Below, piece after piece: positions 1 to 64,000 of a DNA stretch of 64,000 nt (position 1 is the stretch's first letter; each line of letters starts with the position of its first letter). The notes under the pieces are model-generated. The model searched no databases. It worked only from the letters and a program-made list of their open reading frames with translations, and had not been told where the DNA came from. The stretch covers positions 62,001-126,000 of the forward strand of contig CAXHJY010001673.1 in NCBI GenBank assembly GCA_964016885.1, given 5' to 3'. The position numbers and the translations under genes are program-made. This stretch comes from Eledone cirrhosa. Lineage: Eukaryota.

Positions 1-98
1 TCTCCCCGTCTCTATCTTTGTTTCTACCCCTCCCCTCTCTCTGTCTTTTTCTGTCTCTATATGTCATTCTACCCCCACTCTCTCTTCCACCTCCCACG

Positions 99-234
99 CT
101 TAAAGAGGACAACAAATGTTTTTGGTAAGGCAAGTAAAGATGCTGAGATAAATAAGTAGCTCCCCTTCCCCCCACATTCTTAAAGAGGACAACAAATGTT
201 TTTGGTAAGGCAAGTAACGATGCTGAGATAAATA
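99..234. repeat. Direct duplication of ~56 bp (80-bp period)
   Basis: cttaaagaggacaacaaatgtttttggtaaggcaagtaa(a/c)gatgctgagataaata at 99-154 and 179-234. Confidence 0.9.
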
Positions 235-1128
235 GGTAAGAATTAGAGAAAAGTCTCCCAGTTCTTGTTCCTGAAAGATTCGGTAAGTATAAAAGAATGA
301 ATAAAATAGAAAAGAAGTTTAAATTCCATACCAATAGGGAACAGAGCATTGAAATTGAAGTTGATGCTGTAACGTAACATAGCGTTAAATTTGCATTTCT
401 CTCTCGAGAAAGTAAGAAAAACTGGAAGCCATTGTGTGTAAAATCGCTAAAGGGGGTATTTTCACTACTTTTCGCGAATTCTCCTATGGTATGGCAGCTT
501 GCCATCAATGCCCACCAACCACCATCAACCAGCCACCATCAACACAGTTAGCATAATCATCTGAATACTACAATAACACCACGCCACCACTTCACCACTC
601 CATCATGCCAATAAACCTCCATAACTCATCTACCAACCCTTTCTTCTCGTTTTTCCACACCATATATTTTAACCATTTTTAACTTAATTGTTATCGACTG
701 TAAAAGTGTATATATTCATAGTAAAACAAAGACATATATATATATATACACATGCACACACACACAGACACTTACATTAAATGTATATATAAATGCATAT
801 AATGTATATATATGTATATGCACATATATATATATATATATACACACATGCACACAGACAGACACTTACATTAAATGTATATATAAATGCATATACTGTA
901 TATATATGTATGTATATGCATATATATATATATTAATATATATATGTATATATATATAGAGAGAGAGAGAGAGAGTGTGTGTGTGTGAGAGGGAAGAGAG
1001 AGGGAGGGAAGGAAAGAAAGAGAGGGGGAGAGAAGGAGATATTTACCTGATAAACTTAGACAAGTAACATTGATAAAATAGCTTATTTCATATCAATAAT
1101 TATACATACATATCTCTCTCTGCCCCTT

Positions 1129-1171
<43 letters not shown>

Positions 1172-1448
1172 GTAGATAAATCTACCAAGAGTTTACGGTA
1201 GTGTCCAATCCGTATGAAGAACTCAATGTAATCCGGATATCATGGAAAGAAGAGATGCAATGAAAAATCACTTTCGGTGATAATTTTGTACATAGATCTG
1301 TTGAATATGCATGCCAATTCTAACACATATATATCCTAGAAACGATCGTTAAATAATGAACTTTTTTTGTTTAATATAAGGAACTGTTTCATTGTTTTAT
1401 TCATTATTTTTTTAATATTTTATATATATATATATATAAATAACAAAA

Positions 1449-1640
1449 TAATTGTTTCTACTATTGGCACAAGGCCAGCAGTTATCCAGTACATTACTGG
1501 TACTTTATTTTATCGACCCCTTAAGGATGAAAGGCAAAATTAACCTTGGCGGGATTTGAACTCAGAATGGCAAGGGCCGTAACTCTATGCGTCAAAGCAT
1601 GGCGTCCGATCCTCTACCGATACTGCCAATCCACCGCCCC
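1449..1640 (-). mobile_element. tRNA-derived SINE (family S1), full length
   Basis: Minus strand has A-box-like tggcagtatcggtag, B-box-like gagttcaaatccc, central gcctttcatccttaaggggtcgataaaataaagtaccag and tail tgctggccttgtgccaatagtagaaacaattat; many copies in window. Confidence 0.85.
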
Positions 1641-2117
1641 CTATACATAACAAAATAAGATGCTGAGGTTACACATATCGTTTAATCATAATAATTATTT
1701 CTACGGTTCTCCATGCAATCGAGATGTCCTTCCTGCATTTGCTGTTGATTATGAGAACGGTATCATCAGATGAAAATCGATATATTTGATATGTCGCTGG
1801 CAGGAAAACACACATCCTAATGCCTGTGCGCCCAGCATACACACACATATATATATATTTCGTTTCTGAATTTGTTTAGCAAGATTCTTTATCTGAAATC
1901 GTGTGTTGAAACCGATATTGTTATACTCTGAAGAGGTCACAGAGTGTGTGACGAAAGGACTATGACTATATATAAACAACTATCTGGTTGTGGAACCAAC
2001 CAACCAACCAGAAATTTATAAATTTATAAATTTGTAAATTTATAAATATATAATAAATTGAAGTGAAAGCATCTCGTGCGTGTGTTTCTTATTGGCAACA
2101 TGACCCTCCCAAAGTAT

Positions 2118-2780
<663 letters not shown>

Positions 2781-2800
2781 TATATATATATATATATATA

Positions 2801-3390
2801 TAAAACATGAGAAGAAAGAAGAATACTGCGTGGTTGCACATGGGTTACATATGATAAAAATAGTCCTTCGTCAGTGATTTGCCAACCATCATTGATATTT
2901 CATCGCATTAAAAATCATATACCTCAGGTTGGTGCGAGCAATAACTAAATAAAGCTATTGGGACAAGTAAATCGCGTAAAGCGAGTGAGACAAGTAAGCA
3001 ACATAGAAGGATGAAAGCAACGCAAGGATGGGAATAAACAAGCAACATGGTTATCTGGTCAGCATAATCTGGGTAGATTTCATGAGCGATCGTGATACAG
3101 ACCGTCCGACGTGAGTGAGATGTGAGCAAGAAGAGAACCCACTACAAGCCAAACAGGAGGAAGTGAGAAGGGGAGAAACAGAGTGTGAGTGAGTGGAAGT
3201 GCGAGGAAGAGGTTAGGCGAGAGAAAGTGTAACTGACAGAGGGGGCGAAAGAAGGTGAGAGCAACAGAGAGAACGGGGAAGCAGTAAGAGAGAAACAGAC
3301 AAACGTAGCCGAGGTAAATATATATTAAAAACATGAGAAGAAAGAAGAATACTGCGTGGTTGCACATGGGTTACATATGATAAAAAAAAA
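2801..3390 (-). mobile_element. (TA)n-embedded element with ~60-bp direct repeat (pLTR-like), family H
   Basis: aaaacatgagaagaaagaagaatactgcgtggttgcacatgggttacatatgataaaaa at ~2802 and ~3328; reverse complement of 2801-2906 aligns with 60955-61050. Confidence 0.65.
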
Positions 3391-3706
3391 AATATATATA
3401 TATATATACATATAATATATACCTTATTACGTAGGGTGCGGTTGGCATGTATTTATGAAACAGTGATAATGTAATATGTTATGATATTTCCTCATCATCC
3501 CCTCACCACCACCCTCCCCCTGGAGTCTCTACTGTACACCCCCTCCTGACACCACTCCCCACCCATCACCGTTGCATGGATAGGTAAAAATTGATGAATG
3601 ATATCAAGTATGTACTGGGAGTTTGCTGGCTGGCTGGCTAGATTGTTAGATGGTTGGTTGCTTTTGTTTCGTTTCGTTTGTATTTTGTTTTACATGTTTC
3701 TATCTT

Positions 3707-3746
<40 letters not shown>

Positions 3747-3747
<1 letters not shown>

Positions 3748-3836
3748 GATAACATTTTACACATTTTTATTGTATGTAAACTTCCCCCTTTGTATTTGTC
3801 TCCTTCTTTTGTGCCCCTGTGGCTAATAAAGAAACA

Positions 3837-3884
<48 letters not shown>

Positions 3885-3972
3885 AATCTATATACCCTTT
3901 TTACTCGATTATATGTAAACTCCCCCTTTGTATTTGTCCCTTCTTTTTATGCCTTTATGGTAAATAAAGAAA
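3747..3972 (+). mobile_element. Two extra 3'-end fragments of the Tx1-like LINE inside (TATC)n
   Basis: tgtaaact(t)cccctttgtatttgtc..aataaagaaa followed by (TATC)n at 3747-3837 and 3895-3972; same as the 4525-4617 tail. Confidence 0.8.
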
Positions 3973-3997
3973 TCTATCTATCTATCAATCTATCTAT

Positions 3998-4617
3998 GTG
4001 CACGCATTCATACACTGCCCGGGCGTCACTGACCTGTGGGGCTATGTAGAACGACTATTGTCGCGGGTGGGACCAATCCAGTTGACCACCGAGTCCATTG
4101 TCATGATCAAACCGCCACCCTCCTTCAAAAACGAAGGCGAGGCGGTTTTCCTTTGTGTGATAGCTATGGCGAAAGAGGTTGTATGGTGGACAAGGTTAAA
4201 AGGGCTGAAGTCAGACACTTTTCTCTCCGGCCAACAACTGATTCTTTTTTTCAAATACCACTTTGGAAGAAGAATCAGGATGGAGAGAGAGGTGCTGTAC
4301 CCCAGCAAGTTTTATGAAAGGTGGGTGAAAGTGGCGAGAATGGCCCAAGTGAATGGGCCTTCTCTCTATATCAGCCTGTAGGTTGAGGAAAAGGAGAAGA
4401 AAGGAGTACAAAATCTTCGTACTCCTGGAGAAGAGGGTTGCACATTTTTTCGGGGGTATGTGTTACCCATATGAACTGTCTCCCCATATTGGGGAAAATC
4501 AACTAATTTTTTAAATTGCATTTGTGATAACATTTTATACGTTTTTATTGTATGTAAACTTACCCCCTTTGTATTTGTCCCCTTCTTTTGTGCCCCTGTG
4601 GCTAATAAAGAAACATA
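3998..4617 (+). mobile_element. 5'-truncated Tx1/L1-clade non-LTR retrotransposon (ORF2 C-terminus plus 3'UTR)
   Basis: ORF 3998-4381 HAFIHCPGVTDLWGYVERLL..AKEVVWWTR matches the end of the CCHC knuckle and the following LW / K..W..R pattern of L1/Tx1 ORF2; AATAAA then (TATC)n. Confidence 0.75.
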
Positions 4618-4655
4618 TCTATCTATCTCTATAAATATATGTCTGTCTGTCTCTC

Positions 4656-4770
<115 letters not shown>

Positions 4771-4951
4771 CACAGTACCCTGCCCCCATTACTTTTAAGT
4801 AAGTATCTCTTGCTAGAAAGTTCTATCCATTTTTTTCATTCTTACCTATTTTTTGTGTCTTTCCGACGCCTAAAACCACACACACACACACATACACACA
4901 CACACACACATACACACACATACTCACATATACACACACACATATACGCAC

Positions 4952-4995
<44 letters not shown>

Positions 4996-5159
4996 ACATA
5001 CACACAGACATACATACAAACACACACATACATACAAACACACACATACATACACACACACATACACACATACACACATACATACATACATACACACACA
5101 CATACACACATACACACATACAAACACACACATACATACACACATACACACACACATAT

Positions 5160-5190
<31 letters not shown>

Positions 5191-5870
5191 CATATCCATA
5201 CACATATACACACACGGTCTCATGCTACGTTACTACGTCACCTTTCAGTTTATCCTTTCGTTCTTCATTTACCTTCTTTACCTCTACCCCTCCCTCTCTA
5301 CCTCCACCTATTACAACCCCACCCTCCCCTCCTACTCCCCCTCCCCCTCCTTCTACTCTTCATTGTTTTCCTCTTCCTCCTCTCTTCTTCTATATTATCA
5401 CTCTCTTTATCTCTACCCCTCCCTCTCTACATCCACCTATTATCCCCCCCCCCCCTCCCCTCACCCCCCCTTCTACCCTTCATTGTTTTCCTCTTCCTCC
5501 TCTCTTCTTCTATATTATCACTCTCTTTACCTCTACCTCTCCTTCTCTACCTCCATCTCCACCTATTGCATCACCCTCTTCTTCGTCTTCTTCTTCTATC
5601 ACTCTCTCTACCGCCACCTCCACCTATTGCATCTTCATCTTACTATTGCATCCTCATACCCCCCCCCCATCCCACTCCTCCTCCTCCTCCTCCGCCCCTC
5701 CTACCTCTATTCTATGCCTCTCTTTTCCCCCCTTACGGCTTTCGCACTTTATAAATCTTCCGTCGTCACGTCACGTAACTCTCTGACAGGATCCGTCTTT
5801 CTTATTATTTTCATCATTTTATCGCCATGTCTATTCTATGACGCATATGCAAACATAAACACACACACAC

Positions 5871-6102
<232 letters not shown>

Positions 6103-6152
6103 GCATAAGTTTGTACACTCACACATATATATATATATATATACATACATAC

Positions 6153-6498
6153 ACAGAGGGGCGCGCACACATACACACGCTCACGCCGGCGCGTTCGAAC
6201 ATGCATACATAGAGCAGATACAAACACATACGTACATTCGTACAAATGCAGAAACACACACACACATACACACGCATACCCACGTACGTGTGCATACATA
6301 AACTCATACACACATACACGCACGCACACACACACACAGAGAGGGGCGCGCGTACATACACACGCTCACGCCGGCATACATAAAGCAGATACAAACACAT
6401 ACGTACATTCGTACAAATGCACAAACACACACACACACACACATACACATACACACGCATACCCACGTACGTGTGCATACATAAACTCATACACACAT

Positions 6499-6556
<58 letters not shown>

Positions 6557-6830
6557 GGGCGCGCGTACATACACACGCTCACGCCGGCATACATAAAGCA
6601 GATACAAACACATACGTACATTCGTACAAATGCAGAAACACACACACACACATACACACGCATACCCACGTACGTGTGCATACATAAACTCATACACACA
6701 TACACGCACGCACACACACACACACAGAGGGGCGCGCGTACATACACACGCTCACGCCGGCATACATAAAGCAGATACAAACACATACGTACATTTGTAC
6801 AAATGCACAAACACACACACACACACACAC
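6153..6830. repeat. Tandem array of four ~170-210 bp units with variable (CA)n
   Basis: agaggggcgcgc..acacacgctcacgccggc..gcagatacaaacacatacgtacatt recurs at ~6153, 6339, 6552 and 6725. Confidence 0.9.
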
Positions 6831-7357
6831 ATACACATATTCACGTACGTGTGCATATACACACAAGCGAGCAAACATGCATACATGGAAATACACACAC
6901 ATACCTACATTCATACATATGCACAAACACACACACAGACACTTACGTACGTTTGCGTACACACAGAAGCGCGCAAACATGCATACATGAAAATGCACAA
7001 ACATATACGTACATTCATACAAATACACACACACACACACACCACACACAGACACTCACATACACGTGCATACACACACACAAGTGCACGAACATACATA
7101 CATAAAAATACACAAACATATATGTACATTCATACAAATACAGATACACACATACACATACGCGTACACACACACACACACACACATACGAGTACACACA
7201 CACACATAAGCGTGCACATACACACATGCATGCATATAAATGCACTAGCACGCACATGCATACACACAAATACACATTTAAGCATGCATACATTCTAACA
7301 TACATATGCACGTGCATACACATAAACATACCTTTAAGCATCCCAAAATCCAAGCAT

Positions 7358-7402
<45 letters not shown>

Positions 7403-7584
7403 TCTATCTACACATACAAATACACAAATATGCATAGGCACAAACACATCTTTAAGCATAGAGTAAAAACGCGCACACATACATCCACATCAAGAAATCA
7501 ACAAACACACTCTCACACACAGAGAGGTGCATATGCATACATATACACAAACATTGAAAGATACAGAATTCCAAACACACACAT

Positions 7585-7617
<33 letters not shown>

Positions 7618-8254
7618 CATATACATGCATGCACACAAACATATACGCTTATACACTCACATACATGCATATAAGATGTGTGTTTAGACAAAGTACTGTT
7701 TGTACATAGTATGTATATCAGTATTGTATTTAGGTATGTATTTGGCGGCTATGTACACACGAAGACATGATCGAGTATTTAAAGATTTTGCTTCACATTC
7801 ATGGGGTTTCCCGTTAAATTTCCCCTCGAGGGGCATCGTGGACAATTGTCTTTTGTTGTAATATTGAGTCGAGATAACATTTGTGAAAGAAACTGAAGGA
7901 AAGAATGTATCCATTTCTATTATGAGACAGGCTATGGGTTTTGCGCCTCTGGCTGAGAAACCATCTGCTTGATCCTTGGAAAGTTCTTCTCTGAAACACA
8001 AGCTTGAGCAAGGTTTTATGGAAGCCCAGCTGTTGCCCATGAATGCCAATCTCCACCCTCTACGCCACAAATGTTGTTCAAAGTAAAGATAAATACAGCT
8101 CAACGGCAGTGTCATTACAACCCATTCATAGATACGACTCATTTAGTTAGTTTAAGTAGACTGGAGCAACTTCAAATAAAGTAAATTGCTTAGGTATGGT
8201 ATACACACATATATATATATGTGTGTATGCACATATATGTATGTTTGTCTGTAT

Positions 8255-8287
<33 letters not shown>

Positions 8288-8289
<2 letters not shown>

Positions 8290-8715
8290 AAACGTTAGAA
8301 TATGTGTAATAAGGCCAAGACAATGCAGATATGGACATAGAAAAAAGAATGCAATAGTGAAAGATATTGATGTGAATTCGTCTTTCACCTTGAATTTATT
8401 TAAATGTCCTTAATTTTCGAGATAATATCTCTTCTTCGGAGGGAAGTAAAGGTCTCAGTCCAGCGTCTTTAAATCTCTAATATTTAGAGATTTAAAGACG
8501 CTCTGAGACCTTTACTTCCCTCCGAAGAAGAGATATTATCTCGAAAATTAAGGACATTTAAATAAATTCAAGGTGAAAGACGAATTCACATCAATATCTT
8601 TCACTATTGCATTCTTTTTTCTATGTCCATACCTGCATTGTCTTGGCCTTATTACACATATTCTAACGTTTTACCTCATTACACAATGCTTCAAGTGAAC
8701 TATAACCTCCTCCCA
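8288..8715 (+). mobile_element. (TA)n-embedded long fold-back element, family E, degenerate hammerhead
   Basis: ~190-bp arms 8288-8673 centred near 8481; cct-CCGAAGA-a-gagat-att-atctc-GAAA-at-TA-agg at 8519-8553; related copy at ~39880-40095. Confidence 0.75.
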
Positions 8716-8761
8716 TATGTATATATATATATTTAATAATAATAGTATATATTAAATCATT

Positions 8762-8834
8762 TTTCATTCTAATGAACGATTTCAGATGTCCGTGTCGAGC
8801 TCGTCTTCCTTCGTGAAACCTTTGGTAAATGGAA
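8762..8834 (+). ncRNA. Hammerhead ribozyme with core substitution (family D)
   Basis: tttcatt-CTAATGA-acga..tcgt-GAAA-cc-ttt-gg-TA^-aatggaa; the G5>A change probably inactivates it. Confidence 0.65.
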
Positions 8835-8859
8835 TAATTGTCTTATGTTGTTTATTACA

Positions 8860-8931
<72 letters not shown>

Positions 8932-8933
<2 letters not shown>

Positions 8934-9123
8934 ACCCAGTAGAGGAAGACCACGAAAATCATGAGAGCTGATCTCAGAACGCTGAAGCTCACGGAGGAGG
9001 TGAAGAAGGACCGTAACGAACGATCGTAACGAATGGAGAGATGCTGTGCTGAATAGGGAATGTCCCACCCTTGAAAGCAGGGATAAGCAGACGTAAAATG
9101 ATGATGATGATGATGATGATGAT
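8932..9123 (+). mobile_element. RTE-clade LINE 3' end with (ATG)n tail
   Basis: Translates RPSRGRPRKS..RADLRTLKLTEEVKKDRN..EWRDAV, the RTE C-terminal RGRPR..DR..WR pattern. Confidence 0.7.
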
Positions 9124-9145
9124 ATATATATATATATATATATAT

Positions 9146-9319
9146 CCAGTGGGTGTAACTAGGAGTTACTGCAGGTTTACCCGGGTGAGCACTCGATGTT
9201 TAGGTTCACTTCTGTGATGATGTGTAGAGCTATACAGAGTGTAAAATATAGAAAGGATAAAAAGGACGATTGATTATTCCTTCGTTGCATTTTATTGATA
9301 GGTGACGCGCGTTTCGCCA

Positions 9320-9322
<3 letters not shown>
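9146..9322 (-). mobile_element. (TA)n-embedded PLE-like 3' end with hammerhead 3' half
   Basis: Minus strand ggc-GAAA-cgcgcg-TC^-acctatc-AATAAA; palindromic stem III acgcgcgt; truncated within stem II by (TA)n. Confidence 0.65.
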
Positions 9323-9389
<67 letters not shown>

Positions 9390-9390
<1 letters not shown>

Positions 9391-9733
9391 TGGTAAACGG
9401 AATAGAAAATGCTGACAAATTGTTCACAGTTGAAAAATGGTTTAATTAGGAATAAAAGAGTATTAGTGATTGTATGGGTTAGTATTCAGTTGTGGTTTTA
9501 AGTTTTTAAGTTTTTACCGGTTGCGCATTTCTAAATGCTTTTCAAAAATAATTTTGAGATAGAGTGTCCGTGCTGTTTGCTCTGATCTGATTAGTTTTGG
9601 GAATTCTACCTGTTTTTATGTTAAAAAAGTGGCTCCAGCGTTATTTTTGTGTTGCAAAAATGCTTGTGGTCAAAACAATTTTGATTGGTCGGTAGAGGTC
9701 ATGTGAATGTAAAAAGTTGATTTTGCGCCAAGA

Positions 9734-9736
<3 letters not shown>
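9390..9736 (-). mobile_element. Putative Penelope-like fragment with GIY-YIG C-terminal motif
   Basis: Minus strand KNLKPQLNTNPYNH* (KPQLN at 9484-9498); (TA)n on both sides. Confidence 0.45.
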
Positions 9737-9787
<51 letters not shown>

Positions 9788-9790
<3 letters not shown>

Positions 9791-10181
9791 AAGTTTTATT
9801 TAAATTGTTGGGTTAACAACGAGTAAATATTTATAACTGATATAAAAGCACTCAACAAGTATTTGGAGTATATTTACGATATTAAATAAATGGAAACTAT
9901 ATTTATAAAACCATATTTATTTCATTATATATATTTCAGGGATATCATATTAAAAATATGTTATGCCTTCTTCAGACAAAATACAATATAAACAGTCTTA
10001 TAAATAGATAGATTCGACATACCTTTCAACTTCGACTTCTATTTGAAAAGTTGATTTATAAGACTGTTTATATTGTATTTTGTCTGAAGAAGGCATAACA
10101 TATTTTTAATATGATATCCCTGAAATATATATAATGAAATAAATATGGTTTTATAAATATAGTTTCCATTTATTTAATATC

Positions 10182-10184
<3 letters not shown>
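9788..10184. mobile_element. (TA)n-embedded fold-back element, family B, with two opposed hammerheads
   Basis: Arms 9875-10005 and 10054-10184; hammerheads at 9918-9983 (-) and 10076-10141 (+). Confidence 0.85.
10076..10141 (+). ncRNA. Type I hammerhead ribozyme
   Basis: tattttgt-CTGAAGA-aggcataacatatt-ttt-aatatgatatccct-GAAA-tatata-TA^-atgaaata; 12 of 14 stem II positions pair. Confidence 0.8.
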
Positions 10185-10257
<73 letters not shown>

Positions 10258-11870
10258 CATGTGAAGTGAATTGAACGATTTCATGGTGTTTTCGAATGGC
10301 TTAGATGAATCTTCTTGATACAATTCCTATAGTTTCAATACACAATCTATGATCAAGTCACTTGCTTGAGAAATATATCTGAAATTTCTTAAAATGGTCT
10401 GTCCACTAATAAGTCAATAATTATGACAACATACTCTCCTCTTCGTTGATATATCTGACTTAGTATAAAATTGTCTACGGCCATAGACCAATCTCTCTCT
10501 CTGTGTCTCTCTCTCTCTCTGTCTCTCTCTCTGTCTCTCTCTGTCTCTCTCTCTCTCTCCCTCTCTCTATCTCTCCCTCTCCCTCTCCCTCTCTCTCTCC
10601 TCTCCTCTCCAATCTCTCTTTCCTCTGACGGTTTCTCTCCTCTCTTTCCTTCCGTCTATCTATCTGTCGCTTTCTCTCTTTCTCTCCTGCTCTGTCTGCA
10701 TGCCTCCCTATCTGTCTCTCCGATCTCTCTTTCCCTATCTCCCCCTCTCTCCCTCTCTCTCCCTATCTCCCCTCTCTCCCTCTCCCTCCCTTCTATTCAA
10801 CTTGAATCAATGTCAAGTCTTTAATAGTCTGGTGTAGACTCAGTAGCGATATTTCTTTTCCTAAACACCGCACTAGACTGTACAGTAATGACGGAAAATC
10901 CTTTCTGCGGCTGTCAACATATGTCCTTAATAATTTACGTTATTCGGAAGGTCTAGTTTAAAGCTGCACCATTGAAATATATAGCAAGAACAAGTACAAT
11001 CTGACGAGGGTTTAATTTGAAGGTTATCAATAAAGGGAGATAAGAATGTTGTTGGGTTGTCAATGTAATTTGGAGCATGTTTATTCCCTAACGAATAGAA
11101 AAGAATTAATAGATTCTCACATCATCACCAGCATTAGACTTAAATGTTGCTAATTAAATGACGTGTCAGTGTGTAATCAATAAACTAGCCACACAATATA
11201 TCGACTGCCATATACAACATACACACTGTATCACATAATATAACTACGCTCACCATCATACAATAACACAGTATTATTCACAATATCACACATACACACT
11301 ATATCACATATTTCAATTCGCCACCATATAACAACACACTATTCAATTTCTATTAGTGAAAACTTTGATTTATCTCCTTCTATAATTTCTATCATTCGTT
11401 CGGTCTCGTGACGCTAATTTTTGTGACTGCGCTATTATCATACGTGCCTACTATCACCGAACTCACCAATGCTTCTAAACACATATTCAAGTCTCCTTTA
11501 TTAGTATTAGTATTATTAGTTCTAACACCAGACTTACAACCTCAAATCAAAACACTTTCGTTGCAATCATAAAACACTGCATTATTTAAAGTTGTGATAA
11601 TCAATGACTTTTAATATGTACTCAAACATATTACATTACTAAATAAGATATTCATAAAGGATACTCACTAAGTCACTTCCTCTCAACGTAGTATGATGTT
11701 GTTGCTGAAGCAATATACAATACTACCTGTAGGAAAGAATGCATGCATGGTCTCGTAACCTTTGAGGGAGTCTTAGGGACACTCTGTAGACATTCGGCAT
11801 TACTAGGGCATATTTACTTAAACCTGGTGGAGCCCATCTTCTTTACAGGTCTGAATACAACAGATTTCTC

Positions 11871-11947
<77 letters not shown>

Positions 11948-12273
11948 TTGAGAAAATTATATTGCAGAAAGAATCGATCCCAGTACTTGGCTGATATTTT
12001 TTTTTTATCGACTTCGAAAGGATGAAAGGTAAAGTTGACCTCGTTCTAACGACTCTGTCAATTCGCTACCTGTAGGAAAGAATGTACTGGTATAAATACA
12101 GAAAAGATATTATTTTTTTGATTTAAGATAAGCTCCAGTTTCCACAGCTTGTATGGGATTCTCTGTTTAAGCAACTTTACATCATTCATGGTCAAAATTC
12201 AGTTTTTACCTTCTTTAAATTGCAGCAATTTGTGCCTAATGAAATTTAACCATTATTATAATTACAATTAGTT

Positions 12274-12480
12274 AAGGCGGCGGAGTGGCAGAATTGATAG
12301 GGTATTGGACAAAATGCTTTGCAGTTACGATTTAGACTTTAAATCCCACCGAGGGTAACTTAGCTTTATATCCTTTCACTGTCAATAAAATACCCCTAGT
12401 GAAGAACTTGGTCGATAAAATCAACTTTCCCATTCCCTGCAAATTGCTAACTGTGTGCCTAAATTAGAAATTACAATTAA
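12274..12480 (+). mobile_element. Diverged SINE S1 copy
   Basis: aaggcggcggagtggcagaattg..aaatcccaccgagggtaacttagctttatatcc..ctgtgtgcctaaattagaaa. Confidence 0.65.
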
Positions 12481-12503
12481 TTGATTTGTTAATGAATATA
12501 TCA

Positions 12504-12820
12504 CTGCTGAAAGCAATGAGTAATAATTTATAAATATGAGACTTTCAAGTCCCGCCATTAAAAAAAGGAAATAATTCTGATTTCAATTTTCTGCGCAGAT
12601 TTGTCTGCGATAAAAACCAGTATATAAGTATTTATAGGCCAATATTCTAATTATAATTGATTTCTTAATAAATATGTTTCTGCTATAAGCAATGAGTAAT
12701 AATACATAAATATAAGACTTACAAGTCCCTACATCTGTGTTTAAAAAATCTTCTGCCTTCAATTTCCTGCAGAGATTTGTCTGCGATAAAAAACAACAGT
12801 ATATAAGTATTTATAGGCCA
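12504..12820. repeat. Diverged direct duplication of ~140 bp
   Basis: agcaatgagtaataat..agatttgtctgcgataaaaa..cagtatataagtatttataggcca present twice. Confidence 0.8.
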
Positions 12821-13760
12821 GCAGCCTAAACAGAAAAAAAATTATTCTTTGAAATAAAAATGTGTCAGACACTTCAATATCTAAGTCCCATTTCTTTCTC
12901 GTGTTTTCTTTTCTTTTCTATTGCAAGAAATATATAAATTCTAAGATCTTGTTTGAAAATCATTTCTAACAGAAACATATATTTTATCTCATAAACTTAA
13001 TCTGTTTAAAAGAACTTGTTTTAAACAAATGGCAATTGTCTGCGAGAGAGAAATAACTTGCTTTAAGCATCGATGGTGTTTAATGTCCGAAATTAATTGG
13101 TTCTATCGATCTATCTATCAGTAATGATCTTTGAGATATTGGGCTAAGAAATTTGAAGAAAGGAATAAGAAAGAAGAAAAGAACAAAAACAGATTCTCTT
13201 CTGATAACATTTTTACTTTAGCTGAACTTAAAAGAAAAAAACAAACAAAATAGTACAAAACAAAATAATATTCAACAGGAAAAGCAATAAAACGAAATGA
13301 AGAAAAAAACAAAAAACAACATGGTGTCTTCAGTGGAATGGATATGCATTATTAAAAGGTTTGATCCTGGATGATTTCACAGGCTAAAAGTGGTTGATAA
13401 TTTTTTTTTTAAAGATATCATCATAGATAAGAGAATTCTTTGGATAGGAGGAGGATAAATGAACGCTATCTCAACCTAAATATAGAAAAGCATTAACTTA
13501 CGAAACAGATCTCTTAAACTGTAGCGATGATGATGATGATGGCGATGATGATGATGATTGTTTCTATATTTGGCACAACGCCATCAATAGCAATTCGAAG
13601 GGAAGGAGAAAGACGATCAAATCAACCTCGGTGTGTTATGGTAAAGTATTGGTTCGTCTCTGTAAGAAAATAAAGTACCAGTAAACTAAACTCTACAAGG
13701 ACTCAAACTGTGAAGATGTTCATATCCTTATATTAAATATATTTTATATGTTCACATACA

Positions 13761-13790
<30 letters not shown>

Positions 13791-13793
<3 letters not shown>

Positions 13794-13934
13794 CGAAGGA
13801 AATGTGGTAAGGAACCAGATGGACCATAACGCACCAAAGTACTCAATACTTAGGGTAGTAGAGTGGGTAATAGGAACGAGTAGGACCCCGTCGAAACGGC
13901 TTGATCTCAGCCGTCGGTGTCCTACTCGTTCCTA
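13791..13934. mobile_element. Family A fold-back element
   Basis: taacgaaggaaatgtggtaaggaacc..taggaacgagtaggacccc, then gtcgaaacggcttgatctcagccgtc..tcgttccta; (TA)n flanks. Confidence 0.85.
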
Positions 13935-13984
13935 TATATATATATATATATTATTATTATGTAATAAACAACATAAGGCAATTA

Positions 13985-14044
13985 TTCCATTTACCAGTGG
14001 TTTCTTAAAAGCAAAAGGTTTTGCTTTCAATCCTCAGAACGGAA
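13985..14044 (-). ncRNA. Type I hammerhead ribozyme (family D)
   Basis: Minus: ttccgtt-CTGAGGA-ttgaaagcaaaa-cc-ttttgcttttaa-GAAA-cc-act-gg-TA^-aatggaa; core intact and all three stems pair. Confidence 0.85.
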
Positions 14045-14182
14045 AAATCCTGGTTTGTTTATTGAATTTGGATTACAAAAAAAAAAAAAAAAAGACATAT
14101 ATATATATATATATAAATATACACACACACATATATATATACATATATATAATATGTATATGTGTGTATACACACACACACT

Positions 14183-14248
<66 letters not shown>

Positions 14249-14389
14249 TATATATACATATATATATATATATATGAGTGGTTAGAGAATTGGATTCGTG
14301 ATAGGAAAAAGTAAAGGAAATATTGTTTCCTCGGTCCGATTTGACGAAAGTCGATCGACTGTCGATATATATATATACATGAATACATA

Positions 14390-14493
<104 letters not shown>

Positions 14494-14499
14494 TATATA

Positions 14500-14537
<38 letters not shown>

Positions 14538-15033
14538 CATTTACGTTGCAAATGGCAAAAGTCTTGCTGGGAGTCTATTCTCTTTTATTACCTGCTGTGT
14601 AGAAAACGTCGCATTTTCTTATTTTTTCTTAATATTTAATTGAATTTCGTTTAAGCAACAATGTTTGCTCTCATAATATTTGTAGACAGTAATGTTTCAA
14701 AATACTTGTATCTCATCAGTACAAGGTAATTAGTTGTACTCTGATTAAATTACATTTGGTAAAAGTTGAAAAACGAAAACGTGGGAATTAATAGATAGCA
14801 ATAGATAGAAATATTTGATAGCAATATTTGATAACAGTATTTGATATAAAATATTTGATAAAAATCAATACGGATCTTAGTTCATTTCAAATCAGGTATA
14901 GACGAAGGTAAATTTAAACTGACAGAGATTTTATTGATATTTAAAAAATAATTACTATATATCTTCTTCTTCGACTGATATTAATTGTATTTTTCAGTAT
15001 TATTGAATATCATGTAGGGTCTCATTCCACCAG

Positions 15034-15109
<76 letters not shown>

Positions 15110-15152
15110 GCTCTTTCTCTCGCTCTCTCTCTTTCTCTCTCTCTCTCTCTCG

Positions 15153-15183
<31 letters not shown>

Positions 15184-15743
15184 TGTATATATATATATAT
15201 ATTGTAGGTTTTCTGCTAGCATGTGTAGTGTGTATATTGATATTATACGCAAATATATATGCATTTAGATATGATACGCCAAATAAAATCGTAATTGACA
15301 ATATGCACAGAAATTGAACGAAGTCTATGTTACACTGTCTTCTGTAATCAGTAAAGTAATCCATGATACATTAAAAAAAGACAATATTATATATAAATAG
15401 CATATATGATAAACTAAAATGTTATGAAAATGAATAAATATGAAATTAGCGACGGAAATATAAATCTTATATAACGATACAAATATATAAACGTTTATGT
15501 AAGCGATGAGTGTTATGATATAACGGACGCTAACCGGAAGTGTTGACATTTGAAAATTTTAAAGAAGTGAATGTTAAAATAAGTAATACTTTATATATAA
15601 GAATATTTATGTTTAATGAAGAGCTACGAAATTTAGTAAATAAATTAAATATTATTCATTAATTATTTATTCAAAGTAATCCAACTTATTTTACTAATGG
15701 GATAAAAAATTATAAACCGGACGCAGTCCCGCACTCCTCCATT

Positions 15744-15829
<86 letters not shown>

Positions 15830-16522
15830 CTGTTTTCCTACTAACTAAAGCATGAAACTAACATAATTCTTGTGACGTTTGTTCACCTTTTGCATACACT
15901 CCCACGCCCACACATATATATGATTAATAGAGTTATATATGAAGGCATGTATACTTATGTATACTTATACACACACACAATCATACACACACATGTATAT
16001 ATGTATAGGCTTTGCACTCTGTGGTTTAATACAGTGCATGTGTACCAATGCTACATATATAAGGAATGAGAGGAGGAATGGAAGAAAAAATAAGAACGAA
16101 ATGATGACAAAACAAATCTGGGTGAGTCTAAATATTTAAACGTTCAAATCCACATTCCAGCCCACACCCTCCTCGTCAGGAATTACGTGTATATTGACAA
16201 TCCTTGAAATTTTTTAAAATAGTAAAAGAGATTTAAAAAAAAAAAACAGAAAAAAAAACGACAAAACAAACCGAAACAACTAAGGTCATTTAAGTACAAA
16301 ATGATTTTTTTTTCAAAACTTAATCACTTCCTAAGTAACGGGATTTTGATGTGCTTCATAATTCTATGTGAGGTAGAATAAAGGCTTTGTGAAAATGACA
16401 ACAGGTCATGAGTAGTGGTGAGGTCATTACATAGCTTCCTGGCTTAACGTTTGATCTGTCGAATCATCAATAGATAGCTGGAAAAGGTCGCTATCTTTCC
16501 GTTTTGACACACCACACACACA

Positions 16523-16585
<63 letters not shown>

Positions 16586-16728
16586 ATATATATGTATATA
16601 TATATGAATATATATGTATATATATGTATATATATATATATATTTATATACATACCTACATACATATATGTATGTTATATATACCTACATACATATATGT
16701 ATGTATATATATATATATACATACCTAC

Positions 16729-16759
<31 letters not shown>

Positions 16760-16824
16760 CATATATATATGTATGTATATATACATACCTACATATATAT
16801 ATATGTATATATATACATATACCT

Positions 16825-16882
<58 letters not shown>

Positions 16883-17185
16883 CATAGATAGCTTGTCGAA
16901 TTATGTAAATATGTGAAATCTGAATCTAATTCGTTTAATCTGGTATTCAGTCGCTCTAATCATTTGCTAATATTTAAATATAAAAAAAGTACAAAAAATA
17001 AAGAAAAAAGAAAAACAATACAAAACCGAAAAGCCGATATATCTCAAAACAGAAACGGATACATGTACTAAACACAAACACACATATATACCTATATTGG
17101 AAACCACACACATACACACACACATACATACATACATACATACATACATACATACACACATATATATATATATATATATATATTT

Positions 17186-17366
17186 AATATAGAAAAGGCT
17201 TCTACGGGACTAGAACTGTTTCATTCGGGAGAAATCGTCACGATTTCTCCTGAATGAAACAGTTCGAGTCCTGTAGGAGCCATTTCTATATTACATATTT
17301 ATATTCTGTTTTGTATTGAGTACCTTACTTACTGTGGTTACCCCCGATTGAACACGGGATAAACTT
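17186..17366 (+). mobile_element. (TA)n-embedded fold-back element, family C
   Basis: Arms 17186-17292 folded at gaaatcgtcacgatttc; contains ttc-NNNN-gaat-GAAA-cag..ctg-TA; tail gtattgagtaccttacttactgtggttacc shared with 33426-33480 and partly with 42061-42080. Confidence 0.8.
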
Positions 17367-17379
17367 ATATATATATATA

Positions 17380-17754
17380 GTGACGAAACATAAGTCAATT
17401 GTATGAACTCATAATCCTTTATTTACCGCTATATATATTTCGTTGATAGCCATTATATGGCTATGACCTCATCAGGCAGTCAGTAAGTTCTTAGATACGC
17501 CAGTTCTGGGTTTTTGGTGTTGATGGTTTTAGAACCTTGGGACATATGAGGTTGTTAGGGATAATTTAATGTTGTCAACAGGAATAGTCTTAATTCTCAT
17601 TGGTCAGTTTGTAGATGCTAGTAGGATTGGTATTTGACTTCAAAGAGATCTGTGGTGTTGTAAAGTTCAAACCCTCAGCCAAGATGACAATAGTTCCATA
17701 TGACTGATTTTCACAAAAAGCATTCTTGGTCAGATATATATTCAATTGAGGTTT
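17380..17754 (-). mobile_element. Penelope-like 3' remnant: KPQLN motif, UTR, hammerhead, AATAAA
   Basis: Minus strand starts aaacctcaattgaat (KPQLN, 17740-17754), hammerhead at 17425-17480, then aataaa; (TA)n on both sides. Confidence 0.7.
17425..17480 (-). ncRNA. Type I hammerhead ribozyme
   Basis: actgc-CTGATGA-ggtcatagccat-ata-atggctatcaac-GAAA-tatata-TA^-gcggt. Confidence 0.8.
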
Positions 17755-18179
17755 ATATATATATATGTGTGAGTGTGTGCCTGTGTGTAGTAAAAGGTTA
17801 TTTCCCGACAGCTGATCTCACGGCGTTCCACAAGCATTTTACTATACGTATATCCTACTTTCCCAAGTATTGAGTACTTAGCTGAACCTTGTGAAGAAAT
17901 CTTGTGAAGAAATCGCAAAGGCAGATTTGATCCTGAATCTTGGCTCTCTGACTATATCTACTTCGGACGTTTGTGATCACCATTCTTGTGTCACCTCTGT
18001 TCCTGATGCTGTGGTTTCATTAGCCGGAATCGGTGAAACATGTCATCTGGTCCGCTCATATATGGCGCTCCCTGTTGGAATCTTAACTGGCTGACAATAT
18101 CTGCATCGGACATCTGTAATCACCGTATATTGACGGCCCCTAGTTAGAACCGGTGAACATGTTATCAGCCATTGGACAG

Positions 18180-18335
18180 CCCTTTACGTTCTGAGTTTAA
18201 ATCCCGCCGAGGTTAGCTTTGAATTTCATCCTTACGAGGTCGATAAAATAAAGTACCAGTGATACACCGGGGTTGATTTAATCGAATTTTTCCCCCTCAC
18301 CGAAAATTGCTGGACTGGTACCTATAGTAGAACTC
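18180..18335 (+). mobile_element. SINE S1 (long subtype), 5'-truncated
   Basis: ctgagtttaaatcccgccgaggttagcttt..gtcgataaaataaagtaccag..ggggttgatttaatcg..aaattgctgg. Confidence 0.8.
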
Positions 18336-18697
18336 ATTAACTGCCAGACAATATCTTGGGCGACCTTTAGTTATGATGGTGTGGATACACTGGTTGAAAC
18401 CGGTATATATGTTACGTACCACTGGAATATCAACTGTCTGGCAATATTTCCGTCTGATGTCTTTGCTCACCTTAATGGTGATTCATTGATCTGCTCCGGC
18501 TCAACCCATCCTGAGTAAAAGTAAAGCCCGACACAAGACAACAATACAATACATGATATGAGTATAGTTGACATTACCAGAACTCGCAGCTATTTTGTGT
18601 TGTATTTTAATGAATGCCATCTGTAATGTATCGTCGACATTTTGCCCGATACCAGAAATCCGATCGGTGAGATGCAAGACTGTACAGATAAAACTGA

Positions 18698-18962
18698 ATT
18701 GGAAAAAAGACAAACAAACAAACAAACAAACAAACAAATAATCAAATAAAAAACGGGGAAATGATAACGAGTACTTGGCGAAAGCATTAAATAAAATACA
18801 CCCTCTTTCTCTCTCTCTTTATATATATATATATATATACAAAGAGAGAGAGAAAGAGGGTGTATTTTATTTAATGCTTTCGCCAAGTCCTCGTTATCAT
18901 TTCCCCGTTTTTTATTTGATTATTTGTTTGTTTGTTTGTTTGTTTGTCTTTTTTGTCTTTTT

Positions 18963-18968
<6 letters not shown>
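18698..18968. repeat. ~270-bp palindrome with a (TA)n loop
   Basis: ~120-bp inverted arms (aaac repeats, ggggaaatgataacgag, ggcgaaagcattaaataaaatacaccctc) around (TA)~10 at 18820-18839. Confidence 0.9.
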
Positions 18969-20086
<1,118 letters not shown>

Positions 20087-22986
20087 CGAAGAGGCAACAT
20101 TTCTAGTTTAGCGTTGTTTTTATGTTAAGCTGTGAGAATTACGATAGATGCTGGCCTTTCACAGAAAACATCTTGAAATAACCTCTGACACCATATTTTA
20201 GGCAGTTAACTTATGTACGTTTAAAAGTACACACACACGTAATCATCTAACGTTACAAACACATACATATACATACATATTTCCACACATTAACACATAC
20301 ATCCATCCACACAAGCGCCACACACACATAATCTCTTTTGCACACACTTGGATTTCCTCATACACATACACACAGTGACACACATATAGACACCCGTAAA
20401 CACACACAGGCACGTAGACACATATACACATAGACATATGCATACACGTAGATGCACGCCCACTCATAGTCGCACACACCCATAGATGAATACACACACA
20501 CATACACACACTCTTCCTCTCTTCCCCACAAACATACACACATACAAGCATAAGGACAAAGATACACACAGGCTTATGGTTACACACCATCAACCCATCA
20601 TCACACACATACACACATGCATATATAGAAACATCCACCCACAAGGACACACGCACACACATACTCACATATACTCTCTGTCTCCCTCCCCCCCACACAC
20701 ACAGATACACACATACACACACACCCATCAACTCATCATCCCACACAGAGACTCATACACATATAGAAACATACACCGACAAAGACACACACACACACAC
20801 CTATACATACACACACACACGCACACGCACACACACGCACACACACTCACATATGCTCTCTGTATCCTCCCCACACACACAGATACACACACACATACAC
20901 ACATACATAGACATACACACATACACAGATGTACATACACAACATTTCTAATAAGCTAAACAAAATAATAGAAATATCAACATATATTTAGGAGTTCCCA
21001 TTGACTAAGGCTTAGGAAAAGAAATTGTGTTAAGCTTACGACTTCGTCAACTCAACGAGTTCTGTTGTATTTAGAGAACAGTTTTTCTTCTATTTGGCTT
21101 TTATTTGGAGGGTGGGGTTGGTGGAAGGTTGTCGTCAAAATTGAATCGAAAAAAGGTCACTGATTTGACACAAACCATAACATTCATTGTTGGAAATATA
21201 ATCTAATAGCGTAGCAATTGTTTTAGATCAAGATTAACCTTTTGTCTTCTTTCTTATTGGGAGCAATTGTTTTGACTTGTCTCGTAAGGTTTTAAGACTT
21301 GGAACTAACAAACATGTCCTTTAATCTGTGTGTTTTCTTACGTTCGTTTATTACATTTTCGAGGGGGTAAATTGACAAAGTCGTTAGAATGTCGGATAGA
21401 GTATAGACATATATTTTGAGGTATTCATTCTGTTTGGATCTCTGAGCTCTCTCTGTGTTCACATCCCGCTGTAATCAACTTTACCTTTCATTCTTCCATG
21501 ATCGATAAATTAAATACCAGATCAATACTTAGGATTAATTTTTCTTCTATATATCTTGGGTGGTAGTAGTTCCAGCTTCACGCATAGAAAGACTGGTGTA
21601 GTGGTTCTGAAAACAATGTGGCTTTGCAGATGATCAATGCAAATTGACAATAGAAAGGCGCTCCCGCTCAAGTTAGAAGATAACTATTGACCTTCAGGAG
21701 AAGCAGCGACCCCTGATTGTATTCAGCAACCGAAACAAATATGAATTACACCAAATACAATGCTCATAGGGGCGGCTCTGGTTCTTCTTATTTGCGAGTG
21801 TAAACTCGGCCAGATTAGATTAGATTAGATTAGATTCTATGTATCTTTCTCGTTTCTATTTCTCTACCTCCTTGTATAGAAATAAATCAACTGTGTTCAG
21901 ACCTGCAGAACGATGGGCTTCATCAGGTTTAAAATGAGCAAGAAACCCGATGGCCAGCGTCTCTATGACTCATCAGGAGTTTTGAGCGGCGGATTAAATT
22001 TACCGCCGATAGAGACCATAATAGGAATTGAATAAAAAATCTGGAACAGCTACTAAAAGTCATTTTGTTCTATGTTCCAACGTCATCGCCACATATTCAC
22101 TCGAAATCACTAATTTTAATTGAAATTTATCGATCATTTAACATTTTAGATTTAGTCAACTTTTATTTATGTGAAGAGAAATTTTTTTCCTTTATTCTTT
22201 CTTTTGTTCTTAATAATGCGTTTGTGTAATTTTGTTAACAACATTTCCAACATCTGGACAAGCTTTTTCTTACGTAAAATAATCTAATAAAATAAATACT
22301 AATAAATGGTCATTTCTATGTAATTTTTTTAATTTGTCACGTAAAATCATAGAAATAAATTTTCGTTGGTTATATCAAACATTTAATGATTTGATTTTCA
22401 AGCCATTTTGTTTGTTTTCTAGATAGTAAGAGTATATAATTCAGACAAAGAGAGCAAACAGAGAAAACGAAAAGAAAGACAATTATAATATTAATAAAAA
22501 ATACCTATAGCATTAAATCGCTTAGTTATTCCTAGTTACTGTTACAAAGAGTGACAAATATTACAACAGGCTAGAGTAGGAATTGATAACATAAAACATA
22601 TCACCCAATACTTGAAGAAATACCATTCACCAATTTATGCTCCTTTGTATATGTCTATTATACTCTTATATAAGACATTATTTAATCGCTGTGTTAATAC
22701 TAATACTGTATTACTCCACAATATATAACAAGTCACAACTTAATGCCATTTAATTTTATAGTCGAAATATTAGGTGCAGAAACGAGAATAAAATTGCTTA
22801 TTTAGTAAAACATAAAAATGGAAAATGCCTTAACTTTGGGATTGTAGTGGTGCTACACGACATGTCTTGGATATTTTAAATCTCGAGAGGATTTGAACAT
22901 TGGACACAGTGAACCGAAACAAATACCGAGGTATAGTGAATACGGCGACCTAACGTCTCTTCCAATTCACTGCCAATTGAAACAAT

Positions 22987-23054
<68 letters not shown>

Positions 23055-24371
23055 ATATATATATATATATATATATATATCAGTTGCACCCCCACCCATC
23101 CTCATCTCTTTAAGTAAGTATCTCTTGCGAGAACATTTTCTCATTTTTTGTGTCTTCCCTATTTTTTGTGTCTTTGCGACGCCTAAAACCACGCACACAC
23201 ACACACATACTCTCTCACACACCCCCACACATTTTAACTGTGTCTCTGAAAAAAATTGGCTGTGTTCAGATTTAGAGAAAGTAGGGCTCGACTTTATTTT
23301 AATTCCCAAGACGGTTTTTCTCCGGCTCCAACAAGATTTCAGTGTGTCGCACACTGATGGGAATGCAATATCTAACGTGACGTTCCCTTTTAAAGAAAGT
23401 AGACGTTTTTTAAGAGAACTTTCGTTGCTACTTTCTGCAAGTCGAGCGATTATATACAAGCATTCCCGTTGTCATGTATTCATTCATATAAAGCCATGTA
23501 AGCTTAGATATAATGAAGTAAGTAATTAAGAGTTATGGCTGTGAAAGTAGCTTCAATAGGGTTGTATCAAATTCGAGTCATGCTCCAGAAGTTTTCGTTT
23601 CAAATGTTATTGAAAGAAATAACTCTATCTAAGCATACTTTGTATGCATGATCCAGTAGATTGAGGTAGCACTTGAGATTTAGTGAAGTGTTGAGACAAA
23701 CAACCTCGAGAAAGAAAGAGAGGGGGAGAGAGATTTTATCTATTAATTGTATGGATAATTTTAATTCATCAAAGCTTTTTTTAAAAACCTATCTATATTA
23801 CGTTTGCGAGATGGCAACGTTGTTGAATTTTAATATTCAGACGAACTTCCAAGGTTATTTTACTTCAGGTGTATAACGTTGATATTTATAACCAGTAATT
23901 ATATTCTCCCCTTCTATATTACTAATTTTAGTCTTGTTTACGTTACTTGTTGGTTTAAGCCAACAAATACAGCTTCAGTCGGAGCAACATAAGTTTGGGG
24001 GACAACAAATACGACGGGCTTAACTCTAGCACATAATTTTTAGCTCAAAATCAAACAATAGACTTATAGGCTAATTCAACTTATATGCCTCGGTTTTACT
24101 GCATACATTTCTGACCAAGGTAGAAAATATATAATAAATTCTGTTATATTACCAAAACTATGTCTTTTGAATCCGCAGATGTCGTATTTTCTGGCATTAA
24201 CGTCTGGTGAATTCTTTCTGCGGCCTTCATTTAAATATATTCAGTGTCTCGTGTGGGTATTTTGTCATCGAGTTAACCGATTATCGCACCCGGAGCCTTT
24301 ATAAAATATAAATATACAGACTTGTCAACACCCCCCTATAGCTTTCATTATCTAAAATCTCCCCCCCCCCC

Positions 24372-24477
24372 CCGCCGAGGTTAACTTTACCTTTCATCCT
24401 TACGGGGTCGATAAAATAAAGTACCAGTAATACATTGGTATAATTGCTGGCCTTGTGCCAAAAGTAGAAACAATTAT
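24372..24477 (+). mobile_element. SINE S1 3' half (short subtype)
   Basis: cccgccgaggttaactttacctttcatccttacggggtcgataaaataaagtaccag..tgctggccttgtgccaaaagtagaaacaatta. Confidence 0.85.
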
Positions 24478-25394
24478 CTAAAATCTCCCCATTTTGCCTC
24501 ATTTATCCCCGTTTTGGGGCACTTTTTCTCATGGTACTCCCCGTTTGGATGTTTATAGGTTGGCAGGTTGGAGCATGACGGAGCCTAATTGCAATGGCTG
24601 GATCTGCTAGAATAATCAGCCAAATATATTTTATATTACACCCATCATCCCAAAGCAAATGTCAAGGGCATAATGTATAATGTTGCAAACACTTTCAAAA
24701 TAAAAAAGGATGGGTTGATTACGGTTGGAGAGCTTTTGATCATAGATTTACTCGCTTTAGACTTAGACTTATCTGGGCTAAACAAGAACAAGAACAAATA
24801 GAACAACGAGAAAAAATAGCATATAAAAGAATCAACAATTTTAAAATATAAAATAAAATAAAAATGAAGAACAAATAATACATATGATTTTGTGGATGGA
24901 AAGAAAACCAGTTTATCTTTCCTGTGGTGTGTCAACAACCAAACTAGGTAGGAGACTAAACATAAAGAGCAATAAACAACAGACCTCTCTAATGGAACGT
25001 AGATTTAGGTTAGTTCTGTTCACGTTTCTTTGCTATTTATCTAATGATTTCATATTGTGGAGTGAAGCGAAGGTGAGGAGAAATCACTGGACTGTGACGT
25101 AGTGGTTACCATCTAAATATCGCATACTATTTTATAGAGAGTCATTATCAAGACGCGTGGCTTCGTAGTTAGGAAGTTCGGCTTACGATCTTAAGGTTAT
25201 GAGTTCGATTCCCACCAGTTTATACTCCTCTACTGAATTAAGCTGTAATTCAAAGTGGGTGAGTTTTTTTCCCACGCTGAGTCACGCTGAATCTTTCTGA
25301 GAATTACCTGAAGGGTATACGTGTCTGTGGAATTACGGTGAACTGGTAGAGTCGTTAGAACATCTCGGCGAATCCCTGCTATATTTGTCCAGAT

Positions 25395-25427
<33 letters not shown>

Positions 25428-25492
25428 CATCTAGTGAGCAAGAGACGGCTTGAAGATGCACCTATTCTCTTCGACTAGCTTCGTAAACCAAT

Positions 25493-25713
25493 ATATGTAT
25501 ATTTATTTTATTATAGAAATAACTTCAAGAGGACTAGAACTGTTTTATTCGTAAGACATCACCCGGAAAGAAATTTCCTGATGATTTCTTACGAATGAAA
25601 CAGTTCTAGTCCCGTATAAATCATTTTTATAATAAAATGAACATACCTATAAGCAACTAACGTAAGGAGTACCTTTTTAACAGGGGTCGCTTCCCTAATT
25701 ACACCGGGACTCT

Positions 25714-25717
<4 letters not shown>
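25493..25717 (+). mobile_element. Family C fold-back element, diverged, with hammerhead core
   Basis: CTGATGA-t-ttc-ttac-gaa-t-GAAA-cagttctagtcccg-TA at 25578-25616; imperfect inverted arms. Confidence 0.7.
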
Positions 25718-25764
<47 letters not shown>

Positions 25765-25792
25765 AGAATTGAGATGGAGGGTTTGTGGTTTT

Positions 25793-25850
<58 letters not shown>

Positions 25851-25852
<2 letters not shown>

Positions 25853-25975
25853 AAAAGGTAAACAGAAATAACAACACAATCGGTACAGTTTATGGAAGGA
25901 ATATATTAGGTTAACGCTTGATATAGCAGGAAGAGGGTCTTAAAGATTCGGACGCTAGTTCTTCATCAGAAGAAA
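25851..25975 (-). mobile_element. PLE-like 3' end, family G, degenerate minimal hammerhead
   Basis: Minus: tctt-CTGATGA-a-gaac-tagc-gtcc-gaat-cttt-aaga..tatcaagcgttaa; homologous to 49067-49185 (+). Confidence 0.6.
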
Positions 25976-27644
25976 GAATGAGAAATAAGATAGATTGAGG
26001 GGACGGGCGGGTTGGAATTGGAAAAAATGTCTTTAGATAAAAATAACAGGTCCGTTCAAGTTGACCCATCCATCTCACTCTCGTAGTTCTTTAAACTATA
26101 TCTCAAACACTATCTCATCAATTCCTTTTCTACAATATGGCAAGATTTCTCAATTAAAACGACAGAATGCAATTGATTGAACATTTTCATCCTTTAAAAT
26201 AGCATCATTGATCGATGTCTCAATTACGCCCACTCTCCTCTCTTTCTTCCTTCTTTAATGTACCACTCCCCCTCCTCTTCTTCTTCTTCTTCTTCTTCTG
26301 TTCATCATTCAAATTTTATTCGTATTGTCTACATATTTTTTTTGTAAAAATATTTTTGTTTCTTATTCTATTGGGACTTTTTAAAAGTTAATTCTAATGT
26401 CAACGCCAGGTCTTACAGAAGGATAACTTTTGCAAAATTCCAACCAAGTTTATTTATTTTTAAATTTTATTTTTTCCTATTTCGCTTTGTCCCTTTTTTT
26501 TTCTTAATTTCTTTCAAAGTTTGATGTGAAATTACAAAACAAAATAATGCTTTCTAATATAAGCCCAAGGCTAGCGATGCAGAAATTATTGAATTGGTTG
26601 AGGGACTTATAATCATAAGCTCATGGTACAACACCTGGATCAAGCGCAGAGCATTGTGTTCTTGAACGAAATATCTCACGTTCTCCCTTCAGTCTGGAGT
26701 TGCGACAAGTAGTTTGTATCAGCAACTGAAAAACCACAAGAAATATTGCTGTCCTTGGTCAGATCAGACGAACGAATCCTTTTCTTTCTTATTTCAAATT
26801 CAATATAAGAATAAAACACATGATGACGGTCGGAGATCAAACTGAACGAAACGTACAGTAAACGTTAATATTCGCTAAAAGCGAAACTAATAATCCGGAA
26901 AATTATAATCTTTCTGAGAACAATTCATTTCAGTGTCGACATTCATTAATTCCTACGACTATAGTGTTATTAACCTGACTATAAAGAAACAACTCTCTGT
27001 GATATTTCACAACACGTCACGCATGACATATAACAAATTCCACAGCTTTTGATCAGTTGTTGAGAGAAAAATAAGGCCGGATATATGTGCACAAAGTCTA
27101 AAGTGATTCTTTTTTTTGCTTATTGCTTAGATCCATACATATAACATTTACAAGCCGCTATGTCGAAATAGACCCGTCAGTTAACTTCAGTCGTATATAA
27201 AAGTACTTACCTGGTCGTTTACAAGTCTATTTTTCACTCTTATTCGTGTCTTTGTATTTTTGTGTAATTTTAGTCAGCGGATTCAGACATGCGAGATGTG
27301 TATAATAGTGTGTTTATTTATATATGGGTGTGTTTATTTATATGTGTGTGTGTTTATCTCTGTGTGTATCCGTGTGTATCTTTGTCACGAAAAATTTTCA
27401 AATTTTTTTTTCTCTATTTAATTCTGTTTACAATAAAATAGAATTAGTAAATGTATCAATCTAGCTTTATATGTCAACTTGTATAACTACGTGTATTCTC
27501 TGTCTCTCACTCCTGCCCCTTATATATTTCATCTAAATCCCCCCCCCTCTCTCTCTCTGTCTCTCTCTCTCTCCACATTCTTTTGTATAAATCTTCAAAT
27601 TCTCCGAATTGAGAGATCACTACTCCGATACTATAGACATGTGC

Positions 27645-27890
27645 TTACACTGTCTTAGGAAAGAACCTGTGGACAGATTTTACAGGCAAAACCAACAGGT
27701 AAGAGACCCAGAGGTAGACCACGAGCAAGATGGTTGGATAACATCCATGAGCTTGGCTGCCCACGCTTGGGGATCCAGCCGGATCAGTTGGAGACGGTTG
27801 CTTCTGATAGGACCCGCTAGAAGGAGTGTTTGAGGACTCTTCTACCAAGACCCTCTCAGGAATAAGTGGGCTAAGAAGAGAAGAAGACTC
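27645..27890 (+). mobile_element. RTE-clade (Rex3/Expander-like) LINE 3' end
   Basis: Translates RILQAKPTGKRPRGRPRARWLDNIHELGCPRLGIQPDQLETVASDR..LLPRP; GAA-rich tail; second copy at 42365-42525 (-). Confidence 0.8.
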
Positions 27891-27913
27891 CAGTTGCGTT
27901 TTCAATTTCTCTT

Positions 27914-27983
<70 letters not shown>

Positions 27984-28021
27984 ATATTTCTGCGGGCTTT
28001 TTATGAAACTATATATATATA

Positions 28022-28141
28022 TAACGGAGGAAATGTGGTAAGGAACCAGGTGGACCATAACGCACCAAAGTACTCAATACTTAGTCCAGAATTAGCCGTC
28101 GAAACGGCTTGAGCTCAGCCGTCGGGGTCCTACTCGTTCCT

Positions 28142-28142
<1 letters not shown>
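28022..28142. mobile_element. Family A element with internal inversion junction
   Basis: taacggaggaaatgtgg..tactcaatacttag joined to gtccagaattagccgtcgaaacggc..tcgttccta. Confidence 0.85.
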
Positions 28143-28211
<69 letters not shown>

Positions 28212-28220
28212 TCATCTATA

Positions 28221-28278
<58 letters not shown>

Positions 28279-29126
28279 TCATCTATAGTATATAACTATA
28301 TAACATGGTATAGAACTGCAGTATAACGTATTTTGTTGTTGTAGTTGTTGTCAGTAATTACACAGGAAAACACATATACCGGTTGACATACGAAATTTTT
28401 TTGTGTGGAAGAAATTGTTAGCTTGGTCGTAGTCTAAACTGAATATTTACGATCAGAAAAGCGACATAATTTCTTTCGCCTTTTTATCAATGTTTGAGTC
28501 CGACATAGACAGAACATTTCAGCTTCTTTCTTGGGGAACAAATCGATCGGAATTCTTTCTTAGAAACTCCACCTTTAGTGTTGCATGAAAGCTCTAAATA
28601 TGAACACATAGACAAGAAGTATAAAAATAAGAAGAAAAAAAAAAAGCTACGTTATTGTTATTATTATTTTTATTATTATTTATTATTATTTATTTATTTA
28701 TTTATTTTTTTTTTTTTGCATTTCTCAGAATCGAACTAATAAAATATTCATAAACGTTTGAGAACAAAACTTCAAAGAAAGAATTTTTGGTTATCTCTCG
28801 AATGAATACTTACCAATTATGTTAGTGAGTAAAATAATAATAAAAAAAATAAAGCAAACCAATTCTTTTGGAATAGTTTTAAAGGTATAAGGACTGTCTT
28901 GAAGTTTCAATTGTGATAATTGCTGAAGCAAGAAATAATAATCTTACTGTATAAGTTTCGGATATATGAAAGAATCTAAATTGCCCGAAGAGATTTAACT
29001 TCTGATATAACTAATTTGAGTCAATATGAGACATTAGATGGTAAAGATCTTGACCGGGTTTCGATTTTAAGTGGTAGATAATCCGCATAATTTGCAGCGT
29101 TTTTAATGTAGGTAATGCTCAATATA

Positions 29127-29290
29127 AGCAGCGAATTGGTAGAGTCGTTAGAATGTCGGATAGAATGCTTTATGGTATTCGTTCCAGCTATCTGCTCTCT
29201 GAGTTCAAATCCCGCCGAGGTCACCTTTGCCTTTCATCCTTTCGAGGTCGATAAAAAAGTACCAGTCTATTACTGGGGTTGATTCTTCCT
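29127..29290 (+). mobile_element. SINE S1
   Basis: ttggtagagtcgttag..ctgagttcaaatcccgccgaggtcacctttgcctttcatcctttcgaggtcgataaaa. Confidence 0.8.
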
Positions 29291-29984
29291 CTATATCTCT
29301 TTCTCATTTCCCCTCTCTCACTTTCTATCTTTCTCTGGAAGAAATCTGCTGTACTCAGGCCTGGAGAGAGATGGCCTCCGCCAGGCTTAAAATGTCCAAG
29401 AAACATCGTATGTCAATGCGGCGCCCCTACGATTATATAAGGAGTTACAGGATATACATTCATACAGTGCTCAATATAGCCTAATAAAAATGTCAGTTGT
29501 AAAGCTAAACTGAAGCACAAGCGTGCTCTTCTATTTTCCACCTCGTTATATCCTGTGGACGCTCACAGTGGGATTACAGAAGAACATACTGACATTTGAA
29601 ATGAAATGATGATACAGTAATCTTACGGGCATCTCCTTCGCAGTAAACACAAGCAACAGAAGCATTTTCACGGCAGTCAACCAACGGCAACTCTAGGCCT
29701 ATCCAAAGATAAGAACTGGCCTAATGAGCTTCCGGGATCGAGACAGACTTTAGACCTTTCAGACATGTTTCAGTGTAATGCTCAGCCACTTACACTGTAA
29801 TTTCATAAACAGACTGTTCTATTTATTGAACAACTGAAACATTCATCGTCAAAAACGACGGAGTCCCACTTTATTTTTATGTTATAAGTGAAAAACCAGT
29901 ATGAAACTTAACAGTAACTATGCCACAACATTTTTTCCCGGCGCTCTACCGATACTGCTAATATCCACAACCCTTAAATAACGG

Positions 29985-30190
29985 TTTCTGATTTAGGTAC
30001 TAGTCCAACAATTTTAGTGGGAGTGGGGAAAATAAATTAAATCGTTACTGGTACATTAATTTATCGATCCCGCAAGGATGAAAGGCAAAACTAACCTAAG
30101 CGGGATTTGAACTCAGAACGTAAGGGGTGGTTCTCTATGCCACAAAGCTTATTGTCCGAGGCTCTACCCACACTCTTAATCTACGGCTCT
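29985..30190 (-). mobile_element. SINE S1, diverged
   Basis: ttatcgatcccgcaaggatgaaaggcaaaactaacctaagcgggatttgaactcag. Confidence 0.75.
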
Positions 30191-31721
30191 GCTGGTTCAA
30201 GAAATAATAAAGTGAAACTCTTGATGTGAGAAAATACGTATATATTAGATATAAATTTATTACATCGTGTTTATAGTTCAACTACTTACATATCCTTAAT
30301 TTATTTGGAGGAAATATGAAAATTAGAACGCGGTAATTTTAATTATGAACATAATATAAATTTTATCTTGACTATTATATGTATGTATTATGCAGCATTT
30401 TAAATTTTACATCAATTTATTTCTGTTTCATATGTATTTTGTATTTTTCTCACACACACACGTTCTTTTGTCTCTCCAATGTAGTTGTCTAATTGTACTG
30501 AGAAACGTGTGACTTGAACACTTTAGCGAAGTTTTAGTTGAAAATATTAACCTCTTCATCTATGTGTTTTGTGTCACTAACTCTGGAATGATGTAATTAT
30601 TTCAACATACGTCGCTAGAAAACCTCCCCCAGCCCTCTATCTGCCTCAACAGTTCACCTTCGCCCTAATAAAACTGCCACAGCTGCTACAGGAGGAGTAA
30701 CGAAATTTAAAATCACAAATTACCGAGAAGATGAGAGTCTTTTCTATATTTTCTCTGTCATTTTGTTAACATTTCCTTCATCCCTTTACCATCGCCAGGA
30801 AATCTGGGATAATCTCCAACAAGGGGAAAACTAATTGTGTTCGACCAGCTAGCGAAGGAGGAACAATCTGTTATTTCTAATTACTGCCGTTGCAAATTAG
30901 TCTTCGACTGGATTGTCCAGTCTTGATTAGAAAATCTGACTGCGAACGGCTTATCAATCAAAGCAATTGAGACCAGTTGTCTAGATTCCAAATATCACGC
31001 CAGACGTAGAAGACTAACGATTGACAGCGGGAAATGCCGCTCGGAGCAGAGTATGTAGTCGGTCTTCAGAAGCTGAAATCAAAATTTAATTAAGTGGAAA
31101 GAATGAAATACTTTGGTAGAGCACATAAAAATAAAGAAAGGGAGAAAAAGAACAGAATAAACGATTTAACAGACAGCTTTCTGGAGACTCTATAACTGAT
31201 GGTAGAAGAAAAAAATGTCTGAATGATCGATTGCAGAAAAAATTAAGTTGAATCTAGGTAGGGAAGAGCAGAATATCTCTCCATTACTATTTTTGTTTTA
31301 ATTTTTGTCATTTTACAAAATATTCCTGCAAAATATATTTGCTCGTCGTTTTATTTCCTACTCTAATTTCATTTTGTAATATTTGCTCTTCTATGAAAAA
31401 GAAAAAAATGACATGAACATCCCATTGTTATAATATTAATATTTATGATTTCGTACATGATATTTTATGATATTATTTCATAAACAAGAAGCTATCTGAT
31501 AGCCGACATATGCTTATCAATTTGATCGCTAAACATTATCTCTTATATATCAAGTGTAGAAAAAGAAACAACAAAAAAAAACATTTCTAGCTTTGAAAAC
31601 AAAACAAATTCAAATTCGTACAAATATTTATCCGATGATCGGGAAAATTGATATGTTCACTCTTTGTCCATATTTTCAGCAAGTACATAATAATAACAAT
31701 AATAATAATAATAATAATAAT

Positions 31722-32425
31722 ATTTACAAGGAGGAGGCTAGCCCACTGTGCAGGATCTGTGGAGAGAGAGAGGAGACTGTGGCTCACATTGTATCCGAGT
31801 GTAAACACCTAGCCCAGACTCACTATAAGGGCTGGAGACATGATGTGATGGGCAGGGTGATCCACTGGCACCTATGCAAAGTAAACAATTTACCACATTC
31901 TGAGAAGTGGTATGAGCATAAGCCAGAGTCGGTGATAGAAAACGATCAGGTGAAGGTGCTGTGGGATTAAAATCCCACAGCACCTTCACCTGATCGTTTT
32001 CTATACAGACAGACAAGAAACTGGAACACAATAGACCTGACCTGGTGGTTTTGGACAAAGAAAAAAGATCGTGCCTGATTGTGGATGTGGCCTGCCCATT
32101 CGACACGAGAGTGCAAGAGAAGGAGAGGGAGAAAATTAACCGATACCAGGACTTAAAGTGGCAGGTAAAAAGGATTTGGAACTGCCATGAAGTCAAAGTG
32201 GTCCCGATTGTCATAGGCGCACTAGGTACTATCTCAAAAAGTTTCCAGGGATGGTTAAAGAAAATTGGCCCCGCCACGCTTTTTGGAACACTTCAAAAGG
32301 CATGCTTGCTGGGAACAGCAAGAACCCTGCGATACGCCATGAATATCTGAGGCTGCAGGTAGTGGCTTGATATTCATTTCAACAAACTTTCCAGTTAACT
32401 AACATCAATGACTGAGACTCAAAGA
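31722..32425 (+). mobile_element. 5'-truncated R4/Dong-like RLE non-LTR retrotransposon in (AAT)n
   Basis: CCHC knuckle CRICGEREETVAHIVSEC, RHD motif, RLE motif NRPDLVVLDK..IVDVACP..EKINRYQDL, stop at 32350; (AAT)n on both flanks; frame broken by an inverted duplication at 31935-32004. Confidence 0.85.
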
Positions 32426-32433
32426 ACAACAAC

Positions 32434-32467
<34 letters not shown>

Positions 32468-32470
32468 GTA

Positions 32471-32692
32471 ATAATTGTTTCTTATATAGGCACAAGGCCA
32501 GCAATTTTGGGGGAGGGGGGAAAGTCGATTAAATCAACCTCAGTACATTACTGGTGCTTTATTTATCGATCCTGTAAGGATGAAAGGCAAAGCTAACCTC
32601 GGTGGGATTCGAACTCAGATCGTAAAGGGCCGTAACTCAATGCTGCAAAGCATGGTGTTCGACCCTCTACCAATACAGCCAATCCACCGCCC
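32471..32692 (-). mobile_element. SINE S1 full length (long subtype)
   Basis: Complete head, core and tail; sits within the (AAT)n tract 3' of the LINE. Confidence 0.85.
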
Positions 32693-33084
32693 TCTAATAA
32701 TAATAATAATCCGCACCTTCATAATAATAATAATAATAATGTGAACAGAAAACGGATAATCTTGTTGAACATGATTTTAATTTTATAAATGTGTTGTAAA
32801 GAACAATGTTTCCCACATTTTTGTGTGTGACGTAAATGGGTGAAAACGAAACTTTTTGGTTGAGAATCTTTTAGGGTAACCCCAAAGTCTAATATTGCTA
32901 AATGGTCGTAAATATACTCCTCTACCTTTTTTCACGGAACACAAGACAAACCTTTGCGGAGCCCACTTTGTGAATCACTGGTCTAGAATATTCTAAACTT
33001 TTTCCTATTTCCCACTCTACTACCCTAAGTATTGAGTACTCTGGTGCGTTATGGTCCATCTGGTTCCTTACCACAATTCCTTTG

Positions 33085-33143
<59 letters not shown>

Positions 33144-33208
33144 TATATATACATATTTATATATACATATTTATATATACATATTTATATATACATATTT
33201 ATATATAC

Positions 33209-33283
<75 letters not shown>

Positions 33284-33376
33284 TATTTGTATAAATATAT
33301 TTATATATATGTATGTGTGTGGTGTAAAAATTTTCGCCAATAGCTTAAAAAAGATGGAGACGAGGGACATGCAAAA

Positions 33377-33425
<49 letters not shown>

Positions 33426-33429
<4 letters not shown>

Positions 33430-33612
33430 GTTATTCCGGGTTGAATCGGAGGTAACCACAGTAAGTAAGGTACTCAATACATTGCAGAGTATAAAAGTTT
33501 TAATATAGATGAGATTCTACAGGACTAGAACTGTTTCATCCTTTAGAAATCATCAGGATTCCTGATGATTTCTAAAGAATGAAACAGTTCTAGTCCTGTA
33601 GAATATCATCTA
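33426..33612. mobile_element. Family C fold-back element with complete hammerhead
   Basis: Palindrome 33503-33615 centred at 33559; attc-CTGATGA-t-ttc-taaa-gaa-t-GAAA-cag-ttctagtc-ctg-TA^-gaat at 33558-33604. Confidence 0.8.
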
Positions 33613-33634
33613 TATATATATATAATATTATATA

Positions 33635-33674
<40 letters not shown>

Positions 33675-34036
33675 TTTAACTATACATATACACACATATA
33701 TATATATATATATAAATAAATGAGTGGATAAAAAAACAGAGGAGAGTAAGGGATTGCTTGAGATTTGAAGGAGAGCACCAGTGTAACAAACTTGCTAGAA
33801 GTATTGAATAGGTGAAGTTAAAGAGGAGAGGGATTTACTGAAAGACTAGTGAAGGGAAAGCAGGGGCTATATAAAAGGCAATATTTGTTGACAATAGACT
33901 CAACTCCCCCAGCTGAAAAAAGAATAGAAAAGAGGTTGTATATAGAAAGAGAAACGATTAAATCGGCTTCGTTTTCACCATTGTGTTTGTTGTTTAACCG
34001 TTGAAACGTGGAGCAACAACTAGTTTGTGAAGGGAC

Positions 34037-34115
<79 letters not shown>

Positions 34116-34122
34116 ATGTATC

Positions 34123-34156
<34 letters not shown>

Positions 34157-34694
34157 TGTATGTATGTATGTATGTATGTATGTATATATAAGACTGTAGC
34201 TAATATCTCCCAGCTAGACGTGTCAACAGCAAACAGAAAGAGCCTAGTTTTTCACAGTTGGAGAATAATACTTTCAGGCACCTCCCCTGCCACCACCACC
34301 ACCACCACTCTTCCACCATCACCATCACCAGCAGCAGCACCCCTAACCCCACCACCGTTAATACCACCACCATCATGATAACCATCAACAACACTAACAC
34401 CAACACTGCCACCACCACCATCACCACGAAATTAATAAAATAAACGAAAATAAATCAAAATAAAATATAAATAAGCCCCACGCGTTTATTGTACGTAGGT
34501 GATGACTATAACCCTGCAGCCACTTCATTTCTCCTTCAATAAGTCTTTTTCTTTTTAGATAGGCGCAAGGCAACATTTATTTATATATAAAATTAATAAG
34601 AAACGAGACGTTGTGGCATTCATGCCTTCGTAGTTCGTCAAATGATTTCATAATCAATAAAACCGAATCAAATCTATATTTTAATGTCAGGGTT

Positions 34695-35010
34695 AAAGAG
34701 AGTAAAGACCCCTCTTCGGTCACGAATGACCATGGGATTTGTACTTAGAAAGTTCCCCTCCGAGGGACAAGTCCGGGCAAGGTTCTTTGTGGAAGACCAG
34801 CAATCGCCCATGCATACCAGTCCCCTCTCTCGATGCCACCGATGTTAACCAAGGGAAAGGCAATGGCCGATACAGCTTGGCCCCAGTGTCATCACAACTC
34901 ATTTCTACAGCTGAGTAAACTGGAGCAACGTGAAATAAAGTGCCTGCCTCAAGAACACAACGCAAAGCCCGGTCCGAGAATCGAACTCACAAACTCGTTA
35001 TTGTCACTAG
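34695..35010 (-). mobile_element. Second tRNA-derived SINE-like family (S2)
   Basis: Minus strand B-box-like gtgagttcgattctcgg; plus strand cagctgagtaaactggagcaacgtgaaataaagtg; related pieces at ~7790-8190, 25146-25350, 38510-38725, 47120-47310, 48060-48300 and 54240-54390. Confidence 0.6.
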
Positions 35011-36039
35011 CGACCGAAGGAGGTCTTTACCCTTTACCCTGAAGGTAATTTTATATAAACTATATATACTCTATAGGTAGTTTTATATAAAGTACATATA
35101 CCTTGAAGGTACATTTATATATTTTGAAGATAGTGCTAAGTGGAAATTTCCTTTGTGACGAATCATGTCAGTAGAAGAAAGACGTTTGTATTTTGGACGT
35201 TTGGGAATGTTTAAGTTGTAGCAGTGATGTAGTCATATTGGAAGTTTTTTTTTAATATGAAACCGTGTGTTGAAACAGATATTGTTATATTTGTAGAAAG
35301 TCATGCTGTTCTAATATTGCCAGAAAAATATAGTAAAGCACACACACTTTGGTTTGGTTTTCGCTTCAGTATATCCTTCTATTTCTATAAATAATTTAGC
35401 TGGCAATCAATGTTTATCGTTGATTGACTAACTAAATATAGTTTCTCAGAGTTCTGAAGTTGTACTGTAAAAAGGTTTAAGTCTGTTACTCAATCATTTC
35501 TGCACATACTACGGTGGTTCCATGTACCGCACAAAATATAAGGACAGCACAAAATCGACAAAAAAACAATAAAAAATAAATCATTTCTAAATCTATGTAA
35601 TTTTAATATTTCTCAAATAAAAATGTATAAAAATAACATTATATATATTTTTTTCAAATATAAGAAATCGAAGCTAAGTAAATAAAATTATTTAAAATTA
35701 TTTGTTTAAATTTTGTTTCGATATTTTTTGTTGCTGTTTATATTTTTATAAAATTCTGTCTGGAAATAATATTTATTTATTTGTTGCTGTTTTTGTTTTG
35801 TTAATTTTTCTGCCGTCTTTGTGTTTTTGGTGTGTTACTTTTTAATTGACACCAAAACGAATTAAAAAAAGCAAGGTGTTTTAATTTAATTTTTTATATC
35901 TTCGTTGTTAATTTTCAACGATGTTGTATATGTGTGTGTATTGTATCTATGTGGATATTGCTGGAGAACATTTGATACCGATTGGCTGAGAAATGCTGGT
36001 GCATTTAATAAGATAGGAAAATGTAAGTGGCAAACCAGT

Positions 36040-36082
<43 letters not shown>

Positions 36083-36271
36083 TTGTAAATCGGAATCAAA
36101 TATTGATTTATATATTTTTATTATTATAGAGAAAGCCTTGTGAATTTCACAGAAGAAAAAAAATTCACCAATTATAAGATCGAATTGAAAATCGGATATT
36201 TTAGATAACGATTTTCCCCCACAGGTAATTTTCCGTTTAATTGCTTCTTCTTTTTCACCCCTACTCTAACC

Positions 36272-36347
<76 letters not shown>

Positions 36348-36432
36348 TTGTCTATCTATCTATTTGTCTGTCTGTCTGGCGGTCCGTCTGTCTATCCATA
36401 CTTATATATATCTATTCATCTCTCTCCATATG

Positions 36433-36474
<42 letters not shown>

Positions 36475-36555
36475 TATACATATATACATATACATATATA
36501 TATATGTATGTATGCATATATACATATATATGTATATCGCCACCTCTCTCTTTCT

Positions 36556-36638
<83 letters not shown>

Positions 36639-37339
36639 TTTTCTCCCTATCCCTCCCTCTCTCTGTAATTCCTTCGATCCCTCTCATTTACTTATGTATA
36701 TCCTATTTAAATCTATCCTTCATTTTCACGTTCCTCCCTAAACTCAATAATCTAAACCAATTCAAATAACTCTGTTCCCTTCACAGGCGACTTAGCAAGA
36801 GATGCAGAGGAGATAGTAGAGAAAGAGAGGAGGGAGAGAGAGAGAAGGAGAGAGAGGGTGAGAGAGTGATGGGGGGGGGGATGAGACAAAGGGTTGGGGA
36901 AAGAGAGAGAATGGAAAAAAAAATGACGGAGATGAGAAATGAAAAGACGGTTAGGGAGGAAGAGTAAATGGAATGAGAGAGAGGCAGAGACAGAAGAGGG
37001 AAGGGTGGGGGAGAGGATGGGAAGTAGAGTGTATTGGAAAGTGAGACAAAGACAGGACAGAGAAAGGGGATAGTGGTAGAAATATAGAGAGTTACAAAGA
37101 GACAGAGAGAGAGGAGAGAGGGATAGAGAGGGATGATGAAGATTAAGAGAGACTGAGAGAGCGGGAGAGAGAGGGATATGATAGCATGTATATTGAAGGG
37201 AAGAGAGAGAGAGAGAGAGATGATAACGATTGAGAGAAAATGAGAGAGCGGGAGAAAGAGACATGATAGCATGTGTGATAGAAGGGAAGAGCGAGAGAGA
37301 GAGAGAGAGAGAGAGAGTAAGGGAATGGTAGACTGAGAG

Positions 37340-37408
<69 letters not shown>

Positions 37409-37509
37409 AGATAGCGAGCGAAAGTGAGAGGAAACGAAAAAGAAGATGATAACAAGTGTGATAAAGAGGAAGACAAAGAGAGAAGTAGATAGGAAGGGAA
37501 CGGTAGACT

Positions 37510-37559
<50 letters not shown>

Positions 37560-37929
37560 GAGAGAGAAATATGGAGATGAGAAGGAAAGAAAGGAGAATA
37601 AAGCGAGGACCAGGTAAAGAAAATAATAAGATTTATGTAGGTAAGTAATTCTGTAGTAATCGATAAATTTTGTCATCGTTATTTATGATTGCCTACATAA
37701 ACTATAATTACACGAGAATTATCGATTAAGCAGTGCACCTCTACTGCAGTAACATGCTGACTGAATATTTCTCAGAAGCATGGAAACTAGCAATTAAGTT
37801 CAACACTATCACTTCATAGACATTATCTGCCGCAGTTTTGCTGTGTATAAGACACCCGCCCTTTTAACTCAAAATTCGAACTGAAATTCTTCCTTCCTGC
37901 CTACACACACACACACACACACACATCAC

Positions 37930-37955
37930 ATGTATATATATATATATAAATATAT

Positions 37956-38022
<67 letters not shown>

Positions 38023-38032
38023 TATATACATG

Positions 38033-38078
<46 letters not shown>

Positions 38079-38290
38079 TATATACATGTATGTATATATA
38101 TATATACATATATATATATATACATGTATATATATATACATGTATATATATATATATACATGTATATATATATATATATACATGTATATATATATACATG
38201 TATATATATATATATACATGTATATATATATATATATACATGTATATATATATATATATACATGTATATATATATATATATATACATGTA

Positions 38291-38329
<39 letters not shown>

Positions 38330-38387
38330 GTATATATATATATATACATGTATATATATATATATATACATGTATATATATATATAT

Positions 38388-38427
<40 letters not shown>

Positions 38428-38431
38428 ATAT

Positions 38432-38500
<69 letters not shown>
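37930..38500. repeat. (TA)n array punctuated by CATG
   Basis: More than 20 units of (TA)n-CATG. Confidence 0.95.
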
Positions 38501-38509
<9 letters not shown>

Positions 38510-38844
38510 TACTGCCACTCCGTTGGTGACAACGACGAGTGTTTCAGTTGATAGGATCAACGGAGCAGCCTGCTCGTGAAATTAACGTGCAGGTGGCTGA
38601 GCATTCCACAGACACTCATACTCTTTACGTAGTTCTCAGGGAGATTCAGCGTGACACAGAATGTGACAAGGCTGGCCCTTCGAATTACAGGTACAACTCA
38701 TTTTTATTAGCTGTGTGGACTGGACCACTCAGTGACTATTTCCAAGTTCCAAAGCAATCCTTCTTATTTGGTACAAGCATGTATCCTTCTGGAAAATATG
38801 AAGACCATATTGCGAGCGAGACGTGTATTATTAGTTCACGTAGA

Positions 38845-39040
38845 AGGGCGATGGATTGGCAGTATCGCTAGAGAATCGGACACCATGCTTTGCATTATAG
38901 AGTTACGGTCCTTTACAATCTGAGTTCAAATCCCGCCGAGGTTAACTTTGCCATTCATCCATACGGGGTCGATAAAATTAAGTACCAGTTATGTACTTAT
39001 GGGTAATTGCTGGCCTTGTACCAAAAGTAGAAACAATTAT
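38845..39040 (+). mobile_element. SINE S1 full length (short subtype)
   Basis: gggcgatggattggcagtatcg..gagttcaaatcccgccgagg..gtagaaacaattat. Confidence 0.85.
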
Positions 39041-39563
39041 TAGTTCATGTAGAAATTATGATGGAATAACATCTCGTCTACCATTCATTCTTCATATGTG
39101 TGTAAGCTTAATTTGTGTAATCATCATAAACATTGTTTGACTTTTATTGAGGAGATACGTATGTAGTTTAATAGTGCTTAGTAATGGCTATGAGTTTTCA
39201 CAATGCTACAAACTTCACAAAGGAATCTTGTACTCATTTTCTAAGTGGATGAAGCGTTGTTTCAAAGTAAATAAACCTTAATTAAAACTGTCTCGGTTGA
39301 AGTGGATGCATTGATACACTTGGTTGAGTTGACAAGAGTAGATATATAATATATATATCAGTGTAAGTTGTTTATTCAACTAGTATCTATATCTATATTA
39401 TATATGTTTTACGTAATTCCGAAGGAAAAGCAAAGGAAAGAGAGGGCTCTATGTATTATAGAACAGAGCTATGTCTGATGACCGATCCAGACATATATTA
39501 ATATTGTCTGCGATCCAGAAACCTTTGGTAATGGTTGAATTATATTTTGTGTTGTTCACTTTC

Positions 39564-39593
<30 letters not shown>

Positions 39594-39595
<2 letters not shown>

Positions 39596-39798
39596 GGAAT
39601 CAGTAAGACCCCGTCGGCTGAGCTCAAGCCGTTTCGACGGCTAATTCTAGACTAAAATGGTCCAGAATTAGCCGTCGAAACGGCTTGAGCTCAGCCGACG
39701 GGGTCTTACTGGTTCCTATTACCCACTCTACTACCCTAAGTATTGAGTACTTTGGTGCGTTATGGTCCACCTGGTTCCTTACCACATTTCCTTCGTTA
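39594..39798 (+). mobile_element. Family A fold-back element (best consensus copy)
   Basis: Inverted 39594-39653, then gtccagaattagccgtcgaaacggc..cctattacccactctactaccctaagtattgagtac..ttccttcgtta(TA)n. Confidence 0.9.
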
Positions 39799-39815
39799 TA
39801 TATATATATATATAT

Positions 39816-39847
<32 letters not shown>

Positions 39848-40352
39848 ATTATATAAATTATATATATAATATATATATAGTGCGCTTCATCGGACACTCG
39901 ATTAGCTCCTTTTATTTGCCTCGGAAGAAAACATGTTAATCTCGAAATATCAGGACATGTAAATAAATTAAGGTGAAAGACACATAACACCTTGTTTCAT
40001 CTGACATATCCGCCCATTTCGTATAGTTGTGACTTTCAAACTTCGAATTCTTTATACCACATACAATGCTTCAAGTAAACTACACATTCTTCCTTATATA
40101 TATATATAGGCACCAGGCCATTGTCGATATACGTCTGTGAGTATAGATATATTATTTTTTAGATCGATACAGGCAGACTATATGTATTTGAATGAAGATA
40201 TTTCATTCTAGTAAATTAATTGTCAATTTACAGTAAAACCACATAAGTGTTGATCATATATTTATTTATATTAACTTATATTGTACTGCTCAGAAATGCT
40301 TCTTTCTTAGAGCTGAATAATTGTAATTGACCCCTGAGTGTAAACTCTAAAT

Positions 40353-40400
<48 letters not shown>

Positions 40401-40430
40401 AGATCAAAAGATGGTTAAAAGAGTTCCATG

Positions 40431-40501
40431 TATTTTATTATGCGCATTTCAAAAACAAATATCATCATGAGATGACATTTGCGTTTTCGTCAGATAAAAT
40501 A
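40431..40501 (-). ncRNA. Type I hammerhead ribozyme in a (TA)n-flanked element (40400-40593)
   Basis: Minus: tattttat-CTGACGA-aaacgcaaatgtcatc-tcat-gatgatatttgttttt-GAAA-tgcgca-TA^-ataaaata; palindromic stem III atgcgcat. Confidence 0.85.
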
Positions 40502-40593
40502 GGGAGACATGATATGAAGGTTAAAAAACACTTGTGAACAGTACAGTTTTAAATCAACATATTTATTGTACTACACTAAAACTGACCTCCTTC

Positions 40594-40626
<33 letters not shown>

Positions 40627-40753
40627 AAATTTATCCAATCAAAGTAACGTAATTGGTGGAGCCTGTCGTTGGGGTTCTACACTAAACGTTAGACTGTTTG
40701 TCCATTAAGCCATTTTGATGAGTCTTAGATATGCCTGGCGGAGCCACCCCCCC

Positions 40754-40788
<35 letters not shown>

Positions 40789-40790
40789 CA

Positions 40791-40965
40791 TAATTTCTTC
40801 TACTTTCGGCACAAGGCCAGCAATTTCCTCAGTACATTACTGGTACTTTATTTTATCGACCCCGTAAGGATGAAAGGCAAAGTTAACCTCGGCGGGATTT
40901 GAACTCAGAATAGCAAGGGCCGTAACTCCATGCGTTAAAGCATAGCGTCCGACCCTCTACCGATG
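40791..40965 (-). mobile_element. SINE S1
   Basis: ggcacaaggccagcaatt..ttttatcgaccccgtaaggatgaaaggcaaagttaacctcggcgggatttgaactcag. Confidence 0.85.
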
Positions 40966-42006
40966 TCTATACCCTACCAAAGCGTTGGTAGAAATGATTT
41001 CTACAAAATTAGAACTGTTTAATCCGTATGTGTATCTTTGCTCTTTTAAACTGTGCTCCGCCCTCCCGCCCCCCGACACAGCTACATATATACATATATA
41101 CGTAAATAAAAAATATATATACATATATATGTGTGCATACACACACACATATATATATACATATATATATATATTTATATATATATATACATACATATAT
41201 ATACATACACATATACATACATATATATATATATACACATATATGTATATATATATATATATATATACATGTGTATATTTATATATATATATGTATGTAT
41301 ATGAGAGAAAATTGGCACCATATATATATATATATGGTACTTAAACTAAAAATAAAATGTATATACCGTTATCTGTAATATATCTGTGAGCAGAGAAGAA
41401 GAGAATAATTCTAAACCTGCCATTGTTTGCAAATCTTGATTAAATGGCAGATAAAATACACCATCATTTTAGGTATATTATCTCTATGGTAACGAGGTCA
41501 TATTAATCTATCAACATCCCCCAACAACACCCACTGTTTCCCACCCAATATTTCACAAATATAACCCCTCTAGCTGCTGAGGATAGAAAACGGAGTTTAA
41601 TGAATGACCCAGATTTTTCGTGAAATATTTTATCAATGAAAATCTTCCCCTAGAAATATTTAGAAACGGCCTCTGGTCATACATAGATGACACTGGCTGT
41701 ATCTTGTTCTCTTGTTTGAGTTTGGTTTTGAAGTAGGGGAAATATTTCATATTTATTTTGGTTATTTAGTATAAAAAAACTGATCATTTATAATAATAGC
41801 TTTGCGTGAAATCAGTGTCGTCTGCTGACTTGCCTAAATATCTCCTTCGTCGGCTTCATTGTCAATGATTTGTTTTTCATTTATCGATCGACATATCTAT
41901 CTATAAATATACACATTAATGTATGTATATTTATATATATATATATATAAATATACACATGAATGTATGTATATATATATATAAATATATATATCTATTT
42001 CTATAT

Positions 42007-42045
<39 letters not shown>

Positions 42046-42077
42046 ATAATATATATATATAATCGGGGGTAACCACA

Positions 42078-42121
<44 letters not shown>

Positions 42122-42364
42122 CATTATCATCATCATCGTTTAAGGTTAGCATGGGTTAGACGGGAATTGTCCCACTTGAGGCAAGATTGATGGGGTGACC
42201 ATGTCTCGCTCGTATAGGACTGTATCTGGCATGTTTTCTACGGCTGGATGTCCTTCCTAACACTAACCACATTTACAGTGTGGACTGGGAGCCTTTAGTG
42301 TTATGTGGTAGTAAAGTTTAAGGTGCGACTGCACATCATTTGAGAGGGGTTTGTTGGTTGAAGT

Positions 42365-42525
42365 TTCTTCTTCTTCTTCTTCTTCTTCTTCTTCTTCTTC
42401 TTCTTCTTCTTCCTGAGAGGGTCATGGGGGGGGGGGGGGGGGCAGAGTCCTCAAACCCTCCTTCCAGCGGTTCCTGTCGTAAGCAACAGTCTACAATTGA
42501 TCCTGCTGGATCCCCAAGCGAGTTC
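42365..42525 (-). mobile_element. RTE (Expander-like) 3' end with (GAA)n tail
   Basis: Homologous to 27765-27862 (cgcttggggatccagc..gaccctctcaggaa). Confidence 0.8.
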
Positions 42526-43122
42526 TTTCCGTAATCTATTTTTCTTTTCTCCCGCCTCAGATGATACAAAATTTTCTATTTTGTGTTTATAGAATTTCCT
42601 ATTTAATATGTTATGGCTCTTATGCTGCTTCAAGCCCAAACCCAAGCAAGACATATTCAGAGTTTTATACATGGTTAGAGGCCCTTTATGAATATTTCTA
42701 GGTGTAGATGATCATTGGTAAATCACTTTACTTGAAAACTAGGTCATTCAGTAAATTTTACTTTCTTTCCTCACCAGCTAGAGAGCTCCCAGGTAGGCTG
42801 TGTATAAACCCTGATTTCTCTAAACATTGTTTGCACTGTATACTATGTCTATATGTTAACCAAATGTAATACGATCGATTAATTCTGTGACTGTGCTCTA
42901 ATCAATAAAGCAAGGAAAAGTATTCCCTCACTAACTATAGTTCTTTTTTCAAATAGCTATATAATACGCACATACACACACAAACACATACTCATACACA
43001 CAGACGTATTTACACACACAAAAACACTCACAGAAACTCACATACAAAAGCACACACAAACACACACTCATATAATATAATATATATATATATATATAAG
43101 CACACACAAGCACACACTCATA

Positions 43123-43177
<55 letters not shown>

Positions 43178-43291
43178 TATATATATCTATATATATTAAT
43201 AATAATAAATTTGAAGACTAAAATCCAAAGAGGGCTCGATAAGGATAAATTTTTGAAATGGTTACTTCTGCGTTCACAGATTGACTTTTTT

Positions 43292-43342
43292 AGTTTCAGA
43301 AGATCCCGTTAAGGGTGAAAGCAGCGATTCTTTGCTTAAACT
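43292..43342 (+). ncRNA. Hammerhead-like fold with core substitution (family F)
   Basis: agttt-CAGAAGA-t-ccc-gttaa-ggg-t-GAAA-gca..tgc-TT^-aaact; second, more decayed copy at ~62017-62115 (-). Confidence 0.6.
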
Positions 43343-43383
43343 TTAATCTGTTATTTTAATAAATATATATATATATATATTAT

Positions 43384-43640
43384 ATTTAGAGTTATAAACT
43401 CAAACAGTCTTTTACAATTAATTAGCTCAAAGAAAGAAGCATTTCTGAGCCGTGAAATACAAGTTAATATAAATTAATATATGATAAACACCAATATAAA
43501 CATATAAGCGTTTGCATTGTAAACGACCAAGTTAGCTAGATTGAAAATTTTTTCAATCTAGCTTACTTGGTCGTTTACAATGCAAACGCTTATATGTTTA
43601 TATTGGTGTTTATCATATATTAATTTATATTAACTTGTAT
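43384..43640 (-). mobile_element. (TA)n-embedded fold-back element, family I
   Basis: Arms 43457-43640 centred on ttgaaaattttttcaa; reverse complement of 43384-43490 aligns with 40247-40352. Confidence 0.75.
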
Positions 43641-44223
43641 ATATATATATATATATATAAATGCATAGGTTTTCCAATGGTTCATTTCTTCACTTCAAAC
43701 GACAGGTTGTGAGGTGATAGAATGTGGCTGTTATTTCTCAGGTCACAGAGAGGCTCTCTAGTGAACTAGATACCACAGTATATGAGAGATAAGTAAAATT
43801 AAAGACACACTGACACTGCATGAGAATCTACGAACAAAATGATAATAGTTATAATAACAATAATAATCATTAATTTTTTTACAAATTGGCATGAGCCCAT
43901 CGATTTGTAACGGAATGATATAATCGATTGAGTCAACTCCAATAAAACATTTAAAATTTTATTGGTTTCGGGAGAGTGACAGGCAAAATCAATATCTGAG
44001 TGTACTGAGATACAAAAAAATATAGAGAGATATGACTAAATATTTTGTGGCATTCCATCCGGTATTCTAGCTTAACATTTCATTAACAAACCTACAATGA
44101 GACTACCACCAACACCACCGCCGCCACAGTGGCATTTTGTCCGACGCTCTGATGACTTTGCTAAACCAACGCCCTCAGCCTTAATAATAATGATGATGAT
44201 GATGATGATAATGCCCCCCCCCC

Positions 44224-44254
<31 letters not shown>

Positions 44255-45990
44255 GTATATATAAGGAAATGATTTTTTAAAAATAAATAAAAAACGAGAT
44301 GTCCTACACGGGTAAAAGTATAAGGAAAGGAAATCGAAAATGTAACTGCAGTCTTCTTTAAAAATATTTATTTATTACCTTTACCTGTTTCACAGTTCTC
44401 ATGCTTTACAAAAGTAGAATGGAAGCGGTAAAAACCAGTTAGACCATTACTCACCAGAGTACTCGATGCTTGTGGTAGTATCTAGCTGTTCGGATCTAGC
44501 TGTTGAAACGACAGGAGCTCAGCCGTCGGGGTCCCGAATCTTATATATATGCATATATATAGGAAAAGAGTCAGTAACTATCGAGTACTCTGCTGGGTAA
44601 TGGCTCACCTGGTTTCTTACCACAATTTCTTTGTTATATATATATATATGTATATATATATCTATCCTTGTGGTTGATTGGATGATATACAGGCCTTCTG
44701 GTGAAACAAATGGAACACTAATCGTCTAAAACGACGGAGATCCAACACACACATACACATACAAAGCTGGTGAGCGATTCTAAAGAAAGAAAGTTAACTA
44801 AATAAAATGATATCAAAAGGAGGGAGAAACACCTGTGGATAGGTAAAAACAAACAGAAAGAGGTGAAGATGAGGAAAGAGAAGTGAAGTATAGCTTAAAG
44901 AATACTGTTTAATAATTACTGAACAATTAAGCTGTTTATACTGATGTGATAGTTGCTAAAAAGAATTATAATGTCGGGTGGAAAGAGATAGAGAAAATAA
45001 AAAGATTGAGAGCTGGAAAACCAACAAGCCGCTGTTTGGTTAGGAGCGGATAATAAAAGATATTTTGTGCTATATAACGAGTGGGGTATCCGGTATTAGA
45101 AGGGAAGCAATAAGAGGAAGTAAAAAAAAAAAAAAAAGTGTGCGTATAGCTTCTTCAGTAACATGTACACCCCCTCGTTCGTTGATCTAGTGGCGAGGCG
45201 ATCCGATTGATTTAACGGTACTAGAAGAGGAGAAAATAACCGGTTTCAGATAAAGTAAAAAAAAAAATAATTATAAAATAATAAAAGAAATAAAGTAAAA
45301 AATATTTTGACAAATATTTTCTTCAAGTAACTGGTCTTCTAAGAGAAGATCACTCGAGTCTGCCCCTTCAAGTATACTTCACTCCGCTAGTTTCTTTGAA
45401 GATAGAGGAGAAATGTAAATACAAGCTGTAAATCCGTCGTGGTATAAGCGATGATTTTGTACGTCGAGTACTTTACACAGTAGCAGTAATTCAAGATCTA
45501 CTAATATTTGATATATTCGTCTAGGCGATAACACTATACTTATCATTGTATTTTATAGATTGAAAAGTACTTGTTTTATAGAAACAGAGGGGAGGGTATA
45601 ATGTATTTTCAAACAAAACCTTCTCTTTATTCTAGTTACAAATTCACCGCCTAGTAAACTGAACATATTGATTCATTGTCTTTTAATTTACTTCCATATT
45701 TGTATCTATATTTGTTTTTAAATAAGAATTAAAGTTCTCTTTTGCAGCTGAGTGTTCACATATAAACTAATCTCCTTGATCTATCTAACTTTATTTAAAA
45801 CCGTTCGTCGTCCAGTGTAGAGCTTGCCTATCTTAAAATCAAAGTCCTTTGCTGTTGTTACAGCTCACACCTCTGTAGATTTAACCGGTCTCCTATGAGG
45901 TTGCAGCTTATAGGAGGTATCTTGGGTGTTTTAATGATAAGGTCTCTATAGCAGTTGATGGCTCTGTATATATGTATATATATATATATA

Positions 45991-46185
45991 TAACAAAGGA
46001 AGTGTGGTAAGGAACCAGGTGGACCATAACGCACCAGAGTACTCGATACTATGGGTAGTAGAGTGGGTAGTAGGAAAAGAGTCAGGACCCCGACGGCTAA
46101 GCTCTGGCCGTTTCGACAGCTAGATCCGAACCGGTCGAAACGGCTGGAGCTCAGCCGTCGAGGTGAGGTCCTGGCTCTTTTCCTA
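45991..46185. mobile_element. Family A element, aaagagtcagg subfamily
   Basis: Same architecture; diagnostic ggaaaagagtcag shared with copies near 44560, 53581 and 59472. Confidence 0.85.
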
Positions 46186-46202
46186 TATATGTATATATAT
46201 AT

Positions 46203-46800
46203 GGGAAAACAAGTTATCGTTAAAGGTAATCCAGTAGTTAGAGGTTGTGAGTACTCTGCGTCGTGGATAGTTTTAACGTACGGCTTTCTTTGACTCAACA
46301 AGATGCTTCCATAGTTATGCAGCGAGTTCGCGGTAATTCCTATGCAGGTTATACTTGGAGTAATAATAGTGAAAGAATGAAGAGTAACCTGGTTGGCTGT
46401 ACAATAAGGGGCTTTATTTCAAGTACTGACAATTGTTTCGTTGATCAGGTGAGTTTAGAGGTCGCTAATCGCTTGAAGTTGCGTCACTCTATCTCCAATA
46501 CATTATTTACCTCTGGTCAACACATCAGAGTACGTAGATATAAAAATAATTCACTCGAGGCAAGACATATATAGAAGAATAGCGTATAATCTATTCTTTT
46601 ATATATGTCTTGCCTTGAGTGAATTATTTTTATATCTACGTACTCTGATGTGTTGACCAGAGGTAAATAATGTATTGGAGATTGAGTGACGCAACTTCAA
46701 GCGATTAGCGGCCTCTAAACTCACCTGATCAACGAAACAATTGTCAGTACTTGAAATAAAGCCCCTTATTGTACAGCCAACCAGGTTACTCTTCATTCTT

Positions 46801-46807
<7 letters not shown>
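46203..46807. mobile_element. (TA)n-embedded 440-bp fold-back with two opposed hammerheads, family J
   Basis: Arms 46366-46582 and 46591-46807 with a few mismatches; single-copy tail 46203-46365. Confidence 0.85.
46640..46750 (+). ncRNA. Type I hammerhead with extended stem II (mirror copy 46423-46533, minus)
   Basis: gtact-CTGATGT-gttgaccag..ctgatcaac-GAAA-caattg-TC^-agtac; palindromic stem III acaattgt. Confidence 0.75.
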
Positions 46808-46850
<43 letters not shown>

Positions 46851-48487
46851 TATATTTGGACATGTAATTCCGATGGAGTCGTAGTTGCCCGTCGTGATAT
46901 AGAGCGTGTCTTTGTTTTTTTAAACCTTCCCTCTCCAGATCTGAACACAGACGATTTCTTCTAGGGAAACGTAGAGATTGGGTGAGAGGCAGTAGGGAAA
47001 GAGGCATAGAGGAAGACTTGACCCCACCTCAAAAGGATGAAAGGCAAAGTTGACTTCGGCGCGATTTCAACTCAGAGAGCAGAGACCAAAAACGAATACC
47101 ACTTCTTAACGACTCTACTCAGGGAGATTCGGCGTGCACAGTGTGTGGAAAGATTGGTCTAATGGCATCATAATTACAACTATGTTTCAGCTGAGCGGAC
47201 ATGAGCTATGTGAAATAAGATATCTTGTTCAAAGACACAACGAGGGAATCCAACTTACGGTCTTATGATTTTGAGCCGAACACTTTAACTAATAAGCTAG
47301 GCAACTTCATGAAAGCCATATAAAGGATTATTTAATGACATATTGCAATCGTTTAGAGAGATATTTCTAAAATATAATGAGAGACGCCATTACAGAAATG
47401 TTAATATAATGTCTGTTTATTTTCTGTTGTTTTTTTTCCTGCTTTTCTTTAACACTTGAATGAAGTCCTAAAACCATTAAATTTAATCTTTTCATATGAT
47501 ATGCGAGAATGGTTGGAATACCGTTCCAACAGTCGAAGTTATACCTGCCTCTATCATGAGATCAATATCCTCATGAAACGATTTCATGTTAGCTGAACGA
47601 AATTATTAAGTGATCAATTCAATTAGGTACTCCCTTCAACTACTGTCTTTATAATTGGAGCATGAAATAATAGATTAAATGCAGGAAATTTTCTATTGTT
47701 ACTAAAATATTCAAAATATCTAAAAAGGCGAAATGCTTCTAATTTTCTGGTAAAATTTGTAAAAATTCCTCTGGTCTGTTTATTTAATAATATCCTTTAC
47801 TATCCTTTTTTCAAAAGCTTGCAGTCAATGAAGTTTAGAAGAAGAAAAACAAAGCAAAATTAATAATAAAGATGTAATACCTTTAGTGGCGAATCCTTGT
47901 TAGCGCTTAAAATCCTGTAATGATTTAGTAGAAAATATCTAAAAACCAGTTTTTCCATTCAAATATTTATAGTATATTTTACTGGAGGAGAGATTTTTGG
48001 AAATAATTTGCGATATTAGAGTAAATATTCTAATAGTAGAACAGCATGCTGGTTAATTTAGAAACATAGAAGTGGCTGAGCACTCCAAAAATAATTTTAT
48101 CCATAATATAAATTGTCGGAGCGTCAGTGTAATAGAGTATGTGACAAGATTCACCTTATGAATAACAGACACAGTCTCTCCGATGGGATGTTGTACAGCT
48201 TACATCTACCCAATTGCACTCCATGGCTATTTTAAATGTCAGTTGCACAAGACACCTTGCATTGGAATCGACCTTGAACCCTCATGGTTACAAATGGCTA
48301 AAATCTTGAGCCCTTCAGCCAGCCTTCGTCCACTGGCCTTGAATAGAGTGGAAATGATTATTGATCCGTCAAGTATTGAAAAATATGATAACAATATATT
48401 GCCGGAACAGACAGAGTAAATATACCTCCGTAGGTGGCGCTGTGGTGGGAATATGGAACTGCATGAAATGTCTCGTGTATGATTTAG

Positions 48488-48995
48488 AATAATTGTTTCT
48501 ATATTTGGTTCAAAGCCAGCAATTTGAAGGGAGGGGGAAGCTGGATTAAATCGCCCCCAGTGCGTTACTGGTACTTTATTTTATCAATCCTCCCATAATG
48601 ATGACAGATAAAGCTAACCTTGATGGGATTTGAACTCAGAACATAAAGTGCCGTGGCTCATAACGTAAAGAACCACAAATCATGTTGTCCGACGCTCTAC
48701 CGATACAACAAACCACCGACCGCACTTTTATAATTTTGAATATTGATAGAAGTCTCATGAGAGATGAAAGTGCTAGATACAAATTATAAACAATGTCTTA
48801 TTAATATAATTGTTTCTACTTTAGGCACAAGGCCAGCAAATACCCAGTGCATTACTGGTACTTTATTTTATCGACCCCCGTAAGGATGAAAGGCAAAGTC
48901 AACCTCGGCGGGATTTGAACTCAGATCGTAAAGGGACGTAACTATGCTGGAAAGCATGGCGTCAGACCCTCTACCAATACTGCCAATCCACCGCC
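48488..48995 (-). mobile_element. Two SINE S1 copies (48488-48720 long subtype, 48807-48995 short subtype)
   Basis: Both carry ttactggtactttattttatc..gggatttgaactcaga. Confidence 0.85.
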
Positions 48996-49289
48996 ATTAT
49001 TATAATGTTTACCAGTTTGATAAAAGGTGTCTTCTTAATTCCTGTGATATTTTATACTTTATTAATATGAAGGACTAACGTTCGAAGCGTTAAGACTCTT
49101 TTCTTATCATATCAAGCGTTAAACTAATATATGTTATCATGGTATTGTATTGTTCATCAGTGAGATTTTCCTTATTGACTTTTCTCACAAACACACACAT
49201 ACACACACACACACACATATATATATATGTATGTATATACATATATATATGTGAATGTGTGAGTGTGTGAGTGTGTGTGTGTTTGTGTG

Positions 49290-49342
<53 letters not shown>

Positions 49343-49501
49343 ATAAATACATACATACATACGAGAAAATATGTGTGTGCGTATGCAGGCATGTATATAT
49401 ATATACATGTATATATATACACATACCTGTGAGAAAATATGTTTATGTGCGTATACAGGCATGCACATATATATATATATATATATAAAATAAACCATAT
49501 G

Positions 49502-49536
<35 letters not shown>

Positions 49537-50586
49537 AAATAAACCATATGATATATATATATATTTATAAATATATATATATGTATATAAATATATATAT
49601 ATATAAATATTTATATATATAAATATTTATATATATAAATATGTATATATATAATATATATATATATATTTATATATATAGTGATACACACATATATAGT
49701 GATACACACACACACACATATGTTCACAAAGACTACAGATCCTCATATATACATATATAGAACAGAAAGGGAAAAAACTAAAAACAAAAAAAACACTACT
49801 GAAATGAAATCCATAAATAAAAAAAGAACATCTTTACAACGGTTCCTTTGACTGGAGATGTCAGTCAGCTTAACACTGCTTAGTCTAGCGTAGTATGAAA
49901 CTAGTTTTGTTTCAATATTACAACATACTACTTAAATAAAGCCGGTATTAGCAGCGGGTGGCGGACAAGCTATACGCTTGCTAACTATATACAAAAGAAG
50001 TTAACGGTGAAACCCCCGAACATATTTGACCAGGTAATTCAGTTGAAAATGCATAAATCTGACATAGATACGGTCATATTTCTCATCAAATAGATGTCAT
50101 TGTTGTTTATTTGCTCGCCATTTTTTTTATTTTAAAACTCATACATGACTAAACATGACTTTCTCGTCGTTCCTGATTCCTGTATAGCTAGCTAGCTAAT
50201 AAAATTATCAACACCATTATCATTATCATACACACCCGCCTCATTCTCCTCCCCTCTTCCACAGTTCCTCCTTATTATCATCAATATTTATTTATTATTT
50301 TTATTATTTGTATTTGGGTTTGTGTTTATATTGTTAATTGTTTTGTGTTTGTGGTTGTTTTATTGTTGTACACAGACACAGGCACAAATACACATACATA
50401 CATACATACGCACACATTCACAGAAATGAAACTCGGGTTACAGGTTCAAATCAACCCTGGTTAGGTGAGCAACATTGTAAAAAAACATGTGGTGTCGTTC
50501 AAGCCTCTCTTAGTTCTGTTAGTCACATTTTATTTCTTAGTAATAAAAACAGGAATTCTCATCGACGTAACCAACGGAGTGCCACT

Positions 50587-50680
<94 letters not shown>

Positions 50681-50944
50681 TATATATATATATATGATAG
50701 GAAAATCTGCTTCGTAGAATCGAGTCGTATATGATGACCGTGTTGATTTCAGAGTCAGGTGTGATCACCATATCGATCTTGCCTCGAGCTGGTCGCTCGA
50801 GAAACATTTGTAATTCCTTTCGACGCAACACTGATTGTCTTTTTTCTGTGATATCATACTCTGCCCTACGAGGGCATTGAGTGCTCATACGGCCTACCGC
50901 ATACGGACGCCTTAAGCATCCAACACTAATTATATATATATCAA

Positions 50945-50986
<42 letters not shown>

Positions 50987-51815
50987 GGAGAGAGGGGGGG
51001 GGAGAAAGAGAGGGGGGAGGGAGAGAGAGAGAGAGCGAAAGAGAGATACATATAAATATGTATATGTATCATACATATAAATATGTATATGTATCATACA
51101 TGCATCATACATAAAAAAAACTTTCCCAACTGAAACTTTTTTCACCCATTTTTGCGATTAAGTAAAAACGGAGTTATCGTTCTTAAGATTTCGGCGTGGA
51201 GAAATTTAAGGAACTGATGTCGCTACAACGTCAAAGTATTTACCTCTACTGTTGCATCATGGGAGGAGTAATGGCTGAATTTTATTTTTTTTAACGACGT
51301 CAAACTTTTTAATTTCTTTCGCGGCATCTTGTTCCTTGTTTGACGTAAGAAAATAAATAAAACGATTAATTTACTCCCCCACCTCTCTTTAATCTGAAGA
51401 TTAGATTACCGTGGGGTCGAGAGGGGTTAAGATAAAGCAAGGGTAACATAAACCGGTGTCAATTTTAATTTTACACTATTATTCTCAAAACATGTCGGGT
51501 ATTAGGATTATTTTCAAGTTTTATTTATCTTCTATCGCTGCACTTTCTGTATTTATAATTAATAAATAAATTTAAGGTTTTAATACTTTAAATATATAAA
51601 ACTTTCAGTAAATTTTCTGGTAGCTTCGTTGGTAGGAGTAATGGGTATTCATTCTTTCGTAACGAGGTGAGAGGTTCAATCTCGCGCTGGCACTTGCAGA
51701 GACAATATTATTTTACTATTTTAACATACAAATGATATAATGTATATATATATATATTTATATGTATATATACATATTTATGTGTATATATATATATATA
51801 TATATTTATATGTAT

Positions 51816-51863
<48 letters not shown>

Positions 51864-51886
51864 GTATATATATATATATATATATA

Positions 51887-52240
51887 TAGGAACGAGTAGG
51901 ACCCCGACGGCAGAGCTCAAGCCGTTTCGACGGCTAATTCTCGACTAAAATCAGCCGTCGAAACGGCTTGAGCTCAGCCGACGGGGTCCTACTCGTTCCT
52001 ATTACCCACTCTACTACCCTAAGTATTGAGTACTTTGGTGCGTTATGGTCCCCCTGGTTCCTTACCACATTTCCTTCGTTATATATATATATTATATATT
52101 TATACATATGAAAAGATTCAGGACCCCGACGGCTGAGCTCCGGCCGTTTCGACAGCTAAATCTGAACTAAGCCATCAGTATAACCCACTCTACACCCCAA
52201 GTATTGAGTACTCTGGTGGCCTATGGTCCACCACATCCTA
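51887..52240. mobile_element. Two family A elements separated by (TA)n
   Basis: 51887-52081 fold-back; 52109-52240 rearranged copy. Confidence 0.85.
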
Positions 52241-52922
52241 TAAGATATTAATATATATGTGTGTGTGTGCTCCTGGTATGATTTTTGTGGAGATACCAGT
52301 CTATTTCTCAAGTGGACAAATGCTGAAGTGTGTGAATCTAGAAGTTAAGAGGATTGAACGCAAAAGCAGGATTTGTGTGGTGGCGGATTAAGAAAACCTT
52401 GCTTGAGCAAGCTTGAGTAAGGACTGTATAAACTTGTATGTCAATGACAGCAAACCTTTGTATAGCACCCAAACTACAGATATGGTCTAACGCGCCCCGC
52501 GACCTTCATACCATCACATTTTGCAACTAGACAATCACACACCTACACACACATACACATACACACTTATAAACACATACATATAGACACATACCCACAC
52601 ATACATACATACATACATACATTCACACACGTACACACATACATATACAGAAATACATACACACATATAAACATATATATTCACACACAAAAAAACGCAC
52701 AGAAACACACACACAAACACATGAATTCACACACCATACTCACGCACATACACATGCATTCACACACATACATTTTGTTCTCCTTCTTTGATGTTTATCT
52801 CCCATTCAATATCTTTTAAATCTCTAACTTCGTTCAGGGTGGCTTACAAACAACAACACATGATCTCTCACCTCTCTAAATGTTTTCTCGTTTCCTTTCT
52901 TTTAAGAATGCATGTATATATA

Positions 52923-53103
52923 TAATTGTTTGTACGTTTGGCACAAGGCCAGCAATTATCCCAGCGTATTACTGGTATTTTATTTTATCGACCCCGTAAG
53001 AATGAAAGACAAAGTTAACCTCGGCGGGATTTGAACTCAGACCATAAAGGGCCGTAACTCTTTGCTGCAAAGCATGGCGTTTGACCGTCTACCGATACTG
53101 CCA
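52923..53103 (-). mobile_element. SINE S1 (short subtype)
   Basis: Core and head motifs as in other S1 copies. Confidence 0.85.
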
Positions 53104-53409
53104 AGGGGCTGCAAACTCTGCTAAGAGTATTGCAGAAAATGGTGCACTTGTAGGCTACGGCCAGCCGCACAAACCTGCAACAGATCCTGAACAAGCAATA
53201 TCTGTGCTTTGAATGTTTTTTTAAATGGGGAAAGGCCTTGCACTTGACCAACCCCACTCTCTTAGCATCGAAAACACTACCCGAAAAGGAAAGCTGGTCA
53301 ACATCATCGGATGTTTCCCAAGCCGCAGGTTTTTTTTTACCAGAGTTCCCTCTCTTCACAACAATTGGGGGCCTTTCACTTCCAGGTAAAAAAGAAAGAA
53401 AAAATCAGA

Positions 53410-53642
53410 ATGGATGCAGTAAAAACCTGTTAGACCATTACTCACCAGAGTACTCGATACTTGGGATAGTAGAGTTTGGTAATATATATATATATATATA
53501 TAACGATTAAAGTGTGGTAAGGAACCAGGTAGACCACAACGCACCAGCGTACTCGATACTTAGGTCAGTAGAGTGGGTAATAGGAAAAGAGTCAGGACCC
53601 CGACGGCGGAGCTCAGCCGTCGGGGTCCTGACTCTTTTCCTA
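53410..53642. mobile_element. Family A elements (partial 53410-53480; fold-back 53501-53642)
   Basis: The fold is centred on the gagctc palindrome of hammerhead stem III. Confidence 0.8.
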
Positions 53643-53653
53643 TATATATATGC

Positions 53654-53684
<31 letters not shown>

Positions 53685-54421
53685 ATGTGTGTGTGTGTGT
53701 GTGTATGTGCGTGTGATGTGTGTGTGTGTGTGTAATGTGTGTGTGCGTGGTTGTGTGTGTGTGTATGTGTGTGATTGCATTAGTTTGATTGATTGAATGC
53801 CTCTGTATATTTTATCTTATCCCTGATATAAAAATATAACAACTTACGTCCCCCTTCTTCTCACTCTCACTCTCACACCACGCCTCTCTCACACCACTCC
53901 TCCTAACGGTGGTGAAAATTGTACATTATAATAGAGAATGTTGTTCGGATGGATAGAAATATCGATAAAAAAGAATATCACCTATTATTTGGTATTCATT
54001 AGATTTATTGGTTTTCGTTTTTCGACCAAAGACAATTCATTTATAAACGTTTGATTTATAATCGATACAGGAACGGGACGTGCTAAGAGCGGCTGTAAAT
54101 GTGGTACCTTAGCTAGAGTAATACAACGTAGTTATTCCCCGAATGTATAGTCACGTCTTCTAGGTTTGTCATTGGTGGTTTAGATTGACAATAAATATAT
54201 TGATAATATTGATACACCTTAACTCATATTGAACCTCTATTGCTTTCTATAACAAATGTTCTAGTTTTTCGATCAAAGGAACAACACTCTTGTGAAAGGA
54301 ACGTACAGGTAACTGATAATTCCACAGACACGTGTACCCATAAAGTCATTCTTGTCAGAGTCAGACAGTGTGTAACAAGAATAACGGTAAATTTTGGTTA
54401 TCTTTATCTCTCTCTCTCTCA

Positions 54422-54480
54422 CTGATGATTTCCTCCGAATGAAACAGTTCTAGTCCTGTAGAAGCTATTTCTATATCAAA
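54422..54480 (+). mobile_element. Family C fragment starting at the hammerhead core
   Basis: CTGATGA-t-ttc-ctcc-gaa-t-GAAA-cagttctagtcctg-TA^-gaagc. Confidence 0.7.
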
Positions 54481-54493
54481 TATATATATATAT

Positions 54494-54657
54494 GTTTTGT
54501 AAGGTTTTTTGAGATGAAATCGTGTGTCGAAACAAATATTGTTATACTTGGGGAGGGTCATATTGTTGTAATATTGCCAGAAATAATAACAGAGCACATA
54601 TTGTTATAATATTTCTGGCAATATTATAACAATATGACCCTCCCAAAGTATAAAAAT
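54494..54657. mobile_element. (TA)n-embedded fold-back element, family K
   Basis: Arms 54542-54653; gaaa(t/c)cgtgtgt(c/t)gaaac..atattgttata shared with 1893-1926 and 35259-35290. Confidence 0.7.
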
Positions 54658-54660
54658 GTA

Positions 54661-54696
<36 letters not shown>

Positions 54697-54744
54697 CACA
54701 CGTACACACACGGACACACACACGCACACACACTCACACACGCA

Positions 54745-54838
<94 letters not shown>

Positions 54839-54920
54839 CACCTCCACCTCTCTAGCACTTCAGCTTCCTGCAACGATAAATCCCCAGATTATTTCCTTGA
54901 TCAATATATATCTCGACTGG

Positions 54921-54990
54921 CACAACGTACAACAACGTACAACAACGTAAAACGTACAACGTACAACGTACAACGTACAACGTACAATGT
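54921..54990. repeat. (ACAACGT)n heptamer repeat
   Basis: Direct inspection. Confidence 0.85.
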
Positions 54991-55047
54991 AAAACCTAGT
55001 ATATAGAATGTTATATTATGTTTATTATAAATTCTTGGAATTCAACT

Positions 55048-55082
<35 letters not shown>

Positions 55083-55287
55083 GATTCTCACACACGCTCT
55101 CAAGTTGTCTCTCTCTCTCTTCTCTCTCTCACTCTCTCTCTCTCCCTGGTTCTCACGCACACTCTCAACGTCTCTTTCTCTCTCTCTCTCTCTTTCTCTC
55201 TTTGTTTCTCACACACACTCACAACCACTCTCTCTCTCCCTGGTTCTCACACACGCTCACAACTTCTCTCTCTCTCTCCCTCTCTCG

Positions 55288-55338
<51 letters not shown>

Positions 55339-55630
55339 ACACTCTCTCTGTTTCTCACACACGCTTACAAGTAACAAAACCTTGTTTCTTGAGGCGTTTT
55401 CAGATACAAGTAATTGTGTGGATGAATGCCATAAACGCTAGCCTAGTTGGTTAGCTTCCGGCCACACTAGCGAACCTGGCGGCTGTAGAAGCAGTTACGT
55501 TAGTTCACATTGTTTATATCAGAAACAGTTGATTCCCATTGACCCAGTCCATCATTCCATGTTTAATGGTACAACATGGACGAACAGTATATCGCATTCA
55601 CTTATTCCTTAATTCCTTTTTACATTCTGT

Positions 55631-56099
55631 CATTCCCTCACTCATTCTTACATTCATTCAATGCTTTACTCATGTATTCCCTCATTCCCCCCATTCCCTC
55701 AATCACTCATTCCTTCAGTCATTCTTACATTCATTCAATGCTTTACTCATGTATTCCCTCATTCCCCCCATTCCCCCAATCACCCATTCCTTCACTCATT
55801 CTTACATTCATTCAATGCTTTACTCATGTATTCCCTCATTCCCCCCATTACCCCAATCACTCATTCCTTCACTCATTCTTACATTCATTCAATGCTTTAC
55901 TCATGTATTCCCTCATTCCCCCCATTCCCCCAATCACCCATTCCTTCACTCATTCTTACATTCATTCAATGCTTTACTCATGTATTCCCTCATTCCCCCC
56001 ATTACCCCAATCACTCATTCCTTCACTCATTCTTACATTCATTCAATGCTTTACTCATGTATTCCCTCATTCCCCCCATTCCCTCAATCACTCATTCCC
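55631..56099. repeat. 77-bp minisatellite, 6 copies
   Basis: ttacattcattcaatgctttactcatgtattccc starts at 55648, 55725, 55802, 55879, 55956 and 56033. Confidence 0.95.
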
Positions 56100-56369
56100 T
56101 TACTCCTTCCTTAACGCATTCCCTCAATCAGTCATTCTCTTATTTACACATCCCCTCATTTACTTGTCATCCCACCCACTCGTTCCCTTACTCACACATT
56201 CCCTCACCCTTCCTCCCACGCATTCTTTCATTCTCTCATCCACCCATTCGTTCATTCATTTCCGAATACAGTAGAACTGAATGAAGAGCAGCCTCGTTGA
56301 TAACTGTCGAAGAAGATGGCAAAATGGCGAATTGTAAGTACTTCGGGTGGAATGCTTAGCAGTATTTAT

Positions 56370-56861
56370 TGGTGGATTGGCAGTATCGGTGGAGGGTCAG
56401 ACGCCATGCTTTCCAGCATAGTTACGTCCCTTTACAATCTGAGTTCAAATCCCGCCGAGGTTGACTTTGCCTTTCATCCTTACGGGGTCGATAAGTATTG
56501 CTGGCCTTGTGCCTAAAGTAGAAACAATTATTATATATGTTTTTGCTGGTATATGTATAAGTCCCGTGTTGAAATCCTACTAGGGTCCGCTTTATCTTTC
56601 ATCCTTCCAAGGTCTATAAAATAAAACACCTGTAAAGTACTGAGGTCAATATAGTTGACTTTCCCCTCCTCACAACCGAATTGATAGCCTTATGTAAAAA
56701 TTAAAAATCATTATTACCAGCATAGTTACGTCCCTTTACAACATGTGTTCAAATCCCGCCGAGGTTGACTTTGCCTTTCATCCTTACGGGGTCGATAAAA
56801 TAAAGTACCAGTAATGCACTGGATAATTGCTGGCCTTGTGCCTAAAGTAGAAACAATTATT
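56370..56861 (+). mobile_element. Cluster of three SINE S1 copies
   Basis: 56370-56530, diverged 56560-56715, and 56717-56861. Confidence 0.8.
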
Positions 56862-56944
56862 ACAGTGAAGTATCTATATATAAAATTATATTTTATATGC
56901 TTACATTTCCATCTGTTTCTTTCATACATTTTAACTCTTTAAGT

Positions 56945-57241
56945 CAGGCATGGGCAACCTTTTTCTAGAAGCGAGCTGCATGAGATATGGCTCATCATCA
57001 GGCGGGCTCCAAGCGGTAATTTACATTCGTGTCCACATTAAAAAAAAAAAAGGGGGCAGTAACTCAGGTTGTTTTGATTTGTTTCTTCAGAATTCGTACA
57101 CGTTGTTTTCCTCGATCGTAAACATGATAGAAAGATAAATTACGACTGAAAAGTTGTGGTGAAAAAATCAGAAAGATTTCACTTAGGTAACTTAGGCGGG
57201 CAATTCAGAAAGCTTCGCGGGCCGCAGGTTGCCCATGATTG
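56945..57241. mobile_element. Non-autonomous hAT-type DNA transposon (MITE)
   Basis: TIRs caggcatgggcaacct / aggttgcccatgattg; subterminal gcgggccgc; degenerate 8-bp TSD ctttaagt / ccttcagt. Confidence 0.7.
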
Positions 57242-57581
57242 CCTTCAGTCATTGTTAGCAACTACATATAGTACAGTACTATCAACCTAGTTATACGCGA
57301 TGAACTGTGAAATCTTGTCAGGTCGGCTGAGAGAAGCTTTGATATATTTCAATATATAGACTAGATGCCATATACTATCCTTGATTTGTGGCCAAATGAC
57401 ACGAAAACCTTATTATTTCATCGGTTCTCTTTACTGACTGATTGGTCCCAATGGAGGTCAGTGATGGCGTGAGCTGTCCGAATTGTTGGTCTTACAAACT
57501 GATAAGGAGGACAAAGGGACGGAAAAAGTTTCCACTACACCACTCCACACCACTTCTGGCTCTTACCGATATATATATATC

Positions 57582-57670
<89 letters not shown>

Positions 57671-57687
57671 ACACAGACATACACACG

Positions 57688-57718
<31 letters not shown>

Positions 57719-57766
57719 GTATATATATATATACTTCTGTTCACATATTCCTGACAGGGGCTATAT

Positions 57767-58721
<955 letters not shown>

Positions 58722-58897
58722 TATCACGATAAATTAACGGAGGCATAGGCCCTCGCTATTCCCTGTTTATTCTAGCAGTTCGTCCCTCAGAGGCCACCGG
58801 TTCACTGCCCTTAAACACGCTGTGACTCCTCTCTCCCACGTGTAGCTGGACAGTCAATTGTAAAATTCTCTTAGTGTTGTCTGAAATGTATGGCCTT

Positions 58898-58977
58898 ACA
58901 CACGCTGATGAACCGAGACTAGACCATTTCTTTCAACAAATTTTTGGTGAAACATATCTTTGGATTTGTACGTGTGT
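58898..58977 (+). ncRNA. Type I hammerhead ribozyme, canonical, in element 58725-59151
   Basis: acacacg-CTGATGA-accgaga..ttttggt-GAAA-catatc-tttg-gatttg-TA^-cgtgtgt; perfect 7-bp stem I; predicted cleavage after 58970. Confidence 0.85.
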
Positions 58978-59147
58978 TATATAGTTATAGAGGTATTTAT
59001 TTACGCTTTAATTTATATTTTTAATTATCGTGTCTATAGTCTGCCTCTCATAGGTTATAGATTCCATGCACTGGTGGTTTTTCCCCTGTATTATTGATAA
59101 CGCACTGTATACACGTATCTCTCTCTGGTGTGTTACCTTTTCAACAT

Positions 59148-59208
<61 letters not shown>

Positions 59209-59323
59209 ATGTGTGTGTGGGTGTTTGTGTGGGTGTTTGTGTGTGTGTGTACTGTAATGTACGAACGCAAGTACAGAGCACTCAATACATTGTGAATAGA
59301 TTATAAGTGTATGTGTTTGCATG

Positions 59324-59475
<152 letters not shown>

Positions 59476-59597
59476 AAAAGAGTCAGGACCCCGACGGCTG
59501 AGCTCCGGCCGTTTCGGCAGATAGTTCCTTACAACACTACACTTCCTTCGATATATATATATATATATCTGTGTGTGTGTGTGTGTGCGTGTGCGTG

Positions 59598-59675
<78 letters not shown>

Positions 59676-60613
59676 CGTGCGTGTGTGTGTGTGTGTGTGT
59701 GTGTGCGTGCGTGCGTGCGTGTGCGTGTGTGTGTGTGTTTATGTGTGTGTGCTTAACGAGAAAAAAACCATATTTCCACCAACGTTAGTTGAACAAAATT
59801 GTCACCACTGAAACAAACAACAGCAAGCGTGGTCTTCATGTGAAAAATAATAACATGAATTTGAAGTCAATTTCCTCGGCTTAATTGATTGATATCTTAC
59901 TTACAACACTGACTGGGCCGGGCTGACATCCCCCTCCTTCTCCTACACGTCTTTTCTAAATGAAATATGTATCATCCTTGGAGTTAGAGGGAGACAGCAG
60001 CCTATGGGTATAGTTTTTGTTTAGCTCAGGATAGATCAGAAGATAGCTTGATAAATAGATATAGATAGATAAATAGAGAGGGTATGGAAAGATATTGAGA
60101 GAGTTAACTGATGATAGAATCAGACCACAGAGATAGAGAGAGAAGAAAAAAACATTGCGATATTTCAAGCAATTGGGAGTCTGACTCGTTATCCTAGTTT
60201 TCTTCATTCAACACTGTGTCATTTCATCACACGTATGCAATTTGTCATTTCGTATCCGTCAAACAGTCCACAGTGAACTCAATATTCTATTTATGTCCGA
60301 TATATTTAACTTGGTTAACTACTTAACACATTTCTGTCATGTTGTATATAGACTAATTCCTATCTCTCAACACCTTGGCGTTTAACTTGTCTGACCTGAC
60401 AAGTGGGCTATACTGTATAGCTACAGTATTGAGTCTACAGGGAATGTAAAATGTAGATGCAGTCACTTCACTCACAGCTCAACACATATTTTACTCACTG
60501 AATCAAAGTAGGCACTGAAAGTGAAAGGTTTGATTTGGTTCGGGAAGAAGAATTTGTTTTCATTGAATTACGTATATAACTTATGTATGTATATACGTGT
60601 ATACATCTATCTC

Positions 60614-60722
<109 letters not shown>

Positions 60723-60890
60723 TACATACACACACACACGCACACATATATATATCTCATATTTTTGTAATGATATATGTGTGTGTGTGTGTGTGTGTAT
60801 TCATATATATATATATTTATATATATGTGTATATATATATAAATATATTTATCAGTCTCTATCTTTCTCTCTGTCTATATATATATATAT

Positions 60891-61050
60891 ATATGAATAA
60901 AGTTAATCCTTCATCAGTGATCTTCCAACCATCATTGGTATTTCATCGCTTAAAGCGATGAAATACCAATGATGGTTGGAAGATCACTGATGAAGGACTA
61001 ACTTTATTCATATGTAGCCCATTAGCAACCACGCAGCACGTTTATTCTCA
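60891..61050 (+). mobile_element. Family H fold-back element
   Basis: Palindrome 60891-61013 centred on cgct-taa-agcg; homologous to 2801-2906 (-). Confidence 0.8.
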
Positions 61051-61145
61051 TATATATATATATATACACACATAAATACACCACACACATACATACATGC
61101 ATATACACACACATACACATACACATACATATATACACATATATA

Positions 61146-61226
<81 letters not shown>

Positions 61227-61583
61227 GAATAATCGAGTATCGAAAAATCGGCGCACGAGTTCACGATAAACAAAATTCGAGATGAGCGGCAGATATACGC
61301 AGGGCAAGGAAATACTTGATTTTGGTGTCCCAGTGCATATAGCTGACTCAGGCGTGTGAAACCCCTGGTCTTTGATATTAGGACATAATTCTAGGAGAAG
61401 GGTAACAAATATAAAACTTGCAACTAGATGCCAACTAATGACTTTGACTTGAACTGATCTTCCTTCGTTTTGGACACCGTTCACCCTTGTTCAGGAATGA
61501 ACCAGTGCAAGGCTTTCTTCATTTAAACAACTATATATATGGATGCTGGCCGACCGCCGCAACTTCTATTTTACTAACTCCAC

Positions 61584-61665
<82 letters not shown>

Positions 61666-61905
61666 GTATATGTATGTGTATGTATATGTATACACATATA
61701 TATGTGTGTGTGTGTGTGTATATGTGTGTGTGTATGTATGTGTGTATGTATATATATATATGTGTATGCATATGATTGTGTGTGTGTGTGTGTGTGTTTG
61801 CATGTGTGTTTATTTTTCCTTTCCTTCTTCCTTTTCCAGCCTCACTTTCATATAGATTATATTTTTGATTTTTAAAATCCAATACCAATAAATACACCAG
61901 GATTT

Positions 61906-61966
61906 TTTCATTCTGATGATTGAAAGCAAAATTTGTTTGCTTTTAAGAAAGCACTGGTAAATGAAA
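61906..61966 (+). ncRNA. Hammerhead ribozyme (family D)
   Basis: tttcatt-CTGATGA-ttgaaagcaaa-atttg-tttgcttttaa-GAAA-gcactgg-TA^-aatgaaa; one stem III mismatch. Confidence 0.75.
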
Positions 61967-62191
61967 TAATTGCCTTATGTTGTTTATTACATAACTATAT
62001 ATATATATATATATATAACAGATTAAAGTTTAAGCAAAGAAAAGCTTTCACTCTTAACAGAATCTTTTGAAACTAAAATAATCAATCTGAGAACGCAGAA
62101 GTAAATATTTCAAAAAACGTTGCAACCAGAGGAAGACAGAAAGACGATACTTTGGTTCGTGGAAACGTTCTCTGGCAAAGAACGGATAAAG

Positions 62192-62235
<44 letters not shown>

Positions 62236-62293
62236 TTTTAAGCTTGTTGAATCCCAACAAATTAAAAATAACCTCTGCATATATATATATATA

Positions 62294-62515
62294 TAACGAA
62301 GGAAATGTGGTAATGAACCAGGTGGACCATAACACACCAAAGTACTCAATACTTAGGGTAGTAGAGTGGGTACGAGTAGGACGAATAGGACTCCGACGGC
62401 TGAGCTCAAGCCGTTTCGACGGCTAATTCTAGACAGAATTAGCCGTCGAATTAGCCGTCCAGAATTAGCCGTCGAAACGGCTTGACCTCAGCCGTCGGGG
62501 TCCTACTCGTTCCTA
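62294..62515. mobile_element. Family A fold-back with triplicated gaattagccgtc at the junction
   Basis: Direct inspection; (TA)n flanks. Confidence 0.85.
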
Positions 62516-62674
62516 TATATAGATATATATATATATATTTATATATATATATATATTAATATATTATCTGTATTTATATAACCTACCTGACGCCCTTTGT
62601 ACTTTTATGGTCAGGAACCTGTGGACAGGACGTCATCTATGATATGCACAGTTGAAGCCATCCCAAACCATCCG

Positions 62675-62775
62675 CGAGGTTAACTTTGCCTTTCATCCTT
62701 ACGGGGTCGATAAAATAAAGTACCAGTAATGTACTGGGTAATTGCTGGCCTTGTGCCTAAAGTAGAAACAATTAT
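62675..62775 (+). mobile_element. SINE S1 3' half
   Basis: gaggttaactttgcctttcatccttacggggtcgataaaataaagtaccag. Confidence 0.85.
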
Positions 62776-62779
62776 GAGG

Positions 62780-63092
62780 TTCATCACAAACCGCAAACTA
62801 ATCGGCCATATGAAAATTGTTGATCTGCTCAAAGCGGCAAAAATAGTTCTTATGATGCGCATTATCAAAGGCGAAGTTCTGAAGTGGTAACACAAATGTC
62901 ATTTTTAAACATGTATGGATGGCGGAATTCAGGGTTAAAAAGATAGGGGTAGACAACAGAGGCACTGTGGAGACTGTCTAGAAATGGGCTGGTCTAAATT
63001 TATAAGAAATAAACGTTGCCACATAACATAGGAAACCTTTGAAGAAAGACTTGGGAGTGTTCAATCTGCCGCACGCGGAAAGAGCGAATGAT
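62780..63092 (+). mobile_element. Decayed RTE-clade LINE 3' end
   Basis: Translates MDGGIQG*KDRGRQQRHCGDCL, resembling the RTE G..EGKR.RGR.RRRW.D pattern. Confidence 0.45.
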
Positions 63093-63117
63093 TATATATA
63101 TATATGTATATAATCAG

Positions 63118-63171
<54 letters not shown>

Positions 63172-63176
63172 ATCAG

Positions 63177-63216
<40 letters not shown>

Positions 63217-63419
63217 ATCAGTAATTATATATATATATATATTTTTTTTCATTACCACTAAAAGGGGTCTAAGGAGCTGTGGATTACCAGAGTCGGGCTA
63301 GTAGATCGATACAGAACGACCCTTGAGCTGATCGGTGCCGAAACGTGCTTCACCAACCACTAAACGCAATGAAGGTGTAACCACTTGTCCTTGTTTTACT
63401 TTATATATATATATATATA

Positions 63420-63497
<78 letters not shown>

Positions 63498-63752
63498 AGT
63501 GTGTATTTATATATATATGTGTGTGTATGTACATATATATATGTGTGTATTTATAGATATATATATATATGTTGAAAAATGGATGAATAAACGTTTTAGA
63601 TATATAAAAAGACATCTAAAAGAAGAAAAGTATATTGAATTCTACAACTCTTCTATAGCTTGAAGCAGACGTGCAGTGCCAGGATGGACTTACATATTGA
63701 ACAACATGCATATATGATTACATATTCTAATACAATTTAGTGCAATAACAGA

Positions 63753-63811
<59 letters not shown>

Positions 63812-63883
63812 TATATTTTAATATATCATATATATATATTTGTATGTATGTACGTATATATATATATATATATTAATATATAT

Positions 63884-63941
<58 letters not shown>

Positions 63942-64000
63942 TATATATATATTAATATAATATATATATATATATGTATATATATATTAATATATATATA

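What the first reader, a model, noticed from the sequence alone, without database searches (positions are those of the whole stretch)
58725..59151. Canonical monomer-competent hammerhead in a 430-bp non-palindromic (TA)n insert
It has a perfect 7-bp stem I, an intact CUGAUGA/GAAA core, a 7-bp stem II, a stem III long enough to fold as a monomer, and a GUA site. With no inverted arm to sequester it, this is the most likely active ribozyme in the window. It would cut any plus-strand transcript after 58970. Its size and lack of coding capacity resemble non-LTR retrozyme monomers.
Basis: partly seen in the sequence, partly recalled or inferred. Interest (0 to 1): 0.7.

Follow-up and report, generated by a model that had tools for sequence, protein, structure and literature searches.

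The report
Truncated two-armed hammerhead retrozyme copy
This is a shortened copy of an abundant 541-base non-coding jumping repeat that carries a hammerhead (self-cutting RNA) motif predicted, but not shown, to cleave, and its ends match those of this genome's Penelope-type transposons, which likely inserted it.

Summary
The type I hammerhead motif is real (58898-58977, predicted cut 58970/58971). The 427-bp insert is not a monomer and is not free of an inverted arm. It is a truncated copy of a 541-bp head-to-tail repeat family (1,284 exact motif matches, control 0), made of a 42-nt inverted arm joined to a 381-nt forward arm inside (TA)n. Family insertions end at two fixed sites, A and B, about 87 nt apart downstream of the cut. 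All 46 of 46 inverted insertions with both ends at these sites have one A and one B end. A young RT/GIY-YIG Penelope-like element family here obeys the same rule (9 of 9). Best reading: a non-LTR retrozyme mobilised by Penelope-like enzymes priming on both strands of a (TA)n break. With one ribozyme and 122 nt missing, this copy cannot release a monomer or circle. Cleavage, transcription and circularity are untested; folding models disfavour the active fold, stem II is conserved for only about 4 bp, and no partner element was found. The scan already noted this architecture in other families of this genome. New member of a known kind.

The parts
58670..58724 (.). Left (TA)n target tract; its last 4 nt (ATAT) also match the element just past terminus B
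58725..58766 (-). Inverted short arm, unit positions 262 to 221; the outer end is fixed terminus B
   Evidence: L001; loose ends of other copies at 58766 continue into the unit
58767..58769 (.). Inversion junction, 3 nt not aligned to either arm
58770..59151 (+). Forward arm, unit positions 340-541 then 1-175; runs through the ribozyme cut site and ends at fixed terminus A; 96% identical to the L020 unit
58898..58977 (+). Type I hammerhead motif: stem I 58898-58904/58971-58977, CUGAUGA 58905-58911, stem II 58912-58918/58942-58948, GAAA 58949-58952, stem III 58952-58958/58963-58969
58970..58971 (+). Predicted self-cleavage site (GUA^C); defines unit position 1
   Evidence: inferred from the hammerhead consensus, not assayed
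59097..59105 (+). Segment complementary to 58972-58980 (9 bp, one G-U); predicted competitor of stem I
59152..59186 (.). Right (TA)n target tract abutting terminus A

Best explanation
The insert is a truncated, two-armed copy of a 541-bp tandem repeat family with a type I hammerhead motif, likely a non-LTR retrozyme inserted by a Penelope-like element (PLE) RT/GIY-YIG enzyme. Shown: family, unit, tandem and inverted layout, two fixed termini (A about +175, B about +262 from the cut), (TA)n targets, one A and one B end per inverted insertion, and the same rule in a coding PLE family of this genome. Inferred: (1) tandem source copies are transcribed; (2) the hammerhead cuts multimers to 541-nt monomers, which are probably ligated to circles; (3) a PLE protein, probably a dimer, nicks both strands of a (TA)n tract and primes two cDNAs internally, one at A and one at B; (4) both cDNAs run towards the 5' end, usually through the cut site, and are joined head to head at variable points, mostly with short overlaps. 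In this copy the B cDNA stopped after 42 nt and the A cDNA after about 380 nt. It has one ribozyme and lacks 122 nt of the unit, so it cannot release a monomer; at most it would cut a read-through plus-strand transcript once.
For: Family: 2,444 first-look candidates, best copies 95-96% identical; 1,284 exact pattern matches, control 0. Period 541. Set 1: 60 loci merged to 43 places, 44 clusters; all 44 have at least one A or B end, and 26 of 26 with both outer ends at fixed termini are A+B. Set 2: 51 of 64 loci kept; 20 of 20 are A+B, none A+A or B+B. 25 of 31 inversion junctions overlap by 1-9 nt (my count). GIY-YIG: 10,596 candidates. One RT + GIY-YIG family has 87 scored copies at 98-100% identity, a minimal hammerhead motif in its terminal repeat and two termini about 55 nt apart in (TA)n; 9 of 9 of its inverted insertions have one long and one short end. 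59 of 79 arms cross the cut site and 46 exceed one unit. Stem I is paired in 97% of cells, with one compensatory A-U to G-C change in a subfamily. Literature: PLE inverted layout, tail at one end, (TA)n bias (PMC8557442; PMC3846280); two internal RT start sites delimit the tail and both strands are cut (PMC11167929); retrozymes as non-autonomous PLE derivatives (bioRxiv 10.64898/2026.07.22.740005).
Against: No partner PLE: a profile of 95 family segments finds no terminal-repeat homology in 41 PLE loci; its single hit is a separate fragment in a TA tract. No evidence of cleavage: 3 of 79 arm 5' ends lie within 3 nt of the cut, about 1 expected; the genome-wide junction test gave 8 junctions at the cut against 2-3 at a control site, but 2 are explained by stem I complementarity and 2 belong to one insertion. 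Tandem passes within one arm differ by 0.95% and arms by 1.2%, against 1.9% between insertions, so they are closer but not identical as one circular template would predict before decay. No strand-asymmetric A>G signal (14 of 5,149 vs 22 of 8,656, p=0.86). The predicted fold is unfavourable. The 87-nt tail is longer than the 30-40 bp described. In the anole PLE, ribozyme mutants did not affect insertion in vitro and RT start sites did not differ between strands. Target-site duplications cannot be read in (TA)n.
Confidence: 0.85

Rival explanations
1. Same PLE machinery, but the template is an uncleaved linear multimer from tandem source loci. The hammerhead is a weakly active passenger and no circle is involved.
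For: 78 read-throughs of the cut site against 3 arm ends near it; tandem units within an insertion are not identical, 132 rare alleles unshared vs 63 shared (pairwise count); unfavourable fold; unprocessed RNA was the dominant substrate for the anole PLE (PMC11167929); 8 of 9 Xenopus elements did not cleave.
Against: Core and stems I and III are kept across subfamilies about 75-99% identical; units and arms within an insertion are about twice as alike as between insertions; circles are shown for coral, mussel and axolotl retrozymes (PMC7229834).
Confidence: 0.4
2. The inverted arm arises by fold-back self-priming or template switching of one cDNA, not by two primings on the two target strands.
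For: Self-priming was proposed for PLE inverted junctions (PMC3846280). Some junctions are small palindromes or use stem I complementarity (L007, L230, L231).
Against: The arms of many insertions, this one included, share no sequence, so one cannot be a copy of the other; both outer ends are fixed and always differ.
Confidence: 0.12
3. One reading: this copy is an active stand-alone ribozyme that cuts a plus-strand host transcript and so affects expression.
For: Intact core and the longest stem III of the 6 descriptor hits in the window.
Against: 120 non-repetitive open frames of the window give no host Pfam domain, only a sub-threshold zf-RVT hit; short exons would be missed. It is one of over a thousand similar copies, nested among other insertions in (TA)n. 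Competing pairing downstream.
Confidence: 0.12
4. A DNA-level repeat (MITE, fold-back element or satellite) spread without an RNA intermediate.
For: Non-coding, often palindromic, tandem; no strand-asymmetric mutation signal.
Against: Fixed 3' ends with scattered 5' truncations, unequal termini instead of terminal inverted repeats, a conserved ribozyme, and the same end rule as RT-encoding PLEs.
Confidence: 0.04

Closest known systems
Metazoan non-LTR retrozymes (Cervera and de la Pena 2020, PMC7229834, passages read; Li, Clavereau and Pollet 2026, bioRxiv 10.64898/2026.07.22.740005, parts 1-3 of 5 read)
   Same: Non-coding head-to-tail repeats, one type I hammerhead per unit, GC 39%, high copy number, PLEs in the same genome.
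   Different: The unit is 541 nt (170-400 nt RNAs in the 2020 paper; 51-972 bp in the preprint). Stem III is 6-7 bp instead of 1-2 bp. The 10.1-11.1 pair is A-U or A-C. The word 'inverted' does not occur in the 2020 main text, and the preprint parts read do not describe fixed paired termini. Expression and circles are untested here. The window copy itself is a partial unit.
EN+ Penelope-like elements, C-terminal GIY-YIG type, with pLTR and tail (PMC8557442, PMC3846280, PMC4209133 passages; PMC11167929 parts 1-2 of 4)
   Same: Partial tandems, an inverted 5'-truncated arm, a tail at one end only, two internal start sites downstream of a hammerhead, (TA)n targets.
   Different: No ORF; the tail is about 87 nt rather than 30-40; the hammerhead has a long stem III rather than the minimal or palindromic form; no sequence homology to the PLE termini examined.
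Non-autonomous Chlamys PLEs such as MRC1 (PMC8557442, passage)
   Same: Non-coding, multicopy head-to-tail insertions attributed to PLE proteins.
   Different: Those generally share 3' sequence with an autonomous family, which was not found here; they occur in green algae.

Membership tests
Type I hammerhead ribozyme | Core CUGANGA, GAAA and NUH with three helices, helix I open | tested here: met
Type I hammerhead ribozyme | Helices kept across homologues | tested here: met
   31 copies: stem I 97% paired with one compensatory change (probably a single event); stem III pairs 28-31 of 31 except one position. The core, stem II CC/GG and two stem I letters were fixed by the collecting pattern, so they are not evidence. 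Four rows with stem III duplications or rearrangements were left out.
Type I hammerhead ribozyme | G10.1-C11.1 pair and loop I/II tertiary contacts | tested here: not met
   A-U in the window copy; A-U 12, A-C 16, G-C 1, other 2 of 31. Tertiary contacts were not modelled.
Type I hammerhead ribozyme | Match to an Rfam hammerhead model | tested here: not met
Type I hammerhead ribozyme | Self-cleavage at NUH | not testable with these tools
   The indirect junction test was inconclusive
Non-LTR retrozyme | Head-to-tail repeats with a hammerhead in each unit | tested here: met
   Met for the family (47 of 65 copies intact); the window copy alone is a partial unit
Non-LTR retrozyme | Non-coding, low GC, not framed by LTRs | tested here: met
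   GC 0.39; the one non-repetitive frame inside the insert has no Pfam match; PBS/PPT not searched
Non-LTR retrozyme | Expressed as linear and circular monomers | not testable with these tools
   No RNA holder listed
PLE-mobilised non-autonomous element | Tandem/inverted layout, tail at one end, microsatellite targets | tested here: met
   same in a coding PLE
PLE-mobilised non-autonomous element | Sequence homology to the pLTR of an autonomous PLE | tested here: inconclusive
   None in 41 PLE loci, a small sample of 10,596 candidates
Autonomous PLE | RT + GIY-YIG ORF | tested here: not met
   No such ORF in the insert or window

The most novel reading that the evidence does not exclude
A monomer-competent hammerhead releases a 541-nt RNA circle. 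One PLE RT dimer binds it and primes two cDNAs at non-equivalent sites (A for one target strand, B for the other) and rolls round the circle, so that every complete insertion is an A+B inverted concatemer. The strict one-of-each rule would be the genomic footprint of an asymmetric two-ended TPRT shared by PLEs and their ribozyme parasites.
Probability: 0.35. Interest if true: 0.65.

Novelty: new member of a known kind. Interest (0 to 1): 0.36.

Why it matters
The locus itself is an ordinary dead-end insertion. The family matters more: it adds end-structure evidence that retrozymes use PLE enzymes, a link so far argued from co-occurrence and pLTR homology. The 46 of 46 and 9 of 9 A+B counts sharpen the known 'tail at one end' into a rule that predicts strand-specific start sites, which the published in vitro PLE assay can test. 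In the papers as read I saw no such count (searches; supplements not seen). The scan's notes describe the same architecture for other families in this genome, so this is one more family, not a first case.

Tried and rejected
Rfam: no hammerhead model. Expression: no RNA holder listed; the 5 runs are contigs of unknown kind, and laying them showed family variants only, no ends and no contig across this copy's junction. Search for the autonomous partner: 40 GIY-YIG loci and one young PLE family showed no homology. A 2.7-3.2 kb-spaced triplet on C1 looked like pLTRs but is a composite non-coding repeat. A variant motif taken from read ends had 0 matches. The first cut-site junction search was swamped by a subfamily with an extra CG; the refined search was inconclusive. 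RNA-editing scars: none. One search used a mis-registered structure string and is superseded. The bacterial promoter scan is irrelevant to a eukaryote. The paper search was swamped by general cephalopod papers and tests nothing. In set 2, 13 of 64 loci were dropped as duplicates; L226 was dropped wrongly through a shared flank. The organism was not established; 'cephalopod' is a guess and the wording of the scan's notes.

Full report
Observation. The window is repeat-rich animal DNA from a 3.0-Gb genome. At 58898-58977 (+) lies a type I hammerhead motif: stem I ACACACG/CGUGUGU, CUGAUGA, stem II of 7 possible pairs (2 G-U), GAAA, stem III of 6 pairs with a U-U mismatch, and GUA^C at 58970/58971. 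A full descriptor finds 6 motifs in the window and none in 200 block shuffles; the other 5 have short, mostly palindromic stem III regions. Rfam has no matching hammerhead model. Nearest-neighbour folding puts the hammerhead fold 2.4 kcal/mol above the ensemble for the bare motif (P about 0.02) and 4.9 above for the whole insert, where 59097-59105 can pair with the 3' strand of stem I. Such models ignore tertiary contacts and Mg2+, and I ran no known-active control, so this is weak evidence.

Family. The insert has 2,444 first-look candidates in the genome, the best 95-96% identical. A hammerhead-anchored pattern has 1,284 exact matches against 0 for the reversed control, in several subfamilies. 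The unit is 541 bp, 39% GC, in head-to-tail arrays. Numbering from the cut, the window copy is positions 262 to 221 on the minus strand (58725-58766), 3 unassigned nt, then 340-541 and 1-175 on the plus strand. So it is an inverted two-armed insertion whose arms do not overlap, it lacks 122 nt of the unit, and it has one ribozyme. In 31 aligned copies stem I is paired in 97% of cells, with an A-U to G-C change on both sides in 6 related copies, probably one event. Stem III is well kept; stem II only for about 4 pairs; the 10.1-11.1 pair is A-U in 12 and A-C in 16. Positions fixed by the collecting pattern are no evidence, and four rearranged rows were left out.

Ends. Sixty loci merged to 43 places and 44 clusters. 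All 44 have at least one end at A (about +175) or B (about +262), nearly always running into (TA)n. The 26 with both outer ends at these sites are all A+B; 13 have one such end and a plain truncation, and 5 have one such end and an inverted arm ending elsewhere. A second set, picked by pattern and genome order and covering older subfamilies, gave 20 of 20 A+B among 51 kept of 64; 14 were one end plus truncation and 17 were irregular. No A+A or B+B case was seen. Inversion junctions fall all along the unit, and 25 of 31 overlap by 1-9 nt (counted; BLAST overhang inflates the shortest). 59 of 79 arms, this one included, run through the cut site, so the template was religated or uncut there.

Enzyme. 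The genome holds many GIY-YIG elements. One family has RT and GIY-YIG domains, 87 scored copies at 98-100% identity, mostly without stops in the match, a minimal hammerhead motif in its terminal repeat, and two termini about 55 nt apart in (TA)n: 15 long, 14 short and 1 continuing of 30. All 9 inverted insertions examined have one long and one short end. It shares no sequence with the 541-bp unit, nor do the other PLE loci held, so the actual partner is unidentified.

Mechanism. Shown: the architecture above. Inferred: transcription of tandem copies, hammerhead processing, probably circularisation, then PLE-driven nicking of both strands of (TA)n and internal priming at A and B, with the two cDNAs joined head to head. 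This fits the anole PLE, which cuts and extends both strands, starts at two internal sites that delimit the tail and is predicted to dimerise; that study saw no strand difference in start sites and no need for ribozyme cleavage (PMC11167929, parts 1-2 of 4 read). Circle versus linear multimer is open: within-insertion divergence is 0.95% (tandem) and 1.2% (arms) against 1.9% between insertions; arm ends are not clearly enriched at the cut; no editing asymmetry was seen.

Comparison. It works like, and meets the testable features of, a metazoan non-LTR retrozyme (PMC7229834, passages; bioRxiv 10.64898/2026.07.22.740005, parts 1-3 of 5; its supplements not seen). Its insertion marks are those of EN+ PLEs (PMC8557442, PMC3846280, PMC4209133, passages). 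An octopus repeat annotation does not use the words ribozyme, retrozyme or hammerhead in its main text (PMC13282606, passages); the host here was not established. PMC6155905 was seen as passages. The scan's notes report two-armed, PLE-ended retrozymes of 310, 422, 467 and 478 nt in this genome; none resembles this sequence or lies near it. My reading was written before that look-up, and the notes are not independent support.

Verdict. A real hammerhead motif in an ordinary truncated copy of a new 541-nt retrozyme family. Interest 0.36.

Noticed in passing
window 58411-58538, 58554-58669, 59474-59550 and about 10 more places (e.g. 2558-2777, 39602-39798, 51890-52081, 62294-62512): An abundant small repeat (28 BLAST pieces) with the same two-ended layout in (TA)n: a short end and a long end about 80 nt further on. 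The long end resembles the start of terminus B of the 541-bp family (shared CCTCCGTT in some copies).
   Followed up: partly
window 2304, 9975/10084, 14037, 40493 (descriptor hits); 1928, 17475, 25578, 33556/33562, 54422, 61913 (core pattern): Other hammerhead-like motifs of several families, mostly with a short palindromic stem III, some in inverted pairs.
   Followed up: no
L161-L191 (163 first-look candidates): A composite repeat in which an older copy of this family, often with the 5' strand of stem I deleted, follows a different upstream segment with CACGTG and TTTGGCGCC motifs (E-box- and E2F-like, recalled). No ORF.
   Followed up: partly
L084, L101-L130, L236-L249: A very young PLE family with about 4.2-kb tandem units, intact RT-GIY-YIG frames and inverted insertions; a good candidate for an in vitro assay.
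   Followed up: partly
L091:1450-1700 and 1984-2230; L069:3024-3270: Hammerhead-bearing elements that share an 18-nt motif with unit positions 331-348, at a similar distance upstream of the core; possibly a shared promoter element.
   Followed up: no
L053 (L221, L222): One insertion with both segments starting at the cut site behind a repeated copy of unit positions 1-18, as if RT had reached a cleaved 5' end and restarted.
   Followed up: partly
L020:621-1161: Folded as a circle the unit is more stable than shuffles (-126.8 kcal/mol, z -2.8 on 40 shuffles) and does not form the hammerhead.
   Followed up: partly
window 31560-32350: Broken 3' part of a non-LTR retrotransposon (sub-threshold zf-RVT hit).
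   Followed up: no
window 55630-56109: 77-bp tandem repeat, 6.2 copies, 96% matches.
   Followed up: no
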